Shown in pieces: positions 1-64,000 of a DNA stretch of 64,000 nucleotides; positions within the stretch are counted from its first letter, which is position 1, and every line of letters starts with the position of its first letter. The translations under genes were made by a program, and so were the position numbers. Origin of the DNA: an uncultured Alphaproteobacteria bacterium (GTDB taxonomy: Bacteria; Pseudomonadota; Alphaproteobacteria; RF32; CAG-239); assembly GCA_944391415.1 (NCBI GenBank), contig CALXTM010000008.1, positions 2,092 through 66,091 of the forward strand, in the 5' to 3' direction. A model generated the notes under the pieces. It did no database searches and was not told the DNA's origin. It worked only from the letters and a program-made list of their open reading frames with translations.

Positions 1-312
1 CAAGAAATACAATTTGGCACGACGAACTTTACCAATACGAGATACCTCGATCTTGGCAACGTTTGGTGAATACAGAGGAAATACTCTCTCTACACCCTCG
101 CCAAACGAAATTTTGCGAACGGTAAATGATGAATTTAAGCCGTCGTTTTTGCGAGCAATGCATACTCCTTCATAAACCTGAATACGCTCTCTGTCACCCT
201 CTTTTACTTTGGTATGAACTTTAAGAGTGTCGCCGGGTTTGAAATCGGGAAGATTTTTGCCTTCAAGCAATTTTGCAATCTGCTCTTTTTCAATATTTTC
301 GATAATGTTCAT
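1..312 (-). CDS. rplS: 50S ribosomal protein L19 (3' end runs off the window)
   Basis: Manual translation from ATG at 312: [33 protein letters not shown]...[21 protein letters not shown]...[11 protein letters not shown]; follows trmD in the canonical operon. Confidence 0.97.
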
Positions 313-353
313 AGTTTTACCCTTTTCCATTATATTTGGTTAGCTTTTTACAC

Positions 354-1043
354 CTAATTGTTTTTAGATGCAAGATATTTTTTCCACAGGTCGGGCCTGC
401 GTTGTTTAGTTACTTCTTCTGATTGGAGATGACGCCACGCGGCTATTTTTTGGTGATGACCCGATAATAAAATATCAGGTATCGGATGCCCTTGCCACTC
501 GGTCGGTCGCGTGTATTGCGGATACTCCAACAAGCCATCCTCAAAACTCTCTTCCGAGCTTGATTCTTCATTGCCCAAAACCCCTGGCAACAGCCTTATT
601 ATTGCATCAAGCATTATCATCGCCGCTTGCTCGCCGCCGGTTAGAATATAATCGCCAATCGATATATCCTCGGCACCGTAGGTCTCCAACACCCGCTCGT
701 CTATGCCCTCAAAGCGCGAACAGATAATCGTTAGCTCTTCCTCCTTGGCAAGCTCGTGAACTTTAGCCTGAGTAAGAGGTGTGCCCCTTGGCGACATATT
801 GATAAGCCGGCCTGTATGGTAATTGGCTTGAAGCGCCGCACCCAAAACATCTGCACGCATTATCATCCCTGCACCGCCGCCCGAGGGTGTATCATCAACC
901 GAGCCATGTTTGTCAAAGGCATAGTCTCTGATATTTATTGCCTCAAACGACCATTTGCCGTCATCTAATGCCTTGCCGGTTAAAGATGTTCCCAAAAATC
1001 CGGGAAAAAGCTCTGGAAATATGGTTAATATCTTAACCTTCAT
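354..1043 (-). CDS. trmD: tRNA (guanine37-N1)-methyltransferase
   Basis: ILTIFPE, VDDTPSGGGAGM, SRFEGIDERV, SIGDYILTGGE, LLEYPQYTRP; start trimmed to MKVKIL. Confidence 0.97.
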   Translation of the reverse strand: MKVKILTIFPELFPGFLGTSLTGKALDDGKWSFEAINIRDYAFDKHGSVDDTPSGGGAGMIMRADVLGAALQANYHTGRLINMSPRGTPLTQAKVHELAKEEELTIICSRFEGIDERVLETYGAEDISIGDYILTGGEQAAMIMLDAIIRLLPGVLGNEESSSEESFEDGLLEYPQYTRPTEWQGHPIPDILLSGHHQKIAAWRHLQSEEVTKQRRPDLWKKYLASKNN

Positions 1044-1560
1044 TACCTTCTGCCTCATCTTCAACAAAATGCATCATCTCAATAATAATATAACCGTCTT
1101 TGATATTTATAACCGGGACAAAGCTCTTGGTAAAAGGAACCATCTCCAAAGAACCATTGTTCATCTTAATTTCCAAAATATCACCGGCACCAAAATTATA
1201 AAGTGCATTAACCTGACCTAAAACTTCACTCGAAGAATTTTTGACCTCAAGCCCTATCAAATCAGTATGATAAAACTCTTCGTCTTTTAACTCAGGCAAT
1301 AACGCGCGGTCGATATACAATCCCGTACCGATTAAAGTCTCGGCTGTGGTCCTGTCATCAACGCCTTTTATCTTGCAGCGCAACAGCTCTTTGGAATGAC
1401 CAACAATTTTTAGTTCAAAGCGCTTGTCGCCCTTGTCATTGCTTAAAAGGCCATAGCGGGTCAGGTTCTTCTCATCAGAAGAAAAACTCTTTACCTTTAC
1501 CTCGCCTCTTATGCCATGTACACCGACAATGGCGCCTAAACAAACTTTGTCTTCAGTCAT
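1033..1560 (-). CDS. rimM: 16S rRNA processing protein RimM
   Basis: GAIVGVHGIRGEVKV, EFYHTDLIGL, NFGAGDILEI; between rpsP and trmD. Confidence 0.96.
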   Translation of the reverse strand: MTEDKVCLGAIVGVHGIRGEVKVKSFSSDEKNLTRYGLLSNDKGDKRFELKIVGHSKELLRCKIKGVDDRTTAETLIGTGLYIDRALLPELKDEEFYHTDLIGLEVKNSSSEVLGQVNALYNFGAGDILEIKMNNGSLEMVPFTKSFVPVINIKDGYIIIEMMHFVEDEAEGNEG

Positions 1561-1591
1561 AGCCAATCAAAAACCTTTAATAACTAATAAA

Positions 1592-2023
1592 TTATTCAGC
1601 AGAAGACTCTTCTGCAGGAGCTTCAGCCTGAGCAGCAGCGGCTTCAGCCTCGGCTTTGGCAGCCTCGGCAGCCTCAGCAGCAGCTTTAGCCTTCTCTTCT
1701 TTTTCTTTGATACGCTCTAAAGCTTTGGCCTTAGGAGCAGATTTTTTTGGTTGATCGCGCAAAGCAGGAGCTTTTACCAAACCCAAAGATGACAACATTT
1801 TGGCCAATCTTTCGGTCGGCTCGGCGCCGTTTGACAACCAATATTTTACTCTTTCTTCATTGATGACAAATCTGTCGGCGTGATCCTTGGGGAGCATCGG
1901 GTTGTAAGAGCCCAATCTCTCAATAAATCTACCGTCACGAGGAGCGCGCTGATCGGCTGCAACTACCTTGTAAAACGGACGTTTCTTAGAACCACCACGA
2001 GACAGTCTGATACGTACTGACAT
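1592..2023 (-). CDS. rpsP: 30S ribosomal protein S16 with Ala/Glu-rich C-terminal tail
   Basis: [42 protein letters not shown]. Confidence 0.98.
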
Positions 2024-2062
2024 TTGTTTTCCTTTCTTAAGTATTAACCTTTGGCAAAAACC

Positions 2063-3454
2063 TTAAAAAGGCAATTTGCCGCCCATTCCTCCAAATGGCA
2101 TGCCGCCAAAAGGAGATTTTTTTAATAAAGACGAACCAAGCAGTTTTGACATACCACCCAGTTTGCCCATTTGCTTCATCATGGCAGACATCTGCTCGTA
2201 GGATTTGAGCAGCTTGTTTACCTCGTGAACCTCTACTCCGGCCCCTTGCGCAATTCTTTTCTTGCGCGAAGCCTTGATTATGTCCGGGTTTCTCCTCTCT
2301 TTAATCGTCATTGAAAGAATTATCGCCTCTTGCTTTTTTATAAGCTTGTCGCCACCGGCGGCTTCTATCTGAGACGAAAATTTGGACAACCCGGGCAACA
2401 TTCCCATTATGCCGCCAAGCGAACCAATCTTTTGAATCTGCTTTAGCTGTGAAAGCATATCCTCCAGATTAAACGAGCCTTTCATCATTTTTTGAGCCAG
2501 CTTTTCGGCATCTTCTTTATCGACATTGTCCATCGCCTTTTCCACAAGCGATACAACATCGCCTTGACCCAAGATGCGCCCGGCCAGCCTGTCGGCATGA
2601 AATTCTTCTATCTCATCTAATTTTTCACCAAGGCCTAAAAATTTTATCGGCACGCCAGATACCATCTTCATCGACAAGGCTGCACCTGCTCTTGAGGAAC
2701 CATCAATCCTTGTCAAAACAAGACCGGTGATACCTATTTGCTCGTTAAACTCACGGGCAACATTGCAGGCGTCTTGACCGATCATGGCATCGGCAACCAA
2801 CAAAACCTCAGTCGGATTGGCTATCTTTTTGATCTCTTTGACCTCGTCCATCAAAACCTGGTCAATATGCAAACGACCGGCCGTATCCAAAATAATGACA
2901 TCAAAGCCACCCTTCTTGGCAAAATCTATTGCCCGTTTGGTGGTTGAAGCAGGCTTTTCACCCTTGACAATCGGCAAAGAAAAACCGCCGATTTGGCTTG
3001 CCAACTGAGCAAGCTGCTCTTGCGCCGCCGGACGATAAATATCAAGTGAGACAAGCAAAACTTTCTTCTTGTTTTTTGATGCCAGCCTTTTGGCCAACTT
3101 GGCCGAAGTGGTCGTCTTGCCGGAGCCTTGAAGACCTACCATCAACACACAAACCGGTGCCGGAGCATTGAGATTTAGCTCTTCATCACCGGAGCTTAAG
3201 AGTTTTAATAACTCGTCATGGACAATTTTTACAACCATTTGTCCCGGTTGAATCGAGCGAACAACCTTCTCACCCAAAGCCTCAGCTTTGACATGGGCAA
3301 TAAAATCTTTGACCACAGGAAGCGAAACATCGGCCTCAAGCAAGGCAACCCTTATCTCGCGCATGGCCGTATTAATATCATCCTCAGACAAAACACCGCG
3401 CGAGGTGATTTTGTTGAAAATGCCGGTTAATTTATCGCTCAATGCTTCAAACAT
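2063..3454 (-). CDS. ffh: Signal recognition particle protein
   Basis: GLQGSGKTT, DTAGR, TRIDG motifs; Met-rich M domain. Confidence 0.98.
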   Translation of the reverse strand: MFEALSDKLTGIFNKITSRGVLSEDDINTAMREIRVALLEADVSLPVVKDFIAHVKAEALGEKVVRSIQPGQMVVKIVHDELLKLLSSGDEELNLNAPAPVCVLMVGLQGSGKTTTSAKLAKRLASKNKKKVLLVSLDIYRPAAQEQLAQLASQIGGFSLPIVKGEKPASTTKRAIDFAKKGGFDVIILDTAGRLHIDQVLMDEVKEIKKIANPTEVLLVADAMIGQDACNVAREFNEQIGITGLVLTRIDGSSRAGAALSMKMVSGVPIKFLGLGEKLDEIEEFHADRLAGRILGQGDVVSLVEKAMDNVDKEDAEKLAQKMMKGSFNLEDMLSQLKQIQKIGSLGGIMGMLPGLSKFSSQIEAAGGDKLIKKQEAIILSMTIKERRNPDIIKASRKKRIAQGAGVEVHEVNKLLKSYEQMSAMMKQMGKLGGMSKLLGSSLLKKSPFGGMPFGGMGGKLPF

Positions 3455-3488
3455 TTGTTATCAAAACCTTATATACATACTATTGCAT

Positions 3489-3516
3489 GCCAGTGTGCGA
3501 ACCCTCGCTGACTGGC
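3489..3516 (-). ncRNA. Probable ffh leader hairpin
   Basis: Minus strand GCCAGU-CA-GCGA-GGGU-UCGC-AC-ACUGGC hairpin 35 nt upstream of ffh; position and shape resemble the alphaproteobacterial ffh motif as recalled, not searched. Confidence 0.5.
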
Positions 3517-3733
3517 GGCACTCCGTAGAGTGTGTTGAATTTTCAGACCTTTTAATTAGAAAATCTGCTTGGTTTATAATCAAAAAATATTGAATTGTCA
3601 AGCACTAAAAACATAAATAAATCACCGACAAATATAGAAGAAAAATTAGCAGTTCGCAGAAAAATTTGCAAAATTGCTAAAAAAATGCTTGCAAGTTATA
3701 AATTTTTAGATTATCAAGAGGATGTCTTTGTAA

Positions 3734-3809
3734 GGTCCCATCGTCTAGCGGCCTAGGACATCGCCCTCTCACGGCGGTAACGCGAGTTCGATTCTCGCTG
3801 GGATCACCA
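3734..3809 (+). tRNA. tRNA-Glu (anticodon CTC)
   Basis: GGTCCCA/TGGGATC acceptor stem, anticodon loop CT-CTC-AC, T-loop TTCGATT, encoded CCA; 76 nt. Confidence 0.96.
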
Positions 3810-3989
3810 ATTCAAAAGTGCCTTAACGGCACTTTTTTTGTTGATCTTAGCGAGACTATTCAATTCCGACTATTGCCTTTGCCTCGCTGCGCTCGCTTGC
3901 TTGCAAAGCCAAGTCTCATTGCTTGGCTTATAAAAAACACCGGAGCAACGGTGTTTTTTATCTCGCAGCACTGGGATCACCAATTCAAA
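3798..3989 (+). repeat. 19-bp direct repeat of the tRNA-Glu 3' end (att-like)
   Basis: CTGGGATCACCAATTCAAA at 3798-3816 and again at 3971-3989. Confidence 0.85.
3814..3839 (+). terminator. Intrinsic terminator after tRNA-Glu
   Basis: AAAAGTGCC-TTAAC-GGCACTTTTTTT. Confidence 0.8.
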
Positions 3990-4015
3990 CGGCAGGTATG
4001 AAAACTGCCGTTTTT
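3987..4015 (+). terminator. Terminator-like hairpin after the duplicated tRNA end
   Basis: AAACGGCAG...CTGCCGTTTTT. Confidence 0.6.
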
Positions 4016-4303
4016 GCGCCGCTACGAAAGCTAAAGCTTTCTACTTGCGCGAACAACTAACCTTTGCCGTGGTCGTTCCTCCCTTGCAAAGCTAAGAGAA
4101 GTTTCTTTTATAAATCAAGCGCTTAATCTAGTTCGAATGTTCATTTTGGGAAAATGTCATTTGGGGATAATTTTCCGAACTCGTTTGAGAAAAAGTCTTT
4201 GTTTTTCAATAGTTTGTCTGAGTTGGAATCTCGCCCAAGTCTTTGCGGTGCTTTTTGTAACCAATAAAGTTTGAAACATGCCAGAAAGAAAAGTTTTTTT
4301 GTA

Positions 4304-4984
4304 TTAACGGCAATGATTTTGGAGCATAGTCGTTAAGGGGATTGCCTTTTTATTTTGTGTTGTCTTTGGTTCATACAGTTCGAATTGCAAATCTTCTCTA
4401 CAATGTTTTATTCCTTCATAAACAATTGCGCGCAATTCTTCTTTTTTATCTGATTTGCATTTTAACAATAATTCTTCTACTATGTTGTCAATGTTATTTG
4501 GTTGGGCGGATGATGGAGGATTGTTTTGCGATTTGTTGGCGGCGTGCATTATTTTTTCTTCAGGCAGAGTTAAATTTTTATTTTCTCCATTTATGTTAGG
4601 AATACAGCCGACAATGTATTTACTGTCTATTGTTCCTTTTATGAGGCGTCCATATTTTTTCAGCAAACAAAATTCATCTATTGGCATATCAAAAACAATT
4701 TTTGTGTCAGCATATCGAGCATTGTCATAACATGAAAAATTATCATGACACATACTTTTCCAAAATGAGGCTTCATTATAAACAGAGGCCATTGAGGCTA
4801 TATCGGAATAAGAACCGCCTTTTTGCCATGAAGATAGTTGTGCTGCATTTTTATTAAAGACAAGACCGTTTTTTTTAATGCTGTTTACATTATTTTTATA
4901 TATGCAACGATGCACCAGACGAACCCATCCTTTTTTTAGAGAGGGTAAATTTTCCAATTTATCGTATTGTTGTGCATTGTCCAT
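4304..4984 (-). CDS. Hypothetical protein, possible ADP-ribosyltransferase-like fold
   Basis: AT-rich ORF, start trimmed to MDNAQQ; VRLVHRC...NSIKKNGL and GTIDSKYIVG resemble H-type ART/Tpt1-like motifs. Confidence 0.55.
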   Translation of the reverse strand: MDNAQQYDKLENLPSLKKGWVRLVHRCIYKNNVNSIKKNGLVFNKNAAQLSSWQKGGSYSDIASMASVYNEASFWKSMCHDNFSCYDNARYADTKIVFDMPIDEFCLLKKYGRLIKGTIDSKYIVGCIPNINGENKNLTLPEEKIMHAANKSQNNPPSSAQPNNIDNIVEELLLKCKSDKKEELRAIVYEGIKHCREDLQFELYEPKTTQNKKAIPLTTMLQNHCR

Positions 4985-5292
4985 ATCGTTTTTCCTTTTA
5001 TGCTGATAATAACATAAAAATATAATTTTATCTATTATTTTTTTCATTAACTCGTTCGGAAACCATGCGTTAAGCATCACCAATTAAAAGCGCCCTTTTT
5101 TAAAGGGTGTTTTTTTGTATTGAAAAGTAAAGTTTTTTTTGGGAAAAATAAAAAATTCAATTCTGTTAAAAAGTTTTGAATATTTTGTTTGAAGGCAAAT
5201 TATTTTATGATAAAAATAACTTGACTTAGAGCTTACTCTAAAAATTATAATATCAAACAGAATCGAAAATTGATAAGGGAGTTGTTGCGTAT

Positions 5293-6432
5293 ATGTTGTC
5301 TTGGAGTGTGATGGCATCAATGGTAGGTTGCACCATAACCATGTATTTGTTTATAAGATATGTGTTGATGTCATCCTTAAGCTGGCCTATTGCCATAATC
5401 TTGTTATTTGTTTTGCTCTTGATTGGTTGCGTGCAGCCGTTAAGCAGCTATGGCTTTGAAAGCCTATTGGGCAAATACTACCCCTTATATCGCTACATAA
5501 TCTATTTCTTATTTGTCGGTTGCGTAATTTTGGCCGGGCTTACTTTGGTTTGCGACAGTTTATGGTTTGTTGCCTACAAAACAGGGCTTATCAACTGCTC
5601 TTCTTTTAGCCCAAGTATTTGTGTCAAAGTTAATTGGTGTTTGATTATCGCCGCTTTGATGCTAAGTTTATATGCCCTATATGAGGGAACAAAAGTACCA
5701 AATGTCAAAGAGCTTGATATTTATTCCGATAAAATTACCGCGGATAAAAAAATTGTGGTATTAAGCGATATACATATTCATCGGGTCATATCCTCAAACA
5801 AAGTGAAAAAAATTGTAGAACGAACCAATCTGCTCAAACCTGACATAATTATTCTGGCAGGCGATGTCGTGGATGATAATATCAACAAAATTGGCAATGT
5901 TGTTGATTTGCTGGGCGGGCTTAAAGCCAAAGACGGTGTTTATTTTGTAAGCGGCAATCACGAATTTTATGCCGGATATCGCGATAGTTTGGTTGCCCTG
6001 AAAAAGCTTGGTTTCAAACAAATCGAAAACTCCGGTGTCGATTTGGGTGATATCTCACTGGCAGGAATTCCCGATTGGCGGACGGCACAACGCATCGGCC
6101 TTTTGATAAGGCTTGATGCAGCCTTTGCCAAGGCGAAACCCAATCAATTTAAGATTTTGGCATCGCATACTCCGGTTAGCTTTGGCAAGGAAAATAATTT
6201 TGATTTGCAAGTGGCAGGACATACTCACGGCGGGCAAATTTTTCCGTTTCATATCTTATCTGCATGGCATAATAAATATCTCTCAGGATTATATGACATC
6301 GAAAATAATGCGAAAATTTATGTATCTCGCGGAGCCGGACAGTGGGGGCCGCAAATGCGCCTGTTGGCACCTTCTGAGATTACTTTGATTAACCTTAAAC
6401 CAGAAAAAAAGGAGAATAAAAATGAGTTTTAA
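5293..6432 (+). CDS. Membrane-anchored calcineurin-like metallophosphoesterase (YkuE/YaeI type)
   Basis: N-terminal TM helices; DIHIH, GDVVD, GNHE, SHTP, GHTHGGQ. Confidence 0.92.
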   Translation: MLSWSVMASMVGCTITMYLFIRYVLMSSLSWPIAIILLFVLLLIGCVQPLSSYGFESLLGKYYPLYRYIIYFLFVGCVILAGLTLVCDSLWFVAYKTGLINCSSFSPSICVKVNWCLIIAALMLSLYALYEGTKVPNVKELDIYSDKITADKKIVVLSDIHIHRVISSNKVKKIVERTNLLKPDIIILAGDVVDDNINKIGNVVDLLGGLKAKDGVYFVSGNHEFYAGYRDSLVALKKLGFKQIENSGVDLGDISLAGIPDWRTAQRIGLLIRLDAAFAKAKPNQFKILASHTPVSFGKENNFDLQVAGHTHGGQIFPFHILSAWHNKYLSGLYDIENNAKIYVSRGAGQWGPQMRLLAPSEITLINLKPEKKENKNEF

Positions 6433-7585
6433 TTTCTATGTACCGGTTAATGTGTTTTTTGGGCGTGGCGAATTGGACAAACTCTCCGAGCGTAACTTGC
6501 CTGGCAAAAAAGCCTTGGTGGTTATCTCCAACGGCAAATCGGCAAGAGCCAACGGCTATCTTGACCGCTTGCTCGGTCAACTAAAAAAAGCCAATATCGA
6601 CTATGCAATATTTGATAAAGTTGAACCAAATCCACTAAAATCGACAGTTATGGCCGGAGCCAAAACGGCCAAAGAAAACGCTTGCGACTTTGTGGTTGCG
6701 CTTGGCGGCGGAAGCGTGATGGATGCGGCCAAGGCAATTGCCGGCATGGCCACCAACGATGGCGATTTGTGGGAATATATGCCCTGGGGTACCGGCAAGG
6801 CCAAAGCACTCAAGAACAAGGCCCTGTCATTGGTTTGTATCTCCACCACGGCCGGAACCGGATCGGAAATTGACAACGGTGCCGTAATTACTAACCCTGA
6901 AACAAATGAAAAAACCGCTTATTTCGGCGAGTTCCCATATCTGTCGATTGTTGATGCCGATTTGATGGCAAGTGTTCCGCCAAGACAAACCGCTTATCAG
7001 GGGTTTGATGCTCTCTTCCACTCAACCGAGGCCTATATCGCCACCACTGCTAATTTGATGAGTGATATGTTTGCCAGAGCGGCAATTGAGAATGTTGGCA
7101 AATACTTGGCCAGAGCCGTTAAAAATGGCCAGGATATGGAGGCAAGAGAGGGTATGGCTTTTGCCAACTCGATGTCGGGATATGTGATGTGTGTGGGCTC
7201 TTGCACCAGCGAGCACTCGTTGGAGCATGCGTTGTCGGCCTATCATCAGGAACTGCCGCACGGCGCCGGATTGATTATGATTTCTAAAGCCTATTATACC
7301 CACATGATTAAATCAGGCGTTAGAAAAGAGCGTTTTGTTGATATGGCAAAATTTTTGGGCCTTAATGATGCCAAAGAGCCAATGGATTTTATCAAAGCTT
7401 TGGATAAATTGCAGCATGAGTGCGGAGTTGACAACCTTAAGATGTCTGACTACGGCATCAGTGAAGATGAGTTTGCAACTATGGCCCAAAATGCCAAAGA
7501 ATGCATGAGCTTGTTGTTTGAATTTGATCCTGTCAAACTATCTTTGCAAGATTGTCAAAACATATATCAGGCATCTTATAAATAA
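6422..7585 (+). CDS. Iron-containing alcohol dehydrogenase
   Basis: EPNP, GGGSVMDAAK, TTAGTGSE, DALFHSTE, HSLEH, PHGAG. Confidence 0.94.
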   Translation: MSFNFYVPVNVFFGRGELDKLSERNLPGKKALVVISNGKSARANGYLDRLLGQLKKANIDYAIFDKVEPNPLKSTVMAGAKTAKENACDFVVALGGGSVMDAAKAIAGMATNDGDLWEYMPWGTGKAKALKNKALSLVCISTTAGTGSEIDNGAVITNPETNEKTAYFGEFPYLSIVDADLMASVPPRQTAYQGFDALFHSTEAYIATTANLMSDMFARAAIENVGKYLARAVKNGQDMEAREGMAFANSMSGYVMCVGSCTSEHSLEHALSAYHQELPHGAGLIMISKAYYTHMIKSGVRKERFVDMAKFLGLNDAKEPMDFIKALDKLQHECGVDNLKMSDYGISEDEFATMAQNAKECMSLLFEFDPVKLSLQDCQNIYQASYK

Positions 7586-7595
7586 AATCGGATTA

Positions 7596-8258
7596 TTAGG
7601 AATTTTTCTTGCCTAGTAAACGATAAAAATATGTAACCAGCTGGCTGCGTGGTTTGAGAATATTTAAAATCTCTGCTCCGCAGCCTTTTATTTTGGCAAC
7701 ACGATATGCATCGGGACAATCAACTTCCAAATAAGATGGATTTAATCCTAAAATATTGCCAGACTGCGGCAATTTAGATAAGGCAATACGTTGACCATAA
7801 AAAAGCGTCAGTTTGGCTCTGACGCTTGAAAAATCGAGATGACTTGCTTCGCTCGGTATTCTTAAAATATCGAGCGAATAACCATCCTTGCTACAAACAG
7901 TGTCAAAATTGTTATGCAGCATATAAAGCTCTAGATTAGGAATATTAAGAAATGTTTTGACACCTTTTTTGGTTTTTGGCAAATATTGATAGCGGCTGAT
8001 CATTCCTTTGTCAACTATGGCAGACGTAACCACCACATCATTCCAGTTAAGGCCTTTTTTTACGCGTTGATTGATTTTGAGAGTGCCTAAAAGATGGATC
8101 ATGCCATCGTTATAATGACGCGGATCTTTGCTGATTTCTTTTTGTCTGATAAGGTGGGTGATGTACTCTTCTTTTGTATCAAAAATACAAGAGATTGAAT
8201 TCGTTTGGCTATTATTCTTAACTCCGTGGTTAACCGGAGCTGTTATCGTAACCGGCAT
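7596..8258 (-). CDS. Hypothetical protein
   Basis: ~220-codon ORF filling the gap between adh and rnhA; no recognised motif. Confidence 0.6.
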   Translation of the reverse strand: MPVTITAPVNHGVKNNSQTNSISCIFDTKEEYITHLIRQKEISKDPRHYNDGMIHLLGTLKINQRVKKGLNWNDVVVTSAIVDKGMISRYQYLPKTKKGVKTFLNIPNLELYMLHNNFDTVCSKDGYSLDILRIPSEASHLDFSSVRAKLTLFYGQRIALSKLPQSGNILGLNPSYLEVDCPDAYRVAKIKGCGAEILNILKPRSQLVTYFYRLLGKKNS

Positions 8259-8280
8259 CCTCAATGCACCACTTAAATTA

Positions 8281-8295
8281 TTAACACTAAGTTAA
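8281..8295. promoter_or_regulatory. CtrA-box-like site
   Basis: TTAA-CACTAAG-TTAA (TTAA-N7-TTAA) just upstream of the 8258 start; AT-rich context allows a chance match. Confidence 0.4.
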
Positions 8296-8334
8296 TATTA
8301 GCCGTATTTTTTGTCTAAATCAAGTATTTTTTAT

Positions 8335-8781
8335 CTAATCAGCCAAAAGCATTGATTTTGCTTGGATTCTGGCCAATTCATCGACTCGTTCGTTTTCGGC
8401 ATGGCCATTGTGGCCTTTGACCCAAACCCATTTAATCTGGTGTTTTTGAATGAGCGACTCGAGAGATTGCCACAAATCTATATTTTTGACCGGTGTTTTT
8501 TTATTGGCTGTGCGCCAACCATTGTTTTGCCAGTTGGGCAACCATTTGGTAACTCCATCCATAACATAGCGGCTGTCTGTATAGATGATAAGCTCGCAGC
8601 TTTTGGTCAAAGCTTTTAATGCCTCTATAACCGCGGTTAACTCCATGCGGTTGTTGGTGGTATTGGCCTGGCCTCCGGAAAGTTCTTTTTCAACTCCGTT
8701 GCACCTCAAAATTACACCCCATCCCCCTGCTCCGGGATTGCCCGAACAAGCCCCGTCGGTATAAATTTCCACTTTTGGCAT
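8335..8781 (-). CDS. rnhA: Ribonuclease HI
   Basis: [40 protein letters not shown]. Confidence 0.97.
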
Positions 8782-9848
8782 TAGAACTCTCCACGGAAAT
8801 AATCATTAAAAAATTCGTTCATTATCATATTATAATCTTCTTCGCCACGAATAATTTTGGCTACAAAAGAGCGCAATTTGTTTTTGGGTATATAAATTCT
8901 GAAATCCTTTGGCATGGCCATATTGGCACCTATCACGCCTTCAAGCCTAAAATCATCTTCGATAAACGGCGACAACAAAATATCAACATTGCAAAATTTA
9001 ATGGCCCCGCGCGGAGGCAAACGAAGCTCTGGCCTGGTAATAATATTTAGCTGGCCCTCTATACCTGATATAACTTCCATTTGATTGTAGTTGGAAAAAC
9101 GTACTTTGTTATATTCTCCTCCGTCGTTTAGAACTTCTACCGACAAAAACATCTCGCGAGCAATGACATTGGAAACATTTGCGCCCTGAATTTCAAAAGA
9201 AATTTTGACATATTGCTCAGGCGGATTGTCTATACTGTTGGGATAGAGCATATCTTCATCTTGATTTTCCAAAGCCTCAATGCTTTTGTTGGCAATCTTT
9301 AGCTCTATGTTGGGTTGCGGATAACGACCGAACATACCCGCAATAACCGCATATGGCGCCGGAACATTGTTGGAACCTGAGCGAATGTAAATTGCTGGGT
9401 TACTGGTGGTCATTAACGGTGCAACATCACTTTTGGGAATATAGGTGGCAACAAAGCCATCTCCGTTATCATCGGCACTGATGATATGGTTCCTTACCTT
9501 ATTGTGGCTCGGGATGGTGCAGCCTGAAATTGCGTTTTCCAGCCAGCTTAGAAAACGATGGACATTTTTTACCTTTACCTTGGCCTTGGCAACATCCCCT
9601 ATTTCGCAATCTCTGGAACACTCAACGCCCCAAATGATGACCCCTCCTTCGGAATTGCCAAAGCCCGATATTGCCTTGGACAAATTCTTGCGATCATCAC
9701 GATGAAGCGTATTAAAATTTTTGCCGTCTGAGGCTGCTTGTTTAAAGTCAATAAACAATTCTTCACTTTGGCGATTGATAATAAACTCATCTATGGCATC
9801 CTCACCAAAATAAACCAGTTTTTGAAAAATATCTTCAGCTCGTGACAT
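8781..9848 (-). CDS. Schlafen/AlbA_2 domain protein with unknown C-terminal domain
   Basis: [34 protein letters not shown]; TAATG stop/start overlap with rnhA. Confidence 0.8.
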
Positions 9849-9864
9849 TATTTTCTCCGCAAAC

Positions 9865-9895
9865 TAAAATAACGGCATATCATGCCGTTATTTTA
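9865..9895. terminator. Hairpin/terminator between the M16 peptidase and AlbA_2 genes
   Basis: TAAAATAACGGCAT-ATC-ATGCCGTTATTTTA perfect 14-bp inverted repeat. Confidence 0.65.
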
Positions 9896-9919
9896 AGCAT
9901 ATAATCTTTAATATTTTAT

Positions 9920-11179
9920 TTATGCCAATGCTTTTTGCAAATCGTTATATTCCATGTATTTATCTACCGCTCCAAGCAAAGTATATGTCGGATTGGATGC
10001 AAAAACATCAATGGCGACATTGCGGATATCGTCAACACTAACAGCATCTATTTTACCGATTACTTCGTCTATGGTAAGACTGCGGTTATAGATTAAATTT
10101 TGACGAGCAAGAACCTCGGCCGTGGATGATGAACTTTCAAGTCCCATTTTGATACTGGCCTTAAGCTGCATCTTGGCACGAGAAAACTCTTTTTCACTTA
10201 CACGCTCATTGCAAATTTTTTTAATTTCATCAATTACAACCGGCATAAGAACAGGCAAATCTTCGGCCTCGGTTCCGGCGTAGATGCCAAACAAACCGGC
10301 ATGCGTATGCGAGGCCGTAAAACTGTATACAGAATAGACCAAGCCCCTTTTTTCTCTTATCTCTTGAAATAATCTTGAGGACATGCCGCCACCAAGTATC
10401 ATCGATAAAACCGCCAGGTCATAATAATGATCACTTTTATATGGATAGCCATTGAAGCCCAAAACGACATGACTTTGTTCAATGGGGCGTTTTTCAATGA
10501 AAAAGCCTCCTTGATAAGTTTGTTTTTCTATCGTGAAATTCGTTTTTTTATCAAATTTCAGCATCCGGCTTTTAACCATATTTACAAAATCTTGATGTTT
10601 TATGTTGCCTACGGCGCAAAAAACCATATTGTCTGCTCCGTAGTTGGTGTTGATGTAATTTAAAAGTGTGTTTTTTGTAAAATTACGAACGGTGTCTTGC
10701 GGTCCGAGAATAGAACGACCCAAGGCCTGATCGGGGAAAGCTGTCTCTTGAAAATAATCAAAAACAATATCATCGGGAGTATCTATGGTTTGTTTGATTT
10801 CTTGAATAACGACATCTCGCTCCTTAACCAACTCTTCCTCGGGAAAGGTTGAATTAAGCAAAGAATCGGTAATGACATCTACGGCAAGCTCGGCATCTTC
10901 TTTCATCATCTTGGCATAGTAGGCCGTAAACTCTCTTGAAGTATAGGCGTTTGATTGTCCACCGACGTTCTCAATCTCTTCCGAGATTTGAAGTGCCGTA
11001 CGCGTATTGGTCCCCTTAAACGACATATGCTCCAAAAAATGAGAAATACCGTTGTTTTGCTTGGTCTCATAGGCGGAGCCGGTTTTAACCCAAGCACCTA
11101 AAGAAACCGTCTCAAGTTGAGGCCGCTCTGAGGTAATTATTCTTAAACCATTGGATAAAGTTGTTATTTCGGAATTCAT
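9920..11179 (-). CDS. M16 family (pitrilysin/MPP-like) zinc peptidase
   Basis: GISHFLEHMSFKGT (HxxEH), NAYTSRE, GGGMSSRLFQEIREKRGLVY. Confidence 0.95.
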   Translation of the reverse strand: MNSEITTLSNGLRIITSERPQLETVSLGAWVKTGSAYETKQNNGISHFLEHMSFKGTNTRTALQISEEIENVGGQSNAYTSREFTAYYAKMMKEDAELAVDVITDSLLNSTFPEEELVKERDVVIQEIKQTIDTPDDIVFDYFQETAFPDQALGRSILGPQDTVRNFTKNTLLNYINTNYGADNMVFCAVGNIKHQDFVNMVKSRMLKFDKKTNFTIEKQTYQGGFFIEKRPIEQSHVVLGFNGYPYKSDHYYDLAVLSMILGGGMSSRLFQEIREKRGLVYSVYSFTASHTHAGLFGIYAGTEAEDLPVLMPVVIDEIKKICNERVSEKEFSRAKMQLKASIKMGLESSSSTAEVLARQNLIYNRSLTIDEVIGKIDAVSVDDIRNVAIDVFASNPTYTLLGAVDKYMEYNDLQKALA

Positions 11180-11200
11180 TTGATTTCGTCCTATATAATG

Positions 11201-12286
11201 TTATGCCGTTTTTAGTGCCGTATTGATAGCCCTTTTGGCCGAGTTAAACGCTGTTTCCATGCAGCAAGGATAGTCCTTCATGCTCCAATCCCCGGCAACA
11301 AATACATTGGGATATTGGCTGAATGCATTGTCCGGGCGGTGCGAATTGTTAATAATATCTTGTTTGATAGTGGCGTTTTTGATGCAAACGGCCTTAAATG
11401 CAGGCATAAACGCCGAATTAACACCTCTTATTTTGTCAATCTCTCCCCATATTTTGATGGCTAAATGCGACAAATTATCTTGCTCCGGTATATAATCAGA
11501 AATAACCGCCGTTAACAAATTAGAGTTGCTAAACAGCCAATCAAAACTGCCTCCTTTTACACCTATAAACGAGCTTCCTTGCGGTAAAAATATAGTTTGA
11601 GAGGTCTGATATATTATATTTACTATTGCGTTATGCTCAAGCGGAATCGTGTGCAAAATTTTGCTACAATTTAAATTATCCAAAGCCAAAATTATCTTAT
11701 CATTAGCCCCAATATCAACCTGATGACTGCCAAAATCTAACTGCGCCGCCATTCCGAACTGGCTGATTATTTTGTGGAGTTTGTGTCGAAGGCAGACCTC
11801 ATCGGCATAGCCAGATAACACATTTATAATTCGCTGGCTTAGGTTTTGCTCGGAAAACCATACTCTGCGTTTTGCAGGAGTAAACGGGAAAAACGAGCGC
11901 AATATCTTGCGCTTTATTTGCGGTGCGACATCTTTGGATGCTGTATTGCAAAAACTCTTTAAGAGCAAATCTTGATTGGCATAAACAGAACCATCAATTT
12001 GCCCCGAAGTGATATCAAAAAACAGCGGTGATTTTTTCCATTCACTTTTTTTTACAAAACGAGACATAAAACTGTTGGCTCCGACAACCGCATGCAACGA
12101 ATTGTCCAAAACGCGAGAAAGAGTTTTGTCCTGATACGAATAGGCCCGGCCACCCAAATGATCTCCTGCTTCATAAATAACCGAGCGAATAGCCGGATGT
12201 TTTTCCTTTAGCAACCAGGCACAGGCAAGTCCGGCTATGCCGCCGCCGACAATATGATAGGTTACGGCAGATACGGCGTTCATCAT
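11201..12286 (-). CDS. hpnE: Hydroxysqualene dehydroxylase-like FAD oxidoreductase
   Basis: GGGIAGLA dinucleotide motif, LGGRAYS, AGDW...PCCMETA; follows hpnC-hpnD; start trimmed to the TAATG overlap. Confidence 0.75.
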   Translation of the reverse strand: MMNAVSAVTYHIVGGGIAGLACAWLLKEKHPAIRSVIYEAGDHLGGRAYSYQDKTLSRVLDNSLHAVVGANSFMSRFVKKSEWKKSPLFFDITSGQIDGSVYANQDLLLKSFCNTASKDVAPQIKRKILRSFFPFTPAKRRVWFSEQNLSQRIINVLSGYADEVCLRHKLHKIISQFGMAAQLDFGSHQVDIGANDKIILALDNLNCSKILHTIPLEHNAIVNIIYQTSQTIFLPQGSSFIGVKGGSFDWLFSNSNLLTAVISDYIPEQDNLSHLAIKIWGEIDKIRGVNSAFMPAFKAVCIKNATIKQDIINNSHRPDNAFSQYPNVFVAGDWSMKDYPCCMETAFNSAKRAINTALKTA

Positions 12287-13122
12287 TATTTCCCCAAAAA
12301 GGCTCTCACTATAAGCAAGGCTTTGGCAAAACGCCCTATTTTCGGTTTGGGAGAAATGACCTCCCAACCACGATTTTGCATAATATCAAAATATTTTTTA
12401 TAGATATAGGCAATGGCACGAATATTGCGCGATGATTTTTTATCTAATTTATTGATCAAAGCAAAGGCCTTGTCATAATTATCCTCGGCCACTCTTGAAA
12501 GCTCTTCTCTGGCAATGGCAAGATTTTTGTCAACGACAACACTCATCGGATCAGTCGAAGTAATTCCGGCTTTTTGCAAAAACTCTCGTGGAATGTAAAG
12601 CCGGCCCAAAACGGCATCATCCCTTACATCTCGTAAAATATTGGTTATTTGCATTGCCAGGCCTAAGGATATCGAAAGCTCTTTGATTAAGTTCTCGTCT
12701 TTGCAGCCCAAAATCCTTAAAGACAAAGCACCTGGAGCACAAGCCACTCCCAAGCAATAGCGTTTAAATTCAGCAAGACTTGGTGCTTGGATAGGGTTGG
12801 GCAAATCCATCGATATGCTATCTAACAAATCTAACAATTCTTGTTTGGGAAGATTAAAACGCATACAATTTTTGTAAATATTACGACCAATTTCCGAGGC
12901 TGGAACTTTTTTGTCATAGATATTATCTATTTCCTTGCGCCAGGCAGCCAAAAACTCTGTCTTGTGCGTTAGGCTCTCGTCACTGTCAACAATATCATCA
13001 ATATGCCGACAAAAGGCATATAGCGTGTATATGGCCTGGCGCTCTTTGGTTGGCAAAATATGCATTCCCCAAAAGAAGGAAGAGCCTGATTTCTTGACAA
13101 TTTTATTTATCAATTTATTCAT
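12286..13122 (-). CDS. hpnD: Presqualene diphosphate synthase
   Basis: SGSSFFWGM, YAFCRHIDDIVD, MQITNILRDVRDD, GRLYIP. Confidence 0.88.
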   Translation of the reverse strand: MNKLINKIVKKSGSSFFWGMHILPTKERQAIYTLYAFCRHIDDIVDSDESLTHKTEFLAAWRKEIDNIYDKKVPASEIGRNIYKNCMRFNLPKQELLDLLDSISMDLPNPIQAPSLAEFKRYCLGVACAPGALSLRILGCKDENLIKELSISLGLAMQITNILRDVRDDAVLGRLYIPREFLQKAGITSTDPMSVVVDKNLAIAREELSRVAEDNYDKAFALINKLDKKSSRNIRAIAYIYKKYFDIMQNRGWEVISPKPKIGRFAKALLIVRAFLGK

Positions 13123-13143
13123 AAAAACAAGTCCTTTGAATAT

Positions 13144-13962
13144 CTATCTGCGAAATAATGCACGCCACAGGCCGACTATAATACTCTTCATCCAAGTCCA
13201 CTTATCAGGCCGCGGGGGATTTTGCAGAATATCCCTATTTTTACATTGTTTTAACACAGAATTAGTTAAGGAAAGAATAACGCAGACCTCAAAACGCAAT
13301 CTAAAATTTTTGATAAGCCGCGGCAAGACTTGTGCATCGGCCAACATTGCCGAGGTTTTTGCCGCCAAATCATGCAAAAGGTTTATAACTTCGACAGAGC
13401 TGTAACTTAGGCCAAAATCACTTGTTTTAAGCCCATGGCTTTGTATCATATCAAGCGGAATGTAGCAACGCTTTAACCAACTTAAATCGTCTTTGATATG
13501 CCCAAGATGATTTAATATTTGCAAAACAATACATAAATTTTCACCCGGCAAATAGGTCATCGGATGTTCTTGGTAAAGAGCCAACATAAACCGCCCTACC
13601 GGCGCTGCCGAATAACGACAATATTGTATCAATTCTTGAAAAACGCGTATTGAAGAAAAGTCAGAATCTTGCTCAAAAGCTCTTAGAAGATCAAGATACA
13701 AGGACCGATCGAGATTGTGAGCAACAAAAATGCTGCTAAGCTTGCGAATTATCGGCAAATTGTCTGCCTGGTCTGGATGTAAAAAAGCTTGCCGAACGGC
13801 TTCCAGCTTTTGTAATTTGTCCTGAGAGGATATAAACGGATTATCTGCAACATCGTCGGCAAAACGAGCAGCTGTATAATATGTTGCAATTGCCGTTCTG
13901 AGCTCTCCTGAGGCAAGAAAACACACCGGAAAATCTTCGTCTTTATCTGTTTTATGCATCAT
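13144..13962 (-). CDS. hpnC: Squalene synthase HpnC-like
   Basis: EDFPV, ARFADDVAD, AFEQD, YCRYSAAPVGR. Confidence 0.8.
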   Translation of the reverse strand: MMHKTDKDEDFPVCFLASGELRTAIATYYTAARFADDVADNPFISSQDKLQKLEAVRQAFLHPDQADNLPIIRKLSSIFVAHNLDRSLYLDLLRAFEQDSDFSSIRVFQELIQYCRYSAAPVGRFMLALYQEHPMTYLPGENLCIVLQILNHLGHIKDDLSWLKRCYIPLDMIQSHGLKTSDFGLSYSSVEVINLLHDLAAKTSAMLADAQVLPRLIKNFRLRFEVCVILSLTNSVLKQCKNRDILQNPPRPDKWTWMKSIIVGLWRALFRR

Positions 13963-15323
13963 TATGCTTTAGGCCTTATTTGTTCAATCCACGGCAAGAT
14001 ATCGGCCAGAGCACGACGGCAATATGCCTCTTTGCGCTCGCGTCCTTTAATCTTCCTGAGCTTACCATTGGATGTAGTTTCACAATTTATGATTGGGAAA
14101 AGCCCAAAATTGACATTCATCGGCTGATAATTATTAATATCGGTATCATCGCGTAAATGTTGCCAAACAGCCCCGAAAGCAGTTGTCGACGGAGGAATGG
14201 CTACCGGCTTGTCGCAAAGCAGGCAGGCCTTAAAATAACCGGCCAAATAGCCAACGGCGGCACTTTCAACATAGCCTTCACAACCGGTAATTTGCCCCGC
14301 AAATGAAATATGTGGTTTGCTTTTCAGGCGCAAATAGTCATCAAGCAAAATCGGTGATTTGATAAAAGTGTTTTTATGAATACCGCCAAGCCTGGCAAAG
14401 ACAGCATTTTCAAGTCCGGGAATGGTGCGAAAAATCTTTTCTTGCTCGCCATATTTCATTTTGGTTTGGAAACCGACAATATTGCGCAATGTATCTTCTT
14501 TATTGTCTTGACGCAACTGAACAACCGAATAGGGTTTTTGCGCTGGATTATGCGGGTTGGTTAACCCGACCGGCTTCATGGGCCCGAAAAGCAATGTATC
14601 CTTGCCACGCATGGCCATGACCTCTATCGGAAGACATCCGTCAAAATATGCTTCTTTTTCAAAATCATGAAATTCCTTTTGCTCAGAATTGCACAAAGCC
14701 TCAACAAACGAATAATATTGCTCTTTGGTCAGCGGGCAATTGATATAATCGAATTTTTCGCCTTTGTCATAGCGAGATTGATACCAGGCTATGCTAAAAT
14801 CTATGCTGTCTTTATAAACTACCGGTGCAATAGCATCAAAAAAATTGAGGCTGTTGGGTCCGATCTCTTGTTGGATACTTGCAGTTAGACGCTCGGAGGC
14901 CAATGGGCCTGCGGCAATAATCGTCTGACAATCGGAGGGTGGAAGCGAGGTAACCTCTTCGGCCACAAATTCAATTAACGGATGAGCGTGCAGTTTAGCA
15001 TCAATATATTCCGAAAAGCCACATCGATCAACAGCCAATGCGCCACCGGCCGGTACTTTGGTCGCGTCGGCTGCCTCCATAATCAGAGATGAGGCAAGCC
15101 GCATTTCTTGATGCAAAAGCCCGATTGCGCTATTAGTATAATCATCCGAACGCAAAGAGTTTGAGCATACCAACTCGGCACATTTGGCTGTTTTATGCGC
15201 CGGTGAGCTTTTAAGCGGACGCATTTCATGAATTATTGCCTTTATTCCTCTTGAAGCCAACTGCCAAGCCGCCTCGGAACCGGCAAGCCCCGCCCCTATT
15301 ATATGAATAACTTTATCTTGCAT
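13962..15323 (-). CDS. trmFO: Folate/FAD-dependent tRNA U54 methyltransferase
   Basis: GAGLAGSEAAWQ, AELVCSNS, FFDAIAP, AGQITGCEGYVESAA, QPMNVNFGL. Confidence 0.97.
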   Translation of the reverse strand: MQDKVIHIIGAGLAGSEAAWQLASRGIKAIIHEMRPLKSSPAHKTAKCAELVCSNSLRSDDYTNSAIGLLHQEMRLASSLIMEAADATKVPAGGALAVDRCGFSEYIDAKLHAHPLIEFVAEEVTSLPPSDCQTIIAAGPLASERLTASIQQEIGPNSLNFFDAIAPVVYKDSIDFSIAWYQSRYDKGEKFDYINCPLTKEQYYSFVEALCNSEQKEFHDFEKEAYFDGCLPIEVMAMRGKDTLLFGPMKPVGLTNPHNPAQKPYSVVQLRQDNKEDTLRNIVGFQTKMKYGEQEKIFRTIPGLENAVFARLGGIHKNTFIKSPILLDDYLRLKSKPHISFAGQITGCEGYVESAAVGYLAGYFKACLLCDKPVAIPPSTTAFGAVWQHLRDDTDINNYQPMNVNFGLFPIINCETTSNGKLRKIKGRERKEAYCRRALADILPWIEQIRPKA

Positions 15324-15476
15324 AGACAAATCTTACATCAAAACATTAACAAATGTTGCTTTTATAACGTTTTTTATCATAAAAGTAAATAAAAACTTCC
15401 GTTTATAAGTCGTGCATAATGTTTGCGTTTGTAAATAAAAAAATTTATAATCGGGAAAGTTAAAATATGAAAGGGA

Positions 15477-16640
15477 TTGTTGATGACCTCTTTGAGGTAT
15501 CTGATTTTGATTGTGGTTATGTTGTTTGGAGCCGTCTCAGCTTTGGCCAGCGAAGATCCGGAGGAATATCCGTTTGCCGATGATTTTTCGTTTGATGATT
15601 TGCCGGATATCGAATTGCCAAATGACGAACAACAAGCTCAAGCCCCTGATGTTGACAATATATCGACCACCAAGCAACAATCATTACAAGATAACTCGCC
15701 AAATCTGTTGCCTTCGACACAATATCTTCCGGCCTCCGGTAAAGTATCGGCCGCCGAAAAAAATGTTGAGGCCGCAGATGTGGTAAAAATGCCGACCAAG
15801 CGCGATGAGGCAGTAGAAAGCTCTGCTTCAACGGGTAAAAGTCTGACCGAGACCCTAAAAGAAGATGCCGAGAAAACCGGCAAAAATTTGATTGAAGGTA
15901 CTTGGGTCGAAAAATTAACCTCGTCAAATCCTCTGTCTTTATTGGAGCTAAAAACTTATGACGATGATTCAGCAGACAGCGATGATGACGAACTCGAAAG
16001 TTTGGTTAAAACCTCACGCAACAAAGAAAAGACCGGCAGATCGAATGCATCGGTGTTTGATATTGCCGGAGTTATGTTGCGAATGAGTTTGCAACAAACC
16101 GAAAGAACTCTCCAAAATCGTGGTTTTCGTAAAATAAATGCAAAATTTCAGATTCCCAATTTTATTAAATGGAGAAACGAGGAGACTTGTCGAAGCGAGG
16201 GGGTCGTCGGTTATGAACGGCTGGAGGCATGTGTAATAAACAAATCCAAAAAAGGCGGATATCAGTATCTGCAAATGTTGGAGTATGCCAAATTTGATTC
16301 AAAAGAGGAAATAGAAATTTATTTTACCAGCAATTTTACTCAAAACAAAGTTTATAAAATCGTATACCGCTCAAGAATCGCATCAATTACCGGAAATTCA
16401 CCCAAAGCCGTATATATCCGCAATGTGAAAATTTATGATTTCTGGAAAAAAATTAATCAGAAATATGGGCAACCCGACAACAAAACGACCGTTACCTGGG
16501 GCATGGGCGGAAACAAGCCTTATCTAAAAGCCTCAACCGGATATCTGCTGTTGGAGGACCCGATGTTCAGAGAAATGGACTATACCCGCATGTCTCGTGA
16601 AGATCAGCGATTCATTAACAGTGATTTTTATAATTTTTAA
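15477..16640 (+). CDS. Exported hypothetical protein
   Basis: Signal peptide (..AVSALA-SED), acidic low-complexity N-half, globular C-half starting FDIAGVMLRMS. Confidence 0.75.
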   Translation: MLMTSLRYLILIVVMLFGAVSALASEDPEEYPFADDFSFDDLPDIELPNDEQQAQAPDVDNISTTKQQSLQDNSPNLLPSTQYLPASGKVSAAEKNVEAADVVKMPTKRDEAVESSASTGKSLTETLKEDAEKTGKNLIEGTWVEKLTSSNPLSLLELKTYDDDSADSDDDELESLVKTSRNKEKTGRSNASVFDIAGVMLRMSLQQTERTLQNRGFRKINAKFQIPNFIKWRNEETCRSEGVVGYERLEACVINKSKKGGYQYLQMLEYAKFDSKEEIEIYFTSNFTQNKVYKIVYRSRIASITGNSPKAVYIRNVKIYDFWKKINQKYGQPDNKTTVTWGMGGNKPYLKASTGYLLLEDPMFREMDYTRMSREDQRFINSDFYNF

Positions 16641-16690
16641 ATCTTTGGTGTTTAGAATAGCTGTCATGTTGTGAATTTTTTGGGGAATCT

Positions 16691-17299
16691 ATGATGAATA
16701 ACAATCTGATTACTGAATTGGTTTGCACTCGCATAAGTCATGATATTATTGGAAATATCGGTGCAGTGGCCAATGCTGTCGAACTTTTGGAAGAAGGCGA
16801 CTTGGATTTTTTGGACGATATCAAATCAATCCTTAAAAACAGCTCGCAGACTTTGACCGCCAGAATGAAATTTTTTAGAATGGCCTTCGGAATTGATAAT
16901 AACAATTTGGAAGATAAAAAATTGGTAGAAAATATGGCCAGAGATTATCTTAAAACCATTGGCAACAAAGATTTTCCTATTGGCCTTTCGTTTGATGTGC
17001 AATCAACCAAGGGGTGTAAGCCTGCTTTGCTGATGATTATGATATTGGCTGATTTGCTGATAAGAGGCGGAGACATCAAGGTTGAAGAGCAAAAAGGAGC
17101 AATTACGGCAAGCATTGAGACAACGGCAAAAATATCAACAGATAAGTTGCAAAAACTGGAAAATGCCGTATACAATAAAATTTGGGAGGCAGACGCCGGA
17201 ATGGCTCCTTTTTATGACCTGCTTAACCTTTGCTCTCCGGCTAAAATAAATTTGCGTAAAGATGAGCAAAAAATAGAACTTGTAACTGATATGGAATAA
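16691..17299 (+). CDS. chpT: Histidine phosphotransferase ChpT
   Basis: ELVCTRISHDIIGNIGAVANAVELLEE, ARMKFFRMAFG. Confidence 0.88.
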   Translation: MMNNNLITELVCTRISHDIIGNIGAVANAVELLEEGDLDFLDDIKSILKNSSQTLTARMKFFRMAFGIDNNNLEDKKLVENMARDYLKTIGNKDFPIGLSFDVQSTKGCKPALLMIMILADLLIRGGDIKVEEQKGAITASIETTAKISTDKLQKLENAVYNKIWEADAGMAPFYDLLNLCSPAKINLRKDEQKIELVTDME

Positions 17300-17303
17300 C
17301 GAA

Positions 17304-17681
17304 ATGTCAAGCTGTTTGATTGCCGACGATTCTAAAATTATGCGGATGTTGCTGTCCAAAATCATGAGTAATTTCGGGTATGTGGTTACCGAGGCGGAAG
17401 ATGGCGAAGACTTGCTGGAACAATGTGCGCAAAATATGCCTGATTTAATAATCAGTGACTGGAATTTACCGCTGATGGACGGAATTGATATTTTGTATAA
17501 AATCCGCTCAGATAAAAAAATAAAACAGCCGATTTTCTTTTTTTGCTCTTACATTAAAGATGTAAACATAATATCTCAGGCTATCAAAGGCGGAGCCGAT
17601 GACTTTATTATGCGGCCTTTTGATGAAGATATAATTGCCTCAAAACTAAAAATCATTAAAGTTTTACGGGAGGCAAAATAA
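17304..17681 (+). CDS. cheY: Single-domain response regulator (CheY-like)
   Basis: CLIADDS, SDWNLPLMDG, GADDFIMRPFD. Confidence 0.75.
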   Translation: MSSCLIADDSKIMRMLLSKIMSNFGYVVTEAEDGEDLLEQCAQNMPDLIISDWNLPLMDGIDILYKIRSDKKIKQPIFFFCSYIKDVNIISQAIKGGADDFIMRPFDEDIIASKLKIIKVLREAK

Positions 17682-18589
17682 TGCGGCGACAAGATTTTGA
17701 ATTTTTGCTTGATTTGTTGAAACAAAATGCCGGTTGGGAATTTGACGAATCACAATATTTTATTATTGATAAAAAAATATCTAATTTTATCAGAACAAAA
17801 GATTATAACACGGTGGAAGATCTGATTATGGATCTTAAAACAGGGAAAAAATCTCTTGTTTCTCAGGTAGTAGAGGCTATGGCCTTTTCTGATACGTCAT
17901 TTTTTAGAGATTTTGATGTTTTTTATAAATTTCAAAAAAATTTGCTGCCGGAACTTAAAGAAAAATGTCGAGCCACCAAAAAACTTAACATCTGGAGCTT
18001 GGGGTGCTCAACCGGGCAAGAAGCTTATTCTGCCGCAATTGCCATTAACAGAGCCGATAAAATGTTTGCCGACTGGGAAATCAATATCTTGGGATCGGAT
18101 CTGTCGTCATTGTCTATTAGTAGAGCACAGCATGGCTTATATAATACGTTTGAAATTCAAACCGGGCTCAATGCCGCAACAATACTAAAATATTTTACGC
18201 CTCAAGATGATCAATGGCTGATTAACGAAAATATCAGGCAAATGATTGAATTCAGACGTTATAATGTTTTGGATGAGGCTATTGTAAAATCAAAATTTGA
18301 GGTCGTATTTTGTCGCAATGTTTTGAGGTATTTTGCTGCCGAACATCAAGATGAAATTTTGCAACGTATATGCGCCAATCAGCCACAAGGCGGGTATTTG
18401 TATTTGGGCAAAAACGAATATATACCGATGATTGAAAAATATTACTACCGCTTGGACGAAAAGACAGGTGCTTATATTGCCAGAGGTAATCCAAACACTC
18501 TTAATATAAATACTGACCAACCAGCCAATACTGCATCTACCAAGCCTGTCATGCCAAGCTTTATCAGACCAAATAATTTAATAAAATGA
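17681..18589 (+). CDS. cheR: Chemotaxis protein-glutamate methyltransferase
   Basis: TSFFRD, IWSLGCSTGQEAYS, FCRNVLRYF, GGYLYLG. Confidence 0.9.
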   Translation: MRRQDFEFLLDLLKQNAGWEFDESQYFIIDKKISNFIRTKDYNTVEDLIMDLKTGKKSLVSQVVEAMAFSDTSFFRDFDVFYKFQKNLLPELKEKCRATKKLNIWSLGCSTGQEAYSAAIAINRADKMFADWEINILGSDLSSLSISRAQHGLYNTFEIQTGLNAATILKYFTPQDDQWLINENIRQMIEFRRYNVLDEAIVKSKFEVVFCRNVLRYFAAEHQDEILQRICANQPQGGYLYLGKNEYIPMIEKYYYRLDEKTGAYIARGNPNTLNINTDQPANTASTKPVMPSFIRPNNLIK

Positions 18590-18722
18590 ACCTCCACCGG
18601 CTAATGCAAGTGGTATTACCTGTTCCGAACTACGTTCGCCCTGCCCAAAGGCTTCGCAAGCCTAACGGCTGGGCAGGTATGTCTACATCTACCTGCTTAC
18701 GCAGGTAGTGTTACGTTCGAAT
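18590..18722. repeat. Palindrome-rich intergenic element, possibly an IS200/IS605-derived or REP-like miniature element
   Basis: Hairpins CCAC..GTGG, CTGCCCA..TGGGCAG enclosing AGGCTT-CGC-AAGCCT, and CTACCTGC-TTAC-GCAGGTAG; GC-richer than typical spacers. Confidence 0.4.
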
Positions 18723-18724
18723 CA

Positions 18725-18763
18725 TAAAAAACTAAGGCTCTATTCAAGAGCCTTAGTTTTTTA
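18725..18763. terminator. Bidirectional terminator between cheR and the Cys-rich gene
   Basis: TAAAAAACTAAGGCTCT-ATTCA-AGAGCCTTAGTTTTTTA. Confidence 0.85.
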
Positions 18764-18785
18764 GAAGAATTGATAGCGTTGCGAC

Positions 18786-20282
18786 TTACTGTTTATATGC
18801 ACGCCACCAATAGAGCTTGCCGCCCCAACAATCAGTACCACAAGAATAGTCATACTGGCCTGTTGGACATTGTTCTGGCTCAGGCTCAGGTTCAATCTCT
18901 TTACGGCAAACTATCTGAGGAGCTGAAGAGTTCGGATAAGCATGAACTTCATATGTCTTAGAGCCTGAGGTCGTATATGAAGACGCTGCCTTACAATTAC
19001 CTTTACATGCCTCAGTATAAGGTGAAGCACATCCCGTAACCTTGGTACAGCTTATGCTACCAAGTGATGATGAACTATATCTAAAGTAGCTACTGTTTAC
19101 TGATGTGGCCGTATTACAGATATAACCATTATATAAACCTGTTTTGCAACCAGTCGGCTTATAGCAAGTGGTACCACTGCTGTTATTCGTAGTGGCTTTA
19201 ATACAATCTGGAAGATTTGGATAATATCCACCCGATGTGTTACATCCACTTGGTGTACGACAAACAATTTGGCCATCGTTCATGGTTAGTTGCTGAACAT
19301 CATAGCTAGTCGAGCCTGACGTTTTGTATGAATCAAGCGATGACTGAGCTACACCAAAATAAGCCTTGCTGTAAGGTGATGTACAGCCGGTAACCTTAAC
19401 ACAGCTGGCGCTGCCTTTAGCAATTTTGGTCGAGGCAAAATATGCACTATTAACCGAATATGATGTGGAAGAACCACACAAATAACTACCCTGTAAACCA
19501 TTTTGACACCCGGTAACCTTGTAACAGGTAATGCCGCTTGCTGAATCTTTCTGGGTATTATACGATATACAGTCGTTAATTGAAGTGGTACAATTACCAC
19601 TATTGGAACAGCCGGTAAAATAGTACAGGTAAATAGGATTTTTTAATGAGCTTAAGTAAACAGAATTATGCGTTAAACAGTCATAACCGCTTGAAGGAAG
19701 TGATGTCCTATATTTGCTGCTGGCAGTATAACCACTAACACATTTAAGTGAGCTACCACTGTATGGTGTTTGAGTTGTATAAGTAACCCCGCTAACACCA
19801 GGATTGGCTGAAAACCGTTTATACCCACTAGCACAAGCAAAACCCGATGTCTTATAGCACTTGGTACCATCATCACCGGTAACAGGAGAAGGGTATGAAA
19901 TACTGCTTAAATTGGTTTTAACCGACGACGAATTTACATATCCGTTAGCACAAGAACATGAGGCATATTTGGCCGGACCATCTGCCGTACACGCACTGCC
20001 GTTGGGAACAACGCCCGTCGTATTACAGCTGTATTTGAAATTGGATTTACAGTGGCAATCATAACAAACCGTGCCATCTATCAAGTTCTTTTGAATACAA
20101 TCAGCATTGGCTTTGGTTGAGGATGACAAACCATAGGCCGAACAAGAAAGGTTAATCTGCGAACTGGCAGAATCCAAAAGCACCGGGTTGTATTCTGGTA
20201 ATGGAACGACTTTAGCTTGCGCCGAAACGGCTAATAAGAAAGACATAGCTATTGCAGCATGTATGTAAATTTTCTTTATCAT
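18786..20282 (-). CDS. Secreted Cys/Ser/Thr/Gly-rich repeat protein
   Basis: Signal peptide (AQA-KVV), recurring C-x-K-[VP]-TGC motifs, internal duplication, EPEPEPE linker. Confidence 0.85.
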   Translation of the reverse strand: MIKKIYIHAAIAMSFLLAVSAQAKVVPLPEYNPVLLDSASSQINLSCSAYGLSSSTKANADCIQKNLIDGTVCYDCHCKSNFKYSCNTTGVVPNGSACTADGPAKYASCSCANGYVNSSSVKTNLSSISYPSPVTGDDGTKCYKTSGFACASGYKRFSANPGVSGVTYTTQTPYSGSSLKCVSGYTASSKYRTSLPSSGYDCLTHNSVYLSSLKNPIYLYYFTGCSNSGNCTTSINDCISYNTQKDSASGITCYKVTGCQNGLQGSYLCGSSTSYSVNSAYFASTKIAKGSASCVKVTGCTSPYSKAYFGVAQSSLDSYKTSGSTSYDVQQLTMNDGQIVCRTPSGCNTSGGYYPNLPDCIKATTNNSSGTTCYKPTGCKTGLYNGYICNTATSVNSSYFRYSSSSLGSISCTKVTGCASPYTEACKGNCKAASSYTTSGSKTYEVHAYPNSSAPQIVCRKEIEPEPEPEQCPTGQYDYSCGTDCWGGKLYWWRAYKQ

Positions 20283-20396
20283 ATCAAAGATCCTTCTTCT
20301 GACATCATAATAATCATTATGTTTATTTTACCATGTGTTTATTAAAAAAGCAATAATTTAATATATTATATTATATAAAAGTTTTGGCACTTTAAG

Positions 20397-20873
20397 CTAT
20401 AACAAAGCTATGTTTTCCAGATATTTAATTATATCTTCGGGCGAATGAGATAAATCGAGCCTCAAACCTTGAGATATTGTGCATGTATTGCTTGCTTGGT
20501 CATACAGGCAAAAAGGCGTTGAAAACCAACGCAGATATTCTTTACTGTCATCTATATGAAAATTGATATGGTTGCGTCTGCAAAAATCAGCTTTGGCCTT
20601 ATTCCAACAATGCTCAGGAACAACCAGATCTCCGCTTAGATCCTGCTCTATTTCGCCCAAAGCCTGGCAATAATCTGAAATGGCAAAAATAAAATCGTAT
20701 TCAATACCTTGCTTTGTAAGTAATTGCCTGACTTTGAACATGGGACCGCCGGTGATGATATAAATTAAATGTCCTCGATGTCTGGCCAAAGCACAAAAAT
20801 CGGCAAAATAGCTTAATTTGCAATCAATTACACCGTGATAGTCCAAGCCGATTTTTAGCTTATGACTAGTCAT
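20397..20873 (-). CDS. HAD-superfamily-like protein
   Basis: KIGLDYHGVID motif I, IYIITG motif II, K, HIDDS motif IV. Confidence 0.7.
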   Translation of the reverse strand: MTSHKLKIGLDYHGVIDCKLSYFADFCALARHRGHLIYIITGGPMFKVRQLLTKQGIEYDFIFAISDYCQALGEIEQDLSGDLVVPEHCWNKAKADFCRRNHINFHIDDSKEYLRWFSTPFCLYDQASNTCTISQGLRLDLSHSPEDIIKYLENIALL

Positions 20874-23800
20874 TGTTTGCTCCAAAATTATTTTGCCAAA
20901 ATTCTTTAAGAGAATTGGGGCTTAATGCCGAAAGCGGATTAATACCGATGGTCGGATCAGAAACATTGCCGCTAATCGAATAATTTACTGCAAAAACCGT
21001 TCCGTCTTTGCCGCTTAATAATGATCCTACAAGCGGTATCTTGCCCAAAAAGCTGTTGATGCCATAAGCAGGAGCTATCATGCCCTTAAAATCAAGAGAC
21101 TGCTGTTCACTGTTATATTGGCCAGCAGCAGATATGCCAAGTACATTACCTAATGCTTTGGCATCACTGAGCTTTAGGACATCGTCTTGATATGTAAACG
21201 GGGCATCAAAATGCGTAAATGCTATGCCCTCACCCGATAGCATATCTACTATGCCGCTTAATGAGGCCAAAGTCAGTAATTTGGTAAAGATATTGGTTTT
21301 AACCATGTTGAAATCACGGGCTTTGATATGACCTACAAATTTTTTATCCGATCCTCGCTTGGCGCTTATGTTTAAGCTGCCGCCGTCAATATAATCATAA
21401 AGATGCAAAAACTTTAAGGCCGAGCCAGCGTCATTACTGTCTATGTTTAACAAATATTCATTATTAGGACGCTGATTGTAATCAAGTTTAAGATATGGCA
21501 AATTTTTGTTTTTATGTTTGCTAGATTTAAAATTGCCAACCAAATGCATATCATTAATACCTATTTTGTTTAGTATTTTGGCAGAACCGGCGAAATTGTT
21601 TAGCGACACCTCCGAATCGGTCCACAATTGGTCAACGGCAATGCTTATATCGGTATTGGGAATTTCGGCCCAGATATCTTCTTTTGCCGTATCTTTGGCA
21701 GGAGTTGCGGCCTTAACCATCGGAGATTGCTTAGGGGCTTCCTCGGGCTCAAAAAAGGCCGATAGATCATAGGATGACCCCGATACGATAATCTTGATAT
21801 GCTCGGGCTTTGATGCGCTAAAGCTGATCTTTGCCGAGGCATTGGTCTTTGGTCCTTTGATTTGCGTAATGTCAATAACCGAAATATTGCCCTGCTTATC
21901 TAATGCCATTTTGCCATTAAGCCTGAAATCGGGCTTTGATAAGGAAAAAGACGGAATTTCTGTTATCTTATTATCAGCAATGTTAAGCTGTGCGGTTATC
22001 TCTCCGTTAACACCTGATGATTTCTTAAACCCTAAAAATGAATAATCTATTGCCGTTTGCCTTAAATTACCATGGGCATCAACAATCGTGCGCCCGTCAG
22101 GATAAACCGTAATAACCGCCTTGGCAGGAACAGAACCGTTAAGATAAGGTTTTTCTAGCGGTGCTAACTTGATCCCCAGTTTTTCCTTAAAACTATCATC
22201 AAAATTAAAGCCAACCTCATATCTGCGTTGATATTGTTTGGAGACAAAATCCTCCTCCCAAGCAAAGCTTATCGGCAGCCCTTCTATGCTGGCCACGCCG
22301 CTAATATTCATTTGCTCGTTGTTAAGCGAAAAATCCAAGGTCTTGGCATCAATTGATTTGCCTTTTATAACATCTTTTATCTCTACATCACGCAATAAAG
22401 CTTTGACGTTTACTTTGACATCTTCGGGTGCAAGATCTTGACGAAGTTCAAAATCCAACCCCAAATTGGTAATGGCGCTGCCTTTGATACTATCTGGATT
22501 AAGCCCAAGCGAACTCGGATACTTTAACGGCTCATGATCTATCAACTTTAGTATATCGCTGATAGCGCCAATACCGTTTAACTCAAGTTTTAGAAAGTTG
22601 TCTTCTTTGTCCAAATCATATAAATCAACATAGCCATGATTTAACACAACATCATCAGAAATGGCTTTGTTTACATCTATTCTGATATTGTGTTCACTAA
22701 AATGAGCTCGCCCATATATGCCGGTTACTTTGGGCATTTCATTTAAATACAACAGGCTGCCTCCATCAATGTCGGCAGTTCCCGATAACGCCTTAAAGGA
22801 CACCCCGCCAGTTGATTTATCATAACCAAAATCAAAAGCAAATTGACCGTTTTTGATATAACCGTCAAACAAACTTTCATGACACCATTGCCAAGCCTTA
22901 TCACCAAAATATTTGGGCCAAAATTTGCTTAGATCATTGGTTTTAAGTTCTTTGATAGATGCCGATATCCTAATTTGTAAATTTTGCTTGGAAGAGTGCA
23001 GCAGATATTCTTTGAGCCCTTTGATTTCAAGCCCCAAAGATGCCTGTTGATTGTCCAAATTGAGCCTTGCATCATTAATCTTTATCTCCTCAAGATTTCC
23101 GCTTAACTCACCCCGCAAAATAAGGCCTGAAATATCATAATCATAATTTTCGTCCTCAGAAAACTTGATAGTACCCTTTTCACCATCGAGTTCAAACGAT
23201 ATTTTATCAACAATTTGGCCGCTGTGACCCAAAATATCATCTTTATATTCTCGCAAATTTTCAAGATTAAGAGCGGCACTTAGACTGCCATGCATGGGTA
23301 TTCTGATATTATAAAAATCTTTTGATGCCGTGGCGGGTGTGATAATCTGCAGCAGATTGGCCGGAATAAGGTCTGAGAAATAAAATTTGATATCGGCTTT
23401 GGATTTGGCATAGCTGTAATCAACCGACAAACCTACCGACGAGGTACTGTCGTCAAATGGCATCAGGGCATTTATTTCCGTACTTAATGAGCCAAAACCA
23501 CGGTCAAAATAGTAATTAACATCGCTAAACTGCCATTTTTTACCGAGATCAACCTCCAAAAGCTCTACATCTGCCTTGGTTATCTCAATAGTATTAATAT
23601 AACTTTCGGGATAGGTGTGATCTTCTGAATTGAAACGCTCCCAAAAATCATCGGCCAAATTAAAATAATATTCCAGTTTTTTACGGCTAACATCGGAAGA
23701 TGGTTGCTCTTTTTTAAGCCCGTATTTGCTAAAAATAAAAATTTGCGGATGATTTATCTCGATGGTACTTGGAGCAATAATACCTCTTAACAAGGCTCTA

Positions 23801-24111
23801 ATATTGAATGCCAAGGCTACTTTTGGCGCGTTGATTGTTATATCGCCTTCTTTTTTATAGACAACATTATTGGCTATAATACGCAGCGGCTGAACGGAGC
23901 GAACCAACTCCAAATTTACACTATCAAGCGTTACCTGATAATCGGTATCGTCATGATTTAGAGCCCTAATAATATATGGCTTCAGAAATGGCAAACCTAT
24001 TGATCCGCGATATAACTGCCATATAAACAACAAAAGACTTACCAGTAATATAACACCGGCAAAATCAGCAATCTTATGCATGGTATAACTGCGATTACTT
24101 AGTTTTTTCAT
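20866..24111 (-). CDS. AsmA-like/YhdP (DUF3971-type) envelope lipid-transport protein
   Basis: N-terminal TM anchor, 1081 aa beta-rich, C-terminal GIAF..., PAYGINSFLGKIPLVG, NPLSALSP. Confidence 0.85.
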   Translation of the reverse strand: MKKLSNRSYTMHKIADFAGVILLVSLLLFIWQLYRGSIGLPFLKPYIIRALNHDDTDYQVTLDSVNLELVRSVQPLRIIANNVVYKKEGDITINAPKVALAFNIRALLRGIIAPSTIEINHPQIFIFSKYGLKKEQPSSDVSRKKLEYYFNLADDFWERFNSEDHTYPESYINTIEITKADVELLEVDLGKKWQFSDVNYYFDRGFGSLSTEINALMPFDDSTSSVGLSVDYSYAKSKADIKFYFSDLIPANLLQIITPATASKDFYNIRIPMHGSLSAALNLENLREYKDDILGHSGQIVDKISFELDGEKGTIKFSEDENYDYDISGLILRGELSGNLEEIKINDARLNLDNQQASLGLEIKGLKEYLLHSSKQNLQIRISASIKELKTNDLSKFWPKYFGDKAWQWCHESLFDGYIKNGQFAFDFGYDKSTGGVSFKALSGTADIDGGSLLYLNEMPKVTGIYGRAHFSEHNIRIDVNKAISDDVVLNHGYVDLYDLDKEDNFLKLELNGIGAISDILKLIDHEPLKYPSSLGLNPDSIKGSAITNLGLDFELRQDLAPEDVKVNVKALLRDVEIKDVIKGKSIDAKTLDFSLNNEQMNISGVASIEGLPISFAWEEDFVSKQYQRRYEVGFNFDDSFKEKLGIKLAPLEKPYLNGSVPAKAVITVYPDGRTIVDAHGNLRQTAIDYSFLGFKKSSGVNGEITAQLNIADNKITEIPSFSLSKPDFRLNGKMALDKQGNISVIDITQIKGPKTNASAKISFSASKPEHIKIIVSGSSYDLSAFFEPEEAPKQSPMVKAATPAKDTAKEDIWAEIPNTDISIAVDQLWTDSEVSLNNFAGSAKILNKIGINDMHLVGNFKSSKHKNKNLPYLKLDYNQRPNNEYLLNIDSNDAGSALKFLHLYDYIDGGSLNISAKRGSDKKFVGHIKARDFNMVKTNIFTKLLTLASLSGIVDMLSGEGIAFTHFDAPFTYQDDVLKLSDAKALGNVLGISAAGQYNSEQQSLDFKGMIAPAYGINSFLGKIPLVGSLLSGKDGTVFAVNYSISGNVSDPTIGINPLSALSPNSLKEFWQNNFGANND

Positions 24112-24940
24112 TGTCTTTGAGCCAGTTTAAGATATCAATATAGTTGTCATGATGATATAATTCGGAATGACCTGCCTGCGGATAAACAATCATTTTTTTA
24201 GGGTCGTTGGCTGCCTCATAAAGAGCCTTGGCCCTTGGTAGCGGAACCACCTTGTCTTCGGCTGCCCCCATAATCAAAACAGGCAAATGTAACTGTTTAA
24301 TTTTGCTTACGTTGTCATAATCATCTTTGATAATCAAATCAAACGGAAAAAGCGGCCAAATACGTTGTTTGACCACATTAATCAGACTATCAAACGGAAC
24401 TTCCAATATTAAAGCGGCAAAAGAATCTTGCAAACCTTTGGTGTATGCAGTATTTACCGCCGAAAAGCTACCAAGCGACATACCGTAAATTATCAATGAT
24501 GAATTGTGATAGCCCAAAGAATTAAGATAATCTATTGCCGCTTGAGAATCTGCTGCAATATTGGCCTCGTTTATAGTGCCTTCAATTCCGCCAAAACCTC
24601 TGTATTCCCCGATAAAAACTCCATAACCTGCGGAAACAAACGGTATAAGTTTGTGATAAAATGCCGCAATATTATATGAATTGCCATGAAAATAAACTAT
24701 AATCTTATGACCTGGTTGCGGCTTAACAAACCAACCATATAATTTGGTATTGTCGGCAGATAAATACTCGACCTCCTTTGCATTGAAACCGGACAAAACA
24801 GCCTGCGATAAGTCTGAGTGCTCAGTTGTTGGATTATAAAAGAAATAGCGCGGGAAAAAATAAACCGCCAAACAAAAGCCTATATAACCAGCTACCATCA
24901 GCCCCAAAACTATTCGCAAAAGGCGTTTATGCATTGGCAC
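24095..24940 (-). CDS. Alpha/beta hydrolase (ABHD13-like)
   Basis: YFHGNS, EYRGFG, GMSLG nucleophile elbow, D..V, GH. Confidence 0.9.
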   Translation of the reverse strand: MPMHKRLLRIVLGLMVAGYIGFCLAVYFFPRYFFYNPTTEHSDLSQAVLSGFNAKEVEYLSADNTKLYGWFVKPQPGHKIIVYFHGNSYNIAAFYHKLIPFVSAGYGVFIGEYRGFGGIEGTINEANIAADSQAAIDYLNSLGYHNSSLIIYGMSLGSFSAVNTAYTKGLQDSFAALILEVPFDSLINVVKQRIWPLFPFDLIIKDDYDNVSKIKQLHLPVLIMGAAEDKVVPLPRAKALYEAANDPKKMIVYPQAGHSELYHHDNYIDILNWLKDNEKTK

Positions 24941-26028
24941 CTCCTAACTTGTCGGCTAAAGCAGCTGACAAAAATAAATCTATATCGCCGTCCAAAACTG
25001 CCTTGGTATCTGAGGTCTCAACCTCAGTACGCAAATCTTTTACCATTTTGTATGGTTGCAAAACATATGAGCGAATCTGGTATCCCCAACCATTATCACC
25101 TTGATTGTCTCGCTGCTCCGAGGCTTTGGCCTCACGCTTTTTTATTTCAAGCTCATATAATTTTGCTTTGAGCATTTTCCAGGCGGCTTCTCGGTTTTGG
25201 AATTGAGAACGCTGATTTTGACACTGAACGACTATACCGGTTGGCAAGTGTGTAATTCGCACCGCGGAATCGGTTTTGTTAATGTGTTGTCCACCAGCAC
25301 CCGAGGCACGATATGTATCAACGCGACAGTCGGCCTCATTAATATTAATTTCGATACTGTCATCAATGACCGGATAAACTCCGACAGAGGCAAAACTTGT
25401 ATGTCTTCTGGCGTTGCTGTCAAAAGGCGAAATTCTAACCAACCGATGAACTCCGCTTTCGGATTTAAGCCAGCCATATGCATTGCGGCCTGATATCCTT
25501 AATGTGGCGGATTTAATCCCGGCAACATCACCTTCGGTTTCCTCAATATATTCAACCTTATAATGATGCGCCTCTGCCCAACGAGAATACATCCTTACCA
25601 ACATTTCTGCCCAATCTTGCGCTTCCGTGCCGCCAGAGCCTGAGTGTACCTCAACAAAAGCATCGTTGCCGTCTGCCTCGCCGGACAATAATGCCTCCAG
25701 CTCACAATGTTTGACTTTGCTTTGAAGCTCTTTTAGCTGTTCATATATATAATCCAGCTCTTTGTCTTGATCCTCAATCTCGGCAAGCTCCCGCAAATCA
25801 TCAAAATTATGCTTCATTTCATTGAAATTGTTCAGATTGAACTCAAGCGTATTTTTTTCCGTCATCAACTTTTGAGCCTTGGCCGGAGATGACCAAAGAT
25901 TGGCATCCGAGGTTAAACTTTCTAACTCTGACAAACGCAATAGCGCATTGTCATAGTCAAAGAGACCTCCTCAGCAATGCTAAAGATTGCTCAATGTTTT
26001 GGCTGATTTCATAGATGTCTGCTCGCAT
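24927..26028 (-). CDS. prfB: Peptide chain release factor 2, programmed +1 frameshift
   Basis: SPF and GGQ motifs; upstream frame MRADIYEISQNIEQSLALLRRSL from ATG at 26028 joins the main ORF at CTT-TGA-C. Confidence 0.97.
25956..25971 (-). promoter_or_regulatory. prfB frameshift signal
   Basis: Minus strand AGGAGG-TCT-CTT-TGA-C: internal SD plus slippery stop site. Confidence 0.95.
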
Positions 26029-26043
26029 ATCGGTCTTATCTCC

Positions 26044-28521
26044 TTAATACTCGCTTCCGAATTGTATTTCATCGTCGCTGTTTTGCTCATAACTTATCTG
26101 CGGGGCTACATCATCGGTCGCATTTTCGGTTGAGGTTGTTTTTTCATCCTCGCCTATCACCTTTTGCTGCATGGCGCGTTTGGCTGCCTCGGGTTTAAGC
26201 GCTTCCCAAATAACACTTGTATCATTCGGAGTGGCCGGTTTGCCGGTGTCATGATTAATACGAACAAGCTTAATACCGCTTGGAATACGGAAAGGAACAT
26301 CGGCCTGGGTGTCAAGAGCATCTTTCATAAAACTATAGAAAATCGGCAAAGCGGCTGCCGCACCTGTTTCATAGCGGCCAAGAGAACGAGGATTATCAAA
26401 CCCGACATAAACCCCAACAACCAAATCAGGCGAAAATCCCACAAACCAAGCATCCTGATTCTTGTTGGTGGTTCCGGTCTTGCCGGCCAAATGTTTGCCC
26501 AGCGAACGCAATTTGCCGCCGGTGCCATATTGTACGACACCTTCCAAAATACTTACCATCTGATATGCACTGAGAGGGTCCAAAACTTGTTCTCTTACAT
26601 CTTGAAGCTCCGGTACTGGCTGATCTTCCCATTTATCAACCGAACAGCCATTGCATTCACGTCCGTCATGGCGATAGATAGTGGCACCGTTGCGGTCTTG
26701 AATACGCTCAATTAAATAAGGAGTTATCTTTTTGCCGCCGTTTACAAACATCCCGTAGGCCGAGGCCATGTTGATAAGTTTGGTCTCGCCGGCTCCAAGC
26801 GACATCGACAACAACTCGGGCAAATTATCATTAACGCCCATTTTTTTGGCATATTCGGCGACCTTGTCCATGCCGACTTCTTGTGCCAGACGAACAGTCA
26901 TTAAGTTGCGTGATTTTTCAATTCCCTGACGCAAAGTCATCAGACCATAAAACTTCTTGGAATAATTAACCGGCTTCCATACCGGCTGGCCCTTACCCTG
27001 GTCGAGCACAAACGGAGCATCCAAAATAAGATCCGTCGGTTCATAGCCGTTTTCAAGCGCTGCTATGTAAACAATCGGCTTAAAGGCTGAACCGGTTTGA
27101 CGTTTGGCCTGGGTTGCTCTGTTATATTGTGATTTTTGGAAAGAATAGCCGCCAACCATGGCTAAAATTTTGCCAGTGTGCGGATCAAGAGCTATCAAGG
27201 CTCCCTCGACATTTGGAATCTGCCGCAAATAATAGCTATTGGCCGAAAGTTTGTGTTTTGAAGCATCTTGCTCGGAAAGTTTCTCAACCAAAATTACATC
27301 GCCTTGTTTAAGAACATCAGAGACTTTTTGCGGTTGACCACCAACTGATTGATTGCGCAAATTTTTGCGAGCCCAGGAAAGAACACTAAGCGGAATCTCG
27401 CCTTTGGCACCCGACTGGGTCTCGATATCGGCTTTAGCTGATGATATATTCGAAACTATGGCTATCTCCCAGCTGTCTTTGGCCCCGCCAGGCTTTTTTA
27501 CAGCACGAAATTTTTCCTGCCAACCTTCATCCAGCGTAATTGTTTGCAAAGCCTGACGCCAGCCATGTCGACGATCATAATTTTCCAGTTCTGCACTAAA
27601 GGCTTTGGTAGCAATTTCCTGAAGACGCGGATTAAGCGTGGTGCGGATTAGAAGCCCGCCCTCATAGAGTGCATCCTCGCCGAATTCTTTATTGACCTGG
27701 CGTCTGACATCTTCACTAAAATATTGCGCATATTTTACCAACTCTCCGCGACCCGATATTACCTCAAGCGGCTGCGATCTTGCTTCAAGTGCCTCGTCTT
27801 CGGTAATATAGCCTTCCTCACACATGCGATCGATAACCCAATTGCGGCGTGATACTGCCGCGTCATATTTGGTCTTGGGATTATAATTATTTGGCCCCTT
27901 GGGAAGTGCTGCCAAATATGCCGCCTCGGCAATGCTTAACTCATCCAGCGATTTGCCAAAATAATTCATGGCCGCGGCCGCAACACCATATGAGCGATTG
28001 CCCAGATAGATTTCGTTTAGATACAGCTCCAAAATATGCTCTTTGCTAAAAGCTTGCTCCATTTTGATTGCCAACAAAGCCTCTTTAATCTTACGTTTGT
28101 AGGATAATTCTGACGACAGCAGAAAATTTTTGGCTACCTGTTGGGTAATGGTTGATGCCCCTGACGGACGTTTGCCACTGCCAAAATGCTTAATATTGGT
28201 TAATACTGCTCGGATAATACCTATAAAGTCGACCCCAAAATGATGATAAAAATTTTTGTCTTCGGCCGAAATAAAGGCCTGTTTAACCAAATCAGGAATT
28301 TTATTTTCCGGAACAAACAATCTTTTTTCGGCGGCATATTCCATCATTACCTGACCATCACCCGCATATAATCTGGTTGTAACGGCAGGTTCATATTTTT
28401 CAAGTTGCCTATATTCCGGCAACTCTTGAGATATTTGCCAAACCGATGTGATAATTACGATAAGAGCTATCACCGCAAAGAAAAAGCAAGTGCTGAGAAA
28501 TGATGACAGAGTTTTTAGCAT
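26044..28521 (-). CDS. mrcA: Penicillin-binding protein 1A
   Basis: AEDKNFY, GASTITQQVAKN, SAFK, SRN, KTGT. Confidence 0.95.
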   Translation of the reverse strand: MLKTLSSFLSTCFFFAVIALIVIITSVWQISQELPEYRQLEKYEPAVTTRLYAGDGQVMMEYAAEKRLFVPENKIPDLVKQAFISAEDKNFYHHFGVDFIGIIRAVLTNIKHFGSGKRPSGASTITQQVAKNFLLSSELSYKRKIKEALLAIKMEQAFSKEHILELYLNEIYLGNRSYGVAAAAMNYFGKSLDELSIAEAAYLAALPKGPNNYNPKTKYDAAVSRRNWVIDRMCEEGYITEDEALEARSQPLEVISGRGELVKYAQYFSEDVRRQVNKEFGEDALYEGGLLIRTTLNPRLQEIATKAFSAELENYDRRHGWRQALQTITLDEGWQEKFRAVKKPGGAKDSWEIAIVSNISSAKADIETQSGAKGEIPLSVLSWARKNLRNQSVGGQPQKVSDVLKQGDVILVEKLSEQDASKHKLSANSYYLRQIPNVEGALIALDPHTGKILAMVGGYSFQKSQYNRATQAKRQTGSAFKPIVYIAALENGYEPTDLILDAPFVLDQGKGQPVWKPVNYSKKFYGLMTLRQGIEKSRNLMTVRLAQEVGMDKVAEYAKKMGVNDNLPELLSMSLGAGETKLINMASAYGMFVNGGKKITPYLIERIQDRNGATIYRHDGRECNGCSVDKWEDQPVPELQDVREQVLDPLSAYQMVSILEGVVQYGTGGKLRSLGKHLAGKTGTTNKNQDAWFVGFSPDLVVGVYVGFDNPRSLGRYETGAAAALPIFYSFMKDALDTQADVPFRIPSGIKLVRINHDTGKPATPNDTSVIWEALKPEAAKRAMQQKVIGEDEKTTSTENATDDVAPQISYEQNSDDEIQFGSEY

Positions 28522-28587
28522 TGGTATCCCGATTAATGATTTTATTTACCTACTACTTGTAGTAAAATTTTATTGTCATGTCAAATA

Positions 28588-29817
28588 TTAATGCTTGGGG
28601 TTTTGAAAATATTTGTCAATTGCTTTGACAGCTGCTTCACCCAATTTGCGACGATAAGATTTTTGGCGCAACTGGCGTTCCTCGGTTGGGTTGGATAAAT
28701 ATCCCAATTCCAGCAAAACAGAAGGAACATCGGGGGCTTTTAACACAGCAAAACCGGCAAATCGATGTGTGTTGCTTACGGTTTTGGCAACCTTTGACAT
28801 TTGCGCGCTTAAAAGTGAGGCAAATTCCGCTGATGAATTATTAGTTTCTCTTTGAGCAAGATTAAGCAATATATCACTTACTTCTTTTGAGTGTTCGGCA
28901 AAATTTAGCCCGGCAACAATGTCGGCTTTGTTTTCTTTTTCGGCCAAAGCCGCAGCCTCCTTGTCTGAGGCGGTTTCGGACAAGGTATATACCGAAAGTC
29001 CTACGGCTTTGCGGTTTTTGGCACTGTCAGCGTGGACAGATATAAACAAATCGGCATCATGGCTACGTGAGATTTTTACCCTTTCACGCAACGGAATAAA
29101 TACATCGCGACTTCTGGTTAAATAAACTTTATATTTGCCTTTTTGATCCAAAAGCTCTTTGAGCTCTTTGGCCATGGAAAGTGTGATATTTTTTTCATAG
29201 GTGCCGTTATATCCGATTGCTCCGGGGTCAACGCCACCGTGGCCCGCATCAATAACAATTATCTTGCGTTGTTTGGCTTTGGTTGCAGGAGAAGTGGCTG
29301 CAGCCTTGGTTGAAACCGAGGTATCGGCCGGATTATAATCATTACTGCTTACGGCGTGAGAATTGCCTATTTTAGACAAGAACTCTCGCTCGGAAGTTGC
29401 CTCCAAATCAATAGCAAAACGCCAATTAAAATTGCTCTGCGGCGAAAGCATAAACACTTTTTTGATGAGAATCGGCTTTTTAAGGTCAAAAACAATACGT
29501 ATGCCGTTAACCCCGACTGTGCCTATCCTTATATTATCAACAAAAATATTATTGTCTTTGTTTTTGGCAACCTCGGGAGAAACATCAACCCCTTGCGCGT
29601 CTATAACCAATCTGTTTGGCTCACTTAAAGTAAAGACCTTGTAATCGAATTTAGAATCGGCATCAAATACTATTCTGACACTGCCTATCCCCTGGCCTAT
29701 TCTAAGCCCGGTTATCTTGCCGGCCCAAGCATTTGAAGAGAATGCAAGACCCATCACGGCAATAACCATTGCCGTGAACACCAGCTTAATTGTTTGGGTT
29801 AATCGTTGCATTCTCAA
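28588..29817 (-). CDS. amiC: N-acetylmuramoyl-L-alanine amidase (AMIN + Amidase_3)
   Basis: IDAGHGGVDPGA, FISVHAD, FAVLKAPDVPSVLLELGYLSN. Confidence 0.92.
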   Translation of the reverse strand: MRMQRLTQTIKLVFTAMVIAVMGLAFSSNAWAGKITGLRIGQGIGSVRIVFDADSKFDYKVFTLSEPNRLVIDAQGVDVSPEVAKNKDNNIFVDNIRIGTVGVNGIRIVFDLKKPILIKKVFMLSPQSNFNWRFAIDLEATSEREFLSKIGNSHAVSSNDYNPADTSVSTKAAATSPATKAKQRKIIVIDAGHGGVDPGAIGYNGTYEKNITLSMAKELKELLDQKGKYKVYLTRSRDVFIPLRERVKISRSHDADLFISVHADSAKNRKAVGLSVYTLSETASDKEAAALAEKENKADIVAGLNFAEHSKEVSDILLNLAQRETNNSSAEFASLLSAQMSKVAKTVSNTHRFAGFAVLKAPDVPSVLLELGYLSNPTEERQLRQKSYRRKLGEAAVKAIDKYFQNPKH

Positions 29818-30309
29818 ACCTTTCCATTATGAGATTGAAGTATACGGAATAGTTATTTACAATATCTTAAAAAAATATGACAGATCTAAAAAATATTGTT
29901 GTGTTTTAAATTAAAGCGTATATGCTGATGAATAAGTTTTGACGGAATTTATCGTGTCGAGCCGAATTTGATGAAACCAAAAACAACTAATTGACCATGC
30001 TTCGGTCTTGACACCGCCGCTTTTTCAATGAGATCAAGTGTGCACCGCAAAACTCTTTAGAGGCAAATTTTGCCGGAAGAAATTGCAAGATTTTTGAAGT
30101 CGGCCGCCAATCAACAATAACAAATTTTGAGCCGCCTTTTTATCGCCAATATGATCCGCATCAATACGAGCTGTAAGTCGGGTCAGGCACAAAAATAAAA
30201 AAGCACATATTTTGTGTGGTTTGGCATATTTGGATCTTTGATGTTTTCTCCGGCACTATAAAATAACATAACAGTCATTTTATCATGACTGACAAACGGA
30301 GATTTTTTT

Positions 30310-32673
30310 ATGACTAAAAGAATGTTAATTGATGACACCCAGCCCGAAGAAACACGGGTGGTGGTTGTTAACGGCAATAAGCTTGAGGATGTAGAATTTG
30401 AAAGCTCTAATCGCAAACAAATCAAAGGCAATATATATTTGGGAAAAATCATGCGTGTTGAACCTTCGTTGCAGGCATGTTTTGTTGATTATGGCGGAAA
30501 CAGACATGGTTTTATGGCCTTTGGCGAAATACACCCTGACTATTACAATGTCACCGATGAAGAACTGGCTGAAGTCGATAATGAAGTCAATGAGATAATT
30601 GAAAATAAAAAAAGAATAATTAAAGAACGTGAAATAGAGCGTGAACGCCGGGCCAAGGAAAAAGCTTTAGCCAGAGAGGAGGCTCTCAGATTAAAAGCAC
30701 AGGAAGAGGCAGAAAGACTTGCCGAGCAAAATAATGATAACAAAGAACCGACTGTGGCTGAAGCCAAAGAGGAAGTCCTGGAAACAAACGCTGATCAAAC
30801 TGCTGAAAACGTATATGTAACCGAGGAGGAGTTCATTGCCGAAGAAGAAGCCAAAGAGGAAGAAGGCGGCAAGAAACGGACCAAACGTCGGATGCTTAAG
30901 AAAAAATACCGCAAGCAAATTGCTGCCGAAAGCAATAACGACACCAATAAAGATGCAAAAGAAATAAAAGTTATGGCCGAGGATGTCGGGTTGGAAGAAG
31001 ATGTAATATCATCCGGCGAAATCGACGATGCGGATGATGTTTGTGAAACAGATGACGATTACGAAGAAGATGATGACAGCCTAGATTTTGAAATACAACG
31101 CAAATTGATTAAGGCTCGCAAATTATATCATCGTCATAAGATTCAAGATGTTATCAAAGAAGGTCAAACCGTATTGGTTCAAGTGGTTAAAGAAGAACGC
31201 GGAAACAAAGGTGCGGCTTTAACAACTTATTTATCGTTGGCCGGAAGATATTGCGTTTTGATGCCAAACAGGATAAAAAGCGGCGGGGTATCAAGAAAAA
31301 TAACCAATGCTGCCGACCGAACAAGGCTTAAAGAAATTGTCAAAGAATTGCCGCTTAACCCGGATATGTCAATTATCGTAAGGACAGCCGGTGAAGAAAA
31401 GACTAAATCAGATATTGTAAGAGACTACAATTATCTTATAAGGGCTTGGAATCAGATTAGAATTGATGCACTCAAAAATAAAGCACCAAAACTTATTCAT
31501 GAAGAAGGAAATTTGATTAAAAGAGCTTTACGCGATATCTATACCAAAGATATTTCGGAAATATTGGTGGCTGGCGAGGATGCATTTAAATCGGCCAAAG
31601 ATTTCTTCCGAATTTTGTCGCCGCATAATTTGAAAAAAATCAAAAGTTATCGCAACAATGATATTCCGCTGTTTCAACGTTTTCAAGTCGAAGGCCAGTT
31701 GGACAAATTGCATGATCCGAATGCTCAGCTGGAATCGGGCGGTTATTTGGTAATTAATCCGACCGAGGCTTTGGTGTCGATCGATGTTAACTCCGGTCGT
31801 GCAACTAAAGAGCAGGATTTGGAAGAAACCGCACTCAAAACCAATCTGGAAGCTTGTGATGAAATTGCCAGACAGTTGAGATTACGTAATTTGGCCGGGT
31901 TGGTGGTAATCGACTTTATCGACATGGATGAGCCGGCCAACAACCATGCAGTTGAAAAACGCATGAAAGAGGCTTTGAAAAAAGACCGCTCGCGTATTCA
32001 GGTTGGTAAAATGAGTATGTTTGGTCTTTTGGAATTATCAAGACAAAGAATGCACTCTGCTTTTTGGGAAAGCAATTATCAAGTTTGTCCTTATTGCCAC
32101 GGCAAAGGAATTACCAGAACTCTTGAATCAGCCGGAATGTATATATTGCGCATGATTGAAGAAGAAGGAACAAGAAACCGTTCTGCTAAAATCAATGTTG
32201 CTGTTCCGCCGGAGGTAGCTATCTATTTGCTTAATCACAAACGTAAGACCTTGGTCGATTTGGAGCAAAAATATAAGCTTGATATTGTAATCAGCGCCGA
32301 CGATGATGTTAAATGCGTGGCTGATTACAAAATAGAAAGAACCAAAGCCGTTACGGCCAAAGAAGACGAGAAAATCGTGGCCGAACAACCACAAAAAGCC
32401 GATGAAATTCAAGATGTAACAGAGGCATCGGAGCCGGAAGAAGATCAGCAAAAAGAGCAAAATACTCGCCGCAAAGGACGTCGCGGACGTTTTGACCGCC
32501 GCAGAGGCAAAAACTCTAATCGAAGAGATAATCAACCAATGCAACAACCTCAGGAGGCAGTGATTTTATATGACAGTTATGCCCCTGCCGCACCGAAAGA
32601 AGAACCAGAAGCGGCATCAGAACCGGAAAAGAAAGGGAAATCCGCCTGGTGGAGAAAACTTATAAAAGGATAA
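30310..32673 (+). CDS. rne: Ribonuclease E
   Basis: GNIYLGK..RVEPSLQACFVDYG, S1 domain with acidic insert, IDVNSG, IDFIDM, CPYCHGKG, Arg-rich tail, C-terminal WW. Confidence 0.96.
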   Translation: MTKRMLIDDTQPEETRVVVVNGNKLEDVEFESSNRKQIKGNIYLGKIMRVEPSLQACFVDYGGNRHGFMAFGEIHPDYYNVTDEELAEVDNEVNEIIENKKRIIKEREIERERRAKEKALAREEALRLKAQEEAERLAEQNNDNKEPTVAEAKEEVLETNADQTAENVYVTEEEFIAEEEAKEEEGGKKRTKRRMLKKKYRKQIAAESNNDTNKDAKEIKVMAEDVGLEEDVISSGEIDDADDVCETDDDYEEDDDSLDFEIQRKLIKARKLYHRHKIQDVIKEGQTVLVQVVKEERGNKGAALTTYLSLAGRYCVLMPNRIKSGGVSRKITNAADRTRLKEIVKELPLNPDMSIIVRTAGEEKTKSDIVRDYNYLIRAWNQIRIDALKNKAPKLIHEEGNLIKRALRDIYTKDISEILVAGEDAFKSAKDFFRILSPHNLKKIKSYRNNDIPLFQRFQVEGQLDKLHDPNAQLESGGYLVINPTEALVSIDVNSGRATKEQDLEETALKTNLEACDEIARQLRLRNLAGLVVIDFIDMDEPANNHAVEKRMKEALKKDRSRIQVGKMSMFGLLELSRQRMHSAFWESNYQVCPYCHGKGITRTLESAGMYILRMIEEEGTRNRSAKINVAVPPEVAIYLLNHKRKTLVDLEQKYKLDIVISADDDVKCVADYKIERTKAVTAKEDEKIVAEQPQKADEIQDVTEASEPEEDQQKEQNTRRKGRRGRFDRRRGKNSNRRDNQPMQQPQEAVILYDSYAPAAPKEEPEAASEPEKKGKSAWWRKLIKG

Positions 32674-34016
32674 AAAAAACTAAACTATGGCAAAAAAGGC
32701 TGGCCGCAATATTAATTGCGGTTTCGGTCTTTTTGTCTTTTGGAGCGAGAGCCAATGATGGAATAAGAATTATTTCGGACGAGGAGACCGAGCAGCTTTT
32801 GGCCGATATAATTAAACCTTTGTTCAATGCTGCCGGTCTAAAGTTTAATCGTAACAATATATTTATTGTGGAAGATAATTCCCTTAATGCTTTTGTTGCA
32901 GACGGGAATCGGTTGTTTGTTCATACCGGAACCATTATAAGGGCCGATAATGTTAATGAGTTGGTCGGGGTTATTGCTCATGAAACCGGGCATATCATGG
33001 GAGGACATATCTTACGCCAAAAGCTTAAAGCACAAGATATGAGTGAGGTTTCTTTGGTGTCGGCTATTTTGGCCGGTGCGGGAGCGGCATTGAGCGGCCG
33101 CGGTGATGTGGCAATGGCTGTCATGCTGGGCGGACAAACATCAATGCTAAACCACTATACCGCATATCGTACCGGTGAGGAACGTTCGGCCGATGAAGCT
33201 GCGGTTAAACTGCTCAATAGCACCGGACAATCGCCTAAAGGTATCTTGCAATTTATGAAAAAAATATCGCAGGACAATATGTTAAACGGCAGAGTGGAAA
33301 TTCCCTATTTTAGAACACACCCTATCACATCGGAACGAATAAACTTTTTTGAAAAACAAAGCGAAATCTCGCCTTATCCTGCGACATCTGATTATGATGA
33401 TGAATTTTTGCGGATTAAGGCCAAATTAAAAGCATATTTGCTATCCCCTCAACAAACATTTAAGGAATATCCTTTAACAAAAAACGATATTCCGTCTTTG
33501 TATGCCCAAGCGGTTGCTTATCTAAAACAGCTTAAATTTGATAAAGCGGCAGATAAAATAAATATTCTGATAAAAAAAGAACCTAATAATCCGTTCTTTT
33601 ATGAGTTAAAAGGCCAGATATTGCTTGAAACGGGAAATCTGGCAAAAGCAAAAGAATGTTTTGCCAAAGCCTATGATTTGCTGCCTAATTCGGCATTGAT
33701 GCAAATTAATTATGCGCAGGCTGTTTTGGAAGATAGTCCTGATCAAAAAGATGCACGCCTGGCCATAAATTTGTTGAACAAATCTTTAATCTCGGCTCCA
33801 AAGGGATTTGCTTGGATGCTGCTGGCAAAAGCTTATGGAATTGTCGGCGATATGGCTGAGGCCAATTATGCCGCGGCTGAGTATTCATTGAGAATCGGAG
33901 CGTTGCAAACAGCGCAAAATCAATTAAAAAACGCTGCCAAATATCCGATGTCAAAACAATTAAAATTAAAATGTGAAGACTTGGCACAAAGAATTAAAGC
34001 AATCAAACAAGGCTGA
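32649..34016 (+). CDS. M48 metalloprotease with TPRs (BepA/YfgC-like)
   Basis: LNAF, AHETGH (HExxH), ERSAD, YFRTHP, C-terminal helical repeats; start codon uncertain. Confidence 0.9.
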   Translation: MEKTYKRIKKTKLWQKRLAAILIAVSVFLSFGARANDGIRIISDEETEQLLADIIKPLFNAAGLKFNRNNIFIVEDNSLNAFVADGNRLFVHTGTIIRADNVNELVGVIAHETGHIMGGHILRQKLKAQDMSEVSLVSAILAGAGAALSGRGDVAMAVMLGGQTSMLNHYTAYRTGEERSADEAAVKLLNSTGQSPKGILQFMKKISQDNMLNGRVEIPYFRTHPITSERINFFEKQSEISPYPATSDYDDEFLRIKAKLKAYLLSPQQTFKEYPLTKNDIPSLYAQAVAYLKQLKFDKAADKINILIKKEPNNPFFYELKGQILLETGNLAKAKECFAKAYDLLPNSALMQINYAQAVLEDSPDQKDARLAINLLNKSLISAPKGFAWMLLAKAYGIVGDMAEANYAAAEYSLRIGALQTAQNQLKNAAKYPMSKQLKLKCEDLAQRIKAIKQG

Positions 34017-34104
34017 GTGAAAACTGCCTTGTTATTTTCAATTGTAGAAAATTTATTTTTGTGTTATGATGTCGGTAGATTGGCACAAACAAGGATGATA
34101 TGTC

Positions 34105-35112
34105 ATGGTTGATAAAAAAACTCAGGAAGATGCTTTTCAAAAAATTATTGATTGGATAAAAAGCTCTGATTTTGAGCAGGAAAAATTGCCGCTTAAGATA
34201 GCCGAAGCTTGCAATAACAAGCAAGAATATCAAAATTTTCTAACTTATTTGCTAAAAATATCAAATCTTGCCGGTAAAGCCGAGCGCGATAAATTAAAAC
34301 TTGCGCAGAACATCGCCAATAAAAAAATTAAAGAATTGAACAAGCAAGCGGAAAATAACGCTACACCACAGGAACAAAAAAAAGTTACGACTCTGTCGTC
34401 GGGCAAAAAAGATGAGGAAACTGATAAACAACAAAGCGAAGAAACAAAAAATACCTCTGTTGCCCTGCCCAAAATAGTGAATGATTTTGAAACTGCATTT
34501 CGGGAAAGAAAAATTGTGGCTTTGCCGCACAATAAAGACCAGAAAGAATTTCCGTTTGGTTATGATTTGTATAAACCAGGTATTACACCATCACGCGATG
34601 ATCAGCCGACCGGAAATGTCACTATCGAAAGTGAAAACCTTGTTACACTGACCAGTGATGATTTGCAGCACTTTATTGCAACAGTTATGGCCATTAAAAA
34701 CTCGGGCTCTGATAAAATTGAGCTTAGTTTGGATAACGGCACCGAAGAAGAAAAGAAAGCTTTTGCCGCTAATGCGATTATTGCCGGTGCTTTGGTGGGA
34801 ATTAAAGTAGAAAATTCACCCTATTCGTTGGAAGAACTTAAAGACGTTAACGCTATGGTCGGACATGTAATTAATTTGCAACAAAAACAGCAAGAAATCG
34901 CGTCTTTGGCAGAAAAACAAAATCATAAGCCTGAAGATTTGGAAGCCAAAATTACCGATACTTTTGACTATTATGAAAAGTTCAGCAAAGACTTAATTCC
35001 ACCTAAAGAGCAGTTAAAAATCTTTGAGTGCGGAATCCGGGCGGCCAAACAAGATAAAATACGCAATGCCGCTTTGAATGTTTTGCGCCAAAAAAAGGCG
35101 AACAGCAAATAA
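34105..35112 (+). CDS. Hypothetical coiled-coil protein, possible LPD7-like segment
   Basis: 335-aa ORF with SD; Lys/Glu/Gln-rich; basic C-terminus. Confidence 0.7.
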   Translation: MVDKKTQEDAFQKIIDWIKSSDFEQEKLPLKIAEACNNKQEYQNFLTYLLKISNLAGKAERDKLKLAQNIANKKIKELNKQAENNATPQEQKKVTTLSSGKKDEETDKQQSEETKNTSVALPKIVNDFETAFRERKIVALPHNKDQKEFPFGYDLYKPGITPSRDDQPTGNVTIESENLVTLTSDDLQHFIATVMAIKNSGSDKIELSLDNGTEEEKKAFAANAIIAGALVGIKVENSPYSLEELKDVNAMVGHVINLQQKQQEIASLAEKQNHKPEDLEAKITDTFDYYEKFSKDLIPPKEQLKIFECGIRAAKQDKIRNAALNVLRQKKANSK

Positions 35113-35123
35113 CCGGCCCGATA

Positions 35124-35576
35124 CTAGGACTGTTGATGCCAGCTGCCGTTATTGTCTTGTTGCCAATAAACGCACTCGTTGCCGCTGTTTTTTACCTGTC
35201 GCCAAAAATCTCTTGCCTGAGACAGGCTATCAGGATCTGAACCATCAAACAAATTAAGTACTCTGGCAAATTGCGATAAGCTGTCGATAGCGATTTTGGC
35301 ACCATCGACCAAAAAAAGCATCTCGGCTTGATTGGGATTGTCATCACCTGATGTAAGCCAAATCGGCTGCAGAGCAGCGTTGCCGTCTTTTTTTGTGCCG
35401 TGAGGCAAAAAAGATTCATCTTCATAGGTCCACAAAGCCGTATTCAGAAAATCTACTCTGGCCTCGTTACCAACCTTGACCAAGACACGTTTGCCGGTGG
35501 TATAGGCTTTTTCCAACAATTTTGGCAGCACCTGCTCTACCGAACTTAACTGCATGTGATAAAAATCAACTCTCAT
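35124..35576 (-). CDS. holC: DNA polymerase III chi subunit
   Basis: RVDFYH, LLEKA, LWTY..SFLPHG, QPIWLT, LFDG, YWQQ. Confidence 0.93.
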   Translation of the reverse strand: MRVDFYHMQLSSVEQVLPKLLEKAYTTGKRVLVKVGNEARVDFLNTALWTYEDESFLPHGTKKDGNAALQPIWLTSGDDNPNQAEMLFLVDGAKIAIDSLSQFARVLNLFDGSDPDSLSQARDFWRQVKNSGNECVYWQQDNNGSWHQQS

Positions 35577-35577
35577 T

Positions 35578-36933
35578 TTAGGCACCCAAGTTTAGTTTAA
35601 GGGTTTGGATGATGCCATCGCTCATAATCTCAACCGTAACATCTATTTTATTTTGTGCTTTGGCATAGGAAATATAAGAATAGATATCTTCAACAGATGA
35701 TACCTCCTGGCCATCAAATTTGCGAATAACATCACCTGCTTTAACTCCTTTGGCTGCGGCATCAGAATCTGCCAATACTTCATTGACCGTAACCTTATTA
35801 TTATCTTGTCCGACAATAAGCCCCAAAGTTTCAATATAACCATTAGGTATTTCCGGTGAATGCGATTTTGGAACAGAGGGCGTGTCAGGCATCAAGGCTA
35901 TTTGAACTTCGAGATCTTTAATTTTATTATTGCGCCAAATCCGTAAAATAACGGTTGTACCGATTTTGGTTTCGGCAATACGACGCGAAAAACTTTTGAC
36001 ATCGGCAATATTATTGCCATCAATCGACATGATAATATCGCCAGCCTCTATTCCGGCTTGGGCTGCAGGCGAATTTTCGCTTAGTGAGTTTACAATAACG
36101 CCGCCGGTAAATATTTCATTTTCGCTAAGCGAAATATTTTGGGTCGAGGTCGAACCTTTAACACCTATCCATCCACGCTCTACTTTGCCTTTAGCAATCA
36201 GCTCTTCAATCACAAATTTGCTCAGATTTATCGGCGTGGCAAAACCTATCCCCATACTGGCACCGGTGGAAGAAAATATGGCTGTATTAATGCCTACTAC
36301 CTTGCCTTGCATATTAAACATCGGCCCCCCTGAAGAACCTTGGTTGATTGAGGCATCTGTTTGAATAAAATTGTCATATGAACCGGCATCAATGTCCCTG
36401 GATTTGGCACTGACGATACCTGCAGTGACACTACCTCCAAGACCAAAAGGATTGCCAATTGCCAAAATCCAATCGCCAACCTTAAGAGCGTCAGAATCAC
36501 CAAATTCAACAAACGGCAGCGATTTGTTTGCATCTATCTTTATCAAAGCCAAATCCGTCATTTTGTCTTTGCCAATGACAACGGCATTGTAGCGGCTATC
36601 ATCAAACAGTGTGACAACTATTTCGTCGGCTTTATCAATAACATGATTATTGGTAATGATATACCCCTTGGGATCAATTAAAAAACCTGAACCAAGAGAG
36701 GTCATACCACCGTCATCTTGCAAAAAATAGTTGCGAATGTAGTCGTTTGCACTGGTGATGTCGGCCCTTTCGCCGGACAACGGCTCGGTGCGAACAGTCG
36801 AAATATTGACAACCCCCGGCAACAATTTTTCAACCAAAGGAGCAAAAGAAACTCCGACCATGTCTTTATTTTGCGAATTGGCCGCAAAAGGAAACAAACA
36901 AAAACAAATAAGCAAGAATATTTTGCGTAACAA
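35578..36933 (-). CDS. HtrA/DegP-type serine protease with PDZ domains
   Basis: LGSGF, TNNHV, DLAL, QTDASINQGSSGGP, two PDZ-like regions. Confidence 0.94.
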   Translation of the reverse strand: MLRKIFLLICFCLFPFAANSQNKDMVGVSFAPLVEKLLPGVVNISTVRTEPLSGERADITSANDYIRNYFLQDDGGMTSLGSGFLIDPKGYIITNNHVIDKADEIVVTLFDDSRYNAVVIGKDKMTDLALIKIDANKSLPFVEFGDSDALKVGDWILAIGNPFGLGGSVTAGIVSAKSRDIDAGSYDNFIQTDASINQGSSGGPMFNMQGKVVGINTAIFSSTGASMGIGFATPINLSKFVIEELIAKGKVERGWIGVKGSTSTQNISLSENEIFTGGVIVNSLSENSPAAQAGIEAGDIIMSIDGNNIADVKSFSRRIAETKIGTTVILRIWRNNKIKDLEVQIALMPDTPSVPKSHSPEIPNGYIETLGLIVGQDNNKVTVNEVLADSDAAAKGVKAGDVIRKFDGQEVSSVEDIYSYISYAKAQNKIDVTVEIMSDGIIQTLKLNLGA

Positions 36934-36945
36934 ATTATAACGTCC

Positions 36946-37815
36946 CTATTTTGAAGTCTGTTTGAAATATTCAAAAAATTCTGAATCCGGCGACAAAACC
37001 AATGACGTGTCACCTTGACCGCTAAGCGAATTTTTATAGGCCTCCAAAGAGCGATAAAAGGCAAAAAACTTAGGATCGACACCGGCGGCAGAATTCCAAA
37101 TTTCAATTGCTTGCTTATCCCCCTCGCCGCGGATAATTTGCGCTTGTTTTTCGGCCTCGGCAAGAATCACTGCTTGTTCTTTTTCGGCCTCGGCGCGGAT
37201 TTTTTGTGCCTCTTGTTGGCCGGTTGCTCTGAACTCTTTGGCCTCGCGCTCACGCTCGGTCTTCATGCGGGCATTGATAGCTTGCAAAACCTCGACCGGT
37301 AAGTCGGCACGACGAATTCTTACATCGGCAACGCTGACACCGATTTGCTCGGCATCGACTTTGACCGCTTGGGATATATCGGCCATAATTTCGGTCCTTT
37401 GACTGGAGAGCAACTCCTGTAAAGTAGAACGCCCCAAAACCTTGCGTACCGAAGAATTAACAATCTCCTCCAACTTGGAACGGGCTTGTGCTTCGGTACG
37501 AACCGTCTGATAAAATTTGAGCGGATCGACTATGCGATAGCGGGTAAAGTTGTCAACATCCAAACGTTTTTTATCATTCAAAACGACCTCTTGGGCCGGC
37601 GGCTCAAGATTGAGCAAGCGGTTATCATAAAAAATGACTTTTTGAATAAAAGGCAATTTAAGTTTAAGACCGGGATTTTTAATTTCTCTGATCGGCTCAC
37701 CAAATTGCAAGACAATGGCCTGTTCGGTTTGTGACAAAACAAACAATGAATCTGCCGCCACAATCAGAACTGCCGCAATAATAACCCCCAAAACCACTTT
37801 CATCTTATCTTGCAT
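36946..37815 (-). CDS. hflC: Protease modulator HflC
   Basis: SPFH domain, RMKTEREREA, FYRSLEAY, LSPDSEFF. Confidence 0.95.
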   Translation of the reverse strand: MQDKMKVVLGVIIAAVLIVAADSLFVLSQTEQAIVLQFGEPIREIKNPGLKLKLPFIQKVIFYDNRLLNLEPPAQEVVLNDKKRLDVDNFTRYRIVDPLKFYQTVRTEAQARSKLEEIVNSSVRKVLGRSTLQELLSSQRTEIMADISQAVKVDAEQIGVSVADVRIRRADLPVEVLQAINARMKTEREREAKEFRATGQQEAQKIRAEAEKEQAVILAEAEKQAQIIRGEGDKQAIEIWNSAAGVDPKFFAFYRSLEAYKNSLSGQGDTSLVLSPDSEFFEYFKQTSK

Positions 37816-38837
37816 TAGTTGCCTCCCTTGTTTAATTTATCTAACGGCAGATATGGTATAACTCCGTTTTTGCCAGAATCGATAATTACCTTGTCTGAAT
37901 TGCCCAATACTTTTTCCATGGTCTCCAAATACAAACGCTTGGTGGTGACATCTTTGCCATTTTTATAGGCACCGTAAACTGATAAAAATCTGTCGGCCTC
38001 ACCTTGGGCTTTGTTGACGACAGCTTGGCGATAGGCCTCGGCATTTTGCAGGCGCTGAGCCGCCTCACCGCGTGATTTTGGCAAAATCTCGTTGCGATAG
38101 GCCTCAGCCTCGTTTTTGAAACGCTCCATATCGGCTTTGGCACGCTGAACCTCGTTAAAAGCATCGACAACTTGCTTCGGAGGATCGGCTTTTTGCAATT
38201 TGACACGGACAATTCTGATACCGGCGCCAAATTCGTTTAGAACTTTTTGCAGCTCTTCTTTGGTCTCGTCTTCTACCTTACCACGGTCACCAGAGATAAT
38301 CGGCATCATCTGAGATTGGCCGACAATTTCGCGCAAAACCGACTGCGCCGCCACTCTGACCGTTTGATCGGGATTTTGCATATTAAACAAATAGTCTTTG
38401 GCATTTTCAACCCGCCAAACAATGGTTAAGTTAATATCAACAATATTTTCATCCCCTGTCAGCATATGGCTTTCGGTAAACGTGTTGGCAGATATATTTT
38501 GGGATTCTTGCACACCAAGATTGATGCTGCGCTCTTGAGTGATGTTTACCTTGTGTACGTTTTCTATCGGATATGGCAGGTGATAATGCAAACCGGGCAT
38601 GGTCGTCTCGTGATATGCGCCAAACCGCAAAACAACACCTTCCTCATTGGGCTGGACCTGATATAAACCCGAGGCCAACCACAACAAAACCAACACCAAT
38701 GCAACCCACCACCACTTAAACTCAAAATTTATTGTCGGTTGCAGATTTTTCTTCGTGGATGGAGCAGATGAAACGTCATTTTCCGGCCACGGATTATTAT
38801 TGTCATCATTGTCCCAAGGACTTGGTGTCTTTGCCAT
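37815..38837 (-). CDS. hflK: Protease modulator HflK
   Basis: PGLHYHLPYPIE, MLTGDENIVD, RLYLETME; start trimmed to MAKTPSPW. Confidence 0.95.
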   Translation of the reverse strand: MAKTPSPWDNDDNNNPWPENDVSSAPSTKKNLQPTINFEFKWWWVALVLVLLWLASGLYQVQPNEEGVVLRFGAYHETTMPGLHYHLPYPIENVHKVNITQERSINLGVQESQNISANTFTESHMLTGDENIVDINLTIVWRVENAKDYLFNMQNPDQTVRVAAQSVLREIVGQSQMMPIISGDRGKVEDETKEELQKVLNEFGAGIRIVRVKLQKADPPKQVVDAFNEVQRAKADMERFKNEAEAYRNEILPKSRGEAAQRLQNAEAYRQAVVNKAQGEADRFLSVYGAYKNGKDVTTKRLYLETMEKVLGNSDKVIIDSGKNGVIPYLPLDKLNKGGN

Positions 38838-38935
38838 AACTGTATTTCTCCAATTTTTTAGTTGCATTGCGATGATTATATAATATAAATATCTCAAGAA
38901 AACAATAATTGCTAATCTATCAACAGGGGATAATT

Positions 38936-39919
38936 ATGGAAAACGACATAAGACAAACGGTATTGAAATATTTTGCCGAGGATAGCATATCGGCCATTAA
39001 CGTGACAGCAAACCGTATTATCGTTACCTTGCAAAACACTCAAGAAGACGTCAAAAAAGCCGATCAGTTAAAAGCCGAATTATTGAAATTTGACGGCATC
39101 AACAAGGTAAACATCATCTTTACCGCCGCCAAAAGCGCATCGCCGCTACAAGAAGGGCCAAAAAAATGGCAAGTCAACGGGGTTAAAAGAATAATTGCCG
39201 TGGCCTCGGGCAAAGGCGGGGTCGGCAAATCCACCACTGCGGTTAATCTGGCATTGGCGTTGAGCAAGCTGGGCAAAAAGGTGGCAATATTTGATGCCGA
39301 TATTTACGGACCGTCACTGCCGACTATGCTCGGATACGAAAATCAGCCGGCAGTATCTTTTGACGGCAAAACATTTGAGGCGTTTGAGGCGTTTGGTCTA
39401 AAGTCGATGTCCATCGGCTCGATGATTGATCGCGATACGCCGATAATTTGGCGCGGCGCAAAGGCCTGCGGCGCAATTGAACAGCTATTGGAAGAGACCA
39501 ACTGGGGCGAAATTGATGTTATGGTGCTTGATATGCCGCCAGGCACCGGCGATATTCAAATCAGCATATCCCAACAGCTTAAACTTGACGGTGCCGTCAT
39601 TGTATCTACCCCGCAAGATATTGCTTTGATTGATGCGGTTAAAGGGGTTAATATGTTTAGAAAAGTTGATGTGCCGGTGTTGGGGATTGTGGAAAATATG
39701 AGCTATTATATCTGCCCCAAATGCGGCAACCGCGACGAGATTTTCGGCCATGCCGGGGCCAAAGAAACCGCCGAGCGCTTGGGAGTAAGATTCTTGGGCG
39801 AAATTCCGCTTAACTTTGCTATCCGTACTCACTCTGACGACGGCGAGCCGATTGTTGAGGCCGAGCCGGAGAGTGTTTATGCCAAAGCATATTTGGAAAT
39901 TGCTAAAAAAATAGCTTAA
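38936..39919 (+). CDS. mrp: Mrp/ApbC Fe-S cluster carrier ATPase
   Basis: ASGKGGVGKST, DADIYGPS, DMPPGTGD, ENMSYYICPKCG. Confidence 0.95.
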   Translation: MENDIRQTVLKYFAEDSISAINVTANRIIVTLQNTQEDVKKADQLKAELLKFDGINKVNIIFTAAKSASPLQEGPKKWQVNGVKRIIAVASGKGGVGKSTTAVNLALALSKLGKKVAIFDADIYGPSLPTMLGYENQPAVSFDGKTFEAFEAFGLKSMSIGSMIDRDTPIIWRGAKACGAIEQLLEETNWGEIDVMVLDMPPGTGDIQISISQQLKLDGAVIVSTPQDIALIDAVKGVNMFRKVDVPVLGIVENMSYYICPKCGNRDEIFGHAGAKETAERLGVRFLGEIPLNFAIRTHSDDGEPIVEAEPESVYAKAYLEIAKKIA

Positions 39920-39936
39920 AAAGCTATTTCCTTAAA

Positions 39937-40018
39937 AATGGGGAGTGCGTGATATAAGCATGCTTTGCATGACGAATAAACGCGACTGTCTACATGCAGT
40001 TTGTGAGCTCCCCGCCTT
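39937..40018 (+). ncRNA. Structured RNA, copy 1 (C4/CI antisense-like)
   Basis: GGGGAG/CTCCCC closing stem; GCGT/ACGC stem with GATATAAG/ACGAATAA internal loop and CATGC/GCATG cap; ACTGT-CTACAT-GCAGT hairpin; near-identical to copy 2. Confidence 0.7.
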
Positions 40019-40091
40019 ATAAATTACATTCTGACGGAGCAATGATGGCTTCGTTTTTTTTGGCAAAATTTAGCGGCGATTAAAATAAAAC

Positions 40092-40119
40092 TTGCATTTT
40101 TTACTGATTTAGCTAATAT
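40092..40119 (+). promoter_or_regulatory. Putative sigma70 promoter for the RNA copy 2/XRE transcript
   Basis: TTGCAT-N16-TAATAT. Confidence 0.5.
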
Positions 40120-40185
40120 GAGTTTGCTTGAGGCGAGTTGCCTCGAGTGGTGTTTCACAACACCGTCCTACAGACTAGTTCCCTG

Positions 40186-40265
40186 AATGGGGAGCTGTCG
40201 ATATAAGCATGCTTGCATGACGAATAAGACAGGCTGTCTGTAGGCAGTTGTGAACTCCCCGCCTT
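40186..40265 (+). ncRNA. Structured RNA, copy 2 (C4/CI antisense-like)
   Basis: Same fold as copy 1 with compensatory CTGTC/GACAG stem; GTCTGTAGG and GTTGTGAA are complementary to upstream CCTACAGAC and TTCACAAC. Confidence 0.75.
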
Positions 40266-40293
40266 GTTTTTAAAACAAAGGCGGTTGTTTTTT
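40259..40293 (+). terminator. Attenuator-like terminator upstream of the XRE gene
   Basis: CCGCCTTGTTTT-T-AAAACAAAGGCGG followed by TTGTTTTTT, 26 nt before the ATG. Confidence 0.75.
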
Positions 40294-40319
40294 AGCAACG
40301 AACCCAAAGGAGAGCCTCC

Positions 40320-40805
40320 ATGCCAAATACCGCCAAACCTAACAAACCGGCCAAATCACGCTTAACCTCGCGCGGCAAAAATCCCAACGGTCTGCCCAAC
40401 CCGGTTGATATTCATATCGGTAACCGCATCAGGCTCAAACGCCAGGCTTTGGGATGGTCGCAAGATTATTTGTCAAAGATGCTAGGCATTACCTTTCAAC
40501 AAGTGCAAAAATATGAAAAAGGACAAAACCGTATCTCCGGCAGCAGGTTGTATGATTTTGCCGTTTTGTTTGGGGTGGATGTCAACTTTTTCTATCAGGA
40601 TATGCCGCAAAATGTTGCCAAGCAAAGCCCGCGCTATTTTTCGACCACCGCCGCACCAACCGGAAACGAAAATATGGTCAGTGGCAAGTTTGACGAGCTA
40701 AAAAGCGAACGCGCGCTCAAACTCTTGCGTACTTTCTTAAAAATTAACAACAAAAAAATCGCCGATAAACTGTTTGAATTTTTGGTGGCGCTTTCTCATT
40801 CGTAA
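40320..40805 (+). CDS. XRE-family HTH transcriptional regulator
   Basis: PNPVDIHIGNRIRLKR, GITFQQVQKYEKGQNRISGSRL (conserved alphaproteobacterial HTH_3 type); SD AAGGAG. Confidence 0.93.
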   Translation: MPNTAKPNKPAKSRLTSRGKNPNGLPNPVDIHIGNRIRLKRQALGWSQDYLSKMLGITFQQVQKYEKGQNRISGSRLYDFAVLFGVDVNFFYQDMPQNVAKQSPRYFSTTAAPTGNENMVSGKFDELKSERALKLLRTFLKINNKKIADKLFEFLVALSHS

Positions 40806-40835
40806 TATGATTTGAACAAAACCAATCGACTTGCT

Positions 40836-42482
40836 CTATTCTTGAGCAAATTTTTTGACATCACTTGGGTAATTGACATCAAAAAACTTTTTCTTATCTT
40901 TGATTTCAACGGTCTTGATATAGTCTGAATGTTCAACAAATATTGTTCTTACTTGTGAGTTCTCCGGCACTATATCGGCATAATCATAAAGCGATTTGCT
41001 CCACAAAACCGGGTTGCTCTTAATACCGTAGTTACTCATCATACAAATTTGTTTGTCAACCTTGGTATCAAAAACATTTATCAATTTATTCAAATCTGCG
41101 GCTTTGATATTTGGCATGTCTGCCGGCAGCAAAATTGCCCCGTCACAAGACGACGGTATTGACCTAAGCCCTAAAGAAATCGATGTCTTGATGCCCGAGG
41201 TATATGACGGATTATATAAAACATTGATATCATATTTATCAAGCCATTCTTCCATCTCTTCATGTCGATAGCCGGTAATGACAAAAACAGGCCTTGCATC
41301 CGACGCCACAGCCGCTTTTACGGCATGCATAAACAACGGCTCTCCGTTTTTGTCCTCAATCATAAGTTTGTTGGCTCCGGCACGACGTCCCTGCCCGGCT
41401 GCCAGAATAACTATACCAACACTGGCTTTTGCACCATCTGATGATTTGGCTGTCGATCTGATTAGTTTGTTTTGCTTGTTGGCGGCAAGCTTTGAACCAT
41501 ATGCCAACCAAGCCGGACGTTTGTGTGTAAAATCGGCCTCGGTCAACTGCGATGTAAATAATGCATGTTTAATCAGGCTATCTATTGCTACCGTATCAAC
41601 TCGGCCATACGAGTGCGGCAAAACAATTATGGTCGTATTGCCTTTTTTGCCAATCAGCAAGTCAGACGCTCCGACCTGAGGATAAAAATAATTAAAAATT
41701 TTATCAGATACGATCTTGAGACTGGCTGCCAACACATTATTGCTGCCAGATGAGCACAACGGGCTTATCACAAAAACAACATCTGCTCCTGATTTGCACG
41801 CGTCAAATAAAGATTCTGCTAAAATATTCTTTTCATATTGACTGTTAATCTCGTGGGCAAACTTTAGCCCCATACCTTCAAAATTGGTGACAAGTTTCAT
41901 TACCACCGAGGTAAAATCCATATTCTCGCTTTCATCGCGGATGAGATTGGTGTAGACCAAACTAACCTGGCGCTCCTTGATGGTGCCTATCTTCATCAAA
42001 CAAACATTGCCAGACAGCCGAAACAGCATATCGTTTATTTCATCTTCGTGCAATAAGGTGGGAGTTACTTCCAATTCGGCTATAATATCGCCTGATTTGA
42101 CAACCGTATAAGGAGATATCGTATTTAAAATAAAATGCTCATTGAAGCCATTGAATTTATCAAGCCGGTTTTCGTCGGCAATATAAATGCCGTCAAAAAT
42201 TGCAACTACCTTGCAAAGACCATCGTCATCAACAAAATAACCCAACCCTTCGCCACAAATTTTGGCGGCAACCTGAGTTAATGCCGTCCGATAGTCAATA
42301 TCTCCTTCTTCAAAAACAACACCGAAAACTTTATTGATATTATATTTTTTTAAGATATCAATATCCTCTGCCGTCAGAGCGTGTCCTTTGACATAATATT
42401 TTTCATCTAATGAAACATTGCGGCAAAGTCTTACGCCGATGGCCTGATTGGTGTTGAATTCTCCGTATTGCATATATCCCAA
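40836..42482 (-). CDS. Molybdopterin-binding domain fused to a MocA/MobA-like nucleotidyltransferase
   Basis: C-terminal ILAAGQGRR.G.NKL, YNPSY.SG..TS, ADMP, NPVLW, DVN; divergent MoeA-like N-terminus. Confidence 0.8.
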   Translation of the reverse strand: MGYMQYGEFNTNQAIGVRLCRNVSLDEKYYVKGHALTAEDIDILKKYNINKVFGVVFEEGDIDYRTALTQVAAKICGEGLGYFVDDDGLCKVVAIFDGIYIADENRLDKFNGFNEHFILNTISPYTVVKSGDIIAELEVTPTLLHEDEINDMLFRLSGNVCLMKIGTIKERQVSLVYTNLIRDESENMDFTSVVMKLVTNFEGMGLKFAHEINSQYEKNILAESLFDACKSGADVVFVISPLCSSGSNNVLAASLKIVSDKIFNYFYPQVGASDLLIGKKGNTTIIVLPHSYGRVDTVAIDSLIKHALFTSQLTEADFTHKRPAWLAYGSKLAANKQNKLIRSTAKSSDGAKASVGIVILAAGQGRRAGANKLMIEDKNGEPLFMHAVKAAVASDARPVFVITGYRHEEMEEWLDKYDINVLYNPSYTSGIKTSISLGLRSIPSSCDGAILLPADMPNIKAADLNKLINVFDTKVDKQICMMSNYGIKSNPVLWSKSLYDYADIVPENSQVRTIFVEHSDYIKTVEIKDKKKFFDVNYPSDVKKFAQE

Positions 42483-42490
42483 ACCCTACC

Positions 42491-44095
42491 TTACTTCAAA
42501 TAATTCAAAAGCGACAGATTCATTGCGCTACTCAAAACCTGGTATGAGGCTTCCAATGAATTTTGCGCAGCCAACAATTTTACCGTGGCTTCGGTTTTAT
42601 CAACATTTTTGACAGAATACACACTGTTTTCCAATGTGGTCTGATTAAGCTCTAAGGTTTCGTTGACGTTGTTTAGCGTAACATAATTGGCCGATATTTT
42701 GGCTATTACCAAAGACAAAGTCTCGTTTGTGCCATTGGTGGCTTGACCATTGTTGTCAATGGCTGACTGCAACATATCCATCGCCGAGTTTACCAATTGA
42801 TTAACCTCGTCGGCGTTGGTCACGTTGCCGTCTGCATCGGTTTGTATCAAATTGCCTTGGGCAATCTGGCCAAAGGCTATAAACAGTTTGTTAAATACAC
42901 TGTCATTGGCGCTGATATCCATCGTGATGCTCTGATTTTCAGATACACGGAAAGTCTCTGTTGCCGACCTGCCAACATAATAACTATTAGAGCTCATGCT
43001 CCACTTAGCATCGGCATCAACAGTTATCGGCAAATTGTCAAAATAACTGGGATCGGCGCGAACAATCAAATCACCATTGTTTTGAATGCCTATCACTTGC
43101 ATGGTGGGGGCTACATTGGCCGAACCGGAAAAATCGACCACCGTACCAATAGCAAACGAGGTACTGAGCGAAACTGCTTTGCCATTGGCACCAACGCCAT
43201 TGGTGTAAGCGGCATCGGCTGCCACCGGCGTGGTGTCAGAAAATGTAATCGTCTTGCCATCGGTTGAAACCGATTCAACAATATAGGCCGTGGTATTGCC
43301 ATCTTCATCGGTAAAGACCATCGTATCACCGGCACCAATCGTATTAAACGCTCCCCTGATAGATGCTTTTAATGTGTTATCGGTTGCCGAAAATGTCAAA
43401 TCACCCGTGGTCGATGCACCACCCGTAACCGCATTGTTCAAAAAGCCGTTGGTCGAAGATAATATAAACTGATTGTCTGCCGTGGCATCTTGCGTAAAAG
43501 TTAAATCCCCGCTACCTGCCGCATTGGCTACACGACTTGATAAATTGGCATTAAAAGTTGACGGATATTGAATGTTAATTCCATCGTAATAGCTTTGAAA
43601 ATCAGCCAAAGAGGAAAATTTGAACTGGGTCGGCGCAGATGAGGAGCCTGCTCCAAAAATATATTTGCCGGCAACCGAAGTATTAAGGGCGTCTGCCAAC
43701 AGCGACATACCAGAGAAAGCTATGGTTTGCAACTCAGAAATCGAGGCAGAGACCTCAGATGTCACGGCCTCGCCGTTTTTTAGGTCGGTTAACGCTGAAA
43801 GCGCATTATTAAGCTGGCTTTTAAATGAACTGACCGAATCTTCAACACTCTCCATAACCGTGCTCATCGCCTCAATCGTAGTGTTGAGAATAACATTATT
43901 GTTTGTAAAATTTTGGTTCACCGCCATCGAAGCTTCCAAGTTAACAATATTGGAGGCACTCATGCCATAACCGCCATAATTGGCATATTTAATGCCGGTG
44001 GTGGCTTGATAGCTGTACATATCAACCATGGACTTGGTATTCATGGTGCTGCTTAATAAATTCATATAACTTGCATAAGTAGGAACTCTTACCAT
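42491..44095 (-). CDS. flgL: Flagellar hook-associated protein 3 (FlgL-like)
   Basis: Flagellin-like termini (ALNTSVAGKYIFG; VDKTEATVKL...LEASYQV...LSLLNYLK); downstream of flgK. Confidence 0.85.
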   Translation of the reverse strand: MVRVPTYASYMNLLSSTMNTKSMVDMYSYQATTGIKYANYGGYGMSASNIVNLEASMAVNQNFTNNNVILNTTIEAMSTVMESVEDSVSSFKSQLNNALSALTDLKNGEAVTSEVSASISELQTIAFSGMSLLADALNTSVAGKYIFGAGSSSAPTQFKFSSLADFQSYYDGINIQYPSTFNANLSSRVANAAGSGDLTFTQDATADNQFILSSTNGFLNNAVTGGASTTGDLTFSATDNTLKASIRGAFNTIGAGDTMVFTDEDGNTTAYIVESVSTDGKTITFSDTTPVAADAAYTNGVGANGKAVSLSTSFAIGTVVDFSGSANVAPTMQVIGIQNNGDLIVRADPSYFDNLPITVDADAKWSMSSNSYYVGRSATETFRVSENQSITMDISANDSVFNKLFIAFGQIAQGNLIQTDADGNVTNADEVNQLVNSAMDMLQSAIDNNGQATNGTNETLSLVIAKISANYVTLNNVNETLELNQTTLENSVYSVKNVDKTEATVKLLAAQNSLEASYQVLSSAMNLSLLNYLK

Positions 44096-44113
44096 CGCTC
44101 AATCCTCCCTATT

Positions 44114-46300
44114 CTAATTAACTATGCCAAGCAAAACATCAAGTATCTCCCTTGATGCGGTGAAAACTTGGGCACAGGCCGCATATGATTGTTGATATAT
44201 AATCATTTGCGATAATTCTTCATCCAAATCTATGCCGCTAACCTCGGCCTCTTTATAAGAAATTGCCTCGGTCAAAGCGGTTTGATACTCGTAAGATGTT
44301 TGCGCCGTGTTGGTCAGACTTGCCACGTTGCCGACAAATGTCGAAGTATAGTTGGCAATTGTGGTCGAGGTTTGAGCCATATCTCCAGATTGCTTAAAAC
44401 TTTGGGTGGAGGTGAAAACATCTGCCAGCTGATTGGCTATGTTGTTGGATGCACCGTTGATTATATATGCCCCCTTGGTGGCATTAAAGTTTGGCGTGCC
44501 GGCGGCAATCAAATTGGCATTGTTCAAAATATCTTCTCTTACCCCTAAGACCGCAGCATAGCCACAATTCGACGGAGCCATGTCAAGTTTATCTAAAACT
44601 CCGCCACCTGCCGTCTCGGCTATTTCCAATTGCGCTCCCTCCAGACTTGCGATACGCAACATATAGCCATCTCCGTTGGCAACTACCGATGCCGTTATGT
44701 GCGTGTTCAAATCCGCATTGGCATTAATCTCATTGGCAATGTCTTGAATCGTCATGGAGCGAGTAATGTTGATGGAACCATAGTTCAAGCCATTGACCGA
44801 ATCTGAAAAACTCCAAGTTGTAGGAGTATTTACCCCGACCGAGGCCGTATTGCTTACGACTTTGGAGTCATAAATATATTCGGTCTTGTCGGTTACAAAA
44901 AAGTCGTTAAGGCCAAAAAAGTCCGAAAATCCACTGGCCGTCGTGTCATACTTGCCATCACCGTTGACATCAAAACTTAAAGATACATTTTGCTGTCCGG
45001 AACCGGGAGTCGAGCTTGCTTCATCAATAATCGAGATGGTGTAGTCACTGTCTCCGGTGCTGATGACCAAATTGCCATTGCCGTTCATAGAAACACTGGC
45101 ATCGGGCAAATTGGCGCCGGTTGCCGATTGCATCCAGCCTTGTAAGTCATTCATCATCTGAGTCAGAGAACCTTGGCTAAAACCTATACCCCCTACTAAT
45201 GTCGTGGTGGCTGCTTGATTGCCGTTTTCATCAAAAATGATGAACCTGACATCGCCACTGTCAATCTTGATACCTTGATTATACTCTCCCGTCGCATTAT
45301 TGCCGATAAAAGTTGCCGTACCGGTCATTTCATAGGGCATGTTGGGATAGGCCGTGCCTTGGTTATGAACCGAATTGATTTGTGTGTAAACAACATAGGC
45401 CAACTCGTCCAGCTGACTTTGCAACGACGGCAAAGTATTGTCTCTGATTTCTATCAGACCGCCAATGCTGCCACCGGTTAATTGCGAGGTGATATCAACA
45501 CCATCAACATATATACCCTGAATATTGCCGGTATCATAACTGTTGTCTGCTCCAACTTGCGCCAAAGCAGCATGTGATAACTCGTGAACTTCGTTGTCCA
45601 AAAGCATCACCCCAGAGGTGGTTTGAATTACAACCTCGCCGTTGTCTCTGGTATAGTAAGTGATATCAAGATATTCACTTAAATCTCTTAGAGCCTCGTC
45701 CCTTTGGTCTTGCAAATTGGCAACCCCGTCGCGGTTGAGAACATTATATTTAACAATGTCGGTATTTAACGCCTTAATGCTTTGCAATAAAGAATTGATA
45801 TTGGCTACAGCATCGTTGATCTCCATATCGGCATCACCGCGAAGAGTTTGAATATTGCTTGATAAATAATTGAGTTTGTTGGTCAGATTCTGAGCCTCGC
45901 TCAATAGTGAATAACGCGATGCAGCCGATGTAACATTGGTCGAAAATGTCTCAAAAGCACTCTGCAACGAACTTACATTTGAGGCTATCGAGTTGCCGGC
46001 TGCGGTTGTTCCCATAAGGTTGTCCAACCGGCTTAGATAGTCATATTGCGAAGACAATGATGACGTCAAAGCATTGGATGACAAAAAGCTTTTTAACAAA
46101 CCCTCGTCAACCGTCCTTTGGATATTGCCCATTTTAACGCCCATCGTGTTACCGGCAACAACATTGGCCGATTGACTGGCACTCTTGCGGGTATAACCCT
46201 TGGTATCAACATTGGCGATGTTGTTGCTTACTATCTCCAATTGAGACTGGGCTACTTTCATTCCCGATAATGAGCTCGAAATACTGCTTAATAATGCCAT
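44114..46300 (-). CDS. flgK: Flagellar hook-associated protein 1
   Basis: SNNIANVDTKGYTRK, LQDQRD, GGSIGGLIEIRD, SGIDLDEEL..QQSYAA. Confidence 0.95.
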   Translation of the reverse strand: MALLSSISSSLSGMKVAQSQLEIVSNNIANVDTKGYTRKSASQSANVVAGNTMGVKMGNIQRTVDEGLLKSFLSSNALTSSLSSQYDYLSRLDNLMGTTAAGNSIASNVSSLQSAFETFSTNVTSAASRYSLLSEAQNLTNKLNYLSSNIQTLRGDADMEINDAVANINSLLQSIKALNTDIVKYNVLNRDGVANLQDQRDEALRDLSEYLDITYYTRDNGEVVIQTTSGVMLLDNEVHELSHAALAQVGADNSYDTGNIQGIYVDGVDITSQLTGGSIGGLIEIRDNTLPSLQSQLDELAYVVYTQINSVHNQGTAYPNMPYEMTGTATFIGNNATGEYNQGIKIDSGDVRFIIFDENGNQAATTTLVGGIGFSQGSLTQMMNDLQGWMQSATGANLPDASVSMNGNGNLVISTGDSDYTISIIDEASSTPGSGQQNVSLSFDVNGDGKYDTTASGFSDFFGLNDFFVTDKTEYIYDSKVVSNTASVGVNTPTTWSFSDSVNGLNYGSINITRSMTIQDIANEINANADLNTHITASVVANGDGYMLRIASLEGAQLEIAETAGGGVLDKLDMAPSNCGYAAVLGVREDILNNANLIAAGTPNFNATKGAYIINGASNNIANQLADVFTSTQSFKQSGDMAQTSTTIANYTSTFVGNVASLTNTAQTSYEYQTALTEAISYKEAEVSGIDLDEELSQMIIYQQSYAACAQVFTASREILDVLLGIVN

Positions 46301-46314
46301 TTTCTTTCTCCCGC

Positions 46315-46767
46315 TTATAATGTCCGGTTAAATGCCAACGCATTGCGATTGTTGTCAAGCGGCGTATAGGTGCCGTGCGACCCATATGAGGTTGCATTGG
46401 ATTTGTTGACATTTTTGGCTATGTTGATAATGGTGTCCATAACCTTTTTGCCGGCTTCCATTCTGGTTTTTAATAATAGCTCGTTGGTATGCAAAGCCTT
46501 GTCAAGCTCTGCCGATAGCTCTTTTAATTCGTCTTTTTCTTTGCCGGTATAGGCGGCAACAAGCGCACGATTTTTGATAAAAAACGCACTGGCCGAACGA
46601 TACGCCGCAACGGTTTTTATTTTTTGTTCATACAAAACTTTGACCCCTGCAATATCTCCTTTTTGCAAGGCATCGTTTTCTTTGATGATCACATCTTTGA
46701 AACCCAAAACTACCTGCTTCATAAGATCGATTTTTTCTAAAATGTCTTTTTCTTGCAATTCTGCCAT
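46315..46767 (-). CDS. flgN: FlgN-like flagellar export chaperone
   Basis: Helical 150 aa between flgJ and flgK; ENDAL, NELLL, C-terminal YG..G. Confidence 0.65.
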   Translation of the reverse strand: MAELQEKDILEKIDLMKQVVLGFKDVIIKENDALQKGDIAGVKVLYEQKIKTVAAYRSASAFFIKNRALVAAYTGKEKDELKELSAELDKALHTNELLLKTRMEAGKKVMDTIINIAKNVNKSNATSYGSHGTYTPLDNNRNALAFNRTL

Positions 46768-46784
46768 GGCTTCCTCCCAGTAAA

Positions 46785-47123
46785 TTATATTTTAACACCG
46801 GCGGATGCATTCTCCTGAAGCTTTAGTATCGCATCCATAACATAATCTTTTACGCCGACCGTGCCAAGTTTGGCCATTTCTTTGCCGTATTCATCCAAAA
46901 GAAGTGAACGATAGATCTTTTCTGCCTCGCCACCGCCAAACATTCCGTCGGTCGATACTCCTTCAAACATGCTCTCCATCATGCGGCTTAGAAAAAATGC
47001 TTCGAAATCTTGGGCCGCAGCCTCGGCTTTGGCCTTATCCGCAGAGTTGAGATCAGACAAATCGGGCTTCTTTGTCTGGGGTATATTATAAATTGCATTA
47101 TTTAAGTTTATGTCGGTAACCAT
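46785..47123 (-). CDS. flgJ: Rod-binding protein (single-domain FlgJ)
   Basis: AAQDFEAFFLSRMMESMF, FGGGEAEKIYRSLLLDEY. Confidence 0.88.
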   Translation of the reverse strand: MVTDINLNNAIYNIPQTKKPDLSDLNSADKAKAEAAAQDFEAFFLSRMMESMFEGVSTDGMFGGGEAEKIYRSLLLDEYGKEMAKLGTVGVKDYVMDAILKLQENASAGVKI

Positions 47124-47134
47124 GCCCTGCCTCC

Positions 47135-48265
47135 TTAAATAATCTCTATCTCGGCCTGAAGTGCACCGCTTGCTTTAATTGCCTGCAAAATGCCTATTAA
47201 ATCACGCGGGGTTACACCTAAGGCATTGAGCCCGTCAACCAACTCTTGCAAATTAATTCCGGTGTCTAATACCTGCATCTTGGCCTCGGTATCTTCTTCA
47301 ATATCAATAAGCGAAGTATTAACAACTACCGGCTCGCCCATGGTAAACGGCTCTGGTTGAGAAATAAGTGGAATGTCGGTTATCTTGATGGTCAAATTTC
47401 CTTGAGCTATGGCCAGACGATTAATTTTGACATCTTTGCCGATAACTACAATGCCGGAACTTTCATCAACCACCACTTTGGCTGATTGATCAGGTTGGAC
47501 CTGTAATTGCTCAACCTTGGTCATTAAACCTACAATATTATCCTGATATTCATACGGAACATCAAGCGTAACCGTACCCGGATCCAGCGCCTTGGCCGCG
47601 GTTGTTCCCAACATCGCATTAATGGCACCGGCAATGCGTCGCGATGTCGTAAAGTCAGGATTGCGCAAAGCTATGTTGATACTGTCCAAACTATCAAGCT
47701 CAAAAGGAATCTCTTTTTCGATAATTGCTCCGCTTGCTATACGACCTGCCGTCGGAACACCTTTGACAATTGAAGAACCCGAAGTATTGCTGCTGCCGGC
47801 TACCGCCCCTGTGGCAATAGTGCCTTGAGCAACCGCATAAACCTCGCCGTCTGCACCTTTCAAGGTGGTGGCTATCAAGGTGCCTCCTTGCAAATCTTTG
47901 GCATCGCCAAGAGCCGAAACCGTTACGTCAATACGAGAGCCTTGACGGGCAAAGGCCGGCAAGTTGGCCGTTACCATTACGGCAGCTACGTTTTTAGCCT
48001 TGATCTGACCATCGCGGGCGTTGACACCAACCATATCCAACATCGAAATCAAACTTTCTTTGGCAAAATCTACCGATTTGATATTATCGCCGGTGCCGTT
48101 TAAGCCGACAACCAGGCCATAACCTACCAATTGGTTATCTCTGACCCCTTCAAAATCGGCAATATCTTTTATGCGCGAAACCGCAAATGCCCGATTGCTA
48201 AAGGTCAAAGACGACAGCACTATCGTTATAAATCCCAATATTTTCAATGTGTTAGCAAGTTTCAT
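47135..48265 (-). CDS. flgI: Flagellar P-ring protein
   Basis: RIKDI..FEGVRDNQLVGYGLVVGLNGTGD, KNVAAVMVTA, GALQAE; start trimmed to MKLANT. Confidence 0.97.
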   Translation of the reverse strand: MKLANTLKILGFITIVLSSLTFSNRAFAVSRIKDIADFEGVRDNQLVGYGLVVGLNGTGDNIKSVDFAKESLISMLDMVGVNARDGQIKAKNVAAVMVTANLPAFARQGSRIDVTVSALGDAKDLQGGTLIATTLKGADGEVYAVAQGTIATGAVAGSSNTSGSSIVKGVPTAGRIASGAIIEKEIPFELDSLDSINIALRNPDFTTSRRIAGAINAMLGTTAAKALDPGTVTLDVPYEYQDNIVGLMTKVEQLQVQPDQSAKVVVDESSGIVVIGKDVKINRLAIAQGNLTIKITDIPLISQPEPFTMGEPVVVNTSLIDIEEDTEAKMQVLDTGINLQELVDGLNALGVTPRDLIGILQAIKASGALQAEIEII

Positions 48266-48310
48266 TTTACATATTCCCAACAAAGGTGCAGTTAACTTTG
48301 CTAAAATATA

Positions 48311-48326
48311 TGCAAAATGTATGCCA
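48311..48326 (-). promoter_or_regulatory. Sigma54 promoter of the flgI operon
   Basis: Minus strand TGGCAT-ACATT-TTGCA (-24/-12). Confidence 0.8.
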
Positions 48327-48383
48327 AAAAAACATAAACACCAATAAAAAAACAGCAAAACCTGTTTTCACGGTTTTTGCTGT

Positions 48384-48599
48384 TTAGTAGTGATAATAGT
48401 TGATCGAGGTGGTGTCTTGAGCAGAATCAATACCCAAATCACGCTGCAGCACATCATAGTTGGCTTTGCTGTTGTTAACCAGGTGCTGAAAACTCTGCAA
48501 TGTTCTGTCAGTGGCATTTAAAAAACTAATCAGTGACGAACATCCGCTCAGACTAAATACAGCCACCAAAGCTAAAAATAATAATATTTTCTTTTTCAT
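48384..48599 (-). CDS. Small lipoprotein
   Basis: MKKK + hydrophobic stretch + lipobox LSGC; followed by a hairpin at ~48351-48385. Confidence 0.75.
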   Translation of the reverse strand: MKKKILLFLALVAVFSLSGCSSLISFLNATDRTLQSFQHLVNNSKANYDVLQRDLGIDSAQDTTSINYYHY

Positions 48600-48796
48600 A
48601 ATTTATAAATTTTAATTTTGTGGTTTAGTTATAACATAGAATGCTTTATCTTGCAAGATAAAAGCCGCAAGCCTTTTGCTCAACAGCGACTGAAAAAATA
48701 TGCAACTTAACTTTAATTGATTGTGGATGGTTAAAAAGGTTTACATCCTAAAATTTTGAGATTATTTTTAAGAATGAACAACAAAGGATTATAAAT

Positions 48797-49291
48797 ATGA
48801 ACTCTCAATATAATGATTTTGACATAAAGGCAATGAAGGAAGCTATTAAACTCTCTGCTTCTTCGCTTGAATGCAAGGATATTCCAGATGGCGGGCCTTT
48901 TGGCGCGGTAATCTATGATAAAAACGGAAATTTTGTGGCCGGAGGATATAATCATGTATTGGCCAACCACGACCCATCGGCTCATGGCGAAGTACAGGCC
49001 ATAAGAGCGGCCGGGCAAAAACTCAAAACTTGGGATTTGACAGGTTGCACGCTTTATACCAGCTGCGAGCCCTGCCCAATGTGCCTGATGACCGCCAAAT
49101 GGGCCAACATCAACAAAATATTTTTTGCCGCAACCAGAAAAGACGCCGCCAATATCGGCTTTCGAGATGATGATTTGTATGAGCTCTTAAAACCCAATGT
49201 TTTTGCCACGCAAATTACCGAATGTCACAATGAGGCGGTTGAGGTAATGCAAAAATGGCTTGCCAAATTCGACAACAACGGAAGTTATTAA
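48797..49291 (+). CDS. Nucleoside/guanine deaminase (CDA fold)
   Basis: GGPFGAVI, DPSAHGEV, SCEPCPMC, IGFRDD. Confidence 0.9.
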   Translation: MNSQYNDFDIKAMKEAIKLSASSLECKDIPDGGPFGAVIYDKNGNFVAGGYNHVLANHDPSAHGEVQAIRAAGQKLKTWDLTGCTLYTSCEPCPMCLMTAKWANINKIFFAATRKDAANIGFRDDDLYELLKPNVFATQITECHNEAVEVMQKWLAKFDNNGSY

Positions 49292-49321
49292 AAAAAAGAG
49301 GTGCAAAAACCGCACCTCTTT
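49292..49321. terminator. Terminator between the convergent deaminase and rpsI genes
   Basis: AAAGAGGTGC-AAAAACC-GCACCTCTTT preceded by an A-run. Confidence 0.75.
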
Positions 49322-49346
49322 GTAATTTGAGCCTGAACCCCAACGA

Positions 49347-49829
49347 TTAACGTTTAGAGAACTGATAAGAACGACGGGCTTTGGCACGACCGTATTTCTT
49401 ACGCTCTACCGTTCTGTCATCACGGGTCAAGAAACCAGCCTTCTTCAAGCAATCGCGCAATTCCGGCTCATACTCGTTCAAAGCCTTGGAAATACCGTGT
49501 TTGATGGCACCGGCCTGACCAGACAAGCCACCGCCTTTTACCGTACAAACTACGTCAAACTCATTTACACGATTGGCAACCTCAAAAGGTTGGTTAATAA
49601 TCATCTTCAATACCGGACGAGCAAAATACTGATCAATCGATTTCTCGTTGATGGTGATATTGCCTTTGCCAGCCTTAATCCATACACGGGCAACAGCATC
49701 TTTTCTCTTGCCGGTAGCATATGCACGGCCTTGCTTGTCTTTTTTGGCCTTGCGAACAACAGCCTCTGCGCCAGATTCAACCTTGGCTGCCTTTTTGATG
49801 TCTTGTAATGATTCTATTTTCTCAGCCAT
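49347..49829 (-). CDS. rpsI: 30S ribosomal protein S9
   Basis: [34 protein letters not shown]. Confidence 0.98.
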
Positions 49830-49831
49830 GG

Positions 49832-50296
49832 TTATCTGCTCCTTTTATTCTTCGGGTTCTGAGATGCAATGTCCAAAACTGTCGGGTTTTGGGCGGTGTG
49901 CGGATGCTCACTGCCGGCATAAACTTTGAGCTTGGTCATTTGCTGACGGCCCATCGGATTGCGCGAAAGCATACGCTCAACAGCCTTGATGATAACTCTC
50001 TCAGGAAAACGACCATGCAAGAGTTTCTCGGCTGTGGTCTCTTTGATGCCACCAATCCAGCCGGTGTGTTTGAAATATTTCTTGGCAGACAGTTTGTTGC
50101 CGGTTAATTTTACTTTGTCAGCATTGATTACTACGACATAGTCGCCGCAATCAAGGTTGGGAACAAAGTTGGGTTTGTGTTTGCCGCGCAAAATCTTGGC
50201 GATCTCGGCCGATAAACGACCCAATACTACGCCCTCGGCATCAACTACATACCATTTTCTCTCAATATCTGAGGGTTTTGTTGCATATGTGCTCAT
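49832..50296 (-). CDS. rplM: 50S ribosomal protein L13
   Basis: WYVVDA...[27 protein letters not shown]. Confidence 0.98.
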
Positions 50297-50535
50297 TGAT
50301 CTTCCTCTTTAGGTTAGAAATAAAATTCGTTGCCAATATACATAATTAAATTTTATTGTCAATAAAAAAATTTGCATATTTTTCAATATATTATTTAATG
50401 GTATTATAATACCGTTTGCTAATATACTGATTTTTCATATTTTTTGTGTTTTATTGGAAAAATATTTTTACACCTATTGTATAATCATCTTTTGCGCTTA
50501 TTTAAGTTTAATAAAAACTTATACAAAGCGGAAGT

Positions 50536-51672
50536 TTGGAAAAAATGCGGTTTGTATCCTATAAATATGTTGCTGTTTTCATTGCTTTGGGCCTGATGAG
50601 TGCGTTGCTTGGCAATACCTCCTCTGCCGAAAGCGCAAAAGAAAAAACTCTGACCTTAAAAGTGGCCGAACTAAAAAAACAAAATGTTGATATCACCAAT
50701 CGCTACACCGGATATATCACCCCGATTAAATCGGTTGCGCTGGTACCAAATGTCTCGGGCTATATTGACGAAGTATGGGCCGAGGGCGGACAAACGGTTG
50801 CAATAGGCGATAATTTGGTTTTGATTGACCAACGCCAATACAAGGCCGAGCTTGATGCCGCCAAGGCCTCTATTGCCCAAGCAAAGGCTGATTTTATCAA
50901 CGCCCAAACCTATTATAACCGCATGAAAAAAGCCGGTGAAAAAGCAATATCGGCCTCGTCTTTGGATCAGGCCAAAGCGCAGTTTTTGGCAAGCCAGGCC
51001 TCTCTTAACCAAGCAAAAGCCAATGCCCAAAAGGCTCAAACCATGTTTGATTATACCATATTGCAGGCGCCAATTTCAGGAATTATCGGCAATGTCAACC
51101 TTACAAAAGGAAACTATGTTGCCCCAGGAGGTGAGCCGTTGCTCAGCATCATCCAATTTGACCCCATAAGGGTTATGTTTGCCATATCCGACAAAGAATA
51201 TCTTACGGAAATTAAACAAAACCCTGACGGCAAGTTATTTAGCGGCGAAACAATCAACATAAAACTGGCCAGCGGCGACATCTATCCCCTGCAAGGCAAA
51301 TTTGCCTTTGCCGATAATCAGGTTGACAAAAGCACCGACTCTGTTTCCGTGTTTGCCGATTTTGAAAACCCCAACCGCCAACTTTTGGCCAATTCTTATG
51401 TCGACGTTATCATCGGCCGCAAACTAAACAATGTATATCTTATCCGCCAAAATTATGCCACGCTTAATACCGACGGCGCTTTTATCAACACCATCCAAAA
51501 CGGAAAAATAAAAAAGACACCGTTTAACATCATCGGCTATCTGGGTGATTTTTATGTTACCGACACCAAGTTTGCCAAAGATGAATATGTTATCATCGAC
51601 AAGCTAGGGCGTATTGCTCAGGGGACGACCGTCAAATTACAGGTAGTAAACCCAGCAACGGAGGATAAATAA
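50536..51672 (+). CDS. RND efflux periplasmic adaptor
   Basis: Lipoyl/hairpin architecture (VSGYID, LQAPISG), upstream of the RND permease. Confidence 0.92.
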
Positions 51673-54600
51673 TGTTTTCCGAGTATTTTATCGATCGTCC
51701 GAGATTTGCCGGTGTCGTCTCTATTATATTGGTGCTGCTTGGGCTGTTGGCAATCGTGGTGTTGCCGGTGTCGCAATATCCCAATATTACCCCGCCGCAA
51801 ATAGTGGTGAAAGCAACCTACCCCGGCGCCTCGGCTCAGGTGTTGGTTGACACGGTGGCCATTCCGATTGAAAACGCCATTAACGGAGTGGAAGACATGC
51901 TTTATATGTCGTCTACATCCGATGATAACGGAAGCTATAATCTTACCATTACTTTTAATATCGGAACCGACCCAGATATGGCAAGGGTCAAGGTGCAAAA
52001 CCGCTTGCAACAGGTTAACTCACAATTGCCGGAGGTGGTCAACAAACAAGGAATAGACATTACATCGCAAATGTCAAATATGTTGGCGATGTTGGTGTTG
52101 CGCTCGCCGGACAATACTTATGACAGTTTGTATTTGTCAAACTTCGCTTATAACAACGTGCAAAATCCTTTGCTTAGAATTAACGGTATGGGAAGCGCCG
52201 ATGTATACGGACCGCAGTACTCAATGCGAATTTGGCTTAATCCGGCCAAAATTACCGCTCTTGGTTTAAGCAGCAATGATGTGATTAATGCGGTTGCCGC
52301 CCAAAATACCCAAGCATCTATCGGAGCGGTCGGCGCGGCGCCAAGCCCCAAAGATAATCCGATTGTTGTTACTTTAACCGCCAAAGGATTGCTAAATACA
52401 GTCGGTGATTTTGAAAATATTGTGGTGGCAACATCGCCAAACGGCGGCATAATCCGCCTAAAAGACGTGGCCAGAATTGAAATCGGTGCCGACAGCTATA
52501 ATGTCGTATCGCATTTTAATAATGCACCGGCGGTGATTATCGCCTTGAGCCAAACACCTAACTCCAACTCGCTTGATATTATGGACGATGTCAAAAAAGA
52601 AATTGATGTCTTGAATCAGACTTTTCCTGCCGATATAAGACTTGAGGTGGCTTATGATTCAACCGATTTTGTAAGATCTTCGATTGCCAATATTATTGAA
52701 ACATTGCTGATTACATTTTCGCTGGTGGTATTGGTTACCTATATATTTTTGCAAAAAATACGCACCACAATCATCCCGCTTATCACCATTCCGGTGTCTT
52801 TGATTGCCACATTTGCGGTAATCTATGTATTGGGATTTGATATCAACATCTTGACCTTGTTTGCCATGATTTTGGCAATCGGATTGGTGGTTGATGATGC
52901 CATTATCGTGGTCGAGCGCGTGGAATATCTGATGGCAAACGAAAAGCTTGATGCCAAAGCCGCTTCAATTAAGGCAATGCAGCAAATCGGAAGCGCCATT
53001 GTGGCCACAACCTTTGTCTTGTTGTCAATTTTTATTCCAGTGGCCTTGATGGCCGGTATCACGGGCAAAATATATCAACAATTTGCCGTTACCATTGCAA
53101 CCTCGGTCGTATTTTCGGCCATTAATGCTTTGACTTTGAGCCCTTCATTATGTGCCATATTTTTGCAAGACAACCAACAAACAAAAACCAGCGGATTTTT
53201 CAAAAAATTTGATGAGATTGTTGAAGACGGAAGGCAAAAATACTTAAAATTCGTAACTTTCTTTTCCTCGCATATCAAAACAACGGCTTTGGTTATCGTG
53301 GCCACAATTGTCTTAATTGCCATCGGATTTAAGCTTACGCCCAATTCGTTTTTGCCCGAAGAAGACCAAGGCATTATTTTTGCCAATGTGCAACTTGCCA
53401 ATACCGCAACCATCAACCAAACCAACGATGTTTTGGCCCAAATGGCAGAAAATATTTTGCCGATGGACGGAGTTAAATATTTTATTGCGGTGGCAGGATA
53501 TTCAATCCTTGGCGGAGGTGGCGAAAATGTGGCGCTTGGCGTGGTGGGGCTTGAAAACTGGAACAAACGCAAGGCTAAAAATCTATCGATGGAAGCCTTG
53601 AGCCAAAAACTTATGGCCCTATATGCCGAAAACCCCGATGCGCAAATAGACTTTTTTGCACCGCCGTCAATTCCCGGTATCGGCAACGCCAATGGTTTGT
53701 CGTTTGAGTTGTTGGCCACAAGCGGAAACATAACCGGGTTGCAACTTTTTGAGCAAATGGAAAAATTTTTGTATGGGCTTAACAAATCCTCAGATTTGAG
53801 TTATGCTTTTAGCACTTATACGGCTGATACGCCACATATTTTCCTTGATATTGACCGCACCAAAATTGAAAACTACGGTATATCGGTGGCTTCGTTGTTT
53901 AGCGTGCTAAACAACAATTTGGGCTCAAGTTATATCAACAACATTACCTTGGACGGACAAGTTAACAAGGTGATTGCCCAAGCCGATTATCCATACCGCA
54001 AAAATGTTGAAAACGTGCTTGATCTTTATGTTAAATCCAATAACGGCGGAATCGTAAGAATGCGCAATTTTGCCACCACCAAGACCGAAATATCGCCCAA
54101 AACACTTTACCGCTATAACCTTTATACCGCGGCGGCAATTACGGCACAATCAGCAAGCGGAATAAGCAGCGGCACGGCAATTGACACGGTAAGAGACGTT
54201 GCCGCCCAAATTTTGCCAAAGGACTACAAAATTGCCTGGACTGGCTTGAGCTTGCAAGAGGTTGAAACTGAAGGTCTGGCCATAATATTGATTATTTTGG
54301 CTTTGATATTTTGCTACCTATTTTTGGTGGCGCTTTATGAAAGCTGGATGCTGGCGTTTGCCGTGATGTTTTCAACCGTGTTTGCCATTTTGGGAGCTTT
54401 AATCGGGCTTCATATCATGAGCGAACCTTTGAGTATTTACTCGCAGCTGGGGTTAATCATGCTTATCGGACTGGCGGCAAAAAATGCCATTCTGATTGTG
54501 GAATTTACCAAAGAATATCGTGACAATGGGGCCTCTATTTTGGAGGCGGCCGAAAAAGGCGCCGGCGAGAGATTCCGTGCAGTATTGATGACGGCGCTTA

Positions 54601-54797
54601 CCTTTATTTTGGGTGTGTTCCCGATGATTGGGGCAAAAGGTGCTGGAGCGGCAAGCCAAATTGCCATCGGGTCGTCGGTGTTTTTTGGCATGATTGCGGC
54701 AACGGCTGTGGGAATTGTCTTTATCCCGGCCTTGTTTGCTTTGTTTGAACACCTAAAAGAATGGCGCCCCTTAAAACAGGAGAAAAAAGATGAATAA
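51672..54797 (+). CDS. RND efflux permease (AcrB/HAE1 family)
   Basis: [49 protein letters not shown]. Confidence 0.96.
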
Positions 54798-56178
54798 ATT
54801 TATCCTGTGTAACGGTTTGCTCTTATTATGTGCGGCGTGCAGTGTCGGGCCGGATTATGAGCGCCCTAAGATATTTGATGATGATAAAACGGCAGCCTAC
54901 CTCGGGCTAAGCAAAAATCATAATTGGCAACCAGATAAAGATTGGTATAAAAATTTTAACGATGCCGACTTAAATAACTTGGTGGCAACGGCGCTAAAAA
55001 ACAGCCCCAATATCAAAACCGCAATCGAAAATATGCGCCAGGCAAGATATCAACTTTATATCGACCGAGCCGGTTTTTTGCCGACATTTGACGCCCAAGG
55101 AGCATACAACAAAAGCAATGAAACGCTGGCCGGGTTATTCCCGATTAAAAGCGAATATTATCAGCTTGGTGCCGATGCATCATGGGAGCTTGATATTTGG
55201 GGCGGACAAAGGCGCTTGAGCGAAAGTGCGGCAGCTTTGCTTAAAGCGGCAGCAGCTGATTTTGATAATGTCAAAATCTCTTTGACCTCAGAAATTGCCG
55301 CCAACTATATTAACTGGCGACTGGCCGAGAAAATGCTGGCTTTAACCGAAAAAAATCTTACAATGCAACAAGAAATTTTTGATATTGTCAAAGCGCAATA
55401 TGACGCAGGATTGGCAGATGATTTGGCTTATAAACAAGCGCAGTCAATCCTTGATACCACCAAAATGCAATTGCCTACAATACGCGCCCAAGAAAAGGCT
55501 TATCAAAACGCATTGGCAGTTTTGGTCGGAAAGATGCCCTATGACATCAGCAAAAGCAAATCAGACATCCCAAACAGCAAGCCAGTTTTTGAGATTGCTA
55601 ACCTTACCAATATGCCGATTGAGGTTATTCGCAACCGCCCCGACGTAAGAGCCGCCGAGGAGCAACTGGTGGCACAAAATGCGCTTATCGGCAAGGCTGT
55701 GGCTAATTTGTTTCCGTCGGTCTCTTTGAGTGCGTTTTTGGGATATCAAAACAAAACTTTATCACCGATATTTGGCCCGGATTATAATATGTATACATTA
55801 TCCGGTGCAGTTAATTTGCCTTTGTTGCACTGGGGAGAGTTGATAAATCAGGTAAATTTGCAAAAATCTGCCACCAAACAAGCGCTGGCAACTTATCAGG
55901 CGGCAATTTTGACCGCCGTTGCCGATATCAGCAATGCACAGAAGACTCTGGAAGAAGAAGAAAAACGCAACACCCTGGCTCAAGACAGTATGGCGTCCAT
56001 GCAAGAAATTTTGGACTTGAGTCTTGCCAAATATCAGAACGGACTGATTGATTTTTCCGATGTTTTAACGGCCGAACAAAATAAACTTGCGGCCGAACAA
56101 GAATATTTAAGCAGCAATGCTGCCTTGTACCTTGATATTATCAATTTTTATAAAGCTATAGGTAGTAAAATAAACTGA
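54790..56178 (+). CDS. Outer-membrane efflux lipoprotein (OprM/NodT family)
   Basis: [32 protein letters not shown]. Confidence 0.94.
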
Positions 56179-56210
56179 GATATCAGGAAACAATTAATCA
56201 AAAAATTTCC

Positions 56211-56633
56211 TTAATGTCCAGAGCGATAGAGATTGATATTGGTAATCTCCGGAATATCATGAGTACGGGGCCTATATCCTTTGTTTTTCATGCAGCGATT
56301 ATACTCCCAAGGGCTGATGTCTTCATCATCATAGCGTGAATTGACAATCAACGGCTGAGCCCCCGGATAAGGAACATAGGTTGCCCAAATGCCACGGTCA
56401 GAATTCCAATCGGCTCTGGTGTTAAGCTTGGTTTCTTCGGTATAAAACCAAGAGCGATAATCGGGAAAAAATTGTATGGCTTTGGCCTCAAGCAGACACT
56501 CTCCGTGATCACTGGCAAATTTTTGAACACCGGTATTGTCGCGCTCCCAATGATACACAACCTGCCCGTATCCTCCAACAAAATAGGAGCAGGAACATAA
56601 TGCCAAACAAAACAGAACAATACTATTTCTCAT
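56211..56633 (-). CDS. Hypothetical lipoprotein
   Basis: Lipobox-like LCSC; D..EC and RCM..KGY motifs. Confidence 0.75.
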   Translation of the reverse strand: MRNSIVLFCLALCSCSYFVGGYGQVVYHWERDNTGVQKFASDHGECLLEAKAIQFFPDYRSWFYTEETKLNTRADWNSDRGIWATYVPYPGAQPLIVNSRYDDEDISPWEYNRCMKNKGYRPRTHDIPEITNINLYRSGH

Positions 56634-56634
56634 G

Positions 56635-57300
56635 TTAAAAATCCAAATTAGTATAATTGCGTGCCGGTAAAATACCGCGAATGGTATCTTTTAGCAAATC
56701 CTTAAATGCCGGGCGAGATTTAATTTTTGAATACCATAATTTGCTGGATGAAAATTCATCCCACGGAACATCGCCCAAATAATCAATGATTGAAAAATGG
56801 GCCGCCGCTGTCAAATCAGCCAATGTTAAATCGTCACCGGCCAGATACTGTCTTTTGTCCAAAAGCCACTCAATATATTCAAGGTGATAGCCGATATTGT
56901 TCAAGCCAATCTTTAAGATTTTAGAATCGGGAGCAAGCCCTTTGGCAAAACGCTTATGAACTTTTTCGACCACAATATTGCGGTATACTTCCCGATAAAA
57001 TTTGTTGTCAAACCAGTCAATCATCCGACGAATCTCGGCTTTTTGTTTGGGTGAGCCAAAAATAAGCGGTATTTCCTGTGAAACCTCTTCCAAATATTCC
57101 GAGATGGCATAATGCCCGACAATAACATTGCCGTCATTTAAGAAGACAGGTAATTCACCGGCCGGATTTAGTTTGTATAAATCGGCCGAAAGATTCCACG
57201 GCTCTTCTTCTTTGAGGATGAAGAGCATCTTTTTTTCACTCATTTGCAGGCGAATCTTGCGGGCAAACGGCGATGTCGTATGATGAACCAATAAAACCAT
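56635..57300 (-). CDS. fzlA: FtsZ-binding GST-family protein FzlA
   Basis: SPFARKIRL, LNPAGELPV, WFDNKF, DYLGDVPW, WY..IKSRPAF, YTNLDF; start trimmed. Confidence 0.88.
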   Translation of the reverse strand: MVLLVHHTTSPFARKIRLQMSEKKMLFILKEEEPWNLSADLYKLNPAGELPVFLNDGNVIVGHYAISEYLEEVSQEIPLIFGSPKQKAEIRRMIDWFDNKFYREVYRNIVVEKVHKRFAKGLAPDSKILKIGLNNIGYHLEYIEWLLDKRQYLAGDDLTLADLTAAAHFSIIDYLGDVPWDEFSSSKLWYSKIKSRPAFKDLLKDTIRGILPARNYTNLDF

Positions 57301-57325
57301 AGCGCTAAAGAATATATATGCTCTT

Positions 57326-58225
57326 TTATTTGTCGTCAAGCTTGTTATCGAGATTTTCATCTGCCTGTTTTTCCAGACCGAAAGTCGGTGGAACAACACC
57401 ATAATACTTGGTTTCGAAATCTTTTATCATGGTTTGCAAATTGCGTTTTATTGTCTCTAGATTGTTTTTATCTTGCAGATACCTTGTCAGATAGCGCGAT
57501 ATCAACTCACGATGGCGCGAGGTTTTGGAAACGCCGACAAACATCGGAATATTCCACAAACTTTGCTTAGAAGCGGCAATTTGTTGCTGAATACCTAATT
57601 TTATGGCCTCAAACATGCCATAATAATAGCTGGTAATTACATAATCTGCCTCGCGGGTAAACAATTTTTCAAACATTTTATAGGAAGAATCAACCACGAT
57701 GGGGTTGAGTTCGGCCACTTTCTTTTCCACAAAGTCGCTGAAAAATTCATTGCTGTTGCGAACACCTTTGAGCTTTTGCAAATCGGCGGTTGATTTTACC
57801 TCGTTAATACGATTGGGCAACATAAATACCGTGATGGGGTTGTAAATTACGGCCGGATACAATAAGTCGAGCCCCTTAAAAAGCTCGGTCTGATAATAGG
57901 CCCCGACCAAAAAATCAATATCGCCCTGGCGGACTTTTTGTGTAAGATCATCAAAAGTGCGTTGTTGCAAATTATAATGCATTTTTAAGTTGGCATCTTT
58001 GATAAATTGGTCAATCATCGGTTGAAAAACCGTGTGAAAACTGCCATAAACAACCTCGTCCGGATAATCCACAAAACCAAAAGGCGCATAATCGATATAA
58101 CCTGTCATCTCAAGCTCGGTAATCTTTTGGGGGCGTTTTTCTTCATAACGGACAAAAGCAAAACTTTGCCAAGACACTATAACACCAAACAGTATAATAA
58201 AAACTGTGAGCAGTATTTTTTTCAT
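57326..58225 (-). CDS. Periplasmic substrate-binding protein (family 3-like)
   Basis: Signal peptide, DYAPFG, GDIDF, DLQKLKG, READY. Confidence 0.8.
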   Translation of the reverse strand: MKKILLTVFIILFGVIVSWQSFAFVRYEEKRPQKITELEMTGYIDYAPFGFVDYPDEVVYGSFHTVFQPMIDQFIKDANLKMHYNLQQRTFDDLTQKVRQGDIDFLVGAYYQTELFKGLDLLYPAVIYNPITVFMLPNRINEVKSTADLQKLKGVRNSNEFFSDFVEKKVAELNPIVVDSSYKMFEKLFTREADYVITSYYYGMFEAIKLGIQQQIAASKQSLWNIPMFVGVSKTSRHRELISRYLTRYLQDKNNLETIKRNLQTMIKDFETKYYGVVPPTFGLEKQADENLDNKLDDK

Positions 58226-58324
58226 GGTTGCTTTTATCTCCGCCGTTTATTATATTGGAATACAAATTTAGGGATATTATATCCAGATAGAGTTAAAAAA
58301 TCTTTTATTTTAAGGAATTTAAAT

Positions 58325-58690
58325 ATGTCTACTCTTCAGGGCTATAACCAAACTGAAGTTGCCGGCATGAACGAGGCAGAACTTGAAACCAGAGCTTTGA
58401 TCAAAGCTGCATCAGCCCTTAATAAAGCAAAAGAAAACTGGGGACAATCCAAAGATGAACTGTTGCAGGCTTTGGACAGAAACCGCCGGTTGTGGAGTAT
58501 TTTGGCTGCAGCCATGAAAGAAGATGACTGCCCGCAGCCCAAAGAAATAAAACAAAATATTCTTAACTTGGCATCTTTTATCTTTAAACGTACAATGGAC
58601 GTTATTGCCCACCCCGAGCCGCAAAAACTTGATATCCTTATCAATATAAACATGAATATCGCCCGCGGACTTTCAGGCAAAGCCGAATAA
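58325..58690 (+). CDS. flaF: Flagellar biosynthesis regulator FlaF
   Basis: ELETRAL, ALDRNRRLW, P.EIKQNILNL..FI, LININMNIARGL; start trimmed to MSTLQGY after SD AAGGA. Confidence 0.92.
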   Translation: MSTLQGYNQTEVAGMNEAELETRALIKAASALNKAKENWGQSKDELLQALDRNRRLWSILAAAMKEDDCPQPKEIKQNILNLASFIFKRTMDVIAHPEPQKLDILININMNIARGLSGKAE

Positions 58691-58766
58691 TGTTAAAAAA
58701 AATTATTTTTATAAAAAAAGTTATTGACTATAACAAATAAATATATTATCAATGCTTTCAGCTTTT

Positions 58767-58852
58767 GGGGGTATGGCGGAATTGGTAGACGCGCTAGACT
58801 CAAAATCTTGTGGCCTCAGGCCGTGTCAGTTCGAGTCTGACTACCCCTACCA
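58767..58852 (+). tRNA. tRNA-Leu (anticodon CAA)
   Basis: GGGGGTA/TACCCCT stem, CT-CAA-AA loop, long variable arm, TTCGAGT, CCA. Confidence 0.96.
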
Positions 58853-59041
58853 AAAAAAAGAAAAGTCCGGATTTTGTAGCCGGGCTTTTTTTGTTTTGGC
58901 ACAAAGGTGTAGCTGCCGGATAATTAATTGTTGAAAATCAATGCTGTGGTCCAGCCATTGGATAAGTTATTAAAAAAAGGTTTATTTTTTGGAAAATTCT
59001 GTTATAAACAAAATACGTTTTTAATAACCGGGCCGTGATTA

Positions 59042-60271
59042 ATGAAATATAAGGCAAAGTTGAAGTTTAAACAAAAATATTCGCCGCATTATACGGAAAA
59101 AAAGCCGTTCTTTTCTGAAAAAGAAATAATTTTCAGAAGTGCCGGAAAGGCCATGGTTTTTAAAATTTCATCTAAAATGCAGCTAATCTTGCTTACGATG
59201 TTTTGTTTGATTGCCTCGTGGAGCTTTTATGCTTATTATATGTATAATAAATCGGGGCGGATTATCCTTAACAAGGACCAGGAGCTGGTTGAAACACGCG
59301 ATGCATATGTCGATTTGATGGGTGATTTTGTCGCAATTCAAAAAAATATTGACGAGGTTTTGACCTCTATGAGCAATGATAAAAGCAAAGAAATTGACAA
59401 ATACAAACGCCAGGCTATGGTGGTGGAGGACAAAATCAAACAAATAACGGCTGAAAAATCGTGGGCAGACGACAAGGCCATTACCGACAAAGCCAACATA
59501 AACGAGGTTATTTTGCAGCGTGATTTGGCCGCCGCCGAACGTGATGCCTTGCGTGAACAATTAAAAGAGCTGGAAAAAGCGGTACAAAATATCAAACAAG
59601 CCGAATTGGACGTGTTCGCCAAAGTGGAATCCATCGCCTCGAAAGAAATCGGCAAAATTAAAAGTGCTTTTACCAAAGTAAACGGTGCTTTGCGGCAACA
59701 AGGTTTGTATTTTAACCCTTTGGCAAACTCTAAAAAACGCGAAGCCAAGGGGGGCACATTTGTTCCTGATTCGGCACTTGAACTCCAAGATGAAGTGATT
59801 ATTGATAAAATAAGCAGTATTTATAAGGCTGTCGATGATTTGGAATATTACCGCGAAGTGGCAAAATACGTCCCTATCGGAAAACCGGTTTGGAGCTATT
59901 GGGTAAGCTCAAAATTTGGCACAAGGGAAGATCCTTTTAACAAAAAAGCCGCAAGACATAAGGGAATTGACCTAGCCTCAAGGCAAGGCAACAAAATCAA
60001 AACCATGGCCAAAGGCAAAGTTATCAGAGTCAACTATTCCAACAAAGGATATGGTAATTTGGTTGAGATAGATCATGGTAACGGGTTTAAGACTAAATAT
60101 GCACATATGAGTAAAATTTATGTAAAAGAAGGCGATGTCCTTGATATTAATGATGCTGTCGGCGAGGTCGGATCTACCGGTCGTTCTACCGGTCCGCATC
60201 TGCACTATGAAGTATTGTATCAAGGCAGGCCGGTTAATCCGATGCCTTTTATGCAGGCTAAGATATCGTAA
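59042..60271 (+). CDS. Membrane-anchored coiled-coil M23 endopeptidase (LmdC-like)
   Basis: TM helix, coiled coil, HKGID, YAHM, TGPHLHYE. Confidence 0.92.
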   Translation: MKYKAKLKFKQKYSPHYTEKKPFFSEKEIIFRSAGKAMVFKISSKMQLILLTMFCLIASWSFYAYYMYNKSGRIILNKDQELVETRDAYVDLMGDFVAIQKNIDEVLTSMSNDKSKEIDKYKRQAMVVEDKIKQITAEKSWADDKAITDKANINEVILQRDLAAAERDALREQLKELEKAVQNIKQAELDVFAKVESIASKEIGKIKSAFTKVNGALRQQGLYFNPLANSKKREAKGGTFVPDSALELQDEVIIDKISSIYKAVDDLEYYREVAKYVPIGKPVWSYWVSSKFGTREDPFNKKAARHKGIDLASRQGNKIKTMAKGKVIRVNYSNKGYGNLVEIDHGNGFKTKYAHMSKIYVKEGDVLDINDAVGEVGSTGRSTGPHLHYEVLYQGRPVNPMPFMQAKIS

Positions 60272-60292
60272 TTTTTGACAAGGGGAAATAGC

Positions 60293-60742
60293 ATGAAAAG
60301 ACTTAAAAGACTTATTTATTTGAAACTGGCACGTCGCCTAAGCAAAAGTACTACCGGAGCTCCGGTTCCCAGTATTGTCAGCGAAAACACCAAAGTAAAA
60401 GGCGATATAGTAAGCGACGGAATTATCCATGTCGATGGCCAGGTCGAGGGGGATATTGCTTGCGATGAACTTGTTATCGGTGTTAAAGGAAGTGTGGCCG
60501 GCGCCGTCACCGCAAATAATTTGCAATTATATGGAACCCTAAAAGGCAAAGCCTTGGTCGATAATTTGTTTGTAGCCAAATCGGCCAAATTGTTGGGTGA
60601 TGCCGTTCACAACACTATTGCCATTGAGCCGGGGGCTTATATTGACGGGCATTGTATCCGCCAGGGCGGCCCTATTCCGGCAGAAGCGGCAAAACCTGAT
60701 TTGATGTTGGTTGACAAAACCAAAAAAACTAAATCTGCTTAA
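60293..60742 (+). CDS. Bactofilin
   Basis: PSIVSENTKVKGDI..DG.IHVDGQVEGDI, IAIEPGAYIDG; adjacent to the M23 gene. Confidence 0.92.
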   Translation: MKRLKRLIYLKLARRLSKSTTGAPVPSIVSENTKVKGDIVSDGIIHVDGQVEGDIACDELVIGVKGSVAGAVTANNLQLYGTLKGKALVDNLFVAKSAKLLGDAVHNTIAIEPGAYIDGHCIRQGGPIPAEAAKPDLMLVDKTKKTKSA

Positions 60743-60755
60743 AAAAATAATCTTT

Positions 60756-60784
60756 AGCTCCTTTGTAAAAAAGGAGCTTTTTTT
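60756..60784. terminator. Terminator between bactofilin and the flagellin fragment
   Basis: AGCTCCTTT-GTAAA-AAAGGAGCT-TTTTTT. Confidence 0.8.
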
Positions 60785-60884
60785 AATTAAACAGGCTCAA
60801 GACGCTTTGCGCCGATTGGGCGGCCAAAGACAAAGAGTTGAGCGCCAGTTGTTGGCGGGTTTGCAGCGACAGATATTGGGCCGA
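60783..60884 (-). pseudogene. Flagellin C-terminal fragment
   Basis: Manual translation SAQYLSLQTRQQLALNSLSLAAQSAQSVLSLFN*; in-frame TAG two codons upstream (60888-60890); no start codon or N-terminal part. Confidence 0.85.
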
Positions 60885-60937
60885 GGGCTATGTCTCAATC
60901 CTTGAAACAACATCCTGTTGTATCCCTTTAAGTACCT

Positions 60938-60975
60938 AAAAAAGAACTCGTGCGGTCAATTACTCCGCACGAGTT
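60938..60975 (-). terminator. Terminator-like hairpin upstream of the flagellin fragment
   Basis: Minus strand AACTCGTGCGG-AGTAATTGA-CCGCACGAGTT-CTTTTTT. Confidence 0.65.
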
Positions 60976-61037
60976 TAGAATACCATCTAGATCGTAAACA
61001 ACAGGTTAATTCTTGGCATCATCAACAAACAAAATTT

Positions 61038-61053
61038 TGGCACAATATTTGCA
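61038..61053 (+). promoter_or_regulatory. Sigma54 promoter of flgE
   Basis: TGGCAC-AATAT-TTGCA, exact -24/-12 spacing. Confidence 0.85.
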
Positions 61054-61092
61054 TATATATTGGTGGATTAATGTAGATAAAGGGGATGAAAA

Positions 61093-62307
61093 ATGACACT
61101 GGCCAGTTTTATTCCGTCGGTTACAGGCATGAATGCCATGAGCCACGCCCAGCAGACAGTAGCGGAAAATATTGCCAACATGAACACCACCGGTTATAAG
61201 CAAAACGAAACTTTGTTTTATAGCCTGCTTGGGTCGTCAGGGCTTAATGTCGGAACGCAAAGCGGTCTGTCGTCTTCCAGAGTGTCGATTGACGGTGTGG
61301 GATGCTATGACCGTACTAACATTGGAATCGAGGGAACTTTGCAAAACACCGGCAATGTGTTTGACGTTGCACTCAATGGCAATAGCAACGCATTTTTCAC
61401 CTTGGACGACGGATATGGCAATATTTATTATACCAGAGCCGGTGATTTTACCAAATTAACCCAAGACGATGTGACATATCTGGTATCGAGCAGCGGATTG
61501 TTTGTTCAAGGATTTCAGGCAATTGACAATGGTGATGGCGGGTTTAGTACTACTGCATCGGATATTGTTGTTGATGCGCCGCAAACCATACCGCAAAAGG
61601 AAACGACTCAGGCCTCAATAATTGCCAATGTTCCGGCAAATGATGTCGATAAAAGCGTGTATAGCATTAGAATCTATTCTAACAATTATGATGGAGCCAA
61701 TTTGAATATGGTTCTGGAAAAAATTGAGGGAAGAGAAAATTCATGGGTGCTTTCTTTTGAACTGGAAGACGGAACTGCCGTCGGCAACACAACCGAAGTG
61801 ATATTTAATACCGACGGAACAATCAAAACGCCGGAAAATATCGATGTGGCTATTGCCTGGAACGACGGAAGCACCAGTAATGTAAATGTCGATATCTCAA
61901 AAATGACCCAGTATGGCGAAAGCTCACAAGTAACTAAAATCGAACAAAACGGTTTTCCGTCAGGGAACTTGCTCTCGGTCGGGTTTGATGATGAAGGAGT
62001 TTTGCGCGCCTATTACAGCAATGATAATGATATTGCTATTGCTCAGTTGGCCATAACCGGGTTTACCGCACCGGAAAATTTGACACCTTATAACAATACT
62101 TTGTTTGAGGCCAACGGCGAAACCGGAAACAGCTATTATGTCGACCCGGACGGAATTGTGGTGGCCGAATCGTTGGAGAACTCATCGGTGGATATTGAAA
62201 AAGAATTCTCGCAAATGATTATAGTTCAGCGAGCTTATAGCCTTAATGCTCAGAGCTTTACCGTAAACGATGAAATGTTGTCTGTTTTGATAGACTTAAA
62301 GAGCTAA
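61093..62307 (+). CDS. flgE: Flagellar hook protein FlgE-like
   Basis: AENIANMNTTGYK, YTRAGDF, LENSSVDIEKEFSQMIIVQRAYSLNA. Confidence 0.88.
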   Translation: MTLASFIPSVTGMNAMSHAQQTVAENIANMNTTGYKQNETLFYSLLGSSGLNVGTQSGLSSSRVSIDGVGCYDRTNIGIEGTLQNTGNVFDVALNGNSNAFFTLDDGYGNIYYTRAGDFTKLTQDDVTYLVSSSGLFVQGFQAIDNGDGGFSTTASDIVVDAPQTIPQKETTQASIIANVPANDVDKSVYSIRIYSNNYDGANLNMVLEKIEGRENSWVLSFELEDGTAVGNTTEVIFNTDGTIKTPENIDVAIAWNDGSTSNVNVDISKMTQYGESSQVTKIEQNGFPSGNLLSVGFDDEGVLRAYYSNDNDIAIAQLAITGFTAPENLTPYNNTLFEANGETGNSYYVDPDGIVVAESLENSSVDIEKEFSQMIIVQRAYSLNAQSFTVNDEMLSVLIDLKS

Positions 62308-62310
62308 ACA

Positions 62311-62733
62311 ATGATACAAATGTTTTGGCGGATATGGAATTTTTGGTTTAGACTGCCTGACAAAATACGCTTCTTGTTGGTGGGCGGGTTTAATGCAACC
62401 GTGTCGTATTTGATGTATGTCGGGTTTGTCTTGTTGCTTGGCGAAAATAAATATTGGTTATCGATGACGCTGGCCTGGGTATTTTCTTCTTTTACATCTT
62501 TTGCAACCCAAAAAATATTTGTGTTTTGTACCAAAGGTGACTTTGGCGTTTGGGTGCGCGAATATATAAAATGTGTCGGCGTGTGGATTGTGGCATATAC
62601 TATAAACGCAGTAATGTTGGAAGTGTTTGTAAGAATTGCCGAGATTAATGTATATTTGTCTCAATTTTTGGCTATAGTTTGCACCACTGTCTCGAGCTAT
62701 ATATTGTTTAAATATTTTGCATTTAAACATTAA
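62311..62733 (+). CDS. GtrA-family membrane protein
   Basis: RFLLVGGFNA, four TM helices, C-terminal KYFAFK. Confidence 0.88.
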   Translation: MIQMFWRIWNFWFRLPDKIRFLLVGGFNATVSYLMYVGFVLLLGENKYWLSMTLAWVFSSFTSFATQKIFVFCTKGDFGVWVREYIKCVGVWIVAYTINAVMLEVFVRIAEINVYLSQFLAIVCTTVSSYILFKYFAFKH

Positions 62734-62766
62734 TCAAAATCTCCGCAAAAGCGGAGATTTTGATTA
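62731..62766. terminator. Bidirectional terminator
   Basis: TAATCAAAATCTCCGC-AAAA-GCGGAGATTTTGATTA between convergent genes. Confidence 0.85.
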
Positions 62767-62789
62767 AACGAATAAGATTTTATCTCAAA

Positions 62790-63314
62790 TTATTTTGACT
62801 TTTTGGCAGTGCTTTTTTTAGCAACCGTCTTTTTAGCAGCAACCTTCTTCGGAGCTGCTTTGGCAACCGTTTTCTTGACGGTTGTTTTGGCAGCAACCTT
62901 CTTCGGAGCTGATTTAGCAACCGTTTTCTTGACGGTTGTTTTGGCAGCAGCTTTCTTCGGGGCTGCTTTGGCAACCGTTTTCTTGGCGGTTGTTTTGGCA
63001 GCAGCTTTCTTCGGGGCTGCTGTTTTGCTGGTTGCTTTCTTGGTGGCCGAGGCTAATGATTTAAGAGCCGATGCCGGTTTTAAGATAATTGATTTGACAT
63101 TTTGCAGCGGTGATACTTTTTTGGCTGCTTTGTTTGGAACCAGTAATTTTACCGAAGAGGCTTTCTTCGGTGCTTTCAAAAAACAGCCGGCATTGCAGGC
63201 CAATTGATTGATGGCAGCATCCCAGTCGCTTAGGCTGGAGTTTGCAGGACAGCCGTTGTTTTTCCATATATAATATGCAGCTTCTCGAATTGCATCTTCA
63301 TTAAAATTATACAT
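62790..63314 (-). CDS. DUF2934-like domain fused to a histone H1-like Lys/Ala tail
   Basis: IREAAYYIW...G.P.....DW..A; C-terminal 18-aa repeats AAPKKAAAKTTxKKTVAK. Confidence 0.8.
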   Translation of the reverse strand: MYNFNEDAIREAAYYIWKNNGCPANSSLSDWDAAINQLACNAGCFLKAPKKASSVKLLVPNKAAKKVSPLQNVKSIILKPASALKSLASATKKATSKTAAPKKAAAKTTAKKTVAKAAPKKAAAKTTVKKTVAKSAPKKVAAKTTVKKTVAKAAPKKVAAKKTVAKKSTAKKSK

Positions 63315-63473
63315 ATCAGTTCTCCAAAAAAAAATAAATTAGCACATTCTGTAGAATTGCATTTATAAAGAGTATTTATTAAAAATTAGTTTAGATATTT
63401 AACCAATCAATAATATTTTTTTAATTATTTTACCATACACTAATTAAAGTTCTGATTATAAGGGAGTTCTAAT

Positions 63474-64000
63474 ATGGAAAATAATTTTAATGAATTGTCG
63501 GCATTTGCATATGCGTCGCCTGATAAAGGATATCAAAACCAACTAATCGGAGCATTGAATGCTTTGGCCGAAATTACCGGTGAAACCTGTGATATGTCAA
63601 AGGCATTTTTGATGCCAGAAGAAGTATCAGATATCAGCCAACTGGAAAAAAATGTCTTATATTCCGATATAAAAAACTATCAAAACTTTCGCAAAAAAAT
63701 ATTTGCCATGCTCGATGCTTATATGAAAAAAACAAACACGACGCCGCGAATTTTTATAACGGTCTATAACATGACAGAAAGTTTGATGGCCGGAAAAAAT
63801 ACCGACAAATTATGCCAGGCCGTAAAAGAATATTATGCCGAACATAATTTGGGATATATATTTACCACGGTATTGACCAGTAAACTCCACAATTACAAAT
63901 ATGTTGATTTGGTAAATATTCCCAAACACTTATTGACTTTTGCAACCAGAATAAGGTTGTTGCAAAACAAAAGGCTTCGCAAAAGAGCTCTTATTACCGT
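63474..64000 (+). CDS. Possible ELM1/GtrOC1-family protein (runs off the window)
   Basis: Manual translation, open to the window end: DKGYQNQLIGALNAL...VDLVNIPKH resembles ELM1 motifs; SD AAGGGAG. Confidence 0.55.
   Translation, partial: MENNFNELSAFAYASPDKGYQNQLIGALNALAEITGETCDMSKAFLMPEEVSDISQLEKNVLYSDIKNYQNFRKKIFAMLDAYMKKTNTTPRIFITVYNMTESLMAGKNTDKLCQAVKEYYAEHNLGYIFTTVLTSKLHNYKYVDLVNIPKHLLTFATRIRLLQNKRLRKRALIT

Follow-up and report, generated by a model that had tools for sequence, protein, structure and literature searches.

The window (the whole 64-kb stretch of alphaproteobacterial DNA analysed here) carries a gene for an XRE-family regulator, and directly ahead of this gene lies a short region in which two sequence boxes recur as their own reverse complements. 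What RNA does this region encode, and how would it act on the gene behind it? The original prediction took it for a C4/CI-like antisense RNA attenuator, a single phage-immunity switch repurposed for a host-type regulator. We found instead that the locus is one unit of a dispersed, multi-copy family of predicted leader RNAs, most of which stand ahead of genes for 72-80-aa HTH proteins, and not a one-off repurposing. Our preferred reading, to which we give a probability of about 55%, is a terminator-limited leader RNA in which a private box/loop pairing would choose between two folds, each copy regulating its own gene. The features of the locus, all on the plus strand, are as follows.

39939-40014, plus strand: copy A, a second and leaderless core copy with loop CUACAU and junction UUGUGAG (model R1, 101.3 bits)
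40033-40062, plus strand: terminator of copy A (terminator scan and fold)
40092-40119, plus strand: promoter-like TTGCAT (40092-40097), 16 nt spacer and TAATAT (40114-40119), read from the sequence, with a start predicted near 40126
40126-40148, plus strand: H1, the 5' hairpin of the leader, 9 pairs with loop GAGUU (MFE)
40149-40164, plus strand: H2 hairpin GGTGTT-TCAC-AACACC, carrier of box 1 (sequence)
40154-40161, plus strand: box 1, TTCACAAC, inside the H2 loop and predicted to pair with junction J4/1
40167-40175, plus strand: box 2, CCTACAGAC, just 3' of H2 and complementary to the P4 loop region
40177-40183, plus strand: anti-P1 segment AGTTCCC, forming an alternative hairpin with the 5' strand of helix P1 (MFE)
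40188-40261, plus strand: RNA core of ~80 nt (fold, covariation and model R1, 90.3 bits)
40188-94 with 40255-61, plus strand: helix P1 of the core (predicted fold and covariation)
40195-99 with 40228-32, plus strand: helix P2 of the core (predicted fold and covariation)
40207-21, plus strand: P3 hairpin of the core (predicted fold and covariation)
40233-48, plus strand: P4 hairpin of the core, loop UGUA (predicted fold)
40249-54, plus strand: junction J4/1 of the core (predicted fold)
40236-40244, plus strand: antisense segment GTCTGTAGG, exact reverse complement of box 2 (CCTACAGAC)
40247-40254, plus strand: antisense segment GTTGTGAA, exact reverse complement of box 1 (TTCACAAC)
40259-40293, plus strand: intrinsic terminator, arms at ~40259-70 and 40272-84, T-run at 40285-40293 (predicted fold)
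40320-40805, plus strand: gene for an XRE-family HTH regulator of 161 aa (ORF; HTH_3 match, E 1.9e-13)

The four boxes and segments lie exactly where the original prediction had put them, GTCTGTAGG and GTTGTGAA following each other in an order antiparallel to that of the two boxes, and the hairpin with box 1 was confirmed at 40149-40164. The sigma70-like promoter that had been claimed can be read as TTGCAT-N16-TAATAT; a loose form of the pattern occurs in 111 of 117 units, the -10 box ending 60-69 nt upstream of the core in 99 of the 111, though a consensus promoter scan missed the promoter of the window unit. The ~80-nt multi-stem RNA is predicted to fold as described (core folding z -2.6 to -3.1). 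At its 3' end stands the terminator, whose first bases are common to helix P1, and then comes the XRE gene, again as described, with a Shine-Dalgarno sequence GGAG at 40309-12. Between the end of the T-run at 40293 and the ATG at 40320 (~25 nt) a promoter of the gene's own would not fit. A hairpin GGAG...CTCC before the window ATG, considered as a means of sequestering the Shine-Dalgarno sequence, is not kept in orthologous units. Searches of NCBIfam and PHROGs with the XRE protein returned generic HTH or repressor matches only. The neighbouring genes (an HtrA-type protease, SPFH proteins, an Mrp/NUBPL ATPase, a MobA-like protein and FlgK) are housekeeping genes and not phage genes, so the remark that no phage genes lie nearby was correct.

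The box/loop pairing was assessed in the family as a whole. We collected 118 units, of which one was short of upstream sequence and five fell outside the parser; the 112 parsed gave 104 distinct units from 16 genomes. Because the registers of box and loop shift by 1-2 nt between units, an alignment-free test was chosen, in which each RNA was compared with its own leader and with the leaders of other units. The duplex energy was -17.8 kcal/mol with the own leader versus -11.4 kcal/mol with other leaders (z = -30, 104 distinct units), and the own-leader value was reached by 0 of 10,000 permutations. The own leader was the best among all 104 leaders for 54 units and within the top 5 for 87; within genomes it was the best partner in 80 of 91 units. 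For box 2, the median contiguous match was 7 nt in own leaders and 4 nt in other leaders. Boxes and loops vary between copies while their complementarity is kept, and 97 distinct loop+junction combinations were counted among the 104 units. Loop-target covariation in homologues, on which the original prediction had staked its case, thus held in more than 100 units. A match to the own RNA was absent from the leaders of three units (L040, L092 and L097), and two copies had no leader at all. Judged from these comparisons, the box-to-loop complementarity is not due to chance; it is copy-specific, with paired sequences that are hardly ever shared by two copies. At the level of base complementarity, box 1 is shown to pair with the 3' junction of the core and box 2 with the P4 loop.

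The core of the RNA was found in five copies in the own genome by model R1, relatives yielded as many as 27 and 30 matches in a single genome, and the family is present in 120 of the 151 genomes of the order that were searched. A terminator arm and T-run follow the core in 105 of 118 units, and an HTH ORF is next downstream in 91 of 118. For the 73-aa HTH protein there was no PHROG match and a single weak NCBIfam match. Orthologues of the 161-aa XRE protein in four further genomes likewise have the RNA upstream. Across Alphaproteobacteria, however, the RNA was found upstream in only 4 of 80 XRE loci surveyed, and it is therefore not a general companion of the 161-aa XRE family. Four named plasmids carry distant XRE homologues; they gave no R1 match upstream of these genes (the best match anywhere in the loci had 11.2 bits), and blastn of the window unit against plasmids in general found no match.

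The closest described system is Brt/Trp of Bartonella. Brt was described as a structured RNA with a terminal stem-loop just ahead of a promoterless XRE (trp) gene (Tu et al. 2016, PMC5387305), its RNAs of 194-203 nt were confirmed by northern blot (PMC5387305, section 3), and the same paper, which puts forward a riboswitch hypothesis, presents Brt/trp as restricted to Bartonella. Deletion of the brt1 3' stem-loop gave more trp1 transcription (PMC8070961), and synthesis of the regulator only by read-through past the terminator has been reported for this system. The units found here share with Brt/Trp an RNA with a 3' stem-loop directly upstream of an XRE/HTH gene, the layout of the 91 units counted above, and the copy numbers per genome are alike: Bartonella genomes have 0 to 34, with 9 in B. 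henselae Houston-1 and 0 in B. bacilliformis (PMC5387305, Table 1), and the genomes studied here have 0 to about 30. Unlike Brt, most copies here precede a different, shorter HTH family of 72-80 aa without BLASTP similarity, and they end in a classical U-tract terminator, with a predicted transcript of ~170 nt versus 194-203 nt. In the available text of PMC5387305, internal box/loop pairing of Brt was not found.

A link to Bartonella was also seen at the protein level. The window XRE protein shares 44% identity over 75 aa (E 2e-24) with the product of an HTH gene on the B. grahamii plasmid pBGR3, a similarity that the 73-aa HTH paralogues do not show, and directly upstream of the pBGR3 gene there is a weak match to model R1 (16.4 bits, E 0.03). 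From its position, its size and the published count of one plasmid copy, this pBGR3 element is a candidate Brt. Inspected by eye, the region repeats the architecture of the window unit: a box in the H2 loop, a further box, an anti-P1 palindrome and a core. The plasmid holds a second RNA relative, which scores 49.5 bits with sRNA-Xcc1 and by eye has the same leader boxes.

In Rfam, the whole 64-kb window gave two tRNAs only at gathering thresholds. The nearest model is sRNA-Xcc1 (RF02221), which gave the window core 22.7 bits and thus less than its gathering score (53); copies in the own genome scored 20.8-27.3 bits with it and class-level relatives found by R1 28-41.6 bits. It is the only Rfam model aligned full length to every copy, model positions 1-87 being aligned in all five own copies with the same helices, and it shares the AUAYAA...GAAUAA internal-loop motifs. 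A paper title describes sRNA-Xcc1 as an integron-borne trans-acting sRNA, and the available passages of its literature make no mention of self-complementary leader boxes.

With such a spread, the unit might be thought a selfish or mobile cassette of promoter, RNA and small HTH gene, spreading by duplication, its RNA and protein acting as an addiction-like pair and not as a host regulator. Copy number does range from 0 to 30 among close species, many copies are located at contig ends, C9 and C15 are truncated remnants, pBGR3 has two relatives, and titles and passages of the literature place sRNA-Xcc1 relatives on integrons, plasmids and phages. However, a toxin-like partner was not found, no transposase or att-like ends were seen beside the four own-genome units, and the 161-aa XRE unit occupies a conserved housekeeping neighbourhood in several species. 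We regard this explanation as highly improbable.

The leader and the core can be folded in two ways. In what we call the open fold, the H2 hairpin and the core helices are formed. The 22 core pairs are all paired in the five own-genome copies (105 of 105 cells); 8 of the 22 are changed on both sides, with compensatory changes in helices P1, P2 and P3, and the covariation score was reached by 0 of 500 shuffles. Folding predicts H2 as a local hairpin for 84 of 92 units, and at one position of its stem both strands have changed between the types GGAGU/ACUCC and GGUGU/ACAUC. These substitutions indicate that the predicted helices of the open fold are under selection. The anti-P1 motif follows the type of the helix P1 5' strand across units, and the same was judged by eye in distant relatives. 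The stem of H1, also judged by eye from a listing, changes in sequence across units and keeps its pairing.

The full transcript has the closed fold as its MFE (-60 to -70 kcal/mol); when the leader is constrained to stay unpaired, the value is -37 to -43 kcal/mol, a difference of ~25-30 kcal/mol in favour of the closed fold. It breaks helix P1 and H2 or leaves bulges in them, and in the full-length ensemble helix P1 is predicted at ~0 pairs. Judged from this ensemble, few molecules may adopt the open fold as long as the leader is present and free. The ~170-nt RNA could be imagined as one rod-like or kissing structure folded purely within itself, with the box/loop pairs a mere part of it; it would then serve either as a constitutive attenuator that waits for a signal, in line with the proposal of a riboswitch or thermometer for Brt, or as an independent sRNA directed at other targets. 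The greater stability of the closed fold agrees with this, and covariation is blind to whether pairing is within or between molecules. Helix P2 also varies freely, with compensation, and variability alone is no proof of an address role. A full-length species is what the Brt northern blots (PMC5387305) and an RNA-library contig of 155 nt point to. We consider a purely intramolecular fold unlikely all the same. Helix P1 and H2 are disrupted in the closed fold yet show compensatory changes; anti-P1 and the 3' strand of helix P1 both follow the P1 5' strand, and therefore two exclusive pairings are conserved. Leaderless copies persist, and apart from the AUAUAAG/GAAUAAG internal loop no conserved core resembling a ligand pocket was identified.

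The contig in question comes from the RNA run, one of three sequencing runs, all available as contigs; the RNA run contained 0.07 of the sampled words. It covers 40137-40291, that is the leader boxes, the core and the terminator, and its ends, being those of a contig, are no evidence of transcript ends. It is a weak hint of a terminator-limited leader RNA. The claim that the pairing causes premature termination found no support in folding, which predicts the terminator for either state of the boxes. Blocking the boxes in silico had little influence on terminator pairing (9.35 versus 9.15 expected pairs over 91 units), and therefore no clear antiterminator emerges from thermodynamic folding. 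An antiterminator in which the arms of H1/H2 pair with a terminator arm was inconsistent between units by eye and was dropped.

Phage RNAs of the C4 and CI type offer the model on which the original prediction was built. The C4 precursor is processed by RNase P to a species of ~77 nt. In satellite phage P4, which is found in prophage, the CI RNA is cut from its own leader, pairs with upstream sequence of the same transcript and controls transcription termination; a downstream site, seqC, is used as well. In the annotated record of phage P1, a leader hairpin carries a1 in its loop, with b1 following 7 nt after, and the two match the 3' junction of c4 and the loop of its second hairpin. The C4 families (RF01695, RF03163, clan CL00128) and the RNA studied here have in common an outer stem around two hairpins and a 6-7-nt 3' junction, which is complementary to a1 or box 1 as the second-hairpin loop is to b1 or box 2, in the same order. 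Unlike C4, the outer stem here has 7 bp and not 17 bp, an internal loop interrupts a long first arm, the terminator directly follows the core, and a downstream RBS covered by an a2/b2 pair is absent. The gene downstream is an XRE regulator and not icd/ant, with no antirepressor operon, and the setting is chromosomal and housekeeping, not that of phage or prophage immunity. A search of the literature for the role of phage P1 a1/b1 gave nothing useful.

The Rfam models C4, c4-2, c4-a1b1 and isrK had no match at E<=10 in 39700-40900, and C4 had none at E<=10 in three paralogue loci nor at E<=1 in seven relatives; phage P1 c4, as a positive control, scored 68.8 bits with Rfam C4 (RF01695, gathering score 45 bits). 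The idea of a C4-like attenuator thus stands for the architecture, which is that of phage P1 c4 with a1/b1, and fails for a match to the Rfam C4 family. The absence of a second downstream target pair, noted at the outset for this locus, was confirmed over 101 units: when own and other regions were compared for an a2/b2-type target, the loop gave z = 0.6-1.9 and the junction z ~4, the latter with a 0.3-nt difference.

In a strict version of the phage model, the ~80-nt core would be excised from its leader transcript (by RNase P, for instance) and would pair in trans with boxes 1 and 2 on nascent transcripts, enforcing early termination as a phage-immunity-type negative feedback on the XRE gene. 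Its topology is identical to that of phage P1 c4 with a1/b1, and the segments that complement each other coincide exactly with what the two partners expose when open (H2 loop, post-H2 strand, P4 loop and junction). Leaderless intact copies with their own terminator are kept here and in two relatives, and the GCC after helix P1 presumably resembles the RCC tail of RNase P substrates. Cross-pairing within a genome is slightly weaker than with the leaders of other genomes (-14.4 versus -15.2 kcal/mol, 51 of 79 units), a small effect in units that are not independent. Set against this, an a2/b2-type downstream target was not found, the Rfam C4 model was without a match, and no terminator lies between boxes and core to give early termination. 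The sole transcript evidence, the 155-nt contig, spans leader plus core, and Brt RNAs measured 194-203 nt on northern blots (PMC5387305). The strict model seems to us rather doubtful.

The terminator-limited leader RNA with two folds, our preferred reading, would work in the following manner. The unit, with a predicted leader RNA of ~170 nt, would run from the promoter through H1, H2 with box 1, box 2, anti-P1 and the ~80-nt core, of c4/sRNA-Xcc1-like shape, to the terminator and the XRE-type gene. Most transcripts would end at the terminator and the regulator would be made only by read-through, as in Bartonella Brt/Trp. In the closed fold, the leader would lie on the core with the 5' strand of helix P1 held by anti-P1; in the open fold, H2 and the c4-like core would form and leave boxes and loops exposed. 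The balance of the folds would be set by the private box/loop pairing and would in turn set read-through or maturation, and because this pairing is private, each copy would regulate only its own gene. The scheme is compatible with pairing inside a single molecule as well as with pairing of a completed RNA to a leader still being transcribed, and likewise with a rise or a fall in expression.

The family extends beyond a single genus and is common across an order of small-genome Alphaproteobacteria, in 120 of the 151 genomes searched. Its leader-plus-core architecture would link three RNA families that are filed separately, C4 with a1/b1, sRNA-Xcc1 and Brt. Tentatively, and with less confidence than we place in the preferred reading, we suggest that the c4/a1b1 module may be a general bacterial device for self-leader recognition by a two-part kissing address, and that Brt/Trp, sRNA-Xcc1 and C4/IsrK may form one superfamily. 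If so, gut Alphaproteobacteria with genomes of 1.3-1.9 Mb would carry up to ~30 mutually orthogonal copies and would together provide a natural library with 97 or more distinct addresses and one private RNA feedback loop per small XRE regulator, and the "ligand" long sought for the Brt "riboswitch" would be the RNA itself. For Brt/Trp, a family that influences an adhesin and biofilm in Bartonella, a concrete and testable pairing scheme is offered. The ~100 natural box/loop pairs, most of which are predicted not to cross-pair, would be material for the study of how RNA-RNA specificity evolves and parts for orthogonal RNA regulators.

Copy A, which lies upstream of the window unit, was absent from the earlier note, as was the multi-copy nature of the family. 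For copy A, the own genome gave no leader-type target site with both boxes, the sole match being the complementary strand of copy A itself. The tandem layout of copy A and the window unit (copy B) is also present in L010 and L126.

The attenuator-like unit is strongly supported as a real feature of the window. On checking the sequence, we found all elements listed in the original prediction at their stated coordinates; the list below adds the predicted start and H1.

Elements of the window unit
40092-97 and 40114-19, promoter-like TTGCAT and TAATAT with a 16-nt spacer
near 40126, predicted transcription start
40126-48, H1, the 5' hairpin, whose stem varies with pairing retained
40149-64, H2, hairpin GGTGTT-TCAC-AACACC, carrying box 1
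40154-61, box 1, TTCACAAC, within the H2 hairpin
40167-75, box 2, CCTACAGAC
40236-44, antisense segment GTCTGTAGG of the core, a multi-stem RNA of about 80 nt
40247-54, antisense segment GTTGTGAA of the same core
T-run ending at 40293, terminator hairpin and T-run
40320-40805, XRE open reading frame (ORF) of 161 aa (HTH_3 match, E 1.9e-13)

In this unit, GTCTGTAGG and GTTGTGAA are exact reverse complements of both boxes, in antiparallel order. Folded alone, the core is predicted to form an outer stem P1 around both a long arm, made up of P2 and P3, and the second hairpin, P4, with a 6-nt single-stranded junction 3' of P4. A further core (copy A, 39939-40014), overlooked in the original prediction, lies 250 nt upstream with its own terminator and without a leader; no leader matching its loop and junction was found in its own genome. 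The tandem order of leaderless copy, full unit and XRE gene is retained in two relatives (L010 and L126). The region of copy A (39939-40062) directly follows an mrp/NUBPL-type gene, and the copies kept at its position in L010_89 and L126 have a different loop, with promoter and H1 present and boxes absent.

BLAST of the region revealed three further complete units and one truncated remnant in the same 1.44-Mb genome; each complete unit is composed of promoter, 5' hairpin, boxes, core and terminator, then a 73-aa HTH gene. Across five cores, 105 of 105 cells of the 22 proposed pairs were standard pairs, eight pairs were altered on both sides, and the covariation score was reached by none of 500 shuffles. 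R1, a covariance model built from the core, matched strongly at five places in the own genome and had matches in 32 of 61 related genomes (maximum 27 per genome). Within the order, 120 of 151 genomes, from 19 of 20 genera, had matches, with a maximum of at least 30 per genome; 30 candidates per genome were scored, and 30 is possibly a ceiling. Because the RNA forms a family, the question of chance is settled: the window RNA is a member of a multi-copy family.

Degraded copies were seen in the window's own genome (G000). The remnant on contig C9 (about 940-1194) has its promoter and H1 joined directly to the interior of a small HTH gene, with boxes, core and terminator all deleted. On contig C15 (about 5130-5190), a fragment like the 5' half of the core (GGGGAG...ATATAAGCATGCTTTGC) sits between alaS and the full C15 unit, close to the latter; it resembles a tandem copy that has decayed, reminiscent of the window layout. 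The C20 unit is immediately preceded, on the same strand, by a 263-aa DNA methyltransferase-like ORF (5916-6707, DPPY motif by eye), and no nuclease gene was seen adjoining this ORF.

We collected 118 units from 23 genomes; one unit was left out for too little upstream sequence. A loose promoter pattern was present in 111 of 117 units, the −10 box ending 60-69 nt before the core in 99 of these. H2 was predicted in 84 of 92 units, with stem types GGAGU/ACUCC, GGUGU/ACAUC and others, between which one position is altered on both sides. Box 1 lies in or across the H2 loop, and box 2 begins no more than a few bases later. Just 5' of the core, a segment named anti-P1 is complementary to the P1 5' strand: CUCC or UCCC accompanies GGGGAG, UCCUC accompanies GGAGGAG, and in distant relatives UCCCGG or CGGUC accompanies CCGGGAG or GACCGG (partly by eye). 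Of 118 units, 105 have a terminator arm with a T-run, and in 91 an HTH ORF begins about 50 nt past the core; by a crude rule, no ORF was called in 18, and nine had another ORF, five of them class-level relatives. In class-level relatives (L032, L034, L035, L037 and L038) the ORF after the RNA is lipoprotein-like or otherwise of a non-HTH type, and the association with HTH genes is therefore not universal. The XRE family is itself widespread in Alphaproteobacteria without the RNA, which was upstream in only 4 of 80 XRE-family loci and absent from those on four named plasmids.

Four class-level relatives and L047 fell outside the parser, and the 112 parsed units gave 104 distinct ones. The predicted duplex of P4 plus junction with the 62-nt leader was −17.8 kcal/mol for own versus −11.4 for other leaders (z = −30), a value approached by none of 10,000 permutations. 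Median contiguous Watson-Crick matches were 7 versus 4 nt for loop and box 2, and 8 versus 5 nt for junction and box 1. The own leader was the single best partner of 104 for 54 units, among the top five for 87, and within genomes the best in 80 of 91. Loop-target covariation in homologues, which the original prediction had named as a check, is therefore present across these units, which carry 75 distinct loops, 38 junctions and 97 combinations. Three exceptions (L040, L092 and L097), whose boxes mismatch their own RNA, are possibly recombinants between paralogues and offer potential natural tests of pairing between molecules. Two leaderless copies (copy A and L096_451) are exceptions as well.

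Folding of the full predicted transcript gave a closed form (−60 to −70 kcal/mol), in which the leader pairs with the core's 3' half, namely the 3' side of P4, the junction and some of the P1 3' strand, and the P1 5' strand is bound by anti-P1. A c4-like open form was obtained when the leader was constrained to remain unpaired (−37 to −43 kcal/mol). Compensatory variation was found for open-form pairings (P1, P2, P3 and H2) and for closed-form pairings (box/loop and anti-P1/P1), and because both sets carry it we read the RNA as probably bistable. The terminator was predicted in both forms (9.35 vs 9.15 expected pairs, 91 units), its base two pairs longer in the closed one, and therefore folding energies reveal no clear antiterminator in these units. 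Control of the gene would follow from the box/loop pairing.

This pairing may act between molecules or within one. Precisely the segments that open folds leave exposed are the complementary ones, and leaderless copies are conserved, as pairing between molecules would have it; within-genome cross-pairing is also slightly weaker than that with leaders of other genomes (−14.4 vs −15.2 kcal/mol; 51 of 79 units, same-address units removed), a small effect among non-independent units. Pairing within one molecule is favoured by the large stability advantage of the closed fold and by the only transcript hints, which are full-length. One metatranscriptome run gave a single 155-nt contig (40137-40291), from leader boxes through terminator, and none of its contigs lies on the XRE gene. 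Both a discrete full-length leader RNA and efficient termination would fit this, though contigs cannot show ends or levels and RNA libraries can contain DNA. We give most weight to a private, fold-switching attenuator.

The proposed analogy with C4 RNA held for structure and not for family membership. The Rfam models C4, c4-a1b1, c4-2 and isrK, suggested in the original prediction, had no match at E<=10 in the window locus, although on phage P1 as positive control C4 scored 68.8 bits and c4-a1b1 51 bits. In the annotated P1 record, a1 (TTGACAG) lies in the leader-hairpin loop and matches the c4 3' junction, the same logic as box 1, while b1 (GTTAGTGC), 7 nt past that hairpin, matches the c4 second-hairpin loop, a counterpart of box 2 and the P4 loop. 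In P1 a further pair, a2/b2, covers the icd ribosome site; this family has none, confirming that a second downstream target pair is missing.

The sRNA-Xcc1 model was the only Rfam model aligned full-length to all copies, with 21-27 bits for the own copies and at most 41.6 for class-level relatives, against a gathering score of 53. An RNA on Bartonella grahamii pBGR3 (25880-26100, minus strand) reached 49.5 bits; it has a promoter, an H2-type hairpin and both leader boxes (by eye), and lies upstream of a 222-aa protein of phage family phrog_5070 (function unknown) instead of an HTH gene. In Xylella, C4, isrK and sRNA-Xcc1 annotations adjoin in one array (PMC12189769, Table 4), which is consistent with one superfamily and no proof of it.

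The closest described system is Brt/Trp of Bartonella. As given in passages of PMC5387305, Brt RNAs are 194-203 nt, number from none to 34 per genome, and each lies 10-18 nt upstream of a poorly transcribed XRE gene (108-152 aa); the authors termed them genus-specific and proposed a riboswitch. A later review reports that deletion of the brt1 3' stem-loop raises trp1 transcription (PMC8070961). The window XRE protein shares 44% identity over 75 aa with that of the pBGR3 HTH gene, directly upstream of which we found an R1 match (16.4 bits) with the same H2-loop box, a second box, anti-P1 palindrome and core visible. Judging from position, size and the single plasmid copy counted in the paper, this element is a putative Brt. 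PMC5387305, from 2016, makes no mention of Rfam, Xcc1, kissing or pseudoknot, and its wording on complementarity and antisense RNA concerns a knock-down construct and the possibility that Brt copies overlap in their roles. Rather than a one-off repurposing of a phage switch, as first proposed, the window unit belongs to a large Brt-like family.

The neighbours of the window unit encode an HtrA-type protease, two SPFH proteins, an Mrp/NUBPL ATPase, a MobA-like protein and FlgK, and among them the earlier remark of no phage genes nearby was borne out. On the minus strand, a 548-aa ORF (40836-42482) matches Pfam only in its C-terminal third (MobA-like NTP transferase) and is unassigned over roughly its first 350 residues. 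Also on the minus strand, a 534-aa ORF (42491-44095) without a Pfam match at E<=1e-5 adjoins flgK, a position which suggests a hook-associated FlgL-like protein.
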